Positions 1 to 64,000 of a stretch of 64,000 bases of DNA are shown piece after piece. The notes beneath the pieces were generated by a model that was given only the letters and a program-made list of their open reading frames with translations, was not told where the DNA came from and searched no databases. The position numbers were made by a program, and so were the translations under genes. Origin of the DNA: Octopus sinensis. Lineage: Eukaryota. The stretch lies in NCBI RefSeq assembly GCF_006345805.1, contig NC_042998.1, positions 98,890,001 to 98,954,000 of the forward strand, given 5' to 3'. Each line of letters opens with the position of its first letter. Position 1 is the stretch's first letter.

Positions 1-219
1 TTCCATAGTTGCGTTCACTTACATTATAAGACAAGAGACACAATAGCTACAACTACCCCACCACTCCTTTAAATTATCTTGACAGTACATATTCTGGATA
101 GACATGGTTGCATGGTTTTGAAGTTATGTCCATAAATTATATGATTTTGTAAATACACACTCACACACACACACACGAATACATATGCATACACACACAC
201 ACACATAATATATATATAT

Positions 220-630
220 ATATATATATGATCCGGCCACGATCGGATGGTGTTTGTTACGTGCCCACAGCACGGAGGCCAGTCGAGCCAGTACCGCATC
301 GACTGGCCTCCGTGCTGTGGGCACGTAACAAACACCATCCGATCGTGGCCGTTCGCCAGCCTCATCTGGCACTTGTGTCGGTGGCACATAAAAACACCAT
401 CCGAGCGTGGCCGTCTGCCAGCCTCGTCTGGCACCTGTGTCGGTGGCACATAAAATCACCCACTACACTCTCGGAGTGGTTGGCGTTAGGAAGGGCATCC
501 AGCTGTAGAAACACTGCCAAATCTGACTGGCCTGGTGCAGCCTTTGGGCTCCCCAGACTCCAGTTGAACCGTCCAACCCATGCTAGCATGGAAAGCGGAC
601 GTTAAATGAGGATGATGATGATGATGATAT
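220..630 (+). mobile_element. 3' UTR/tail of the resident RTE-clade LINE (or its partner short element), with ~60-bp internal tandem repeats and a (GAT)n tail
   Basis: Repeated GTGGCACATAAAA(A)CACC units, then the conserved block CCACTACACTCTCGGAGTGGTTGGCGTTAGGAAGGGCATCCAGCTGTAGAAAC...CATGCTAGCATGGAAAGCGGACGTTAAATGA(GAT)n. The same block follows RTE ORF ends elsewhere in the window (62.9 kb +; 1.6, 13.2 and 56.1 kb -). Confidence 0.75.
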
Positions 631-646
631 ATATACGCACACATAT

Positions 647-964
647 AGTGAAGGCCCATGGCTAAGTGGTCAGAGCATTCGGCTCATAATCATAAGGTAG
701 TGAGTTCAATTCCTGGCAGTGTGTTGTGTTCTTGAGCATGACACTTTATTTCACATTGCTCTCCACTCAGCTGGCAAAAATGAGTAGTAACTGTGTTTCA
801 AAAGCCCAGCCTTGTCACACTCTGTGTCATGCTGAATCTCCCCAAGACCTACATTAAGGGTACTCATGTCTCTCAAGCGCTCAGCCACTTGCATGTTAAT
901 TTCACGAGCAAGCTGTTTCATTGATCAGCTGGGACCCTCGTCGTTGTAACTGACAGAGTGCTCC
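647..964 (+). mobile_element. tRNA-derived SINE (older copy)
   Basis: Box A-like TGGCTAAGTGG, box B-like GAGTTCAATTCC and core TTGTGTTCTTGAGCATGACACTT; colinear with the copy at 49481-49803. Confidence 0.75.
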
Positions 965-1366
965 TCTATATATAAATATAAAACATGCTAAACATTATGA
1001 TCATTGCATATTTTTTATTTATTTGAGCAAATTTGGCTTACAACAGTTTCTAGTGGTCACTATAAGTACAACACTGATATGTTTACTCAATTAGTCTATT
1101 GATCAATTGAGAAAAATTAAACAACTTAATAAAATTAATGCTACTTTTGTCAGAGCCATTTCTGGTTATAACAAAACAGAACATTGAAGGAATGGTGAGT
1201 GTATGGGGGAAGGAGGAAAAGGTGGAAAAATGCAAGTAAAATAGAGAAAAGAGGAAGACAGTTTACAAAGGGGTGAAGAGAAGTAAAGAAATGATAGAGG
1301 AAGGGCTCACTTAATAGAAGCAGGAGTATTGGATGGCCATGTATATATATATATATATATACACAC

Positions 1367-1424
<58 letters not shown>

Positions 1425-1581
1425 ATACATACATGCATATACATATACATACATACACGAGTAAGCACATTAATGCAAAACAAGGTGGAAAAAAATAGTA
1501 CTGAAATACTGAAGGTGAAGTAATATGCCATTTTATTAAAGCTGCAAAAATATCACTTTGATAAAAATGTGTGTATATATA

Positions 1582-4135
1582 TCATCATCTATTAACATCT
1601 ACTTTCCATGCTGGCGTGGGTTGGACAATTTAACTGAGGACTGGCAAATCAGATGGCTGCACCAGGCTCCAATCTGATCTGGCAGAATTTCTACGGTTGG
1701 ATGCCCTTCCTAATACCAACCACTCCGAGAGTGTAGTGGGTGCTTTTGCGTGCCACTGGCATGGGGGCCAGTCAGGGAGTACTGGCAATGGCCACATTCA
1801 AATGGTGTTTTTACATGCCACCTGCGCAAGAGGCAGTCCAGCGACACTGGCAATGACCATGCTCGAATATTCTTTCACGTGCCACTGGCACAAGTGCCAG
1901 TAAAGTGACGCTGGTAATGATCAGACTCGAATGGTGCTTTTTACTTGCCACCAGCATGGAAGCCAGTCAGCTACTTCTGGCAACGATCATGCTCGGATGG
2001 TGCACTTAGCACTCCACTAGCATGGATGCCAGTCACCGAATTTGATTTCAATTTCACTTTCACTTGCTTCAACAGGTCTTCGCAAGTAGAGTTTAGTGTC
2101 CAATGAAGGAAAGATACACATAAGTGGACTGGTTAGACCACTGGCATAGGCCATGGGTTATGGTCTCACTTGGCTTGCTGGATCTTCTCAAGCACAACAT
2201 ATTTCCAAAGGTCTCAGTCACTAGTCATTACCTCGGTGAGGCCTAATGTTTGAAGGTCGTGCTTCACAACCTCATCCCAGGTCTTCCTGGGTCTACCCCT
2301 TCCACAGGTTCCCTCAACGGCTAGGGTGTGGCACTTTTTCACACAGCTATCCTCATCCATTCTCATTACATGGTCATACCAGTGCAGTTGTCTCTCTTGC
2401 ACACCACATCTAATGCTTCTTAGGTCCAACTTTTCTCTCAAGGTACTTGCACTCTGTCAAGTATGCACACTGACATTACACATCCAGCAGAGCATACTGG
2501 CTTCATTCCTTGCAAGCTTACGTATGTCTTCAGCAGTCACAGCCCATGTTTCACTGCCATGTAGCATGGCTGTTCGTACATATGCGTTATACAGTCTACT
2601 TTTTACTCTGAGCAAGAGGCACTTTGTCACCTGCAGAGGTAAGAGCTCTCTGAACTTTGCCCAGGCTATTCTTATTCTAACAGCTACACTTTCAGTGCAC
2701 CCATCCCTGCTACTGGTTTGGTCACCTAGGTAATGGAAGCTATCAACTACTTCTGGTTTTTCTCCCTGGAATATGACAGCAGATGTTCTCTGCACATTTT
2801 CAGTGTTTATTGCTCTTGAGCATCTGCCACATACAAAATCTATCTTCCCAATCAGCCTTCCTTTGATATTGCTGCACCTCTTTTGTATTCATAGCTTACA
2901 CTGGGTACATCTTATAGAGTTTCTACCTACACCTTTTCTACAGATCGAGCAGGGCCATCTACCTGAAGGGATTTGTGGTTTGTCTGCCTTCCTGCTTACT
3001 AGGACTTTGGTTTTAGCTAGGTTGACTCTAAGGCCCTTCGATTCTAATTCTTGCTTCCACACCTGAAACTTCTCCTCTAGTTCTGATAGTGACTCAGCAA
3101 TTAGAGCAAGGTCATCAGCATAGAGGAGTTCCCAGGAGCATCCTGTTTTGAATTCCTCTGTTATTACCTGGAGGACTATGATAATAGGAGGGAGCTGACG
3201 ACTGAACCTTGGTGGACCTCTACTTCCACCTATAATTCTTCACTGTACTCGTTGCCAACCCTCACCTTATTAGTGTCCCTGTACAAACCTTGATCAGTTT
3301 TCACTAACCATTCATCTATCAATAGTTTCCTCATTGTCTACCAGATAAGGGATCGGGGGACCCTTTAAAAGTCTTTCTCCATGTTAACAAAAGCCAGGTA
3401 CAGAGGTTTATCTTTGGCTAGGTATTTCTCCTGCAGCTGTCTTACAAGAAATATAGCATCAGTGGTGCTTTTCCTTGGCATGAACCCAAACCACATCTCA
3501 TCTAAACTGATTCTTTCCCTAATTAGTTGGGCTATGACCCTCTCCATGACCTTCATTACCTGATCCAACAACTTGATACCTCTGTAATTATTTGTATCTA
3601 AAGCGTCACCTTTACTTTTGTAACAGTTGACTATGGTGCTGCTACACCGGTCATTGGATATGACTCTTTCGTGTATCACCTGGTTAACTATACAGGTGAC
3701 TATGCTATAGCCAACACCGCCAAATATTTTGAGCATCTCTGCAGTGATTCCTGATTGGCCGGGGGCTTTCCCTGTCCCTGTCTTCATACTTTTAATTGAT
3801 TTATCTACCAAGGTACTTTCAATCTGGAAAGCTGGTCCCTCTGTTGGGTCGACATTTGGCAGACTCTCTGTCTCCCATTCATTCTCTTTATTGAGCAACT
3901 TTTCATAGTGGTGTCTCCAAACCTCTCTCTTTGCAGCCTTGTTTAGTGCAAGTGAACCATCATCCGTGCGGACACATTTCTCTCCTACGACATCATGATT
4001 CTCTCTCACATACTTCCGTGCAACATGAAGTGCCCCAAGTCTTTGGTCCTCATGCAGAACATTGTCAAATTTTTTTCTTATCTACTTCCCCTCTGGCTAA
4101 ATAAACCTATCTCCTAGCTTCCCTTCTGGCAGTCT
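1582..4135 (-). mobile_element. 5'-truncated RTE-clade LINE with degenerate reverse transcriptase and 3' tail
   Basis: ORF pieces 3365-4009 (KAPG..GI..EMLK, NYRGIKLLDQVMKV, STTDAIFLVRQLQEKY, AFVNMEK), 2457-2795 and 2214-2441 (GRGRPRKTW); YADDL motif near 3120; tail as in the first feature. Confidence 0.9.
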
Positions 4136-4150
4136 GATATATATATATAT

Positions 4151-5165
4151 ACACTAAGGTGTTGGACAAAATAATGAAAACACTTAGCATCATAGCACCA
4201 TAATTATCTTAATTTTGAAATATCTATAAAACCATCAAAAGCTTGTTTATTCTTGTTTTCTGATTTATTATTAGCATTGCTTAATATATTTTGCTAAAAT
4301 TGCTGTTTCTTTTCAGATATCATCAGAAAAAGCTAATGAAAACTTATTAAAATGATGGATCTATCGGACTTTCAAAGAGGTCAAATTGTTGGTGCTCATA
4401 TGGCAGGCACAAGCATAACAAAAACAGCCAAAATGTTTGGTATATCAAGAAGTACTGTCTTGAAAGTAATGACGGCCTTTGAGAAAGAGGGAAAAACTTC
4501 CCCTTTGAAATAAAACTCCGGAAGAAAACCCAAACTTTCAGAAAGGGACCGTCAGACTCTTACACAAATTGTTAGAAAGAATCATAAAAGTACAGCACCC
4601 AAAATTACTGCAGAGCTTAATGACCACCTTGAGAACCCAGGTTCCACAAAAACTGTTCACTGGGAGCTGCACAAAGCCGGATTTCATGGGAGGGCTGCAA
4701 TCAGAAAACCACTACTTTCAACAACAAACGTTGCAAAGCATTTAGAGTGGAGTAAAAACCTACAGAATTAGTCCCTAGAGCAGTGGAAGAATGTTATTTT
4801 CTCGGACGAGTTGTCCTTTACCTTAATTCCAACCACAGCCGAGTATACGTGTGGAGACAGACAAAAGAAGCATTTGACTCAGACTGCCTTCTTTCAACTG
4901 TTAAACATGGAGGAAGATCTGTGATGATCTGGGGAGCTATATCTTGGGAATCCACCAGCCCAATGGCTTCCCTTCAAGACTATTTAAGTACTTTATCTGA
5001 TCAAATTCATCCTATAGTTGCAGAACTGTTTCTGGAAGGAAACACAATCTCTCAGGATGATAATGCAACAATTCACCAATTCACACAGCTAAAGTTGTTA
5101 CTGAATGGCACGGGGAACATTCTAGTGAAGTTGAACATCTTATCTGGCCACCACAGTCCCCAGAT
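4151..5165 (+). mobile_element. Degenerate Tc1-family DNA transposon lacking its right end, flanked by (TA)n
   Basis: Starts TA|CACTAAGGTGTTGGACAAAATAATG. Transposase remnants QWKNVIFSDE (~4782-4810), VKHGGRSVMIWGAISW and QDDNATIH; multiple stops and frameshifts. Confidence 0.8.
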
Positions 5166-5294
5166 ATATATATATATACATACACACATATACCCACTCT
5201 CATCATTTGACATTTATGTGTGTGTGTGTGTGTATACATATATATATATGTATGTATATACAATAAGAGAGAGAGAGAGAGAGAGAGAAGCACT

Positions 5295-6910
5295 TAACAA
5301 AAGATAAACCTCAGTACTTAGCTGTTGTTGACTTGGAGAAAGCTTTGAACAGGGTCCCCACTTCCCTCATTTGGTGAACAATGTGGAAGCTAAGGAAAGA
5401 TGAGTGGTTGGTGAGAGCCATAAAAGCTATGTACAAAGATGCTGTCAGAAAGGTGAAGGTCAGCAACAAGTATAGCAATGAATTTAGTATAGATGTAGGA
5501 GTTCACCAACGATTGGTTCTCACCGACCTCTTGTTTATTATAGTCCTCCATGCCATAACAGAGGAATTCAAGACTGGCTGATCCTGGGAGCTTCTCTATG
5601 CTGATGACCTTGTTCTCATAGTTGAATCACAACCTGAACTAGAGAGGACATTTCAGGTGTAGAAGCACAGTCAAGAATAAAAGTGCCATAGAGTTAATTT
5701 AACAAATACCAAAGTCCTAGTAAGTAAGAAAACAGACAAATCACCAGGGGATAGTTCTACTCTATATATAAGAAGTGTTGGGAGAAACTCCATTCAGTGA
5801 ACTAATGCAAGCTTTAAAGACAACAAGTATCATGGGAAGGTTAACAGAGAAAATAGTCTTTGTGTGTGGAAAATGTGCAGGTACAACAAGCAATAATAAT
5901 GTCCAGAGAATAGATTTCCTGCATTGCCTGGAAGGATCCTTAGAAGCTGGAGATTGCTTCTGTTACCTGGGCTATCAAGAGGAGGAAGTTCTGAAAACTT
6001 AGTTGCTAGAATAAGAATGGGCTGGGCAAAGTTCAGAGAGATACTACCTTTGTTGGTAACAAAGGTTTTCTTCCTTAGAGTGAAAGGCAGATTGTACAAT
6101 TATGCTACATGGCACTGAAACATGGGCTATGACTACAGAGGACATGCGAAGGCTTGAATGAAATGAGGTGAGTATGCCTGCTGGATGGGTAATGTCAGTG
6201 TACACTTACAACATAGTGTAAATGACTTTAGAGAAAAACTGGGTATAAGAGGCATCAGACATTGTGTGAATGAGAGAAGGCTGTGCTCGAATGGTCATGT
6301 GATGCATATAGATGAGAACAGCTGCATAAAGAAGTGCTGATCTCTAATTGTGAAAGGAACCTGTGGATGGAGTACATCCAGGAAAATGTGGGGCAAAGTG
6401 GTGAGAAAGGATCTTCAGATGCTGGGCCTCACTGAGGAGATGATAAGGAACTGAGACCTCTGGCGATTTGCTGTACTTGAGAAGATTGGAGCCATACATA
6501 CATGTACCTTACGGCTATGCTTCTACTCCCTCTCTCAGCAGAGAGAACTTTGACTGGCATGTGCCAGTGCCAATGCACCCATTCAGGTGCCATGTTAAAT
6601 GCACTAGTGCCAGTTCCACATAAAATGAACATTGCTAGTGCCATATACAACATACTCATGCTGGTGCCACATAAAATGCACTTGTGCTGGTGCCACGTAA
6701 GAAGCATCCATACCAGTAGCACTTAAAAAGTACCAAGCACACTTGGTAAAGTGGTTGGTATTAGTAAGGAAATCCTCCATGTTTAACCATGCTAAACAGA
6801 CAATTGGAACCAGGACAGTTCTCTGGCCTGGCAACTATTGTCAAACCATCCAATACATGTCAGCATGGAAAACAGATAGTGATGACAATGGTGATGATGA
6901 TGATGATGAT
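5295..6910 (+). mobile_element. Degenerate RTE LINE fragment (RT C-terminal half) plus tail
   Basis: DLEKA..RVP, VGVHQ...L.DLLFIIVL, YADDL (~5597) and ARIRMGWAKFREILPLL pieces; homologous to 2100-3400 in the opposite orientation. Confidence 0.85.
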
Positions 6911-7500
6911 GACAATATATATATATAATATATATATATATTATATATATATATATGCCAGTGTCACATAACTGGCCTGTTTAAAAGTACCCTTCAATCG
7001 TGCTTGAAAAAATCTGTTGAGTCAAGTGAAATTGTAGTTGTGGCCAATGCCAGTGCTGCCTGACTACCACCAGTGCCAGTAGCACGTAAAAGCACCATTC
7101 AAATGTAGCCAATGCAAGTTCTGCTTGACTGGTACCCGTGCTGGTGGCATGTAAAAAACACCATTTGAGTGTGACTGATACCAGTGCTGCCTGACCAACA
7201 CCCGTACCAGTGATATGTGAAAAGTACCATGTGGGCGTGGTCGATGCTAGTGCCACCAGTCTGGTTCCTGTGCCAGTGGCATGTAAAAAGTCCCCACTAC
7301 ATTCTCAGAGTGGTTAATGTTAGGAAGGGCATCCAGCTGTAGAAACCCTGCCAAACCATCCCACCCATGCCAGCATGAAAAGCAGATGTTAAACGATGAT
7401 GATGATATATATCATGATGATGATGATGTATATATATATATATACTTTTATCTATCTATCTATCTATCTATCTTTCTATCTATCTATCTATCTATCTATC

Positions 7501-7541
<41 letters not shown>

Positions 7542-7551
7542 TATATATATA

Positions 7552-9467
7552 ATAATAAATATTAGGGAATAAATCCAAATTTACTGGGAAAAAATCAGAT
7601 TTAGGATTAAATCGATTTTATAGTAAAATATTATAAAATATTATTCGAGACAAAACCACTATTTTGCAAAACAAACAAGGAAAGACTTAATCAATACATA
7701 AATTTTAATAAATAGTCAAAAAAACCGCCACTACAATCGTTTCTTGTCTTGATCGACAATCTTCAGGTGGACTTCCAATCTAAAAAATCAATATTTTAAA
7801 AAATAAAATAATAATTTTAAAATAATTAAAGTATGAATGAAAAATATAAGTATATAATCCATATATAACCTATCTATAATCCATATATAATCAATATATA
7901 AACAATATATAAACTAAAAAAACCTATCAACAATTAAATATAAAATATAAAATATAAAATATAAAATATAAAATATAAAATATAAAACAAAACAAAAAAA
8001 ATAATAATAATATAATATTAAACTATATATACACCCATACGCATATACCTAATTATATATAACCATATCTAACTACATACACTAAATCACACACCTATAT
8101 ATATATCCCTATACATACACATAAAAATGTCTAGGCAACTATAAATAAATAAAATAGCTAAATACTTCAACACAATACTTATTCATACTCCCACACACAC
8201 ACACATACAACCCACATTCACGCTCTAGAAAATGGACATCACTCAAAACTATGAACGGAGAAATAGAATAAATGGAATTAAAAATTATATTCACTTGGTA
8301 AAACGAACACTACTTAAAAATTATGAATGAAACAATGCAATAAAACAACAGACATCGCAAATAGACACAAATTACTACAAATTCCTTATCAAACCTACCA
8401 TGATAACCAAAACTCATAAAAACATATAATGATAACATCTCCCTTTACTAAACTCTATAACAAACCTATATAGCAATCCCCCTAACCTAAACATTCACAC
8501 ACAAATACACACACGTAAACTACACACCCACGACATATACAAATACCCACACCACTTACACATACCAATACATACATATAAACCTCAACATATACTCCAA
8601 AACCCACTCAACCCCACACAGACAAATAAACACAAAAATTATGAATGGATTCTTTTATAAAACTACCATGATAAGCTAAAACTCACAAAACAGAAATGAT
8701 AAAACCTCCCTTTACTAAACACTAAAACATACTTATATAGCAATTCCTTTAACCAATACATTCACACACAAAACCACTCGTAAACCACACACCCATAACA
8801 AATACAAACTCCCACCCCACTCACACACACCCACAAGTACATATAAGCCTCAACATATACACCAAACAAAATTACTTTACCAAGGAACTTAACATATATA
8901 TAAAAAGTATAACCACTCTGGAAACGAACATCTCTAAATTAATGAATGGAGAAATGGAAGAAATGGAATTAAAAATAAAATTCACGTGGCAAAACGAACA
9001 CCACTCAAAAATTATGAATGAAACAATATAATAAAACAACCAACATCGAAAAAAGACAAATTACTACGAATTCCCTAAAAAAAAAAAAAAAAACCATGAT
9101 AAACCAAAACTCTTAAAAAACATATAACGATAAAATCTCCCTTTGCTAAACTCTATAACAAACCTATATAGTAATCCCCCAAACCTAAACATTCACACAC
9201 AAACACACACGTAAACCACAGACCCACAACTTATACACATACCTAAACTAACTTATAAACCTCCATATACACCAAAACCCACTCCCTCCCACACAGACAA
9301 ATTAACTCATACATCCCAAAGCCTAAATAACAAACCCATATACACATTCACACACAAACACACACACACGCAAAACACACACACACAACAGATACATATA
9401 CTCCCTCACATATACGCATATACATACTCACTAAACTCAATATATACAACAATATTTACACACCCAC
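7552..9467. mobile_element. Penelope-like (pLTR-type) repeat block, strongly A/C-skewed, with internal ~240-410-bp tandem repeats
   Basis: Contains a type I minimal hammerhead, a known hallmark of Penelope-like element pLTRs. Sub-unit CCATGATAAnCnAAAACTC...CACACAnA..CnC.CGTAAAC recurs at ~8398, ~8666 and ~9094; a longer unit recurs at ~8225 and ~8919. No RT or GIY-YIG ORF is visible, so the class call is an inference. Confidence 0.55.
7726..7772 (-). ncRNA. Minimal type I hammerhead ribozyme motif
   Basis: Minus strand reads GTCCAC-CTGAAGA-TTGTC-GATCAA-GACAA-GAAAC-GATT-GTA^GTGGCG. CUGANGA and GAAA cores are intact; stem II TTGTC/GACAA; stem III AC/GT; GUA triplet; stem I CCAC/GTGG. Confidence 0.75.
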
Positions 9468-9989
9468 ATGTCGCTTCTACGGGGATGTATTCGCGCTGGG
9501 TTGACATGTAACAATAGAGCTTTGTATCCTAAAACCCTGCAGCCACACTTGCTGGCAGCTAAACAGATTGGTTTTCCATCTCTCTCTCAGAAAACACTTA
9601 TGTTAACCTCCACTAATTCAGCATGGTGGGACTACTTTCGACCACGTTTAGGGCCATTTACTCCCGCTGAGAAGAAAGGAAAACATATGATGCTGGCCTC
9701 TACTCATTGGAAACTCGAACGGATTGTTGCTATCAGCCTTCTGGGAACACTACCAGCTGCTATAATTAGCCCAAATTCTGTGACAGATTTTCTTTTAGTG
9801 ACTTCATTTCTATTACATAGTCATTGGGGTATTGATTCAATTTTGCAAGATTACGTAGCAAAGTATATTCCTTGGATCCAGAAGGTTTGGCTGCTTGTCA
9901 GCATTCTTGCAATGGCTGGATTACTGCATTTCAACTACAATGATATTGGCGCCTCTCGTGCTTTGCTCTTACTATGGAGTATTCATTAG
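9468..9989 (+). CDS. SDHD: Succinate dehydrogenase cytochrome b small subunit (CybS), intronless, 173 aa
   Basis: ASTHWKLERIVAISLLGTLPAA..SP....D..L...LLHSHWG...ILQDY......FNYNDIG....LLLLW matches the SDHD/CybS family (human: ASLHWTSER...LHGHWGL..VVTDY...FNYHDVGI...MLW). Heme His and quinone-site DY are retained. The basic, acid-free first ~54 aa resemble a mitochondrial presequence. ATG to TAG is uninterrupted. Confidence 0.93.
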   Translation: MSLLRGCIRAGLTCNNRALYPKTLQPHLLAAKQIGFPSLSQKTLMLTSTNSAWWDYFRPRLGPFTPAEKKGKHMMLASTHWKLERIVAISLLGTLPAAIISPNSVTDFLLVTSFLLHSHWGIDSILQDYVAKYIPWIQKVWLLVSILAMAGLLHFNYNDIGASRALLLLWSIH

Positions 9990-10074
9990 TCCTGAAATTG
10001 TACTCCTCCTACTCTGCCGCCCACACCACCCTCTCAGTACTACTCATTCAGCACATGCACACACATAAATTTAT

Positions 10075-10109
<35 letters not shown>

Positions 10110-10250
10110 GTGGAAATCCTGTTACTTACACATAACTAATATATAGGAAATAGAAATCAGCTTCCACTGGAAACCTCACTGCAGAATTTTTCACTTATTT
10201 TAGCTTGTGTATGTATCTGTGTTTATTATTATTATTGTTATTATTATTAT

Positions 10251-10470
10251 TGAAGGTGGCAAGCTGGCAGAATTGTTAGCATGCCGGGCAAACTGCTTAG
10301 CAGTATTTTGTCTGTCTTTATGTTCTCAGTTCAAATTCCGCCGAGGTTGACTTTGCCTTTCATCCTTTTGGGGTTGATAAAATAGGTACCAGTTGAATAC
10401 TGGGGTCGATGTAATTGACTATCCCCATCCCCCAAATTTCAGGCCTTGTGCCTGTAGTAGAAAGGATTAT
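10251..10470 (+). mobile_element. tRNA-derived SINE with Deu/Nin-type central domain
   Basis: GTTCAAATTCCGCCGAGGTTGACTTTGCCTTTCATCCTTTTGGGGTTGATAAAATAGGTACC core; related copies at ~47488-47700 (+), ~43555-43770, ~44390-44598 and ~45920-46090 (-). Confidence 0.7.
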
Positions 10471-10846
10471 TATTATTATAAAAACTAAGATAGTGGAATA
10501 GCAGAAACAGTAGTAGCACACTGGATTGAATGCTTTACAATAGTTAATTCCACCTCCTCAATTGTCTGAGTTTTAATTTCATTGAGGTATACTTTGTCCT
10601 CCATTCTATCAGGCTTGATTCAATAAATGTCAGCCTTGTACTGGGATCAGTTCACTTAACTGTACCACTATACTATCTGTTGCTTTGCATTAACCTAAGA
10701 GATTATTATTTTTGGCAGAGAGCACTTGTGGTTCCTTTCTTTCTTACACAAACACATAGCCTTAAATTCTTACTCTTTTGGTTATAAGTTCTCTAGAACT
10801 TGCCCACTCATTATAATTTACATTCTCAATATTGCGAGATATTTAC

Positions 10847-11213
10847 TATTAGAAGATTTATGGAGAAGTTCCAGCAAAGTGCTTATGATGTTATCAACAA
10901 TCTGTTTTTCACTTGGTGCTGCCCGCAGCGCCATTATTAAAATAGGCAGACCATTCTGTCGAATGAAGGACTCTTTGGATGCAGCATCAAATTTGCTTGA
11001 TGTAATTATTAGATGGATCTTTCCAGTCGCAAACCGTAACTGCAGTAGATCCTCTGCTGCATCTCGTCTCGATCCACCACACATGTATGATGGTCTGCTG
11101 CAGATTCTCTCAATTGTTTGCAAAAACTGATTACTTCGAGATCCACTTCGATCCATTTTACCTCCTTGAGGTTGGTTGTCTATCATTTTCTTACAGCGTG
11201 TTTCCTCCATCAT
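10847..11213 (-). CDS. AGTPBP1: Probable first coding exon of a cytosolic carboxypeptidase 1/4-like (Nna1) gene, N-terminal armadillo-like region
   Basis: FLQTIERI...RFATGKIHLIITS...NGLPILIMALRA...IVDNIISTLLELL parallels human CCP1 LLAQLEKI...RYVTSKILHLAQS...TGMEILLSTLEN...TTLNILSILVELV (from memory, not a search). Phase-1 donor AATA|GTAAAT at 10846. No further exon was found to its left within the window. Confidence 0.6.
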
Positions 11214-11229
11214 TCTGTCTAAAGCAGAT

Positions 11230-11660
11230 CTACCAGTAAAAAAAAGTCGCTTGTTTGCGTTTGTTTGAATACGTGTATGTTACACGAATGTATATAAGTA
11301 TATTTGCATGAGTGTAGACGGTTAATATTAAATTTTGGTCAGTATTGTTAATAAGAGCTGCAGAGACTTCCCTTGGAGAAATTCTGAACGAAAGAGAAGG
11401 CGTTCAGAGATGGAACGTAGACAGTTTGGAGAGGCGCTAAACAGGACGAAAAATAAAAACAGACATAAAACACGAAAAACAAAAACAAAAAAACTGTTCG
11501 ACAATAACAATTTTGGTCAAAGCAATGACCTATGAAGACTGGTCTATGTTGAAAAGGGACATCTTCTCGGTGATTCCTCACAGTTCAAATATAGGAATCC
11601 TAGGACAAAACATATGATTTGGAGGTCGAAAAAAATGACTTTAGAGAGTCGAAATTAATT
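11230..11660. promoter_or_regulatory. Putative promoter/5' UTR of the CCP1-like gene
   Basis: Unique, non-repeat sequence directly upstream of the ATG with visibly more CpG than the depleted background. A possible acceptor (T-run, ACTGGTAG) near 11233-11245 on the minus strand could instead make the exon internal. Confidence 0.3.
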
Positions 11661-11678
11661 CTAGTAGTGTCAAAGAAG

Positions 11679-11782
11679 AAGAAACGATTGTAGTGGCGGT
11701 TTTTTTGACTATTTATTAAAATTTATGTATTGATTAAGTCTTTCCTTGTTTGTTTTGCAAAATAGTGGTTTTGTCTCGAATA

Positions 11783-11792
<10 letters not shown>
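11679..11792 (+). repeat. 114-bp perfect inverted copy of 7632-7745 (Penelope-like terminal fragment), followed by (TA)n
   Basis: Base-by-base reverse complement of 7632-7745. Contains GAAACGATTGTAGTGG but not the CTGAAGA half of the hammerhead. Confidence 0.9.
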
Positions 11793-11821
<29 letters not shown>

Positions 11822-12083
11822 CTATCTCTCTCTCTATATATATAGATAGATAGATATAGATGTAGATATATATATATATATATAGATGTATATATAGATA
11901 TAGCTATAGATGTATACATACATATATACACACGTGCAGCCTCCTGGCTTCCAAGATCCTAGTTGAACCATCCAGCCTATGCCAGTATGGAAAACGGATG
12001 TTAAACGATGATGATGATGTATGTATATATATTTGTATGTATGTATATATATGTATATATGTATGTATATATATTTGTATATA

Positions 12084-13175
12084 CAAGGTAAATTCCAGAA
12101 AGCTTGAGACTTTTTTAGAATAGACAATTATAACCATCCAAGATTATTGTAATTTTAGTATATCTTTACCATACATCTATTAAGCTGAAAGTCATGAAAT
12201 GCTCCAAACTGCTTATGAATTAACTTGCACAAGCTGAGCATCTATTTTTCACTGGCACAAGAGGTTCAAGAACAGTTTAGAGGAGGTGAGAGATGACAAA
12301 AGGTATGCAAAGAAGAGGGTTATCAAAATATCAGAGCGGTTGAGAAAATTCACAATTTTCTGGATGAAAAATAATTATATGTCTCTGAAGACAATAAATA
12401 TAGATTTTGGAGTTGGAGTTGGTGTGGAAACAGTACACAGAATTATTCATGAAGATTTGAACAAATACAAAATTTGTACAAAGTTTGTTCCAAGGTGCTC
12501 AATAACAAATAGAAGTAAAGATGCACTGGTGACAGCAGGGAGACGAATGAGCTCATTACCTCCAATTCAAGAGTACTTGAGACTCTGGTGACCTGTGACA
12601 AAAGCTGGATCCACTCTTATGAACAACAGACTAAGAGAGTACCCAATGGATTCCCTAAACTTAAGAAGGCCAAGCAAATCAAGTCCACCAAGAAGCTCAT
12701 GATGATCCCCTTTTACAACAGCAAGGGCATCATGTGCATACACTGGGTTCCCTCTTGCCAGACAGTGAACAAAGAGTACTTTATGGAGATTTTTAGAGAG
12801 TTCAGAAAGAGATTTCATCTCCAAAAGTGTAGAACTCTTCCACTTTAGTCAGATCACATTTCCATCCTGGTAATCAACTACTTGATAGAGACAAGCATTA
12901 AAACTGCCCCTCACCCCCTCTATAGTCAAGACTTTGTGACTTTTGTTCCCCGAGCTGAAGGGGAACCTTGGGGGCAGACATTGAGAAGATAAAGGAAGTT
13001 GTGACAAGGGCTCTGGACACCTTCACTTTGCAGGACTTCCATGAGGGCTTCATGAAGTGCTTGAAGCAGTATTGAAATCAGAAAATCATACTTTGAAGGA
13101 GACTGAAGTTTTATAATTCTTTGAAATTAATAACTGTCTCTTCTGAAAAAAGTCTCAAAACTTCTAGAATGCATC
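12084..13175 (+). mobile_element. Degenerate mariner transposon
   Basis: Imperfect TIRs (CAAGGTAAATTCCAGAAAGCTTGAGACT / AGTCTCAAAACTTCTAGAATGCATC) with TA flanks; transposase remnants CTKFVPR and LVTCDKSWIHSYE. Confidence 0.8.
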
Positions 13176-13179
13176 TATC

Positions 13180-14020
13180 ATCATCATCATCATTTAACGT
13201 CTGTTTTCCATGTTGGCATGGGATGGATGGTTCAACTGGGGTTTGGGAAGCCAGGAGGCTGCACCAGGCTCCAGTTTGATCTGGCAGTGTTTCTTCAGCT
13301 AGATGCCCTTCCTAATGCCAACCACTCCGAGTGTGTAGTGGGTGCTTTTTACATGCCACTGGACAGGAGTCAGAGGGGACTGGCAATAACCATGATCAGT
13401 TGGTGCTTTTTACATGCCTCCAGTCAGAAGCCAGTCAAGGCACACTGGCATTGGCCATGTTTGAATGGTGCTTTTTACATGCCACCAACATGGGGATCAC
13501 ATCTAAACTTTCCATTTGATTTTGGTTTTGATGTACTTGACTCAATAGATCTCCTCAAGCAAGGCATGTCGCCCTACAATCCAAGGTACTTTTGAGTGAA
13601 CTGGTTATGCGACACTGATGTAAGTTACAGCTGTGAAATCACTTTATTTGCTGGGTCTTCTCAGTCACAGCATACCTCCAGAGGTCTTGGTCTTTTGTCA
13701 TTGCCTCTGTGAGCCCAACATTCGAAGGTCATGCTTCACCACCTCATCTTATAGCTTCCTGGGTCTCCATCTACCTCAGATTTCTTCCACTGTTTGGGAG
13801 TGGCACTTCTTCACACAGATCTCCTCATTCATCTGTAGTACATGACCATACCAATGCAAACATCTCTCTTGTGTGTCACATCTGATGCTTCTTCTGTCCA
13901 ACATTTCTCTCAGGGCACTTACACTCTGTCGTGTGTGCACACTTACATTACACATCCAGCAGATCATGCTAGCTTCATTTCTTTCGAGCCTACGCATATC
14001 TTCTGCAGTCACTGCTCATA
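13180..14020 (-). mobile_element. Short 5'-truncated RTE LINE end plus tail
   Basis: ORF 13776-14012 (EDMRRLERNEASM..WMCNV...RCLHWYGHV) followed by the shared tail. Confidence 0.85.
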
Positions 14021-14685
14021 TTTCTCTGGACTGAATTTGTTATTTTGCTCTATACATCTATATTAATTGTGGTTTCTGCAATCAGGGAGGATGGAGATCT
14101 TATTTTTCTTGATTTCGCTTTTTGCTTCTCATTCCTTTTTTTTTTTGCATCAACCTTCTTCACATTTTTTTCACTTTTTTTATATTTTCTCACTGTCCAG
14201 CATCCTTGTTTTTAAAATATCTATAACACATGAACACAGACTGAAAGATTGCTTGGAGATACATGGTGTATTTTATAAATATGCCTAGTTAAAGTCTCAT
14301 AAAGGCATGAAACTATTTGTAGTTCTTTTGGTTGTGTATTAAATTTATTTTTATCTCTCACTGGTTGGAGTACATTTTTGTTGATTCTACCATTATTGGA
14401 TCTCTAAATATATATATATTAATGTTTGTTCTTTTGTCAAGTTATATATAAAAACAATTTAACATTAAACTGAAGAATTATTTTTAGCGTTTTTAGTTTA
14501 GAAGAAGTATTTTTAGGTGACTATATGTTTATTAAACTTTTGCAAGAAGTGGGGTGTCATATCAGCATCTTCAAAGTTTCGGAATGCTAGTCTTCATTGA
14601 ACTTTCTGACTAAAGCCTGCTGGCTGAAACTTCAAATCATTGTCACACCACTGCTGTGCAGTAAGAAGCTTACTTCCTGACTGCA

Positions 14686-15207
14686 TGTTGGTTTAGTGGG
14701 TTTCCCATCACATGAGGGTTCAGGCCCACTTGTAGCACCTTGGGAGAATGGCTTCTCTGAGCCAACCAAAACTTTGTGAGTGCATTTCATGGATGGAAAC
14801 TGAAAGAAGCCTGCTGTATATATATATATATATATATATATTCATCATCATCATTGTTCAACCGTGGTCGAGACAATGGAATTTACCATGGTAGAATTTA
14901 CTTCACGGTCCATCATGGCATTACGGAGGTCCTGTTGCTTGATGCCTGTTGGTTTAGTGGGTTTCCCACCACATGAGGGTTCAGGCCCACTTGTAGCACC
15001 TTGGGAGAATGGCTTCTCTGAGCCAACCAAAACCTTGTGAGTGCATTTCATGGATGGAAACTGAAAGAAGCCTGCTGTATATATATATATATATATATTC
15101 ATCATCATCATTGTTTGACCGTGGTCAAGACAATGGAATTTACCATGCTACGCCAGACTTCACGGTCCATCATGGCATTACGGAGGTCCTGTTGCTGGAT
15201 GCCTGTA
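14686..15207. repeat. Two-copy tandem duplication, period ~261 bp, each unit holding a SINE fragment, (TA)n and the 3' end of a second RTE family on the minus strand
   Basis: TGTTGGTTTAGTGGGTTTCCCA recurs at 14686 and 14947; minus-strand peptide QQQDLRNAMMDREV...MVNSIVSTTVEQ* then (TGA)n. Confidence 0.85.
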
Positions 15208-15476
15208 TCCCTGGAGATTACATCAGGGTAGGAAAGGTCTCGGTCTCTAGTCATTCCTGATGATTACCTTAAGTCTTGATATACATATATATTTAAGTGC
15301 TAATATCAGACAGTGAGAATGATATCCACTGCATTAGTGGGTAAGTAATCTTTATCCATAGGTTAACAAAGCTACAATTGTTTATAGTGAGAAGATGTCT
15401 CAGTAATTATCAAACCTGTGACATGAGACACTGGTACTTTTCTACATCTTGGATATACATGTGCGTGCATGTTTGA

Positions 15477-15542
<66 letters not shown>

Positions 15543-16329
15543 GAGTGCATATGTGTTTTTGTCTCCATGTCTTGACATTGCATGATAGTTGTAAATGAGT
15601 GTTGTTGTTATACAAGCAGTGTCATTCATTTCCAATATTCTATGAAAGCAAGTATGGCCATGAGGAATTCTTACCTTGCTTGGAAATAGGTGAGGGTTGG
15701 CAACAGGAAAGGCATCCAGCTGTAGGAAAACTACCCCAAATATATTCTGTTTGACCCATAGAAGCATGGAAAAGTGGGTATTTAATGATGATATATGAAA
15801 TTATTCCCCTTTCATTTCTACCACTGGGGCACCTGAATATTTTGTAGCCTGCTCTTCTTGATCTTTTGGACCTCAAACAATGTGATATGGAATTAAATAT
15901 TGGACTAACTTCCATTCAAATGTTTGCTTGAGTTTAGTAACCCTGAGGGCATCCATGCATACCTGTATATATGTGAAATCACTGACTGTATATGGGGTTG
16001 AACTTGCAACTCTTAGAACTTGTGTATTCACTTAACTCAAGAATAAATCAAGACTTAAGGTAATCATCATCATTGTACTTTAATGTCCTTTTTCCACGCT
16101 GGCATTGGTTGGATGGTTTCACTAGAGCTGAGAAGCAAGAGAGCTGCACCAGGTTCCAGTCTGATTTGGCTTGATTTCTATGGCTGGATGCTCTTCCTAA
16201 TGCCAACCACTTCACAGAGCGAACTTGGTGCTTTTTATGTGACACTAGCTCAGGTGCATTTTACATGACATCATCATAAGTGCTCTTTATGTGACACCAG
16301 CCCAGGGTTCTTACTGTCCAGTCCTCTTT

Positions 16330-16780
16330 ATAAGGAGAGGGACATTAACACTTTTGCTGTGGAGGACAGGTCTGCTTGAAAGATTACCTACTCCAGTACA
16401 AAGATAGCCTTATTTCTCATTTACTAAACACCATCAACAATGAGTGAGCCACTAGCTCCTAATCAACCCATTAAGACTCCTAAAAGGATGAAGTCTCTAC
16501 ATCATCACAGCCTATTAAAAAAGGCAACTAAATCTCACCCTGTTGTCTTTAAAAAAAATGATAGAACATGTATTAAATAATGTAGTTCTAGATATCCTAC
16601 AAAAAAGGTGGTATGGTCAATCAGATATCTGCTCAGTCAGAGTTGACCTGGAGCTAGAAATAGCAGCCAAATATCTCACATCACATTTATCAAAGTATCT
16701 TAACAATTCAGCAATATGTAGCTCTCAGTTTATTTTGTATTACATAAAGTTTGGATTGCACCCCCATGAGTAATGCAAAT
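16330..16780 (+). mobile_element. Possible highly degenerate LINE reverse-transcriptase relic
   Basis: Fragmentary similarity to RT domain-1/2 wording (PV..KKMIEHVLNN..L); many stops. Confidence 0.25.
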
Positions 16781-17225
16781 GCTTTTACATTTCCCCCCTT
16801 TCATTTCATACATACTCATATCTGTATAAATATGTATGCATGATGTATGCTTTACATAGGAGCAATTGTAGCAGAATGAAGCTAAGAGACTACAAATGAA
16901 GTTAACACAATGAATCAGAAAAAATAGAGCAGTGTATATTTAAGATTGACAGGACAAAATTTTGTCTGTATAAATAATGTCAAACCTACTGATGGATTAA
17001 ATCTGGTGAGACAGCTTTAAGAAAGCTACTTTCCTATTTGTTGATCTAGAGAAGACCTCATTCTGCATCTACAGCAGTCCACACATATAATACATATAAA
17101 CTAATAATGGTGGCAATGACTTGAACATTAATTGTTTTCAGTGTAAATTTTGAAGCCGTAGTGAGAGTCATTGAAGATAATGCTCGTATTTTCTCTTACT
17201 GCGACCTTATTCATGAAGGTTTTAA

Positions 17226-17444
17226 CCCTTTCATACCAATCCAGCTGAAACCGGCTCTGGCTCTGAGTACAAATGTCTTATTTTCATAAGTTTTGAATTA
17301 AAATTTCCCACCATACCTTAGCCACAATTTATGTTCCTAACACTAGCTTAATGATAACTAAGTTATTTTACTAAATTCTTTGTTATATTTAAAGTAATTG
17401 AAAGAAACACAGGGCGTCTCAAAATAAATACAGTAATGAAAGGG
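17226..17444. mobile_element. piggyBac-type MITE (219 bp)
   Basis: TTAA|CCCTTTCAT ... ATGAAAGGG|TTAA: TTAA target duplication and CCC/GGG termini. Confidence 0.85.
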
Positions 17445-17705
17445 TTAAAAGAGGATTCAAAGACATATTGCACCTGAGAACTGTTTTGTATAAACAACCT
17501 AATTTCTTTATAGGATCAATAGAAAAGTTGTCAGAAGTTATTAAACTGCTAAGAAAGGCTGAAACTGAAAGACATGAAGTCAAATAAATAAAGGTAAAAT
17601 ATAATAAAAACAAAACATAATCCTGAAAGGGAAAATTAGTATAGTTGTTCTGGTCATTATGAAGCATAACAGAAGATTCACAGAATGAATTTACACACAT
17701 ATATA

Positions 17706-18591
17706 CAAGTGGTCTGATCAATAAGTATCCAGACTGTTGCCATAGTAACGAAGCTAAAGCACACAGAATGAAGCTGCTTGACACAGATTGACCTTGAACT
17801 CTGCTGTGCATGTGCACAAAGTTTTAACATTCTAGCTTACTTATGCTGTTTATAGCAGTGCTTCAAAGGAACGTGTATATCATATGATTGTCATATTGAC
17901 AATGATAGATAAAGTTGAGCAGAGAATCTGCATCAAATTTTGCCAAAAGCTGATTGGTACCTACTCAGAGGCCTGCATAAAGTTTTCAAAAAGTTTTCAA
18001 AAAGTTTTCTTGACACAATTAAGGAAATCTTGTGCAACTGAAACTCGAGTGTCTTCTTGGTCAGCTGAAAGAAGTTTTGGCACAAACTTGGTAGACACGT
18101 GCCTCATACCTAAATCTTCAATGATAATGAACTTAACTGAACTGTAACTAATCTGCACATCCTCTTATAACTCATGGATGATGACTAAACGATTACCCTT
18201 CACAGCTACATGCACACATGCACATCTGTGATGTTTTTCTCAGTTCTGCTGGTTGTGAGTCTCTGAGAACGTTCATCAATATCGACATGGAAATGTCTGA
18301 ACCACTTGTACACTTGTGCGCAGCTCATACCCTCCTCTCTATACACTTTCCTCAACTTAGTATAGGCCTCTGAACAGGTATCACCATGGCAACTTTCTCT
18401 CATTGTCAATGCGATGATCACATGATACATACATTCATTCCAAGCACTGCTGTAAACAGAGGAAGTGAGCTAGAACATTAAAACTTAGTGTGCACAGTAG
18501 AGTTGAAGGTCAATTTTTGCTAAGCAACTTCTCTGCATGCTTTAGCTTCGTTACTATGGCAACAGTCCAGATACTTATCGATCAGACTTTG
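17706..18591. mobile_element. Fold-back mariner derivative built from two 5' ends
   Basis: TA flanks; arms of ~280 bp are inverted copies extending into the transposase start (MIDKVEQRICIKFCQK on +; SEAYTKLRKVY.E..MSCAQVYKWF on -). Confidence 0.8.
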
Positions 18592-18617
18592 TATATATAC
18601 ATATATTTATATATATA

Positions 18618-19760
18618 CTAGCATTATGACCAGTCGTTGCCGGGTCATAGTGCTAGTGCATGTATATATGTGTATATATATATGTACATATTACATGTAC
18701 ATCTATATATATACATCTACACATAAAATACAAAATACAAAGTTATATCTTGATATCGCTAGTGATAACAATACTCAAAATATATAACAGACTGGAATTG
18801 TAGGCCCGTCTCTGGCAATTTTGATCAACTGTATCTTGTCCTCCCTTTTGTATAGAAGTGTGGCTACAATCCAGCCTACCTCTACTTCTGGGGGGACATT
18901 TTAAATCTTTATCCAGGACATTCTACGTCCCAGATATAAAGGTAAAAATAAAATATTTCCACTTTGCAAGGTTCGAGTCGAGTACTCCCTTGCACACTCT
19001 GTTGACTCAAACCTTGCTTCTATTGTGGCGAATTTACCGCCTCTGGTTAGATACTTGATATCTTTCATAGTCGCACCAAGACACTTTCCGAAGGTGCTTT
19101 CCTCCAGTCCTTTATGTATAAGAAATAAACCAACAGCAGTACTCAGTAGAAGCGGCTGTTTGAGAAAACAGACATTACATACAGCCAAACTTCATATAGA
19201 TACTTAATGCTAGCTAATTAGCAGATAATCTAATGTGAAAGCTGTGGTAAAGGGTATGTGCACAGCTCCATCTGGACTATTCCATTTCTGTACACTAATT
19301 TTATTTTTAATTTATTCCCATTCATGTGAAACCACTTATTCAAGTTCAAGTCATTGATGCAATTTTATACCAATTGATATTTTTACTTTTGTTATGTTAC
19401 GATTTAATTATTATATTATACATTAGTTTGATTTTAATTATTACTTACTACATATAATTCAATTGTTATTATTATCTCTAATTTTTATTGTTAAAGTGAA
19501 AGAATCTGACATAAAATAGAGAAATGTTTTTGTTTCACTTTTAGCACATAATACTGAAATAGTGGAGAAGATATGATATTGCTATGGGCTCGCCCTAGGC
19601 AAGAAGTTGAACATTTTTTTGCCCATGAAACTACATGGACCCTAAGTAAGGCATGTGTAAAATTTTAATGAAATTGATTGTGTAGTTCTCAAGTTTTAGG
19701 GAAACACACAGACAGACAGACAGACAGACAGACACATTCTCAGTTTTATATATAGAGAGA
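18618..19760 (-). mobile_element. Non-autonomous Helitron carrying an internal coding fragment
   Basis: Minus strand begins A|TCTCTCTATATATAAAA and ends with a hairpin and CTAG|T; (GACA)n near the 5' end; internal ORF 18901-19188. Confidence 0.75.
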
Positions 19761-20221
19761 TATATATGGTGTGTTAGAGAGAGAGAATGAGAGAAAGAGA
19801 GAGAGAATGTAATTAACAGATGAATAGATGGTATTTAAGACACATTTTTTAAAAACCAGAGCATTCACCTTATTGATAGCACCAACAATATAAATCTTTT
19901 CACTGAAAATAAATGTTATTTAGGTCATCCAATTAATGCAGGTGTGGTAATATTGTGGTAAAGCCAGCACCATCATACTAATAAAAATAATGCAGCAAAA
20001 ACTATATATGCTACTACAGAGAAATCTTTCTGATACCTCTTACTGATTCTATAACATAAGCTTCTATTGAAGCATGTTTGTGTTGAACATAGTATTCAGG
20101 TGTGGTCCAAGGAATTTTTTGAAGGAAGGGCACAATGTCAGAAGGAAATACAATTAAGGAGAAAAGGGTGTAATAACCTTTTTTAGAAGATACTATTCTA
20201 TATTTTAGAGATGAGGAATTA

Positions 20222-20437
20222 TGTACAATATTTACAATGGATGGATAGGTGTCCTCACCTTCTTTTTTGTTACCACATTTCAGCCAATGTACTTTCCAGC
20301 TTTCAGCAGGTGTTCTGGTGAAATTTTGAGCCCAACCCTGGAGAGTACATCAACCACGGCTGGACAGAACATCATCCGAAACGTTGTGGTAACAACAAGC
20401 AAGGTGAGGACACCTATCTGTCCATTGTAAATAATGT
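20222..20437. repeat. Palindromic ~215-bp element with ~55-bp inverted arms and decayed hammerhead-like cores
   Basis: TACAATATTTACAATGGATGGATAGGTGTCCTCACCTT...GTTACCACA versus TGTGGTAAC...AAGGTGAGGACACCTATCTGTCCATTGTAAATAATGTA. Minus strand inside reads CTGCTGA...GGCTGAAAT; plus strand reads ...CCGAAACG. Confidence 0.7.
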
Positions 20438-20858
20438 AGGTGTAATAGGATCTGGAATCGGTATAACTGAAGGGGTGTCGATCCGATCCCGTCACATACA
20501 ATTTATTTAGATATAACAGACAAAGTGAGGTTATCTGGGAAAGACAGCAGTGTTGTTTATTATTCGTGATGGTGTACGTATTTCTGAAGGGAAAACGACA
20601 GCCGAATCTGTTGTACAGCTTCTTGTTGGTTGGTTGAAGTGATTCGATGTCGTCCACGGCTGAGTCGGTATAGTTATCAGAGACTACCAAATGCACGTCT
20701 GTTCCCGAGGGCTGAAATGGCCAGAGAGGATGAATGAGTGATTTGTGCCTTAGGGGTCAGTTTCCCGCACATGCGCATGGGGAAGACTTCCGGTGGCCAC
20801 CCGGAAGTAGTCCCATTCTGCGCATGCGCGCTGAGCCTTACACAGTAGCATCATTACA

Positions 20859-20870
20859 TGGCTCCCCCTC
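20859..20870 (-). promoter_or_regulatory. Polypurine tract of the Gypsy element
   Basis: GAGGGGGAGCCA directly before the 3' LTR on the minus strand. Confidence 0.85.
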
Positions 20871-20962
20871 GAGTGCGGAAGTACGAAAACAAGAAAATTT
20901 GTAGTGGTGCTGCAGAAAAACAGATGGCTTGCCGATCCCCACAGAAGATTTGGTACACAATG

Positions 20963-23900
20963 TCATACAAAAACAAGAAATTTGAGAGAAAGAAAGTTAA
21001 ATATAAATTGTCTTTGAGAGTTTCTTGGGCCAATGCACTGTTCTGCCCGATCTTGTAACATACGGTGTGCTCGGGCACCCGTTGACGGCGAAGGTGGTGT
21101 TGTGGGAGCCGGTGAAGGCAAAGGTGTCTGTGCAGGTGAAGGTGTTTGTGCAGGTGAAGGTGTTGTTAAAGGTGCATAGGTGGGTGTGGCAAGGTTGTCA
21201 TCAAAAGATGAAGATGTCTCAAAGTATGCTTTCTTCAGTCGGTCCACGGAAACAGTCTCCGAAGGACCACTTATTTCAATAGTGAACACCTTAGGTGTGC
21301 GAGAAAGTACACGGAAAGGTCCTTTATAGGGAGAAACAAGTGGTCCCTTGACAGAGTTGTCCCGAACGAAAACATGCGACCAAGTGTCCATATCCGGTGG
21401 GAGATTGTTTCCTGGGAACCATGGGTGGAAGATTCGAGAAATATGAACGCAGTCTGGCGACATAGGTCGCCGGATCATGGGGCTGGGAAGTGTCTGGCAC
21501 CAACATCGTACCAGGCAATGCCAGTGTGGTACCATACAGTAGCTCTGCAGAAGAGAACCCCAGGTCTGCTTGACAGCAGTCCGACAACGGAGAAGCACAA
21601 TTGGCAGAAATTCAATCCAGGACTGTGGATCTGAAGGGGCACGAAGAGCGGCCTTGAGCTGTCTCTGGAACCGTTCAACTAATCCATTAGACGCTGGATG
21701 ATAGCTGGTAGTGTGGATATGATGCACACCTAAAATGCGCGACAATTCGCGAAATAGCGAAGCTTCAAACTGACGTCCACGATCAGTAGTCAATCTGGAT
21801 GGGACTCCGAAACGGGAAATCCAGTTTGAAACGAAGGCTCGCGCAACAGTCTCAGCAGAAATGTCTGCTATTGGAATGGCTTCTGGCCAGCGGGAGAAAC
21901 GATCGACACAAGTTAACAGATAAGAAAACCCGCGACTCACAGGTCATGGTCCAACCAGATCGATGTGGACATGGCGAAAACGGGCCTCCGTAGGGGGAAA
22001 ATGTCCAAGCGGGGCACGAACGTGCCGTTGAATCTTCGACCGTTGACACTTGGAGCAGGTGCGTGTCCAAGAAGTAATAGTGCGACGCATATTCGGCCAG
22101 AAAAACCGAGCAGTGGTCAGCTTAAGGGTGGCAGCGATGCCAGGATGTGATAAGGAGTGCAGTGCTTCAAACACTGAGCATTGATGATTCTCAGGCACGA
22201 GTGGCCTCGGAGAACCAGTGGAAGTATCACAGAGAATGGTGCCTTCGGCTGACGGAAGCGGAAGGTAGGAAAACTGGCAACAGGAGAACTTGGGAGAAGT
22301 TAAGTCTAACGACGCCAAAGGTGGCTGCTCCTGCAAGATGGCAGTTAAGTCGATAGCAGCAGGAGACGAAAGGGTGCAGACTGGAAGGCGAGAGAGAGCG
22401 TCAGCACGAACGTTCTCTTTTCCAGGTATGTGTCGAATGTTACTAGTGAATTGAGAGATAAAATCCAGGTGCCGGAAAGCACAAGGCGATAGTTTGTCCG
22501 TTTTTGAACACAGGGCAAACGTAAGGGGCTTGTGATCCGTATAGATCACAAAATCTCGCCCTTCAAGTTGATGCTGGAAATGACGAACCGATAGATAGAT
22601 CGCTAGGAGCTCACGATCAAAGGTGCTGTATCGTCGTTCAGCTGGTTGCAGTTGGCGGGAAAAGAAAGCCAGAGGTCGAATATGATCATCCACTGTGTGT
22701 TGTAACACAGCGCCAATCGCAGTGTCCGATGCGTCTACAGTCAAAGAGAGAGAAGCACCAGGAACCGGATGTGCAAGCAAAGAAACAGAAGCCAGCTCCT
22801 TCTTAATGGACTCAAAGGCTGTGAGTGCCTCAACAGAGAGGGTGACTTGACCGTCCTTTCTAGGAGTGTCCTTTAATAGCCTGGTGAGAGGAAGTAGCTT
22901 ATCTGCACAACTGGGAATAAAACGTCTGTAGAAATTGATCATCCCTAGATAATGCCTGAGCTGGCGCAAGGAAGTGGGAGGTGCGATGCGTTGAATGGCA
23001 TCGACCTTTGACGACAGGTGGCTGATTCCATTCGAATCAATATGATGGCCTAGAAAATCTAGGGAAGAGCGTCCGAAAACACACTTGTCGGGATTTATAC
23101 GTATACTATAAGGGCGAAGACGCTGAGGAAGGTGCTGGAGATGATTTTCACGTGTGTCGCTCGCAATGAGTATATCATTGACATAGGCAAACACAAAATC
23201 AAGACCGCGGACAACCTCATCAATGAAACGCTGGAAAGTGCTAGTAGCATTCCGCAAACCGAAACTCATATACAAAAACTCAAAACACCCAAAAGGGATA
23301 GTGATCACAGTTTTCGGAACGTCGGCTGGGTTGACCAGTATTTGATGGTACGCGCGTATAAGGTCGACCTTCGAAAAAATGGTACAACCATGGAGATTTG
23401 CCGTAAAGTCCTGTAGAATTCTGATTGGATATCTGTCGGCTATTGTTACAGCATTGAGGCGTCGATAGTCTCTTACCGGGCGAAAATCAGACTCGCCCTT
23501 TCGCGCCAAATGAAGGGGAGACGCCCATGGGCTGGTGGAGGGGCGTATAAGGCCAAGTTGAAGCATGTGCTCAAACTCGGCCCTAGCCGTTTTTAGTCGG
23601 TCAGGCGCAAGGCACCGTGGGCGCGAAAATACAGGCGGACCAGTGGTGGTGATAAAATGGAGTGTCGAGTGGGTAGGCTTTTCCGGTTGAGAGGCAATGT
23701 CCACTAGCTCCGAAAATGAAGCCAAAAGAGAGTGAAAAGCGTCTCCAGAGGTGGCAACAAAGAATGTCGGGCTAAGGACCGCATAGGTGGAACTCCCAGT
23801 CGGCGTAGAGAGCGACGTCGTGCTATCAAGAAGCCTCCGACGCCTGACATCCACTAATAGATTAAACCTATCCAAGAAATCAGCGCCGAGAATAGGATGC

Positions 23901-24220
23901 GGGATGTCAGCGATGACGAAAACCCATTGAAAATCTCGACGAAGGTTGATGTCGAGGCGCAGCGAAATATGACCGAAGGTGGTTATGGGAGACGAGTCAA
24001 TGGTATGCAAGACAATTGAAGAGCGCTTGGGCTTGTCTGCAGTCAGACGAAGGGGCCAGATGCTGCAACAAGAGCCGGTGTCCACCATGAAGAATTTCTT
24101 CGACACCAGATCTTTTACAAAGAACGCACGATTTTTGGGAAACGAGAAGGAAGAAGGTGACGTGCTCACCTCCTCCGGATTTAGTTTCCCGAGGGCTGGA
24201 AAGTACATGGCTGGGTACAC
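20963..24220 (-). pseudogene. Gypsy pol (protease, RT, RNase H, integrase), disrupted
   Basis: VDTGS protease; RT catalytic motif reads YVND rather than YVDD; VDAS RNase H; HHCC zinc finger; HIDLVGP, TDRG and NGLVER integrase core. In-frame TGA at 21944-21946 (GP*PVSRG) and two compensating frameshifts in the integrase C-terminal part (true frame given by ORF 21324-21587). Confidence 0.92.
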
Positions 24221-24867
24221 CGTTCTGCCTTTACGGCAGAGCCACTGCGACTACGACTGCGTGGTCGGCGCCCGATCGCACGGCACAGATCATCGATTCG
24301 CCGCGTGAGCGCATTGAGCCGCTCGGCTAGTGAATTTTGCGTCGGAGAAACTGTCGGAGGGGGCTCTGTACATGCGCACAGGCCTTGCGATGGAGATGGT
24401 TTCGGAAATTCCAATATTTTATCGGCCATCGTGGCAATCTGGTCTACTGACACAGACTCCAGTACCGTGGCCAACATTGTCTTCACGTGGGCAGGCAACC
24501 TGGAGAAGAGAATCCTCCGTAAGAGCGGCGCGTCCGCTGCGTTCCCGCTCAGCTCCCGTAGGTGGCGCAGGAACTGGGATGGAGTCCTGTATCCCAACAG
24601 TTCCTCGGCCATCAGCTCCTTAAAATTACTCTCCTCCGACCGCGTGTTGTGGCGGAGGATTTCGGCTTTTACGGACGCGTATGTGGCGTCCGGGTGGGGA
24701 CTTATTATGAGATCCCTGACCGATGTGGCGAGTCGGGGATGTAAACTTGAATATAGCAGATGCAACTGCTGCTGTTGAGGAACGGCATGTGCGTCAAAAT
24801 GCGACTCCACCTGGGCAAACCACAGACCCACATCCCCTGTGAATAAAGGCAAACCTGATGCAGCCAT
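24181..24867 (-). CDS. Gypsy gag ORF (228 aa)
   Basis: LPLFTGDVGLWFAQVESHF...RTPSQFLRHLREL...IATMADKI typical of Gypsy gag; RSRSRS tail; ends TCG GGA AAC TAA overlapping pol. Confidence 0.85.
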   Translation of the reverse strand: MAASGLPLFTGDVGLWFAQVESHFDAHAVPQQQQLHLLYSSLHPRLATSVRDLIISPHPDATYASVKAEILRHNTRSEESNFKELMAEELLGYRTPSQFLRHLRELSGNAADAPLLRRILFSRLPAHVKTMLATVLESVSVDQIATMADKILEFPKPSPSQGLCACTEPPPTVSPTQNSLAERLNALTRRIDDLCRAIGRRPRSRSRSGSAVKAERCTQPCTFQPSGN

Positions 24868-25248
24868 GTTTGTCTGAAGAATCGCCTGTCAGAAAGGGGC
24901 ATAAGGTATGAACGAGAAGTGGAGAACACGTGGAACCGACAAAGCAAATCAAAATCGTGTTTTGTGTACTGGTGTGTGTGTGTGTGCACCTCGTGGGTAG
25001 TAAAGAATAAGTGTGTGTGTGTGCACAAAGGAAAAACAAAAGGTACAGAAAAGGAAAAAAAAATAATGTGTATGTGTTTCTTTTTTTTTTTTTGAGTGTA
25101 CTGAGTGCAATGAATAAAACTTTTGTTTTTTACGCACCTTCGCCGTCCTGAAAGGAAAAGAAAAATGAAAGTGAAAACTGAGTGTTCAGTGCTCTAACTG
25201 GCAAAACCTGTTCGCTGCGTCTTCTGTTCTTTTTTTTTTTTCTACTTA

Positions 25249-25257
25249 GGGTCACCA
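25249..25257 (-). promoter_or_regulatory. Primer-binding site, tRNA-Trp-like
   Basis: TGGTGACCC 2 nt after the 5' LTR, complementary to the GGGUCACCA 3' end of eukaryotic tRNA-Trp; only 9 nt match. Confidence 0.65.
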
Positions 25258-26041
25258 ATTGTAACAGGATCTGGAATCGGTATCACTGAAGGGGTGTCGA
25301 TCCGATCCCGTCACATACAATTTATTTAGATATAACAGACAAAGTGAGGTTATCTGGGAAAGACAGCAGTGTTGTTTATTATTCATGATGGTGTACGTAT
25401 TTCTGAAGGGAAAACGACAGCCGAATCTGTTGTACAGCTTCTTGTTGGTTGGTTGAAGTGATTCAATGTCGTCTGCGGTTGAGTCGGTATAGTTATCAGA
25501 GACTACCAAATGCACGTCTGTTCCCGAGGGCTGAAATGGCCAGAGAGGATGAATGAGTGATTTGTACCTTAGGGGTCAGTTTCCCGCACATGCGCATGGG
25601 GAAGACTTCCGGTGGCCACCCGGAAGTAGTCCCATTCTGCGCATGCGCGCTGAACCTTACACAGTAGCATCACTACATAGGTTATTTAGAAGGGTGCACT
25701 TATTTTCTTAAGTGGGGGCACATGCCCCTCAGCCCCACCCTTGGTATTAACAAAAGAAAGCACATACACTGCTCAAATGGAATACTTAATGATGTATGAT
25801 GAGACACATTTTTAAAATGGTGTCAAAAATTTTAAAGTAGATGGTACGTATACACAAAAGAATCATTTATTAGAAGGATTAGATCATGAAGTGAAGTGGG
25901 AATTGATATTTGAGATAGATTCATAAATCAGGGATGAAATATTTTACTAATACTGAATTGTGGTAATTAAGATTGAGGAGAGAAAACTTTTATTGGTATG
26001 GATTGAAATCATTTGGATCAACTTAATATGGTTAAGTTTAA

Positions 26042-27191
26042 ACTTTTAGCATTGAGATTACTCTGTCAGATGTAGTTTGTAGTGTACACTTGAGTAAAAT
26101 TCCTCTCTTCTCTATTATATATACATACATACGAACATAGTAGATAACAGCTAGCTTTTACCACATTTTGGACCTTGTTGTGTCCACTGCTCTGATTGGT
26201 TGGTATTGGTGCAATTTTCTCTTGTTCTATCGCACACCAATATTCAACCCAACTAATCGCAACCTTCAAATAAGGTCATGTGTGTTTTCTATCTCAGCTG
26301 AGCCTACAACTCCTTATAAAAAACCCAACTATTCCTTGTCTCGAGGTCTTTCAGTTCTAGTTCTTTTAAGGTCTAGCCACTGACCACACAAGACACAGCC
26401 AGTTCCAGCAACAACACACTCCTGTACCAAGTGACCCAGAGAGCAGCATCACAGCCACAACTTCACATATGACACGTACTGCTCCGGCTCTGCATCATCA
26501 CTGCAACTTCTTGATACAGTATTTCAACTATCATGTACAAGTGACTAAGAACTGGTATTTATCATTCTTGTGTCTATGAACTTACTCCTCACTTCGATGG
26601 CTACAGACTCTTTCACTGTCTCTTCTTCATTGCCATCCTTATACGTTCTTAACATGCATACATCTATGCTTACATACACACGCATACATCTTATTCTTAT
26701 GACAGCCTATCTATCATTCTGTATATATGACGCACACATAATCACGCATGTTAACATATAAATAAATCTTTTCTTAAACATTCTTCCCAGTTGTGTCCCT
26801 TATTTCCCTCTGGCACACATATGCATTGTTCTATTTATATTTATTGTATTGACTGTGTGATGTACTAAGGAGCCATTCTCATCACCTCACTTCTCACAGA
26901 CAGCCCAAATCGGCAACCCATTCCAGCTCCTTGAAGCTACAAAACTATTATAATGGGAGAAAGAGATACTCCACAGGTATCACAAGCCTTCAATTCCATT
27001 ATAAGTTCTTATTTATTCACATTGCTTTGAATTAATCGTGCATTATCTTGTAGCTTCAACATTCCAATAAAGTGATTGTCTAATTTTAGAATGATATTAT
27101 ATGGTAGGTGTGAGAGGCTGGATTTGGTGAGTTTGACCATAGAATGGGTAGAATATTTGGGTTGGATATGGTCAGTTTAAATGCTAAAAGG
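26042..27191. mobile_element. piggyBac-type MITE split by a ~0.9-kb unclassified insertion
   Basis: 26042-26075 and ~27002-27191 together reproduce the intact copy at 27872-28092. Confidence 0.7.
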
Positions 27192-27871
27192 TTAAATTAA
27201 AATTAATGGATGTGTGTTACATTTTAGCATGTATCATTAATTATGCAACTAACGTGATCTCCCTCACTCCCTCTCTTTCTCTCTCTCTCTCTTTCCCTTT
27301 CTTTCTCTCTCTCTCTCTTTTCCCCTCTCTCCCCTTTTCTCTCTCCTCCCCCCTTTCTCTCTTTCTATCTCTCTTCCTTTCATCTCTATCTGCATCTCAC
27401 CTATTTCTTTTAGTCAAGCAACATATACTGTCTCTAAAAGACAGTATATATATTGCTCAATCAAACATTTTAGCTCTAGCTTTTTGATAAGGCAGAGAGC
27501 TAAATTAATGCTGGAGCATGTCACTCAAATTGCAAAAAATTCATGAAAATTAGGATTTGAAAATCAAAACTTTACACTCTACATAATTTTCTATTAACAA
27601 CTTCTTTGTCTCTGCATACTATTGTTTACTGATGACTCTTCTGGTTAAACAGGAAATAATTAGTTGATAGTAATTCGGCAATCTATGTACCTGTGCATTG
27701 AAAGCATTGTGGGTCATCAATGGTAACCAAAGGATTATATCCAGAATTTCTTTATCATAACAGTTTAATCACTTAAAAAGATATCAATCATTAAAGGAAA
27801 ATGGATAGCATAGCTAGATCAGACAAATTTAATATTCCAACAAACTCTTCTTAATATGGTAAGAATTTTAA

Positions 27872-28092
27872 CCCTTCTAGTATTATGATTACTCTGTCAA
27901 ATGTAATTCTTATTTATTCACATTGTTTTGAATTAATCATGCATTATCATGTCGCTTCAACACTTCAGTAAAGTGATTACCTATTTTTAGAATAACATTG
28001 TATGATAGGTGTGAGAGGCTCAATCTGGTCAGTTTGAATATAGAACTGGTAGAATATTTAGGCTGGATATGGCCTGTTTAAATGCTAAAGGG
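27872..28092. mobile_element. piggyBac-type MITE (221 bp)
   Basis: TTAA|CCCTTCTAG ... CTAAAGGG|TTAA. Confidence 0.85.
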
Positions 28093-28099
28093 TTAAATT

Positions 28100-29750
28100 A
28101 TGGATTAGGAGAATTTCCTAATAATTACTGACCCAGACTTTAATCCTAACAAACTCAGGCAGGCTCTTGCTCACACACACACACACATTGGGCTTAATAT
28201 AGCAGACATCATATATGATTGTACAACTTTTGATGATGCTCTAAAAATAGCTAAAAGAAGCATATGTGAAATCCAAGCACTATGGAAACAAAGATGAATT
28301 TCTACAGAATTTAATTGCATTAACTCATGATTATGGTTTTAAAGGCACAAAGGATGAAGAAAATACACTAGCATTTATAAGGGACTCTTTTATATGTGAA
28401 ATACACTCAAATATTGTACATCTGAGCACTGTATACAATAAACTTATCATTATTATTTGTTTCCCAAAGTTGGCATGGTACTAGATGAAAAGGCAAAAGA
28501 CATAGCCATTTTATTTTAATTATTATTTATTGAATGCATAAAGATATTAAAACCTAACTGTTTTTTTTTAAATCTGAACAGTTAGAATATTGAACATCAA
28601 TTTAATTTTTTTTTTAAATATTCAACACAGGCTAATGTCATCTGGCAGGCAGGCTAAACCTTTGGAACAAACTCAAAGCAGAAACATATCAAATGTTTGT
28701 TGTTTCCTTGGGATGCTTTGGTGTTAGCAATGGATATTTAAGTGATAAATTGGAACAAATTCCCACAGTATCCCCTAATACCTCAAGAACAGGTATTTTC
28801 TGTGTCAACTCAATAGTCAATCCTTAAACCTAAAAAGCTAAAACTGCTGTTTGTTGAAAGCGTAAAAGAGTAAAACTAGGCTATTGCATATTGGTCTGCT
28901 GGTCACACCACTTCTGCTTCACAATCTAAGCCATCTGTTTCATTCATTCAACCTCTAGTAAATATATTATCTAAAGATAAACATTGTAGCAAAATTGATC
29001 TAAGTAGTACTTATTAACAAATTTGGATAATACCTATGGAAAGATCTGTCACAGTTTTCCAAGCAGTTGGGGTGGAGGTCTGTATCACTTTACTGAAGTT
29101 TCTATGGATATTACAAATGGTGTTTCAGTGTTTCAGTAAATCATGAATAAATTTATCAATAAAAAGAATCTTAAAGGTACCTGTTTATATTTTTAAGATA
29201 TTTTAGTTTGTAGAAAAACAAAATTAGAACATGATACAATCTTTTTGAACTTTTTTTTTAATTGCCATCAAAATATGCAATAATCTAACCTTAAATAAAA
29301 ATAAATTTGAAGACAATCTAATAACTATTAACTAATCTGATTTCACATGGAGAATTACATGTTGATTCAGAACATGTTTGACTTCTTGAAGAGCTATCTA
29401 TAATTTAATTTAGTAAAAAAAAAAAAAAAATACAAAAGGGGCTTGAGATTTTTAAATGTGTTAAATGGATCCTATCCCACTTTTCTAAAATTAGGTTGTT
29501 AGCTGGTGCAAGTTTCTATCTGTCTGAGAACACTATAAAATACACCAATTCTATTAAAATGATGTTAAATGAGTAGCTGTGGTCACTATTGGTAATGAAT
29601 TGTCTTTTACTATGAAAACAGATGCCACTAATGAAACTACTGTGGCAAAATTATCACACTGTATTAGACCTGTGGTATGTTTCTCATGGTCCTTAAATAA
29701 TTCTGAAAAGACTCCTACTACATAGTCAAAAAAGAAGCTTAAGCAGTTAC
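28100..29750 (+). mobile_element. Ancient, heavily decayed Gypsy internal-region relics
   Basis: gag-like ALTHDYGFKG...FIRDSFICEI (28266-28484); FLGM connection-like piece (~28700); RNase H-like RPVVCFSWSLNNSEK...KKEA (~29665-29740). Confidence 0.4.
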
Positions 29751-30799
29751 AAAAAGTGTGAGAAAATGGAAATATTTCCTCACGAAACATTTTATTTTTA
29801 GTGACACATCAAAGATCCATTTCATTCATGTTTGACAATAAAAAAGCAAGGAAAGAAAAATGAAAAAAAAATTCTAAAATCCTCTGCTGGAGAATTAAAC
29901 ATCCTCTCTCATGCACTACAAACTACTGATCTGGTTTAGGGAATCTTTCAGCTGATCAAATGTCTCATACTTGTGCGACTGCTTTTGACAACTATAAATT
30001 TAGAATTACTGTATAATTCCTTAGTACATTCATTTTATAAAAGTATGCAACTTACTGTTTTCTGTTGATGAAGTATGATAATTCTGCACAAAATTAAACC
30101 TAACTTTGATTGTCCAAACGAAACCCCTTTAATAAAAAGCTACCCATTCATTTGAATGTTTATCAAAAGATTTTAAAGAGCCACTTCTAATAATTCAAAT
30201 GTACATGTAACACAATTGACAAATTTTCTTCATTTTCCATTTGTCTATTCACGCTCTGGCACAAATACATCTGTTGTTAGAAAATACTTGACCCATCACT
30301 TCTCTATTTTTGGCATGCTACTGTTGCTTTCTTTTGTTTTTTTTTAAACAGTGGGAGTAACCAAAATGTCTTCTGAATAGAAACAATTCTTAAATAGCCA
30401 AGGGTTTTCTACAAGCTTCATGACCTATATAATTCTATTGGAAACTTAGTAGAGGCATAACAGTTTTGTGTGAAACTTCTATTATACTAACAGAGATACC
30501 AGCATTGCTTGGTATTAAAATGGCATAGTTTATATATATATATTACGGTTATTTTGAAACAGGTGTTATGGGAAAGTGCAGCATTGACAACAAAACATTT
30601 GTGGAGTAAATGATAGGCTAATTCAACTAAGCAACATGTCATGCCTCTGTTTGGAGTATTCCTGGCCCTAACCCATCATGGAAATTGGGGGTGGGGGTTG
30701 TTATTTTTGAATGCACCGAAAGGCTATCAGTGGATATACTCTCCTTTGCAGCAGTCGGTTATGAGTCTAACATGACCCATCATCTAAAATTTTGACACC

Positions 30800-31947
30800 T
30801 CCTTCAGGTTTATTGTCCTACATCACTCAAGAAGTAAATCTGAAGGAAGTGTAGTTGTTCATTTGGGGGTAACAGGGAAGCAATAGGGTGATAGACTTGC
30901 TCTTGAACTTTGAACGTTGGCGTAAATCCATATTCAACTATCTCCTTAGCTGCACCAAATAATATTTGAAATGCAGAGTTGTATTGTCTGATATTGTTCA
31001 GAAAATCCTTTGACTGGATGGAAGTGCCTTCCAGATCTATAAGAGGTTGAGGAGGAGCTGGTAGTGCTGGCAATCTTACCTTACTGCCTGAGCAGCACAT
31101 GCCATTAGTTTTATTGGAAATTTTGGGAAAGTCTCATCTCCCTTCTGTATTAAGACTCCATCTGATGTGCTGCAGCATGCACTTCCTGATCTTGGGAAAA
31201 TCTCATCTCACTTCTGTCTTGAGACTCTAATTGATGATGTTCGGAAAGTCTCATTTCTCTTCTCTCTTGAGACTGTATTTGACATGCTGCAGCATGCATT
31301 TGCTGGTCTTGTGAAACTCTCATTTCCCTTCTCTCTTGAAACTCCATTTGATGTGCTGCAGCATGTGTTTTCTGATCTTGAGAAAGTCTCATCTCCTTTC
31401 TCTCTTGAAACTCTTGCCTTTGGTTTTCTACAATCCTCCTTACTTTATAGTTGTTTCTGGAGAGACTACATCTTTTCTTTGGTGGCATCTTTCAATATTG
31501 TATACAAAAAATTATGAACATAGAAAAATTATACATTAATCTCTATTTTTGTAAGCAGCTGTATGTATTGTAGTATAAACAATATTATAGTCTTATCAAA
31601 AGTGAATGAGTAAAAGTGAAATAATATTATGCTACTGAAAAAGAAAACAAGTCAAAAGTGAAAGAATAAAGGTGAAACAATATTATATCAAAAGTGAAAG
31701 AATAAAAGTGAAACTATTATACTGCTGAAAAAAATCGGAAGAGTCATATGGTGGTGGTGGGGGGGTACAGCTCTCTATATGGGCAAGGGACAAAATTTGA
31801 CACTCCTAGAAGTTTCCCCAAGTAATGAAAAACCTTCATGCCAAATTTGGTATTATACTGCTGAAAAAAAAATTAGAAGGGTTATATAGTGGACTACAGC
31901 CTCCAATATGGGCTAGGACCAAGTGAATTTTATAATATATCAGAAGA
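30800..31947 (-). mobile_element. 5' portion of an autonomous-type Helitron (Rep/helicase N-terminus), 3'-truncated
   Basis: 5' end A|TCTTCTGATATATTATAAAA; ORFs MPPKKR...(ERREMR.SQD repeats) and CCSGSKVRLPAL..P...FLNNIRQYNSAFQ..FGA...PTFKVQ.QVYH.I.SLLP...LQIYF characteristic of Helitron N-terminal regions. Confidence 0.85.
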
Positions 31948-32902
31948 TTAACCCCTGAAAATAAGACAATAAACGTTTTGAAATGGATTACCCAATTCTA
32001 TACATGTTATACAATCACTGCTATGTACAGTTACCAATAAAACACTTTACAAAAGTATTTTATATCCCTTACATTGTCTTCAGGTATCATGCTGGCCATA
32101 GCAATTGATGATACATATCACTGCTTGATGACCAATGTTTTTTTTATATCCCTGTAACTTAGCAGTTCAGCAAAAGTGATTAATAGAATAAGTAAACTGA
32201 AAATAAAATGTAGTGGGGTTGATTTATTCGACTAAATACTTCAAGGTAGTGCCCCAGCATGGGCACAGCCTAATGACTGAAACAAGTGAAAGATAGAAGG
32301 TAAAAGATTTGAACTTCCTCAACCACAACAGCTGGGTGTTAATAAGCATCTGGTAAATGAAGTACACAAGCTAATTTAGTTACTGATTTCTTTGTCAATG
32401 GAACTCTAAGTCTTTTATTCTTTTATTGGTTTTTGTTATTGGACTGTGGACATACTGAGGTTAGTAAAATAAGTACCATTCACAGGCAGAGTCTATTACT
32501 CCAAATATTTATTTTATCAAATGGTACTTATTTTACTAACCTCAGAAGGATGAAAACTAAAGTAGAGCTGGATGAGATTTTAACATTTTAGCCATATCAG
32601 GCCCAAATAATACATGTTTTATGTTCAAAGTGGGTAGATTTGGCCTATCACACCCACTATACAATGTCCTTCTAAAAATAAACAATCACATAACTGTAAT
32701 CTTAAAGCTAAAAGATAATGCATGATGAATCCAAACCAATTTGAACAAATAAGCATTATGTTTGACAGAGTAATCTGAATGCTAGCACTGAATGAAAAAA
32801 ATGTAACCAAATAGTGTTAGTTATTTTGTCCAATGATGTATTGATCTTGCCATGCACTTGCATTAAATATCTTTATAAAAAAGCATAAACATCACAATTT
32901 AC

Positions 32903-32962
32903 TTTGTTCCTCTCCAAAGAACTTTGTTAGTGTATCATCTCTTTCTTGTTGGCAAATACAAA
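32903..32962 (-). CDS. Candidate 60-nt internal exon (CICQQERDDTLTKFFGEEQ) of the unidentified minus-strand gene
   Basis: gtgtttttag| ... |gtaaat with one open frame (phase 1-1); phase does not join the 34.2-kb exon directly. Confidence 0.3.
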
Positions 32963-33719
32963 CTAAAAACACATTTATAAAGCATATGAGGCAAGGTGGA
33001 TGATGCTGGTGGCACATGAAAAACGCCTTTCAAATGTTAGGCCTCATAGAGTTAATGACGAATGACCAAAACCTTTGGCATTATGTCATACTTCAGAAGT
33101 CAAGTAAAATCACAGTTGTGTCACACAAATGGCACCCAAGATAGTTGTACATAAAAGCACCCATTACAATCTTGGAATGGTTGGCATTAGGAAGGGTATC
33201 CAACTGTAGAAACCATGCCAAATCAGATTGGAGTCTGGTGCAGCCTTCCAGCTTGCCAGCCCTGGTCAAACCTTCCAATCTAAGCCAGCATGGACAATGG
33301 ACATTAAATGATGATCATACTGTCCTTCATTTTACTCACACTTTCCACATAAACAAGCCTTATTCACATACATCCAGGAAAAGAACAGAAAACACACATT
33401 GGAAACAACTTGTGTGACATAACTTAGTCTCCTCCATCATCATGACAACACCATCGACGTAATGGTATCAGTCTTGCACTACACCATCCTTACTTATGAA
33501 TAACACAATTTTTTAAACCCTCGGAATTGTTGTCAACTCTGATTTAGCTGTCCTATGATGAAACACACTTCAGTCCTGAGCATTCTGCCATTTTGTATTT
33601 CTAGGACTATACTGACCAGTATACCATTCCTTTTTTAAGACTGTACAGTGTGATATGAGGAAATTTAGTCGCTATTTCTTGCAGGTTAAGCAACTACAAA
33701 GTCTCTACGTATGCTTGGC

Positions 33720-34000
33720 CTCACAATCTCAAATGAACCTTCAAACAGACTTTACATAATACCAAAACTTCATCCCAAAGACTAGGATTTCTCTTCAGGG
33801 CCAGAAAATTGTCTGATCCTCATCGCTTGCTGATTCTCTTTAAAACCCAAGTATGACTCATATTAGGGCTTTGTTCAAATTTCTGGGACACCACTGCTGC
33901 TACATGCACAAACATCCTAGTCAGAATCAAAAAGGTTATTTGGTTGATTGGCAGGAAGACACTAGAACCACTACTTTACAGGCATAGTTTTTTATTTGTC
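33720..34000 (+). mobile_element. Decayed CR1/Jockey-like LINE RT C-terminus; a related relic lies at ~37020-37500 (-)
   Basis: LGFLFRARK...LLILFKTQV and (37.3 kb) LLPFYKAQVR resemble the LLxLYKAQVRP motif of such LINEs. Confidence 0.45.
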
Positions 34001-34188
34001 TTTCTTCTATAGTTATTGAAAGACCTCTTCCCCTCTTAGCTCCAAAATCTTGTCACCCATTCAAAACATATCATCCTTGCTCTTTTTGTAACTACTACCA
34101 TATCTCACCTTTAAGTTCCCACAGTAAACACAACATTCAATTGTTCTTCTTCAGAACTTCAACCCTCTGAACTTTACTCTCTACTTAC

Positions 34189-34263
34189 GCTTTTCCTGTA
34201 GATGTCAGCCAGCTGTTCAAGCTGAATATTATCCATATCAGTTTTGCCAGTTGGAGCAAAGAC
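34189..34263 (-). CDS. Candidate 75-nt internal exon of an unidentified gene (VFAPTGKTDMDNIQLEQLADIYRKS in phase 0; a phase-2 reading is also open)
   Basis: Acceptor atgactttcacag|, strong donor |gtaagt, unique sequence, length a multiple of 3. Confidence 0.55.
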
Positions 34264-35522
34264 CTGTGAAAGTCATTGGCACTGACCTGCTCTTCTGATT
34301 AACCAGTAAAAAAATTTTGCTATAATTGTGTCAAAGAAAGCTACATTTAAAAACTGATATACTTTTTAAAAGTATAGATTATAGCATTATGACAGGTGGT
34401 TTAATATACCACACCCATAAGCCTTTTAAACAACTAAACAGAAGGACCATTGAAACAAACAAGAAATATGATTCAGGATTGCAACCTGCTCCAACTGACA
34501 AAGTTTCAATAACTAATCCACCCACAAACACCTAGACACAATGAGAAAAGCTACAAAACACTATAGCACCATTAAAAATTAGTATCTGTCCTACCAGAAC
34601 CAGGCAAACACAAATTACACATATACATTAAAAGTAGTAATCTGACTGGTCACCAGAATTTTATTCCTTTATTTGTTTCAGTCTTTTGACTGCAGCCATG
34701 CTGGAGCACCACCTTTAGGTGAGCAAATCAACCCTAAGACGTATTCTTTCTGAGCCTAGTACTTATTCTATCAGTCTCTTTTCCCAAACCGTTAAGCTAT
34801 GGGGACATAAGCACACTAGTTTTCGTCTACCAAATCCACTCACAAGGCTTTGGTCGGCCCAAGGCTATAGTGGAAGACACTTGCTCAAGGTGCCACACAG
34901 TGGAACTGATCTTGGAACCATGTAGTTGGTAAACAAGCTACTTACCACACAACCACTCCTGCACTTATAAATGCTTACAATCATTATGGACATATCCCTA
35001 TTCTCTAAACAAATAAAAATAAAATAGCAGCAACATCAGTTGCTTTGCCAGGTTCAAATCATGTCCAAGTTTTATCTCCATGTTCAGTGAATCTCAAAAA
35101 ATCACACATCGATTGCTTCTAATTTGTCCATCTCTGCAACAAGTAGCACTGAAGCTTTCATTCATAGGTTAACATGTTTGACTTCAAAGTGGATTCAACA
35201 TTTAATGATTGTCTCATTACACTCAACATGACCCTACAATATACAACATAGTCTCTCATCAAACTGAAGTTTAGCATAAGGACTATGGTGAACATATGAG
35301 TTGGTTCAGGTCATTTGATATTTTTACTTCACCATTACTATGCCATGGCTCTCTTCAAATAATAAATCCAAAGAATATGTAGTTGTGTGTCTACTAATTC
35401 AACTGATACATGAAGTAGGAAAATATATCACAGTGAAGAGTGACAAAGAAAGGGGGTAGAATGGGTGGCACAATTAGAGGAAATAGAGATGACTGTTTAT
35501 ATCACTGGGAATAATCACCAAT

Positions 35523-36106
35523 TGTAACAGGATCTGGAATCGGTATCACTGAAAGGGTGTCCGATCCGATCCCGGCACATTCACGGAGTGGTTGGCGTTA
35601 GGAAGGGCATCCAGCTGTAGAAACATTGCCAGATAAGACTGGAGCCTGGTGCAGCCTTCTGGCTTCCCAGATCCCCGGTCGAACCGTCCAACCCATGCTA
35701 GCATGGAGAATGGACGTTAAACGATGATGATGATGATGATGATGAATGATAACAGACGAAGTCAGGTTATCTGGGAAAGACAGCAAATGTTGTTTTATTA
35801 CTCGTGATGGTGTTGATCTGGTGTGCCTATTTCTGAGGGGGACCGACAGCCGTATCTGTTGTACTGCTTCTTGTAGGCTGGTCGAAGTGGTTCGATGTGT
35901 CCGCTGCTAAGTCAATGCGTAGTTCTCAGAGACTTCTAATGCACGTCTGTTCACGAGCACTGTTGGGGCCAGAGAGAGTGAGTGAGTGGACTGTGCCTTA
36001 GGGGTCAGTTTCCCGCACATGCGCATAGGGAAGACTTCCGGTGGCCACCCGGAAGTAGTCCCATTCTGCGCACGCGCACTGAACCTTACACAGTAGCATC
36101 ACTACA
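35523..36106 (-). mobile_element. Third, more diverged copy of the Gypsy LTR, interrupted by an RTE-tail insertion (35581-~35746, +)
   Basis: TGTAACAGGATCTGGAATCGG ... GCATCACTACA termini match the LTRs at 20441 and 25260; the insert is the shared tail ending in (GAT)n. Confidence 0.9.
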
Positions 36107-39100
36107 AACCAATGATGGCAAACTCCAAATCTATTTATAATCCAGGAATGAAATATCATTCTACTATTTCTCTTTAACTGATGCTATCTATCAGAATTTT
36201 TCCCCTCCTTTTTTCATTTTATTTCCATATCACTGTGAGATATGTTATTATTAAGCCTAAAATCAACAGCAATCAAGCAGACATATGATTGAAAATATTA
36301 CAACCATGACCATCTCACCTTTTTAGGGATCTCATTACAAATATATCTTGTCTATCTTTGAGACACTAAGGTATGGCTGCTATTTCTTGTATAGAGGCTC
36401 CTTCATTGCCTGAGGTGTGTAGATGGAACTGACAGTTGACAGTTGTTTATTTTAATTGCTATTTTCTACAAGTTTTCACAAATGAAAAAGTATTCTCACT
36501 ATCAATTCTTACTGCAAGATGATTAAATCAATATGAAACTGATCTATGAACACACTTTAGGCATTTTTTTAAATATTTGTACTGTGTGTTAAAGCCTATA
36601 TACCTCAGATTACCAAGCTGTTAAAAATATATAATGCATTTTCCCAACATATAAGTTGAATTTTCCAAACCAAAATTTACAGCTAAAAATTAAGTAGTAT
36701 ACACCAAGACAACTTAGGAGGACAAAAAATTCCATGTGAAATGCAGTAGGATTTGGAAAGATATTGAAATTGGTGGAATGTTTACACTTCATCTTTATAC
36801 TATATGCTACATCGATTTGGATGCCAGAAAATGCAGCATCAGTTTATCTGAAATGTATGGTGAGATATACTGATTTCCTATCCCAGAAGAGATTTATATA
36901 ATGTAGCAAATTACTACAAAACCAGAGCTGAGCACTAACTCTTAAGTGATGATCAGAGCTTAGGTGATATTTACTTAACTCCACATCTTATGTACATAGA
37001 TACTGTATCTATCAATTTATGTTTTTACTTGCAAGGGCTAGATGAAGGGACCATGCTTATGGCCTTTGTAGACCCTCCTAAACAGATGAGATCAATGTAG
37101 CTAAGCTCTACTTAAAGTGTTGCAAGAAAAGACATGAGCAAAGAAGGAACTCCAGAGGGCCAATGTTCTGGGGTGGAAGGACAGTATTTAATGGTTAATG
37201 TGGAGCCTAGCTGGATTAGAGACATCATGGCTGATAATAGGCAGATAAATGAGTGAGTTGAAGAACATGAGTAAAGATGATATGGGACCAGCCAGCCAAA
37301 TCTGAAGTGCAGAGGTCATTATAGTTACCTTACCTGAGCTTTGTAGAATGGCAGCAACTGTTGAGGAGATTGAAATATTTTCAGTCCTTGAAAAGAAGGG
37401 CCAGTCTTTTAGGTGTGATCCCTGGCTATGTTAAGGAAGTGCTTTCATCATGAGAATTCCTCAGAGAATGAGGTCTAACATTTAATATTTGGAACTAGAT
37501 TCTGCTCATGTTTAAGTAGGCTGGTGGGGTAAGGTGCAATCAATAATATCTTCTTGATATAAGTAGTTATTTGTTTTCTCCCTTTTCTGCTAAAAAAGAC
37601 AAAATTTGTATGCCCTGATCTATTTCCTCTATATAAAATGGGACAAATTTCCATTTGGTAATTTACCATGAATTCATTTCAGTTCTAATACCACATGAAA
37701 TGGTTTATAAATGTATTATACACATTGATATATTTGTATAACAATCTCTGCTCTGTAGAGATTTGTTACTTTTGAAAGATAAAGAATTAATTCCAGTGAT
37801 ATGGATTCCATACAGCTGTTGACATCCTCTGAAAGTAAAACATAGAATTATGCACAGGATTTAGACTCAACATTTGAAGCTAACAAATTTGTGGCTCCAT
37901 AATTGAACCACTATATTGCTATGCAGCATGGTTAACTGTAATGTAATATAAAATTGTTGGGTATTGTTATAAAGATAAGCAATACAGATTGATTTATTTT
38001 GCAATATATTTTTAAAAAACACTATGTAAAATAGCACCTCAACTGTGGAAATTGAATATTAACAGTAAACTTATTTGTTGCTTGTGAAATATCAGATGAA
38101 GACAAGAGTTTAAAATATCTATTGATAATAAGATGTCTTCATGACCTGTACAAAAATATCATGATACATATGCTTTCTATAGAGATTGCTATACAAATAT
38201 TTAATAATATATAGTCCAATGATATATCATTTCATCTCTCTTGCTTCCTACTCCTATCTCTCAATTACTTATCTCTCAATCATTTCCTTCTGTGCTCAAT
38301 CTCACTCAATTATGTTATCAGTGTGACTAAGGTTGACATTAGATGTCTTTTGGTTGTCACACGTTGTATCCTCTCGCCAATGCCATTTTTACACATCTAT
38401 TTGCCATACATCACATTCTTTCAGCCATGCCTATTGCTCATCTCTGGATCATTCCATCCTCTTCTCAATCCTCATTGTACTATGTAGGTTTCTAATATGA
38501 CTGGGGGGACAGTAGATCTCTTTTGTTTACTGTTCACTGTACAATGCCTCAAGGGTAACTAAAAATACCCCTGCACCTATTCTCACCCTGTTTCCTACAC
38601 ACCTTTGTGTTGTAAAGACTTGCCTACTTACCATTACCCCTGCTATCACATTCATCTTTTGATCCAGTCCACTTCATAGCCTATGAATATGTATATGTAT
38701 ATGTATATGTGGTTACATATAACATTTGCTTATTTTACACTACCTTCATCCTCCACTCTATACTGCCTGTCATCACACCCTGTCTCCATGACTGCAATCA
38801 TACCTTGCACCTTTTCGCCCATACTTCCTAAGTCTCTGTCATAGCTCTCTATCCCCTGGGCATCATAGACTTCTATCACATCCCTGCCATCTCAGTCACA
38901 CTACCTAGTCTTGAATACACACGCCTATCTCAGAATACTGAGTACTCTCCCCTTTGTTGCATATCCCTCCTATCATTATAACTCATGTCTCTATTAATCA
39001 GGTTCCTCACTTTTTAAAGAATCTAGTGAGCAAGCAGACATACGAAGTAGTGGAGTTTCTTTTGTTGTGTTGGCTATTTCTCTAGTGCATGTGTCATGAA

Positions 39101-40270
39101 AAACTCACCCAGTACACTCTGTAAAGAGGCTGGTCTTCAAAAGGACATCTATTCACAGAAACTAAACCAAAAATGAAACACAAGTGAGATGAGATCTTTC
39201 AACCCATCTATGTAAGTAGTACCCCTGAATACATGCTGACTCCAACCGTGAATACTCTTCCAACCAATGCTAGCATGGAAAGCAGACATAAAACGACGAT
39301 GGTGGTGGTGGTGGTAACAATGACAATGATGGCAACACAGACGCAAAAAATGATGATGCTGCATTAATTGTATATATTACATTTGCAATATGTAGACGTA
39401 AAATAGTTTAATAGATACCTATGCTATGTGTATGAAGTGTGAAAGGCATATATTTGCATAATTTTTCTTCCAACAATGCTTAGTAACTCTAATATAGATA
39501 CAAGCAAAGAAAAATATATATTTCAAATGCATAAAAAAAAATAACCTTTAGTTGCTGACATAGTTTTAATTGTTGAGCTTTTTCTTGAGTTCAAACTTGT
39601 AAACTTTCATTGTATTCAGTTTTGCTTTGTTGTATTTCCATGCAAATATAAAAGAAGTAAGTTGAATACAACTTTCTAAACTTTTTTCTTTCTTTGTAAC
39701 AATGGTTCACAAGCTATTACCTATATCTTAAACATTTCTCTCCCGAAGGACATGTGTAACAAAAACTGATTCTCATATAACAAAATATTTTAATGTTTTG
39801 TTAGTAGAATCGGTATATGTAGTGGAAATATGTCTTTTTATCAGTTAAAAAGTATTACGTAGATATCAATGCCTTTAGCTACTTCAAATCTGTATGTATA
39901 AAGCAGAGGTTTTCAACCTTTCGTAGCCAACGCCCATTTCACCAAATGGTGTCTTATAAATACCTCCTTCACATGTTTTGAGAAAAAATAAAAGCATTAG
40001 TTTAATCAAACTGAAACAAACTTTGTGCATTGGTTTAATCCTATAATTTTTTAATGTTTTTCTGTCATTAGACTTCAGCCATGCTGGAGCACTGCTTTGA
40101 AGAATTTTAATCAAATGAATCAAACGCCAGTACTCACTTTTTAAGCCTGGTACTTATTTTATCAGTCTCTTTTACTGAACTGTTAAGTTACAAGGATTTA
40201 ACTAACTGGTTGTCAAGTGGCAGTAGAGGACAAACACAGTTATGCATCTGCATATGTAATAGATAATGAT

Positions 40271-40323
<53 letters not shown>

Positions 40324-42461
40324 GTATGTAGGTACATAAGTACATACATGGCAGTGCCATGTAAAAGTGCCTGTGTGGTAACCACATAGGAGCACCCATG
40401 CAGTGCCATGTTAAAGCACTCATGCAGTGCTATGTAAAAGCATCCAGCACACTAAGTAAAGTGGTTGGTATTAGGAAAGGCATCTGGCCATAGAAACCAT
40501 GCCAAATCAGATTGGGGTCTGGTGCATCCTCCCCCCAACCCCCAACCCCAGTTTGCCAGCTCTGGACATACCATCCAACCCATATCAGCATGGAGAATGG
40601 ACGTTAAATGATGATGTTGATGATGACCAGCTTCTTTCAGTTTCTGTCCTGAAAATCCACTCACAAGGCTTTGGTTGGCCTGTGGTTATAGTAGAAGACA
40701 TTTGCTCAAGGTGTCATGCAGTGGGACTGAACCCAGAACCATGTGGTTAGGAAGCAAACTTCTTATCACACAGCCACACTTCTATACTGTCTATATTATC
40801 TATATTTCTGATTACTAACCCCATCCAGCTTGTGTTGCATTTTAGATATTTCCATTGACTTTTGCATCCTATATCAAATTTTTATGGAAATTATTAAAGA
40901 AGACACAAACACATAATAAAATTATTATACTCAACTCTGGTACATAGTAAGTCCTCTTCTCTGATATCTCAATGTCCAACTAATATTTTAATCCTCACAA
41001 ACATTTTTTTGAAAATATGCTTAAAATATAAGTATTGTGTACATGGTTTAAATATTTTATTTTTAAGAGAAATCAAGACCCCTCTAAATAAAAAGCACCC
41101 TCTCCACCATAGTGCAACCTCCCCCATGGTACTCCATTTCCTTGTGAACTCATTATATCTCCAGGTTAAGAATCACTGATCTAAAAGATAACTATAACTG
41201 GGTGATGTTAATGCAATTAAACTCTTCTAGGTTCAACAGTAGAATACTTGAGTTAGTATTTTTAAATGCAGGATTCAAATTTTGCCTTCATCTCAGTCTT
41301 GAATTTACAGTCTTGTAGTTCACAAATTCTTATTCAATAAAGTCTAGTTGTTCAAATATGTAACACTCATGAAGGTCTTTTTATTTTTTAATTTTTTTTT
41401 TATTTTCCTAAATTGAAATCAATTCAAAACCAATGTGTACAGAATGAAATAGAATAGAAAATAAGTATTTCTCTTTAAATTGCTACTGCTGTTGTTTTAC
41501 TACAAGTAATTTTTGATTGAGCAAACCTGTAATCAAAGATGTTCTAGCCATGATCATTCCATCTTTTTTTTTTTTTTTCAGATATAGTGTACCAAAGACT
41601 GTATTATCGAGATGGTAGGATATGATTCGAAGGAGATTTGTTAGGTTGTTAAATTACTTGTTTAATTTACAAGAAATTGCAGAGAAGAGTTAAGAATTTT
41701 AGGGTTACACACTTATTGTATAGGCTGAAGAGTTGAAGGTCTACATCCTGTTATTAAATTGGTGTACATCTAAGGAAAAGGCTCTTAACTCTTAATGGTT
41801 CAGTCTACCTTGATGTAAATGAAGAAACACATGGAAGTACAAGTTGTTTGTGTGTATTGTATGATATTTTTGCATGCAGAGCTGTTGGTACACTGGCACC
41901 TTTTCCAAGAGGAATGATGTCCTTCAACCAAGTAACTGGGTCTCCATCAGTTTCAATGTTGAGTATTCAGTTGTTCACTCAACTGAATTACCTACTCATT
42001 GTATTAGCAGCTAAGTGGCTGAGTATTCCAGTTAACATAATCCTCAGGTGGAGTCCGTATCATACACTGTGACAAAGCTGCAGATTTTGAATAACAGGTA
42101 GAGTTCATCTGACCTGACAACCTTCCTAACTGTTTCTATCTCCCCACTTTCACCTACAAGATTTGGGTCAACTTGAAGCAATGTTATCTGGCACCTGCCT
42201 GAAATGCCATGCTGTAGGATTGAACGCAAAACCTCATGATCACAAAGCTTACTTGATAGTCATTCAGCTAAGCTGCATCCATCTCACCTGAGTACCTCCT
42301 TGAAAACAAAAGTAAGATACAGTACACCATGACATTCATTTTTTGTGTAGCAGCAGCCGTATGTGTAAAAATTATACTTAATACAATAGCATAAATACCA
42401 AAGTTGCTATATCAAAAAAAAACCCAGATATAATTGCAATAAATTACAGTACATTTTAAAA

Positions 42462-42563
42462 TCATCATCATCATCACCACCACCACCACCACCACCACCC
42501 ACCACCACCACCACCATCATCATCACCACCACCACCACCACCACCACCACCATCATCATCACC

Positions 42564-42633
<70 letters not shown>

Positions 42634-42707
42634 CCACCAACACCAACACCAACACCAACACCACCACTACCACCATCATCATCGTCGTCGTCAACAACAA
42701 CAACAAC
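42462..42707. repeat. Compound trinucleotide array (CAT)n/(CAC)n/(CGT)n/(CAA)n, ~245 bp
   Basis: Direct reading of the sequence. Confidence 0.95.
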
Positions 42708-43789
42708 TATGTCATTCTCTAAAGGGGAAATGAATGAGTAGCATCAAGCTCAAGTACAGTTTATATAAATTTTATGTCTTAATGTAAAGCGGAAGAGTTT
42801 GAAAATGTAACCCTCTAATTAGATATGCTCCACACTACCCACCCCCAAAATTCTTGATTTTACAGCATTTTCAGCTCTAAAGAAGATGACACAACAGGTA
42901 CATGTGAGATACTATTCATCATAAATGTATATTGCATGCAGTTTTTGCTTTTGCATTTTTTTCTTTTTCTTTGCTGGTGTCAAGATGAAGGACACTGCTT
43001 CTGGCTGAAAACACACTTTGGCAATTGGAGTTGGCCTGTAATAGTTTAAGAAAGGAGGTTAACAAGGGCTTTGTTGTAGTCCTGTCTCATGAATTGTACA
43101 TACAGGATTAAAGATGTAAGATGCCTTCCAGCAGCTCTGGTTACTCACACACACATGCATAACATACACACACACACACACATGTGCACGCACACACATG
43201 CATAACATACACACAAACATACATAAACAAATTGTACCAACTGAAGCTTCGCAATCACGAAATTCTGAGTTCAGCTCCACTGCATAGCATCTTCGGCAAG
43301 TGGCAGATACAATTGTCTTAGGTTGCCCAAGGCTTGTGAGAGAAATTAATAGGTACAAGGCTACAAACTTGTGAAGAGGAAACAGTTGATAAACAGAAAA
43401 ATATTGGAGATTAAGAGGAGAAAAATGTGTGAAGGAATGTCAGAAGTAGTTAATGTATGACTAAACTTTTAGGGAAATTATTTAGATTATTTGGATAACT
43501 AAAGCAAGTGAAATCAAGAGCTCTGAGAAGTAAAATGAATATAATAATAATAATGGTTTTGAGATTTTGGCACAGGTCCAGCAGAGTTAGAATGGAGGAG
43601 GAAGTTGTTTACATCGACTCCAGTACTAGTACTTATTTTATCGAACACTCTCATTGGAAGAAAGGCAAAGTCGACCATGGAGGAATTTGAACTCAAAATG
43701 TAAAGACAGACAAAATACTGCTAAACATTTTGCCCAGCATGCAAACAATTCTGCCAGCTCACAACCTTAAATATTAATAATAATGATAA

Positions 43790-43990
43790 TATAAATACAT
43801 AACCAAAGCACCAGAACTTCTGAATATATATAACATACAGAAAATCTCACTGTTAGGCACCACATACACCCTACGTAAAAACTTTAAATATAGTGAAAAT
43901 AACAGCACCAAAACAAACCACAGCACATACCCAAGACACACAGAGCTGCACTCAGTAGTGCAGTGAACACACATAATAAAAATAAGACTA

Positions 43991-43993
<3 letters not shown>
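43790..43993 (+). mobile_element. Very short 3' end of an R4/Dong-type non-LTR element in a (TAA)n tract
   Basis: Diverged copy of 45190-45398 (NIQKISLLGT + 3' UTR ...GACTACTGAA) followed by (TAA)n. Confidence 0.75.
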
Positions 43994-44046
<53 letters not shown>

Positions 44047-44611
44047 TAATTTTCAACTAGCAATAACCATGCCTCGGATTTACCTCATTGGCCAATGGTA
44101 CCGCCTCTTCAGACTTCCACCAGCAAGCTAGATAACTAATGCATTAGACATTCAACACACAATTTAAGCAGTAATACAACAAAAGACTGCACCACACCTC
44201 AAGAAAGAAAAAAACTAATGCAATACAATACTGGGAAGGGTTTGCACACTCCCAACAACAGAAGAGAACACACAATGCTGCACACACCCTCAGGAACATG
44301 AAGGTGTAGCAGATGATGAAGAAATTTGCCTCAAACGGCCAAATGTTGAACAATTATATAATAATAATACAACAACAAAACAACACTAATGGTTTCAAAT
44401 TTTGGCATAAGGCTAGCAAATTCAGGGCAGGAGGTTAAGTCCAGTGACCCCAGTGCTCTACCAGTACTTATTTTATTTTATTGACTCTGAAAGGATGAAA
44501 GAAGTTGACCTCAGCAGAATTTGAACTCGGAATGTAAAGATGAACAAAATGACACTAAGTATTTTGACTTGTGTGCTAACGATTGTGTCAGGTCACCGCC
44601 TAAATAATAAT

Positions 44612-44665
<54 letters not shown>

Positions 44666-45395
44666 TTCCCCACCAGAAATTACCAAAAACATGCAATGAA
44701 AAGAAATATTACAAGTAACTGCAGAATATGTGGAGATGGACAAGAAACAATAAATCATATTATCTCTAGCTGCCCAGTCCTGGCTAAGAAGGAATATATT
44801 CACAGACATGACAGAGTTGGAACCTACATACATTGGAAGCTATGCCAACATTATGGAATAACAACAGAAAAAAGATGGTATAGGCACACACCAGAAAAGG
44901 TCACAGAAAAGGTCACAGAAAACGAGAAAGCAACCATACTCTGGGATATGCCGATACACACAGATAGAGAAATTAAGGCCAACAGACCAGATATAGTTGT
45001 CAGAGACCATGAAGAAAAAAAATGCTTTCTAATTGATGTATCAATACCGGCTGATGACAACGTGTCTCTAAAAGAAATGGAGAAGCTCTCAAAATACAAA
45101 GACCTGGAAATAGAGGTAACTAGAATGTGGAATCTGAAAACAGAAACAATTCCTATCATAGTAGGTGCATTAGGCATGATAAAAAAATATTCAGACAAAT
45201 ACATAACAAAAACACCAGGACTTACAAACACATATAACATACAGAAAATTGCACTACTAGGCACTGCACACATCCTACGCAGAACACTTTCCATACAATA
45301 ACCATCAGAGCATCACAACAAATCACAGCACATACCCAAGGCACACAGAGCTGCGCTCGGTAGTGAAGTGAAAGCACGCTATAAAAATAAAACTA

Positions 45396-45398
<3 letters not shown>
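44666..45398 (+). mobile_element. 5'-truncated R4/Dong-type non-LTR retrotransposon (CCHC finger plus restriction-like endonuclease) in (TAA)n
   Basis: CRICGDGQETINHIISSC, RHDRV, WDMPI.TD....NRPDIVV, IDVSIP, EKLSKY, IIVGALG; open to the stop at 45301; (TAA)n on both sides. Confidence 0.9.
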
Positions 45399-45455
<57 letters not shown>

Positions 45456-46300
45456 AAGAAGAAGAAAGCAGTGGAAGTGTTATCATGTACATTGTTTTAT
45501 CTTGGTATAAAAAATGAACAAATATTCTGTTCAATACCACAGATTTGCTTGTCAGTTGTTTGACTTTAATCAGTTGAGCATGTCCCTTAGTGGCTGATGA
45601 TATGTGCATCTCTGATCATGAGCAGAAGTAGTCGGGGAGCAATTCTTTTGGGTTTGGACAACCTTTAATCAGGGACTTTTTGAGTGGGATAGGCTACTCA
45701 ACTTGAAGAAAATTCTAACTGGGCCCCTCTTGCAAGGTCATGCACTGTTTAACTTGATATGAGATCACCATGTTTTGCATATATGGTTGTGATGCATGTG
45801 CCTAGTGTACCCTTAACAGGCAAGTAGTCATAATGGGTATATTGGGCTTCGTATATTTTATCACAGTGTCACTTTGATAGCATGTACTGCTCTCTCACTC
45901 AATAATAATTCCTAATTTTAACACAAGATCAGTAATTTTGAGGTATAGGGAAAGTGCTTGACTGGTACTTTATTTTATCAGCTCCTAAAAGGCTGAAAGG
46001 CAAATTTGACTTCAATGGGATTTGATCTCAGAATGCATAGAAGTGGAAGAAATGCCATTAAGTATTTTGTCCAATACACCAGTTATGATTTCTTTTATTT
46101 GCCACACCAAATGGCAATGAATTAGAAGAATAAATTATTAATGGTAGGGTTTACATAGAATTGATTCAGGCATGGAAAACAACAGTATACAAAAGGAATC
46201 AAATGAGATGTTCCAATACATTCAATCATCACTTTACCATGAAGTGCAAGAGCCTCCTCTTGTGCTGCCCAGTTGTGCTGTCCAGTCTAGTAAAACTTAC

Positions 46301-46392
46301 GCAGAGTGGGCCCAGTCACCAGGGTTATTTTTGTCACTTTCAGTCACCTCCCAGTAAATTTGCTGGAGAGCAATACCGCTTATCCTAATCAG
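46301..46392 (-). CDS. Candidate 92-nt internal exon (LIRISGIALQQIYWEVTESDKNNPGDWAHS), phase 0-2
   Basis: Acceptor cttctctttctag|, donor |gtaagt, a single open frame, and in phase with the 52.0-kb exon. An alternative acceptor lies 8 nt downstream. Confidence 0.6.
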
Positions 46393-47988
46393 CTAGAAAG
46401 AGAAGCTGAATTTCTTTAAAATCACAATGTATCACTTTTGAAAAGGAAAGATACATTGAACAACATTGAACATCCTAGACATTCAAAGAAGAGATGGTTA
46501 TAGCTAAAATTGTTTTGATAATTACTTTCAAAATTGTAGGTTTGTTGGACAAGGACAAACCTACCTCTCCAAGTTGAAGTTGAGCATGGAGAATTTAATG
46601 AAGGCTTGGCAAAAGAGGAAAATGCCTGTTTTCAGTTGTCTTAATATTGTCCACCATAATATTTCTTTCATTATAACTACCAGACAGTTTTCTTCTGCTT
46701 GGTAGCATCTGTACAACTCAGCTAGGACAAATATAACACAAGGAACTTCTACTTAAAAACTTCAGTTTAATGGATTTTTCACCAACAAATGTATTAATCA
46801 CAAAAGTTATGCATTTCATCAACATAGATGTTGTGGTTTAGTCAAAGATTCTTCCTGATCCAACAAACCCACAGTTTCAAAGATAATTATCAAAACAATT
46901 CCAGCTATGATCATACTCTTCCTTTTTGTATATCTAGGATTACATTGTTCAATGTATCCTTCCTTCTTAAAAGCGATATGCTTTGATTTGAAGGAAATTC
47001 AGCTGCAATTTCTAACAGGTCAGCTAATTGCATAGAAGCTTCCTTGTTGGATATAGGTACTACACTTTCTTCATTGATGGGTCATATGTCTGCAACAAGA
47101 TGTTTGACCAACAAACTAAGCAGAAAAGCATATTGAAAACATAACTCTCATGCACAGAACACCTTGACAAAATTGGTCGTGCAATCAATTGTATTAGTAG
47201 ACAAACATTACCCAAAACTCAGTATATAAATAGGACACCCTTGTAATGAATTCAAACACAATACTAATGATCAGATTACAATGTAATAGCAAAGAGAAAT
47301 TCTATGCCAATGGTTATACAATTTATATACAACACACAACGCTCAAAGACATAAACAACAAACGTATTGTTTTCTCTTTCCTAAAATTTAAAAGAAAATA
47401 GAACGCAAGTATCAATTGTCAATACAAATATTTGCATGAAGGTCAGAGAAGGCTTTGAAATGCTAATATTACTGTGGATTTTAAAGCAGTGAGCTGGCAT
47501 AATCATTAACACACTGGCAAAATTCTTAGCAACATTTTAACTGTCTTTATGTTGTTAGTTCAAATCCCACTGAGATCAACTTTGCCTTTCATCCTTTTGG
47601 GGTTGATAACATAAGTACTATTTGAACACTGGAGTCGATGTAATTGACTTAACCCCTCCTCCAAAATTGCCGGCCTTGTGCCAAAATTTGAAACTAATAT
47701 TATTGTGGATTTTGAAACTTTACTACTCCAACAAAACATTGATTAAAAATAAACGTGAAAGAAAACCTTTAATTTTTTTCTTATACTAGTTGCAGTCATT
47801 GGACTGCAGCCATGCTGGGGCAATACCTTGAAGGATTTTTATCAAACAAATTGAGCTCAGTACTTAGGTTTTTTTAAAGTCTGGTACTTCTGTCTGTCAC
47901 TTATACCAAACCATTAAGTTATGGAGATGATGTAAACAAACCAACACTGGTTGTCAAGCGGTAGGAGCAGGGAGCAAACACAAAGACA

Positions 47989-48030
<42 letters not shown>

Positions 48031-48929
48031 CCTATATAATCATCATTATCATTATTTAATGTCCATTTTCCATGCTGCTTGGGTTGAATGGTTTGACATG
48101 AGCTGACAAGACAGAAAACTGCACCAGGCTTTGTTCCTGCTTTGGTTTGGTTTCTACAGCTGCACATCCTTCTATCTGTCAACCATTTTATGGAGTGTAC
48201 TGGGTACTTTTTATGTGGCATCAGCACTGGTGCTTTTTATGTAGCACCAGCACCAGCAGGGTTGCTAAGTATTTGGCAAAACCCCTTTGGCTGGCAGACA
48301 GAGAAGTACTGAGAGAGGCAGCTTTGTGCCAGTTGAGAAGTTAAAATACAATAAAGGGATAGAGATAGGCATCTTACAATAGAGGAGATACTTGGGTACC
48401 TCAGTAGGAAAAGAAAGGAGAAGGAGAGATAGAGTTACAGAGAAAAAAAATAGAGAGACATACAGGGTAAGAGAGGGAGAGAGAGAAATAGATGGTGTTG
48501 GAAATGCAGTGAGACATACCACAAAGTACAGTGGGACATACCCACAAAGTACAGTGGATGGGATGTTTTATAAGAGTGTGATGAGAGATGCTTAGGGATA
48601 GGGAAGAGGTGACTGTAGCAAATGATGGTGATTGTGGGTGGTGAGAAGGGGGTGTTGTGAACAAAAGTTGTGAGTTTTGACAGAAGACAGATTGTGTGTG
48701 TCGTGTGGGGCATGGGCATAAAATACATGCCATGTATGTGTATATATATACGGTGGCACATAAAAAGCACCCACTACACTCACGGAGTGGTTGGCATTAG
48801 GAAGGGCATCCAGCTGTAGAAGTATTGCCAGATCAGACTGGAGCCTAGTGCAGCCTCTTGGCTTCCCTGACCCCGGTCGAACCATCCAACCCATGCTAGC
48901 ATCAAAAATGGATGTTAAATGATGATGAT

Positions 48930-49101
<172 letters not shown>

Positions 49102-49480
49102 TCATCAGTAGCAGCAGCAGCAGCATCATTGTTTAATATTTGCTTTCCATGCTGGCATGGGTTGGATGGTTTGACTGATGTATGGCAAGCCTGTGGGCTG
49201 CATATATATAAAAAAAAAAAAAACAGAGGAAAAAAAGACAAGAAAAAACAACCATGTGAGGATATGGTACATGTAAAGTAATAATAAGATGGTCAGGGAA
49301 GGAAAGAAAGGGTGTTTTACTTTTCAAGCAAAGCTCTTCTTCAGAAACAGGAGACAAGGGGAAGTTCAAAAGAAAAGGAAGACAGAGGGAAAAAAGCACC
49401 AACAATCCATATATAGTTACATTTTGGAATGTGTATATATGTGTGTGTGTGTGTATAATCATATATATCTATATATATAT

Positions 49481-49803
49481 AGTGAAGGCGCGTGGCTTAG
49501 TGGTTAGGGCATTCGGCTCATGATCGTAAGGTTGTGAGTTCGATTCCCGGCGGCGCGTTGTGTCCTTGAGCAAGACACTTTATTTCACGTTGCTCCAGTC
49601 CACTCAGCTGGCAAAAATGAGTTGTACTTGTATTTCAAAGGGTCAGCCTTGTCACTCTCTGTGTCACGCTGATTATCCCCGAGAACTACGTTAAGGGTAC
49701 ACGTGTCTGTGGAATGCTCAGCCATTTGCACGTTAATTTCACGAGCAAGCTGTTCCGTTGATCGTATCAGCTGGGACCCTCGTCGTCATAACCGGCGGAG
49801 TCT
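49481..49803 (+). mobile_element. tRNA-derived SINE, young CpG-rich copy
   Basis: Box A TGGCTTAGTGG, box B GAGTTCGATTCC and core TTGTGTCCTTGAGCAAGACACTT. Partial relatives at ~50378, ~53278 and ~59690. Confidence 0.85.
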
Positions 49804-50164
49804 TATTATTATATATATATATATATATATGCAAGGGCTTCTACATAGCTTCCATTCACCATATTCACTCACAAGGTGTTGGTCAGCCTGGTGTTATACT
49901 AAAAGACATTTCCCAGGGCACCACACAGTAGAAATTAACCTGAAAGCATATGGTTACAAAGTGAGCTTCTTAGTCAAACAGCTATGAAATAAGGACAGGG
50001 AAATACTTCATGTATTTGGTTAAAACATTTTACATTGTCTTTCATAATTCTGAGGGTCAATAAAATAAAGAACCAAGTAGGAAATGGTGTTGATTTCGCT
50101 AATCATAATTCTCCCATAAAACATGAGCCCTTGTTCCTATTCTTAGAAAGCAATAATACACATT

Positions 50165-50202
<38 letters not shown>

Positions 50203-50282
50203 AAATACAAAATGGGACAAGAACGGGTCAATATATATATATATATATATGTATAAATGGGACAATATATATATGTGTGTGT

Positions 50283-50336
<54 letters not shown>

Positions 50337-50567
50337 ATAGACACGTATACATTTGTTAACATTTATCTGAAGAGTGGACTGTGGAGGACATGGCTTAGTG
50401 TTTAGAGTGTTGGACTCATGATCGTAAGACTGTGGTTTCAATTCCTGGACTGGGCGATGAGTTGTGTTCTTGTGCAAAGAACTCCATTTCATGTTGCTCC
50501 AGTCCACTCAGCTAACAAAAATGAGTATTCCTTTGACAGACTTTTGTCCTGTCTAGTGGAGAACATA

Positions 50568-51463
50568 TGAGGAGCTACCCAATAGTAATTGGAAATGTTC
50601 TCTGTGGAACAAACCCATTGTAGTTCACGCTTCTGCCACTAGAAGCCACTTGATGTGTCCCTCAGGCATCAGTGCGCCAACCAGCGACATCTGGTTAAGT
50701 TTACTGCACACGGTGCATCTTTGTTTTGCTGTGCTTCTCCCCCATTTGCCAATTTTTGCGATGGCTGAAATGACTGGACAGTGTGCTTCTATGAAATTCT
50801 GTTTTCTGCTGGGGAAAACCGCTGCCAAAACAGTTGTCATACTTCAAACTGCTTACAAGGATGCTACCATGAGAAAAACACAAGTTTACAAGTGGTTTCC
50901 ATGTTTCAGGAATGGTCACTTGTTGCTTGAAGACCAACCTTGTTCAGGACAACCATTGACCTCCTGAACATGTGAAAACATGAAAATTCATGAATTGATC
51001 TTGGAGGATCGTCACCAAACAATTGACAAACTTGTTGATATGACTGATGTGTCCTGGTGCTCCTGCCAATGAATTTTGAATGAGGAATTGCAAATGAAAA
51101 GAGTTATAGCAAAATTTGTTCATTGCTTGCTCATGGAAGCCCAAAAGCAGTCATGACTGAGTATATGTCATGAACTAAAAGAACAGTTGGAAGTTGATCT
51201 AGACCTTTCCTTGAAGGTCACCACTGGTGATGAAAGCTGGTGCTATGGAATTTGCAGATGTGGAAGAGGTGAAGAAAAAATGACAAAGGCTTTAAAAGGC
51301 ATCACTTCACAAGAGTTCCAGCACTGCTTCGAACAGTGGAAAATGTACCTGGACCAATGCAGTGCTTCACATGGAGGATACTTTGAAGGCAATAAAAGGA
51401 TAAATGTAAAACTGAGTGAATTAAATAATATTGTAAAATTTGGGTTTCTTTTGGGTACCCTCT
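50568..51463 (+). mobile_element. Internally deleted mariner
   Basis: TA-flanked imperfect TIRs; MKFCFLLGKTAAKT...VYKWF, VTTGDESWCYG and FQHCFEQWK remnants with the catalytic middle missing. Confidence 0.8.
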
Positions 51464-51968
51464 TATATATACCACAGAATCCATGGGAACCAGCCTTATG
51501 AGTCTATATGACATGGGAAGCAGCTTTATCTGAAGGGTAGACTATATGTAGAAGCAGAACAAGTAACTGAATGAAAGTATGAGAAAGATGCTAATGAGAC
51601 CAGGTAAAAGTGGCATGGGGAAGAAGAAAGGAAAATATAGGTGAGCATTCACCAAAAAACATTGTTACTAATTAAATAATGTTTCAACAGAGCAATTGGC
51701 AAAACTGTATTTGTTCTCATTTGTATCTTGTGGGTATGCATATCATTGCTGTTAAAACTGACAGCATGTTGTTTGCAAGCCAGTTGTTCATATTCACTCC
51801 AGTTTCAATTCCCATTTGGCACTGATTTTGTTTTCATTATCAATGCACTTATGAAACATCACAGTCGCATCTTTCTCATTTACAGAAAATTTTTGAATAT
51901 AAGAAAATATTTTAGTTGTTATATTGTTGGAAGCCAGAAAATGGATGCAGGAGATATAACAGACTTAC

Positions 51969-52073
51969 CAAGAGCTGGTTGAGGACTGAGGAGGAAGCCT
52001 GGCCTGGGTGCACACTCATAATGGAACTTGTGCCTATGAGAGATGGAGATCTTTTATCAAGATCCCTATTCAC
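51969..52073 (-). CDS. Candidate 105-nt internal exon (VNRDLDKRSPSLIGTSSIMSVHPGQASSSVLNQLL), phase 0-0
   Basis: Donor TTG|gtaagt, acceptor catcag|; only one frame is open; unique sequence. Confidence 0.55.
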
Positions 52074-52315
52074 CTGATGTTACTAGATGAGTGGTAGGGG
52101 ACTAACACTAAGATATTGTTATATTTGGATATAGATACTGATGTGGATATAGACATGGGTGTGACTGTGTGATAAGAAGTTTGCTTCCTTACCTCATGGT
52201 TCTGAGTTCAGTCTCACTGCATAGAACCTTGGGCAAAATTCTTCAACTAAAGCCTTGGTCCAACCAAAACCTTATGAGTGGATTGTGTAGATGGAAACTA
52301 AAAAAGGTCCAATCA

Positions 52316-52399
<84 letters not shown>

Positions 52400-53918
52400 C
52401 GTGCGTGTTACTGTTTCCTTGACTTGACATCACATGATAGTTGTAACTGAGTGTCACCATCATGCAAGCCGTATCCTTTGTTTCCAACCTTCATAAAAAC
52501 ATGTCTGGTCATGGGAAAACAGATGTGGGTTGGTGACAGGAAGGGAATCTGGGCTTAGAAAATCCACCTCAACAAATTCTGTCTGACCAATGCAAGCATG
52601 GAAAAGTGGACGTTAAGAATGATGATGATGTTGTTAGCTGTTGTTGTTTAACCCCAGGCATATTAGATGTGTGGACAGTGGTGCATTTTATTGAAACCAT
52701 GAGTAATTCATTTCCTCTCAGGTCATTTGCATGATGAAGTTAAAAGGAATCTCAGGATAACAAGACTCATTGTTATGTTTGCAAAGGAAAGAGGGTTGAC
52801 AGTGAAATGGCCTGAAATCAGAACCAGTACTCCAGCTTTTAGATCATGTAGAGGTGTTCCATGCAAATTGTGAGGATTATAGTTTGACTACAATCATGTT
52901 TTGTGAACTGATGTAACACAAAAAATGGAAGCAAGCATCATCTGCAAAAGAGTAATGATATCAAATACATTAGCAGTTTCCTATTCAATAAATAGGTTAA
53001 ACTATCTGCGATAACATTGTTGCTTTTCATGATCAGTTGCTTTTATTTCTTGTATTGGCATGACTATATGAGAAGAGCTTTGATTTAGTTTTGAGCAGTT
53101 GCGAGATCAATATCCTACTGCTGCACTGATTTTCATAATGATTTTGATGATTAAGCAGCATGCAGTCAAAAATATATAACATTTATTTGATTCGCTCTGA
53201 TGGTCTTCCATTATGCTTGGCATCTTCTATTGAACTCCTTCCATAGAATTTATCTATGATATTAAAAATGGTCTGAAGGTGCAAGGCCCAGTGGTTATGG
53301 TGTTAGATTCATGATCACAAGATTGTAGTTTTAAATCCCAGATTGTCAGTGTGATGTGCTCTTGAGCAACACTCTTTATTTCATGATGTTTTGGTCCAAT
53401 CAATTGTAAATGAGTAATGCCTGTGACAGATTGACATTCTGATCAGTGGAATGGTATCATTTAAAAGATACAACAATGCCAGGAAACACATTGTGACCAG
53501 CAATATATAGCAACATTAAATAGTCTGTTTGACATAGGGATTACAAATGGTGAGACAATGATTACAAGTGATATAGCAATGTGAAACAAGTGCATCTGGA
53601 AATTTGTCAACAAACTTCTGACATACTAAGTCTCTGTAATGACCAACTTCTCAAAATATGTATTTGAAGAGAAAAACATTCCTCAATGATCAATGCTATA
53701 CCTCTGCAACAACTAAATTTGAAATACAGATAAGTCAATTACAAAAGTGCATGGTGAGTTAGAAATGAACTTTGATTATGAGAGAGAAATACAGATAAAC
53801 TTTAAAAAGTGTACAGTGACTTTCCAAATAACACTGTGTTTATGTATGTACATATATATGTGTATATATATTGTGTGTGTGTATGTATATATGTATGTAT
53901 GTAAGGTAGGTAGGAAAG

Positions 53919-53950
<32 letters not shown>

Positions 53951-54145
53951 TATCTGTTGGTGTGTGTGTGTGTGTGTGCATAATTCTCTGTGTGCATGTG
54001 AGTATTCATGTTTGTGTGTGTGCGTGTATGTATTTTTCTCTGATAAACATTGGAGATAAAATAGATTAACATATACTTTCAAAAGAAAATATCAAACAGT
54101 ATTTGTTCTACACAGGTTAACAGAGGCTCCTTGTATATAAATATA

Positions 54146-55612
54146 TTGAGTCATCCTATAAATAATGTGGTTTTCAAATACTTCTTTTATTTTTCAAAAT
54201 TAAGATGAATAAAGTTCTTTTTCATCTAAATTATATACTCTCCTTCATTTTCTACAATGCTCTTCCATCTATCTGGTAGACTTGCAAGGCCCCTCTTCCA
54301 AAATTCACTTGTTCGTGATGGAAAATACTCCTCCAGTACTGTTCTGACCACATCTACAGAATTCATATTTTTTCCATCCAAATGATTTTGAAGACTTCTG
54401 AATAAATGATAATCAGATGAGGCAATGCCCGGCGAATATGGTGGGTAGAGTATTGTTTCTCATTCAAACTGCTCCAGCCTTTTGAATGTCATCCTCGCTG
54501 TATGGGGCCAAGCATTATCCTGATGGAAGAACACCTTTCGTTTTGAAACCAAAGATGGTCATTTTTCTTATAGTTCTGACTTAAGCTGCTTAAGCTGCTC
54601 GCAGTAGATCTCCTTTGTTATTGTTTGTTTTGAGTTTAAATGTTCAAAGTGGATTAAACCTTTCATATCCCACCAAACAGATAACAACACCTTACATGAA
54701 GATCTGTAGAGCTTGATGAAGATGTCCTGCAAACCTTGTGGGAACAAAATCCCTTTGTAACTGTGGAGGAACCAGCTAAGAAACTTGGATTTGGTCTTTC
54801 AACCATTCATTGACAACTGAGTGCCACTGGAAAAGTCAGCAAGTTGGGTCAATGGATTCCTCACAAACTTTCCAAGTCTAATCACATGCAGAGAGTTAAT
54901 ATGTACTCTTCTTTGCTGTTACATCTCATGAATGAACCTTTTTTGGACCAAATAGTGACTGATAATGAGAAATGGGTTCTTTACAAAAATGTCAAATGCT
55001 GAATACAGTGAGTAGGGAAAGGAGGAACACTAGCACCCCAGGCTAAAGAAGGTCTTCACTCACATAAGGTGTTGTTATCTGTTTAGTGGGATATGAAAGG
55101 TTTAGTCCACATTGAACATTTAAACCCAAACCAAGCAGTAACATGGAAGATCCACAGTAAGCAGCTCGAGTGGCTTAAATTAGCACTATAAGAAAAATGA
55201 CCATCTTTGGTTTCAAACTAAAAGGTGTTTTTCCATCAAGATAATGCTCAGCCACATACAGAGAGGATGACATTAAAAAGGCTAGAGCAGTTTGAATGGG
55301 AAATGATGCCCCACCCAGCATATTTGCCAGACATTGCCCCATCTGATTATCATTTATTCTGCAGTCTTCAAAATCATTTGGACAGAAAAAATATGAATTC
55401 TGTAGATGAAGTCAGAACAGTACTGGTGGAGTATTTTTTGTGATGGACAAGTGAATTTTGGAAGCGGAACCTTGCAAGTCTACCAGATAGATGGAAGAGC
55501 ATTGTAGAAAATGAAGGAGAGTATATTTTAGAGGAAAAAATAATTTTGTTCATCTTAATTTTGAAAAATAAAAGAAGTATTAGAAAACTGCATTATTTAT
55601 GAGATGAACCAA
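54146..55612. mobile_element. Fold-back mariner derivative with ~560-bp inverted arms made of the transposase 3' end
   Basis: 54146-~54700 is the diverged reverse complement of ~55060-55612. Plus-strand remnants FHQDNAQPH and HPAYLPDIAPSDYHLF; the spacer holds the transposase middle (WIPHKL, TDNEKW). Confidence 0.85.
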
Positions 55613-55614
55613 TG

Positions 55615-55647
<33 letters not shown>

Positions 55648-56061
55648 ATATATATATATATGTGTGTGTATATATATATATATATATATGTGGAACTTAA
55701 TATCATGTAAACCAATGTCTCTCATTTTTCATTTTATATGTATATGCCGAACTTTAATGCTTTGCATGGTATTGTAGTATTATTGTTGTTGTTGTTTTTG
55801 CTATTATGTTGCTAAACGCATATATACATACAGGTGTGGCAGAAGTAAGGCCCTTTTGTATTTGAATTTTCTAGTTTCTAATTGAGCTACTTTTTTATCT
55901 CCTAAAACTTCTGTGATTTTTTTCATTGGTTTATTATTCGTTTCTTTGAGTAATGCAATAAATTTGTGTTCTATAAAAAATGACTTCATAAACATTTAAA
56001 TACTGTAAAAGCTATTAAATGTAAAATGGGTGTTACTTCTGCCACTCCCTGTATCATCATC

Positions 56062-58310
56062 ATCATCGTTTAACGTCCATTTTCCATGCTAGCATGGGTT
56101 GGACAGTTTGACCGGGGTCTGGAAAGCCAGGAGACTGCACCAGGCTCCAGTCTGATCTGGCAGTGTTTCTACAGCTAGATGCCCTTCCTAACGCCAACCA
56201 CTCCATGGGTGTAGTTGGTACTTCTTATGTGCCACTGACACAGAAGCCAGTCAAGGCGGCACTGGCATTGGCCATGTTCGGATGGTGCTTTTTATGTGCC
56301 AAACGCACGGGTATCACAGCTACAATTTCCATTTGATTTTCATTTTGATGTTGATATACTTGACTCAATAGGTCTCCTCAAGCACAGCAGGTTACCCTAC
56401 TTCCCAATGTACTTTTGAATGGGATGGTGCTGGTTATGTGAAACTGGTCTAGGATTCAGCCGTGAACTCTCTTTATTTGCTGGGTCTTTGCAGTCACAGC
56501 ATATCTCCAGAGGTCTCGGTCTTTCGTCATTGCCTCTGTGAGGCCCAACATTCAAAGGTCATGCTTGACCACCTCATCCTATGTCTTCCTGGGTCTATCT
56601 CTATTCCGGATTCCTTCAACTGCTTGGGAGTGGTACTTCTTCACATATCTCTCCTCATCCATCCATAGTACATGACCATACCAGCACAAATGTCTCTCTT
56701 GCACGCCACATCCTATGCTTCTTATGTGTAACATTTCTCTCAGGGCGCTTACACTGTTGTGTGTGCACACTGACATTACACATGCAGCAGATCCTGCTAG
56801 CGTCATTTCTTTCGAGCCTACACATCTCCTCCACAGTCACAACCAATGTTTCACTGCTGTGAAGCATGGCAGTTCACACACGGGCATCGTACAATCTACC
56901 TTTCACTCTGAATGAGAAGCCCTTAGTCACCAGTAGGGGTAGAAGCTTTCTGAACTTTGCCCTGACTATTCTTGTTCTAGTGGTAACACTCTCTGAACAT
57001 CCATCCCCACTACAGACTTGGTCACCTAGGTAGCGTTAGCTATCAACTACTTCTAGTGTTTCCTCCGGCATGTGATGGAATCTGTTTTCTGAGCATCTGT
57101 GTGTTTATTGCCCCTGTGCATCTGCCACACACAAAAGCTATCTTCTTGGTTAATCTTCCTTTGTTGTTGTTGTACCTCTTATGTGTCCATAGCTTACACT
57201 GAGTACATCTTATGGAGTTTCTACCAACACCTTTTCTATAGATCGAGCAGGGCCACCTACCTGAGTGGGTATGTGATGTGTTCACCTCACTACTTACTAG
57301 AACTTTGGTCTTTGCTACATTGACTCTAAGGCCTTTTGATTTTAAACCTAGCTTCCACACCCAAATTTTCTTTTCTAGTTCTGGTAGGGATTCTGCTAAG
57401 AGGGCTAGGTCATCAGCATAGAGGAGCTCTCAGGGACAACCCTGGAGGACTATGATGAATAAAAGGGGACTGAGAGCTGAGCCTTGGTGGACCCCTACTT
57501 CTACCCAGGATTCTTCACTATATTCATTTCCAATCCTAACCTTACTAATGGCCTCTCTGTATAGAGCATGTACAGTCCTTATTAACCATTCGTCAATCCC
57601 CAGTTTCTGCATTGACCACAAGATAAGGGATTGGGGGACCCTGTCAAAGGCTTATTCCTAGTCCACAAAAGCTAAGTATAGGGGTTTATCTTTAGCTATG
57701 TATTTCTCCTGCAGTTGTCAAACCAGGAATATGGCATAAGTGGTGCTTCTACCCGGCACAAAACTAAACTGCATCTCATCTAAGCAGACTCTGTCCCTAG
57801 CAAGATGGGCTATGACCCTCTCCATGACCTTCATCACCTGATCCAGTAGTTTGATACCCCTGTAGTTATTTCTATCTAGAGCATCACCTTTGCCCTTGTA
57901 GCAGTTGACTATGGTGCTGCTACGCCAGTCATTGGGTATGACTCCATCATGAACTACCTGGTTTACAATGCGGGTGACTAGGCAATAGCCCACACCACCA
58001 GATGTTTTAAGCATCTCAGCAAAGATTCCTGATGGACCGGGGGCTTTTCCTAGCTTCATACCCTTAATTGCTTTATCTACAAGGAAGCTGTCTTTTGGGA
58101 TAGCTTGACCCTCTACTGGGTCAACATTTGGCAGGCTCTCCTCCTCCCATTCATTCTCCATGTTCAGCAGTCTTTCATAATGGCTTCTCCAAACCTCTTA
58201 CTTTTCCGAATCATTAAAAGCAAGTGCACCATCATCCATGCGGACACATTTCTCTCCTATGACATTACAATTTTCTCTCACACACTGTCTTGCAATCCAG
58301 GTTGTATGAC
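56062..58310 (-). mobile_element. 5'-truncated RTE LINE with degenerate RT and tail
   Basis: ORFs 57718-58161, 57430-57621 (GVHQGSALSPLLFIIV), YADDL (~57410-57425), 57043-57360 and 56579-56867. Confidence 0.9.
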
Positions 58311-58720
58311 CACTTGGATTAAAATCTCTTCTCAAAGATGACTGATATTAGTGAATGAAATTTTATTGTGCAGTAGATATGAAATATGATAAAACCACAT
58401 TCAAAAGTAAACTATCTAAAATTATTATCAGACTCATTAGTCACCTCCGTAAGCTCATTTATTAAATCAAATCAACCTACTTCCTAAAGCTTTGGTCATT
58501 CTCTGCAGTACTGACTGCATAATCATAAGTTTAACCTTTCATCAGTAAAGCCATTGTTGTGTGATACAGTTTCAAAAATATATTTATTGCTTTCTTTGAT
58601 TTGTCTAGTTTACAATTCACTTCCACTCCTGCACATTTGTAGGACATAGTTGTAAGTAGACATTCCAGCTGTAAATTCAAATGTTCCCACAATATGCAAA
58701 TTTGTTTGAAAACAACCTAC

Positions 58721-58773
58721 CTGAGCTTGCATAGCAAAAGGTATATTTAACAGGGAAAATGTAATATTTTTAG
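58721..58773 (-). CDS. Candidate 53-nt exon (KNITFSLLNIPFAMQAQ), phase 1-0
   Basis: tattcag| ... CAG|gtaggt; ends in phase 0, compatible with the 52.0-kb exon; weak pyrimidine tract. Confidence 0.35.
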
Positions 58774-58780
58774 CTGAATA

Positions 58781-59162
58781 CTAGCAGTATCGCCCGGCGT
58801 TGCTCAGGTTTGTAGGGAAATAACTATAAAGCATTTTTAGAGAGTTATAGCCAAAAAATAGCAAAAAATGGAAAAAAATGATGGTAAATTTTTTTTTGAG
58901 AGTTAAAAAAGGATGAGTTGCATCCCCTAGACAGTTTGTGGTTTCGTGTTCTGATTCTCGACCCCATGTCGAATTTATCGATTTTTTTCAGAACTGGGGG
59001 AAACTTTTCAAAATTTTGGCTGCGTTAGTTTGAATTATGACATTGGGCTATGTGTGTGTCAAGTTCATCAGAATCGGTTGGAAGCCGTGGTCAGGGTGAG
59101 GGTACAAGCAAACAGACACACAGAAACACGCACAGACAAACTGCCGTTTATATATAGAGAGA
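58781..59162 (-). mobile_element. Short non-autonomous Helitron (382 bp)
   Basis: A|TCTCTCTATATATAAAC ... CCTGAGCAACGCCGGG hairpin ... CTAG|T on the minus strand. Confidence 0.85.
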
Positions 59163-60082
59163 TTATGCTAACATTCCATGGCATTGTTAAGTCATTATTA
59201 ACAACAATATCCTATGACTCTCTTGACCTTCCAATACTCTGATTCTTATTTGTTGTAGGCTTAAAAAATACCTTTACCCAGTTTTTATCTACCTTAAAAA
59301 ATAGCTTTGCCTAGTTCTCATCTTACATTCTCACCTTACATTTTTGCCACCTGTGCCTTCATTGTCATGAAGAGAATCTAAGGAATTTAATTCTAGGATT
59401 TTTAACTCACTTAAATTTTGACTTTGTAACTTCCTTTCTTTCTTACTTTCCCTTTCAATCTTTCATTCTCTTTTTCTTTTACTCTCTCTCATTCTCTCTC
59501 TCTCTCCCTCTCATTCACTCTCATTCACTCTCATTCTCTCTTTAATCAAATTGTATGTCCATTGTGACTTTTGCAGGAGTGATACAGCATTTGCCTGAAT
59601 AATGCCTCAGTTCTAAATCTACCAATATTCCTTATGTCCTTTATATTTCTGAAATCAATAAATTAAGTACTTTTAATATACTATGTGTGGAGGTATATGG
59701 CTCAGAAGTTAAGATATTGCACTTATGATGGTGACTCCAATTCCTGGATCAAGTAATGCATCGTGTTCTTGAGCAAAGCACTTCATTTCACACTGCCCCA
59801 GTCTACTCAGCTGCCAAAAATAAGTTATTCCATGATGAACCAGCACCCTGTTCAGGAGAGGAATATATACACCACAGAATTTGGCCTTATGAGCTTATGG
59901 CTTGGAAAGGACTTTTGATACTATTGAATATATTGTGTGAGGCCTACACATTTGAAAACAGAAACAGTTTTAAATCCAGATTATCTTTCTCCTCTATGTG
60001 ACATTCACCATCAGTTTTATAGCCATGACGATTTAATCTGGTTGGGCTGGTTGTGATCAGATAGAAAACTTACAATCATCAT

Positions 60083-60943
60083 TCATTTAGCGTCCGTTTT
60101 CCATGCTAGCATGGGTTGGACGGTTCAACTGGGGTCTGGGGAGCCCGAAGGCTGCACCAGGCCAGTCAGATCTGGCAGTGTTTCTACAGCTGGATGCCCT
60201 TCCTAATGCCAACCACTCCGAGAGTGTAGTGGGTGATTTTATGTGCCACCGACACAGGTGCCAGACGAGGCTGGCGAACGGCCACGCTCGGATGGTGTTT
60301 TTTATGTGCCACCGACACAGGTGCCAGACGAGGCTGGCAGACGGCTACGCTCAGATGGTGTTTTTATGTACCACCGACACAGGTGCCAGATGAGGCTGGC
60401 GAAACGGCCACGATCGGATGGTGTTTGTTACGTGCCCGCAGCACGGAGGCCAGTCGATGCGGTACTGGCTACGGCCACATTCGGATGGTTTTCTTGTGTG
60501 CCACCGGCACTGGTACCTCAAAGATACAAATTCCATTGATGTTCATCTATTTTGATTGATTTTGATTTTCACTTGCCTCAACAGGTCTTCACAAGTGTCA
60601 CAAGAAGGAAGGTATGCACAGGTGGACTGACTACGTCCCAGATAGAGGCCATGGGTTATGGCCTGACTAGTCTTGCCGGGTCTTCAGATGGTGTTTTTAT
60701 GTGCCACCGACACAGGTGCCAGATGAGGCTGGCGAAACGGCCACGATCGGATGGTGTTTGTTACTTGCCCACAGCACGGAGGCCAGTCGATGCGGTACTG
60801 GCTACGGCCACGTTCGGATAGTTTTCTTGTGTGCCACCGGCACTGGTACCACAAAGATACAAATTCCATTGATGTTCATCTATTTTGATTTGTTTTGATT
60901 TTCACTTGCCTCAAGGTCTTCACAAGTGTCACAAGAAGGAAGG
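60083..60943 (-). mobile_element. Young RTE tail with ~62-bp tandem repeats and an internal ~260-bp duplication
   Basis: Reverse complement of the 220-630 subfamily; 60351-60612 is repeated at 60684-60943. Confidence 0.85.
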
Positions 60944-61681
60944 AAAAATCACATTATATTCTTGTGCTCTATAAAGATAATGTCACAAAATAACAAAAGA
61001 ACTTAGAATAATTTACCAACTGATAGAAAGATCTCCAAATGTGTTTCTCTCTTAGTTTCAATTTCAACTGGAACTATATGAAAAAATTTCCCACATAAAC
61101 TGTCACAAATATATTTTCTCAACACTGTCACAGCACACACATTTCCATTTCAAACTATGTCACTGTTGTTACATCTGTATAGTAAATTTGTGTAAGGCAT
61201 GACTTTAAGCTGCATCTGGTAGTGAGGCCTTGGTTCAGGAGTTCCAGAGTTTTGAGAAGTGTGGAACCACCCTTTAGCCACTATCGTTCCCAGATCTACT
61301 CTGACTCATAGTAGTAGCAAGTATCAGGGTCTCAGTCAAAGGTTAATTAGCATATTAGGGCTTGCCTAGCGATGCTTGAGAAGACTGTGTCCTGTGGACT
61401 CTGCAGAAGAAACCTTAATCATTCAATGGCAGGGAAGGTGGTTGCAGCAGTGCATTGTGGGATGCAGACTGCAAACTGAGGCAAGTAAAACATTTGGTGA
61501 TCCACTGCATCTGTCTCCATCTCTCTAGATATCTCAACCTGGTCTTGTTACTAGATCGAGGATGGTCACAGGCATGAGAGTGAGGTTGACAGTGTACAAC
61601 TATTTTACAAGTTCAACAAAGTTATCACATATGTCATCAGTCATCTATAAGGATAACTATGTGGTCTCCAATAGATGAATA

Positions 61682-61855
61682 TATAGTAAACTATATTACT
61701 GTTGGTACACCGATGTATTAAACTATTCACTGTTAGTACACCTATATATTAACTAATATTACTGTTGGTACATCTACACATTAATCTATGCCACTGTTGG
61801 TACATCTATATACTAAATTGTCTGTATTGGTATATCTATATATTAAACTACTGCA
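61682..61855. repeat. Degenerate ~31-bp minisatellite, about 5-6 copies
   Basis: Recurring ACTGTTGGTACAnCTATATATTAAACTAT; a stray unit lies at ~61155-61185. Confidence 0.65.
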
Positions 61856-62329
61856 TTTGATAGTTTATAAATCACATAAACTTATAAGATGCACCTCAGT
61901 TTTGGGAGAGCCTTTTTTAAAAATTTAAAATATAAAACCTTTTTCCACCAGACATTGTTTATCCACTCCATTATCAAGATATTTTAAAGTTTGACGTATT
62001 CATTTCCATATGAAATACCACTATACTTCTTTTTGTTCTTGTTTCAGTGACTGTGTTGTGGCCATGCTGATGCACTACCTTGAAGGGTTTAGTCAAATAA
62101 ATCAACCCTAGTACTTATTTTATTAAGTCTGGTTCTTATGTTATTGGTCTCTTTTGCTGAACCTCTAAGTTACAGGAACATAATCAAACCTACAAAAGTT
62201 GCCAAGCTATATCCAGCCAAAATATTCTGTTTGTTTTATGTTCAAACTGGCCAGATCCGGCCTCTACCTATTCTAGAATGTCATTTTAAATATAGACAGT
62301 CACATCATTGAAATCTCAAAGTTATGAAA

Positions 62330-63075
62330 TCTCAAAGTAATTCAAAACAATGGAATGAGGTGGTGAAGCACAACCTTTGAACATTAGGCCTCACTGAGAC
62401 AATGACTAGTGACTGAGACCTTTGGAAATATGCTGGAAATATGCTGTGTTTGAGAAGACCCGGCAAGCCAAGTGAGACCATAGCCTTGTGGCCTATGCCA
62501 GGGGTGTAACCAGCCCACTTATGCATACCTTTCCTTCATTGGACACTAAGCTCTGCTTGCAAAGACCTGTTGAGGCAAGTGAAATCAAAATTGAAATCAA
62601 ATTCGATGACTGGCATCTGTGCTAGTGGAGTGCTAAGAGCACCATCTGAGCATGATCGCTGCCAGAGTAGCAAACTGGCTTCTGTGCCGGTGACACATAA
62701 AAAGCATCATTCGAGCATGATCGTTACCAGTGTCACCTTACTGGCACTTGTGTTGGTGGCATGTGAAAAAACATTCTGGCGAGGTCATTGCCAGTGCCGC
62801 TGAACTGGCTCCTGTGCAGGTAGCATGTATAAAAAAAAACATTTGAGCATGGCTGTTGCCAGTATTGCCTGACTGGCCCTCATGTCGGTGGCACATAAAA
62901 ACACCCACTACACTCTCGGAGTGGTTGGCATTAGGAAGGGCATCCAGCTGTAGAAACTCTGCCAGATCAGATTGGAGCCTGGTGCAGCCATCTAGTTTAC
63001 CAGTCCTCAGTCAAATCATCCAACCCATGCTAGCATGGAAAGCAGACATTAAACGATGATGATGATGATGATGTA
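62330..63075 (+). mobile_element. RTE LINE 3' end plus tail
   Basis: WNEVVKHNL.TLGLTETMTSD.DLW ORF end followed by the tandem-repeat UTR and (GAT)n. Confidence 0.8.
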
Positions 63076-63827
63076 TGTAAATAAATAAACATTACATTTG
63101 ATAGAATAATTTGAATGCTAAAGGTTTAAGTATCATTTAAATCCAGTGTTATAATTACTAAATGCAATGCTTATATGATCTTATATAATCATAAAAACTG
63201 AGTAGAGCATAACAGAAATCAGAAAAAAAAGCATTTGGGAAAAAATATCCAGAATATTTGGTCAGCTCCAAATACACGTAAAAATATCAGATAAAAATTA
63301 ATATCATTTAACAATATTCTACATTGTCTTTTTAGTACAATTTTAAAACATGAGAAAGTAGGAAATTTATTTTATATTCATGATAAAATTGAGAAAAATT
63401 GAAGCTTATTTTATTAGTAATGAATTCTGATGCTGCAGATTTATGAAAAGGAATGAGTTTGCAAATTAATAAAATAGGCTCTTTCCTCAGTTAACTGAAT
63501 TTAATCTCAAAAAATATTTGTTCAGTCATTACTACTAGACTTTGGTTTCTTTAAACTACAACTCAGGCCTTCATAGGTCCACCTATCAATGGGTTTGTGC
63601 GTGTGCGCATGTGTGTGTGTGTGCGTGCGTGTGTGCCTGTCTGTGTGTGTGCAAAGGTAATGCTTTGGTTTCACTGCATGTTCAAAGGAAATTATTCCTT
63701 TTGTTTTTACAAATTATACACTATTTTCTCAGTTGAAGATGTCCAAGAGCCTTCCAAATGTTCTATTACCATTTTCTGTTGCAGTAGCTCAGTTATCATT
63801 TTCCTTATCAAATTGTATTACTTGTAA

Positions 63828-64000
63828 TACAGGTGTGGAAGGAGGGTCTAGAATCGAGGGGCCTTAGAGTCAACCTAGCTAAAACCAAAGTACTAATAAG
63901 TAGGAAGGTAGACAATCCACAAATGTCTTCAGGAAGATGGCCCTGCTCGATCTGTAGAAAAGGTGTAGGTAGAAACTCTATAAGATGTACCCAGTGTAAG
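63828..64000 (+). mobile_element. RTE LINE fragment running off the window end
   Basis: GLESRGLRVNLAKTKVLISR...GRWPCSICRKGVGRNSIRCTQC. Confidence 0.85.

What the first reader, a model, noticed from the sequence alone, without database searches (positions are those of the whole stretch)
9468..9989. Intact intronless SDHD nested antisense inside the CCP1-like gene: candidate functional retrogene or complex II paralogue
Seen: a 173-codon ORF with no stops or introns, a presequence-like N-terminus and retained heme/quinone residues (LHSHWG, QDY), lying ~860 bp beyond the donor of the opposite-strand CCP1-like exon. Established: vertebrate SDHD has introns, and intronless copies commonly arise by retroposition. 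Inference: an intact ORF among decayed repeats suggests selection. It may be the sole relocated SDHD or a tissue-specific second anchor subunit, for example for sperm or low-oxygen respiration. No poly(A) remnant or TSD is visible, so it is either old or not a retrocopy.
Basis: partly seen in the sequence, partly recalled or inferred. Interest (0 to 1): 0.75.

Follow-up and report, generated by a model that had tools for sequence, protein, structure and literature searches.

The report
Young SDHD retrocopy fused to CCP1 cDNA
The intact intronless SDHD reading frame is real, but it is a very recent reverse-transcribed copy of the normal spliced octopus SDHD gene, joined tail-to-tail to a cDNA fragment of the CCP1 gene at a third place in the genome; nothing indicates it is a working second complex II subunit.

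Summary
The 173-codon ORF (9468-9989, +) is real and belongs to the SDHD/CybS family (Pfam 71 bits; heme His and Asp-Tyr aligned to pig and human SDHD). It is not the octopus SDHD gene. That gene is spliced (4 coding exons plus one alternative exon over about 43 kb) in O. sinensis, O. vulgaris and O. bimaculoides, and is also spliced in Argonauta. Window 9467-10826 is the exact exon-to-exon concatenation of that mRNA from CDS base 6, plus 837 nt of 3'UTR. It shows 0 differences in 523 aligned positions covering the CDS and 5 in 832 UTR positions against the O. sinensis parent. The neighbouring "CCP1-like exon" is not an exon. Window 11239-10827 (-) equals exons A-D and 26 nt of exon E of the real CCP1 gene, spliced; in that gene they span 16 kb on another chromosome. 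This fragment is joined bluntly at 10826|10827 to the end of the SDHD copy. The SDHD copy is therefore not nested in CCP1. It is half of a composite, inverted, two-gene cDNA insertion with no poly(A) and no target-site duplication. At about 0.4% divergence an untouched ORF is expected under neutrality (P about 0.6-0.75), so intactness is no evidence of selection. Verdict: a young processed retrocopy, probably a pseudogene in waiting, with an unusual structure. Interest is low to moderate.

The parts
9467..10826 (+). Processed (intronless) copy of the octopus SDHD mRNA, isoform X2 type. It runs from base 6 of the parental CDS to 837 nt beyond the stop codon and is truncated at both ends.
   Evidence: blastn and alignment to the spliced exons of L001 (O. 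sinensis) and L002 (O. vulgaris). The flanks are unrelated to the parental locus.
9468..9989 (+). 173-codon ORF. It is identical to residues 3-175 of SDHD isoform X2 (P0007, O. sinensis and O. vulgaris); the parental Met-Ala start is lost and the second Met is used.
   Evidence: tblastn 100% over 173 aa.
9495..9496 (+). Exon 1 | exon 2 junction of the parental mRNA (TTCGCG|CTGGGT). The 16-codon alternative exon of isoform X1 is skipped.
   Evidence: Parental GT...AG boundaries read in L001; alignment.
9666..9667 (+). Exon 2 | exon 3 junction (ACTCCCG|CTGAGAA).
9826..9827 (+). Exon 3 | exon 4 junction (GTCATTG|GGGTATT), inside the Trp codon of LHSHWG.
9990..10826 (+). 3'UTR of the SDHD mRNA carried along in the copy. 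It includes the parent's (CA)n microsatellite (10079-10109) and a SINE-like repeat (about 10240-10475). It holds all copy-specific changes: 10327 C, 10375 T, 10433 C, 10510 G, a 2-bp deletion near 10423 and a shorter (CA)n.
10826..10827 (.). Blunt tail-to-tail junction between the SDHD copy and the CCP1 cDNA fragment (...ACATTCT|CAATATTGCG...), with no shared or filler bases.
   Evidence: Three-way display of the window, the SDHD parent and CCP1 exon E.
10827..11239 (-). Processed 5' fragment of the CCP1 (cytosolic carboxypeptidase 1) mRNA. It covers at least 21-26 nt of 5'UTR, then exons A (11239-11143), B (11143-10988), C (10988-10920), D (10919-10853) and the first 26 nt of exon E (10852-10827), giving codons 1-128 and then an out-of-context Arg-Met-stop. 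Its outer (right) end may extend further if CCP1 has an upstream 5'UTR exon.
   Evidence: family; P0018 N-terminus; exon-by-exon match to L005; 99.2% over 129 aa to P0023.
7800..9466 (+). Left flank: a G-depleted (G 2-10%, A about 47%) tandem-repeat tract that ends exactly at the 5' junction of the SDHD copy. Whether it is target DNA or part of the insertion is unresolved.

Best explanation
Window 9467-11239 is a composite insertion made from two reverse-transcribed cellular mRNAs. It sits in TE-rich DNA that is neither the SDHD nor the CCP1 locus. One half is a nearly full-length processed copy of the SDHD mRNA (+ strand). The other half is the first ~413 nt of the CCP1 mRNA (- strand). They are joined 3'-end to 3'-end with their 5' ends pointing outward. 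The structure is shown directly: exact exon-exon junctions, carried UTRs, spliced parents on two other chromosomes and unrelated flanks. It is inferred that both pieces arrived in one event. The event was either two cDNA fragments captured and ligated at a chromosome break by end joining, or a reverse transcriptase extending the 3' end of one nucleic acid on the other mRNA. The reverse transcriptase would come from one of the octopus retroelements (RTE or Dong LINEs, or LTR elements). This route does not depend on poly(A), which explains the missing poly(A) tail and target-site duplication. The insertion is about as old as the O. sinensis / O. vulgaris split, at roughly 0.4% divergence. The SDHD ORF is intact because too little time has passed for it to decay. 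It brought no promoter and faces a G-poor satellite, so it is most likely a silent processed pseudogene in waiting, not a second complex II anchor subunit.
For: (1) Window 9467-9495, 9496-9666, 9667-9826 and 9827-10826 match L001 exons 1-4 at 100%, 100%, 100% and 98.1%, and the parental GT/AG introns (38 kb, 2 kb, 2 kb) are missing exactly. (2) A spliced SDHD exists in O. sinensis (L001), O. vulgaris (L002), O. bimaculoides (L006) and Argonauta (L003). (3) The minus-strand CCP1 piece matches five separate exons of the real O. sinensis CCP1 gene (L005, spread over 16 kb) contiguously at 100% apart from 3 bases, and stops 26 nt into exon E. Argonauta has the same split exon structure. (4) Apart from these exons, the window shares only dispersed repeats (78-91% identity, not collinear) with L001 and L005. 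(5) The junction 10826|10827 is blunt. No other CCP1 piece is in the window. There is no TSD and no poly(A). (6) Age: copy-O. sinensis 5/1355, O. sinensis-O. vulgaris 5/1355, and each about 57/1355 to O. bimaculoides. The polarised sites are mixed, as expected near the speciation time. (7) Neutral expectation: P(intact ORF) is 0.63-0.76 at d = 0.3-0.5%. (8) Neither the 173-aa product nor the 131-aa chimeric CCP1 ORF is on record as a called gene or protein in about 15 billion sequences. (9) Reverse transcriptase sources: active RTE and Dong LINEs in Octopus (PMC9115989), and LTR-element and LINE RT ORFs in this window.
Against: Zero substitutions in 523 aligned CDS positions against 4-5 in 832 UTR positions is mildly low under one uniform rate (Poisson P = 0.04-0.08; 0.28 if only the two clearly copy-derived changes are counted). 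Weak constraint therefore cannot be excluded. The species and assembly of the window are unknown. If it comes from a third member of the O. vulgaris complex, the copy could be even younger and the dating is off. The single-event mechanism is inferred from the zero-distance junction only, because the empty site could not be fetched. The right boundary is uncertain: the homology ends at an acceptor-like ACAG|G, so an unseen CCP1 5'UTR exon may continue beyond 11239. Expression was not testable.
Confidence: 0.85

Rival explanations
1. It is a young functional retrogene: a second, intronless SDHD expressed from a fortuitous upstream promoter, for example in testis or under hypoxia. It would supply an alternative complex II anchor subunit lacking only the first two residues of the presequence.
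For: The ORF is intact and 100% identical to residues 3-175 of the parental isoform X2, so the protein would be fully competent. There are 0 CDS changes against 4-5 UTR changes.
Against: Intactness is the neutral expectation at this age. No promoter was carried along, since the copy starts inside the CDS. The upstream DNA is a G-depleted satellite. The product is not recorded anywhere as a called protein. The copy is half of a scrambled two-gene cDNA insertion whose other half is plainly non-functional: 128 codons of a 1291-aa protein followed by a stop.
Confidence: 0.07
2. It is an assembly or library artefact: a chimeric cDNA molecule (two cDNAs ligated tail-to-tail) was incorporated into the genome assembly.
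For: Tail-to-tail cDNA chimeras arise in library preparation. There are no poly(A), TSD or other integration hallmarks.
Against: The copy carries private differences from the parents of both sequenced species: 4 substitutions, a 2-bp deletion, a shorter (CA)n, and 3 bases in CCP1, two of which restore the O. bimaculoides-like Ala codon. No adaptor or poly(A) lies at the junction. It is embedded in 9 kb and 52 kb of ordinary repeat-rich genomic sequence on either side.
Confidence: 0.04
3. Two separate events produced it: an older, longer CCP1 retrocopy was later hit by an SDHD retrocopy (or the reverse), and deletion removed the remainder so that the two now abut.
For: Retrocopies can land in one another. 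The CCP1 piece shows slightly more differences per site (3/413) than the SDHD piece (5/1355).
Against: No further CCP1 sequence lies on the far side of the SDHD copy or anywhere else in 64 kb. A perfectly blunt abutment with both partners truncated would need an extra precise deletion. The divergence difference rests on 3 and 5 changes and is not significant.
Confidence: 0.1
4. SDHD is ancestrally intronless and single-copy at this position in molluscs.
For: None found.
Against: Spliced SDHD genes with the same exon structure occur in three Octopus species and Argonauta. The window copy contains the spliced product of those exons, 3'UTR repeats included.
Confidence: 0.01

Closest known systems
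Processed pseudogenes and retrocopies of nuclear genes (human SDHD itself has several processed pseudogenes; this is from memory and the literature search here, did not confirm it)
   Same: All introns are removed exactly, mRNA UTR is carried along, the location is unlinked to the spliced parent, no promoter is carried, and the 5' end is truncated.
   Different: There is no 3' poly(A) tail and no target-site duplication. The 3' end is truncated inside the UTR and fused to another gene's cDNA in inverted orientation.
Chimeric retrocopies formed by reverse-transcriptase template switching (L1-mediated mRNA-mRNA or U6-mRNA chimeras; recalled from memory)
   Same: Two unrelated cellular RNAs are copied into one insertion with a sharp junction.
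   Different: In those chimeras both parts have the same orientation and the 3' part ends in poly(A) flanked by TSDs. Here the parts are inverted (3' ends in the centre) and both hallmarks are absent.
Twin-priming inversions of LINE-1 insertions (recalled from memory)
   Same: The insertion consists of two oppositely oriented reverse-transcribed segments.
   Different: Twin priming inverts the 5' segment of a single RNA, and the two cDNAs are primed from the target's outer ends and meet in the middle, with poly(A) kept at one outer end. Here two different mRNAs are involved, the 5' ends face outward, and no poly(A) is present.
cDNA or RNA-templated insertions captured at double-strand breaks by end joining (yeast Ty1 cDNA capture; human templated-sequence insertions without TSD or poly(A); recalled from memory)
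   Same: There is no TSD and no poly(A), the fragments are truncated at arbitrary internal positions, the join is blunt or has minimal homology, and orientation is arbitrary.
   Different: This has not been shown in cephalopods. The pre-insertion site was not available here, so break repair is inferred rather than demonstrated.
Functional mitochondrial retrogenes and duplicated complex II subunits (for example the stage-specific SDH subunit isoforms of Ascaris, whose SDHD is PDB 3vr8)
   Same: An extra, intact copy of a complex II anchor subunit gene.
   Different: Those paralogues are diverged, expressed and conserved. This copy is identical to its parent in protein sequence, and its expression and conservation could not be tested here.

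Membership tests
SDHD / CybS protein family (PF05328) | Profile match above the curated threshold | tested here: met
   71 bits against a 27-bit cutoff, E 1e-19; PDB SDHD chains at E 1e-19 to 1e-21.
SDHD / CybS protein family (PF05328) | Heme axial His and quinone-site Asp-Tyr (pig His D79, Asp D90, Tyr D91; residue roles are from established structural work, recalled) | tested here: met
   LHSHWG...QDYV aligns column for column with pig and human LHGHWG...TDYV.
Processed retrocopy of a spliced gene | All parental introns absent, with exact exon-exon junctions | tested here: met
   Three junctions at 9495|9496, 9666|9667 and 9826|9827 equal the parental GT...AG boundaries.
Processed retrocopy of a spliced gene | An intron-containing parent exists elsewhere in the genome, and the flanks are unrelated | tested here: met
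   L001, L002 and L006 are spliced loci. Outside the exons only dispersed repeats are shared.
Classical LINE (L1-type, target-primed) retrocopy | 3' poly(A) tail | tested here: not met
   Homology ends at 10826 inside the UTR and is followed at once by CCP1 antisense sequence.
Classical LINE (L1-type, target-primed) retrocopy | Target-site duplication flanking the insert | tested here: not met
   No direct repeat of 10 nt or more links the left flank with the 2.8 kb right of the insert. The only 9-mers are AT-rich and 0.7-0.8 kb away.
Functional retrogene | Purifying selection on the copy (dN/dS below 1) | tested here: inconclusive
   0 substitutions in the CDS, so no ratio can be formed. Poisson P = 0.04-0.28 depending on the rate used.
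Functional retrogene | Transcription and translation of the copy | not testable with these tools
   No RNA-seq access. The exact 173-aa product is absent from the protein collection and the gene index, which is only weak negative evidence.
Functional retrogene | Retention at the orthologous site across species | not testable with these tools
   The window holds no annotated single-copy gene that would allow the orthologous interval to be fetched.
Gene nested in an intron of CCP1 | The window is collinear with the CCP1 locus, and the neighbouring exon is bounded by splice sites | tested here: not met
   The real CCP1 locus is L005. The window matches only its exons A-E, contiguously, and the match ends mid-exon with no donor.
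Template-switch chimeric retrocopy | Both parts in the same orientation, with shared poly(A) and TSD | tested here: not met
   The parts are inverted, with no poly(A) or TSD.
cDNA capture at a double-strand break (end joining) | No TSD, no poly(A), arbitrary truncation, blunt or microhomology joins | tested here: met
cDNA capture at a double-strand break (end joining) | The empty site in relatives shows a simple break or small deletion at the insertion point | not testable with these tools
   The orthologous empty site could not be retrieved.

The most novel reading that the evidence does not exclude
The composite records a poly(A)-independent way of making retrocopies in cephalopods: the 3' end of one RNA or cDNA primes reverse transcription on another mRNA, or several cDNAs are captured at a break. 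In addition, the SDHD half, still protein-identical to its parent, is transcribed from the flanking satellite and is an incipient second complex II anchor gene.
Probability: 0.06. Interest if true: 0.6.

Novelty: new member of a known kind. Interest (0 to 1): 0.25.

Why it matters
For annotation, this ORF should be labelled a processed SDHD retrocopy or pseudogene, not a gene. The adjacent "CCP1 exon" should likewise not be used to build a CCP1 gene model at this locus. For octopus complex II biology nothing changes, because the working SDHD is the spliced gene on another chromosome. The modest point of interest is mechanistic. A young, well-preserved, inverted two-mRNA insertion without poly(A) or TSD shows how cellular mRNAs are copied back into a genome whose known active LINEs are of the RTE and Dong type. 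It would serve as a clean presence/absence marker within the O. vulgaris species complex.

Tried and rejected
1. I first read the minus-strand ORF 11213-10850 as a real CCP1 first coding exon with a GTAAAT donor at about 10849 and 23 nt of intron. This was rejected once P0018 showed that 'KYLAIL' is coding sequence and L005 showed the five-exon structure.
2. I considered intron loss in a genuine Octopus CCP1 exon. This was rejected because the real O. sinensis gene keeps all four introns.
3. The word-indexed protein search with the CCP1 fragment returned nothing, although a 99% identical protein (P0018) is in the same database. That negative was a sensitivity failure, not evidence.
4. Exact look-ups of the 173-aa and 131-aa ORFs and of P0008 and P0018 found no gene on record.
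5. I searched for a TSD and for a CCP1 5'UTR exon to the right of 11239, within the 10 kb upstream of CCP1 in O. sinensis and 5 kb in Argonauta. Only microsatellite noise turned up.
6. I tested whether the G-depleted left flank is a G-to-A hypermutated copy of something in the window or the fetched loci, using a reduced-alphabet BLAST. No source was found.
7. The literature search for octopus retrocopies found nothing specific. The search for SDHD processed pseudogenes did not yield a usable citation.

Full report
**Observation.** The + strand of the window carries an ATG-to-TAG ORF of 173 codons at 9468-9989.
- It matches Pfam CybS (PF05328) at 71 bits against a curated cutoff of 27.
- It matches the SDHD chains of pig, human and chicken complex II at E 1e-19 to 1e-21.
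- The first His of LHSHWG and the Asp-Tyr of QDYV fall in the columns of LHGHWG and TDYV. By established structural work these are the heme ligand and quinone-site residues (recalled).
- So the ORF and its family assignment are real.

**The normal gene is spliced.** The nearest database proteins are the annotated Octopus SDHD isoforms and an Argonauta orthologue.
- Isoform X2 (P0007, 175 aa) is identical in O. sinensis and O. vulgaris.
- The O. sinensis gene spans about 43 kb of chromosome CM016860.1 (L001).
- It has four coding exons plus an alternative 16-codon exon that makes isoform X1.
- The same spliced structure is found in O. vulgaris (L002) and O. bimaculoides (L006).
- SDHD is also spliced in Argonauta hians (L003), where the coding sequence lies in at least three separate blocks.
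- SDHD is therefore ancestrally spliced in octopods, and a spliced SDHD exists alongside the window copy.

**The window copy is a processed copy of that mRNA.**
- Window 9467-9495, 9496-9666, 9667-9826 and 9827-10826 correspond to exons 1 (from CDS base 6), 2, 3 and 4 of L001.
- The junctions fall exactly at the parental GT...AG boundaries.
- The match continues for 837 nt beyond the stop codon through the parental 3'UTR, including its (CA)n microsatellite and a SINE-like repeat.
- Upstream of 9467 and downstream of 10826 there is no similarity to the parental locus.
- There is no poly(A) at 10826. The parent continues ACACACAAAT..., whereas the window continues CAATATTGCG....

**The "CCP1-like exon" is also a cDNA fragment.**
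- An exhaustive profile search showed that the minus-strand ORF 11213-10850 aligns to residues 1-119 of a 1200-aa Argonauta protein named cytosolic carboxypeptidase 1-like. That protein carries TPR_CCP1_N, Pepdidase_M14_N and Peptidase_M14 domains.
- In Argonauta these residues are encoded by four to five exons (L004).
- The O. sinensis CCP1 protein (P0018, P0023) begins with the same sequence and continues ...SNSKYLAIL-VNCDAC....
- The real O. sinensis CCP1 locus (L005, chromosome CM016861.1) splits this region into these exons:

| Exon | L005 coordinates |
|---|---|
| A | 9975-10071 |
| B | 15133-15288 |
| C | 21037-about 21105 |
| D | 24856-24922 |
| E | 25768 onward |

- Window 11239-10827 (minus strand) is A+B+C+D plus the first 26 nt of E, precisely spliced. 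It is 100% identical except for one base in A and CGGGCA instead of CGTGTA at the C/D junction. That difference gives Arg-Ala, as in O. bimaculoides, instead of Arg-Val.
- The CCP1 match ends mid-exon at 10827, the base adjoining the last SDHD base. The join is blunt...ACATTCT|CAATATTGCG....
- Beyond these exons the window shares only dispersed repeats with L005 and L001. No other CCP1 piece occurs anywhere in the 64 kb.
- The SDHD copy is therefore not nested in the CCP1 gene. The window is a third locus carrying a composite of two processed cDNA fragments in inverted orientation, with 3' ends together and 5' ends outward.

**Age and selection.** The four-way alignment has 1355 ungapped mRNA positions.

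| Comparison | Differences |
|---|---|
| Copy vs O. sinensis parent | 5 (0 in 523 positions covering the CDS, 5 in 832 UTR positions) |
| Copy vs O. vulgaris parent | 8 |
| O. sinensis vs O. vulgaris parents | 5 |
| Each of the three vs O. bimaculoides | about 57 |

- Polarising with O. bimaculoides gives a mixed signal. Two changes are derived in the copy (10327, 10375). At two sites the copy keeps the ancestral state that both parents have lost (10433, 10510). At two sites the copy and O. sinensis share a derived state (10169, 10454).
- This mixture is what is expected if the copy arose from a haplotype segregating around the O. sinensis / O. vulgaris split. It is also expected if the window comes from a close third taxon, and the source of the window is unknown.
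- Under a neutral simulation at d = 0.3-0.5%, the 519-nt frame stays intact in 63-76% of trials.
- The probability of zero CDS changes given the UTR rate is 0.04-0.08, or about 0.28 if only the two unambiguous copy-derived changes set the rate.
- No dN/dS can be computed. Intactness is therefore not evidence of selection.

**Mechanism (inferred).** Classical target-primed LINE retroposition predicts a poly(A) tail and a target-site duplication. Neither is present.
- Template-switch chimeras keep both parts in one orientation, and twin priming puts 5' ends in the centre. Neither fits.
- The simplest readings are two. In the first, two truncated cDNA fragments were ligated to each other and into a chromosomal break by end joining. 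In the second, reverse transcription of one mRNA was primed from the 3' end of the other nucleic acid, which gives sense-X followed by antisense-Y on each strand, followed by integration.
- Reverse transcriptase sources are plentiful. RTE and Dong LINEs are reported as potentially active in Octopus (PMC9115989). The window itself holds LINE RT fragments and a Ty3/gypsy-like element with gag, RT-RNaseH and integrase ORFs.
- The right outer boundary (11234-11239) coincides with an acceptor-like ACAG|G of CCP1 exon A. The cDNA may therefore continue into an unseen 5'UTR exon. It was not found within 10 kb upstream of the real gene.

**Function.** The copy begins inside the CDS, so it carried no promoter.
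- Its upstream neighbour is a G-depleted tandem repeat.
- Its partner fragment encodes 128 of 1291 CCP1 residues followed by Arg-Met-stop.
- Neither ORF is on record as a called gene or protein.
- If transcribed, the SDHD ORF would give a protein identical to isoform X2 minus Met-Ala, so function is not excluded. Nothing supports it, however.

**Verdict.** It is a new member of a known kind (processed retrocopy or pseudogene) with an uncommon composite, poly(A)-less architecture. Interest is low to moderate.

Noticed in passing
window 7800-9466: A strongly strand-asymmetric tract on the + strand: G 2-10%, A about 47%, C about 25%. It is built of tandem units (265-bp period at 8386-8866, with a longer period of about 0.65-0.7 kb and G-containing patches near 8230-8330 and 8900-9000). 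It ends exactly at the 5' junction of the SDHD copy. It looks like either a C-strand, telomere-like or CA-rich satellite, or a G-to-A depleted sequence. No source copy was found with a reduced-alphabet search.
   Followed up: partly
window 20966-24867 (- strand): A Ty3/gypsy-like LTR retroelement with three long, nearly contiguous ORFs: gag-like DUF7041 (228 aa), RT plus RNaseH plus integrase zinc finger (758 aa), and integrase core (325 aa). It sits in a block of 46-50% GC against a background of about 35%, so it is probably a recent insertion.
   Followed up: partly
L001 17924-17968 (O. sinensis SDHD locus); also O. bimaculoides isoform X1 (P0009): The parental SDHD gene has a conserved alternative 16-codon exon (KWSGTLQQNNERFT...) that inserts into the mitochondrial presequence and gives isoform X1 (189 aa). 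The retrocopy derives from the exon-skipped X2 form.
   Followed up: no
window 10920-10923 versus L005 21102-21105 and 24856: At the CCP1 exon C/D junction the window reads CGGGCA (Arg-Ala, as in O. bimaculoides P0019), whereas the O. sinensis reference gene reads CGTGTA (Arg-Val). That is two changes within 4 nt. It suggests a parental allele or species different from the O. sinensis reference, or change in the parent after the copy was made.
   Followed up: partly
window 10240-10475 (inside the SDHD 3'UTR copy): A SINE-like repeat of about 235 bp flanked by (TTA)n. It is already present in the parental 3'UTR of all three Octopus species. Many copies at 77-85% identity lie in the introns of the SDHD and CCP1 loci.
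   Followed up: no
window 9826|9827; L001 50518 and 52604: The last SDHD intron of octopods interrupts the Trp codon of LHSHWG after its second base. From memory this is the same position and phase as the human exon 3/4 boundary (c.314/315), which would point to an ancient conserved intron. This was not checked with a tool.
   Followed up: no
(tool behaviour): The word-indexed homologue search returned no hit for the 123-aa CCP1 fragment, although a 99% identical N-terminus (P0018) is in the same database. Negatives from that tool on short queries should not be trusted.
   Followed up: yes
window 2457-4009 (-), 4783-5307 (+), 44540-45301 (+), 57718-58161 (-): Further transposable-element debris. 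Judged by eye from the translations, there are LINE-type reverse-transcriptase fragments (two related copies at 3365-4009 and 57718-58161) and a Tc1/mariner-like transposase fragment; Pfam gave no hit for these. There is also an RT C-terminal zinc-binding ORF preceded by a poly-Asn run (zf-RVT at 23.6 bits, below the 27.5-bit cutoff). No bona fide host gene was recognised anywhere in the 64 kb.
   Followed up: partly
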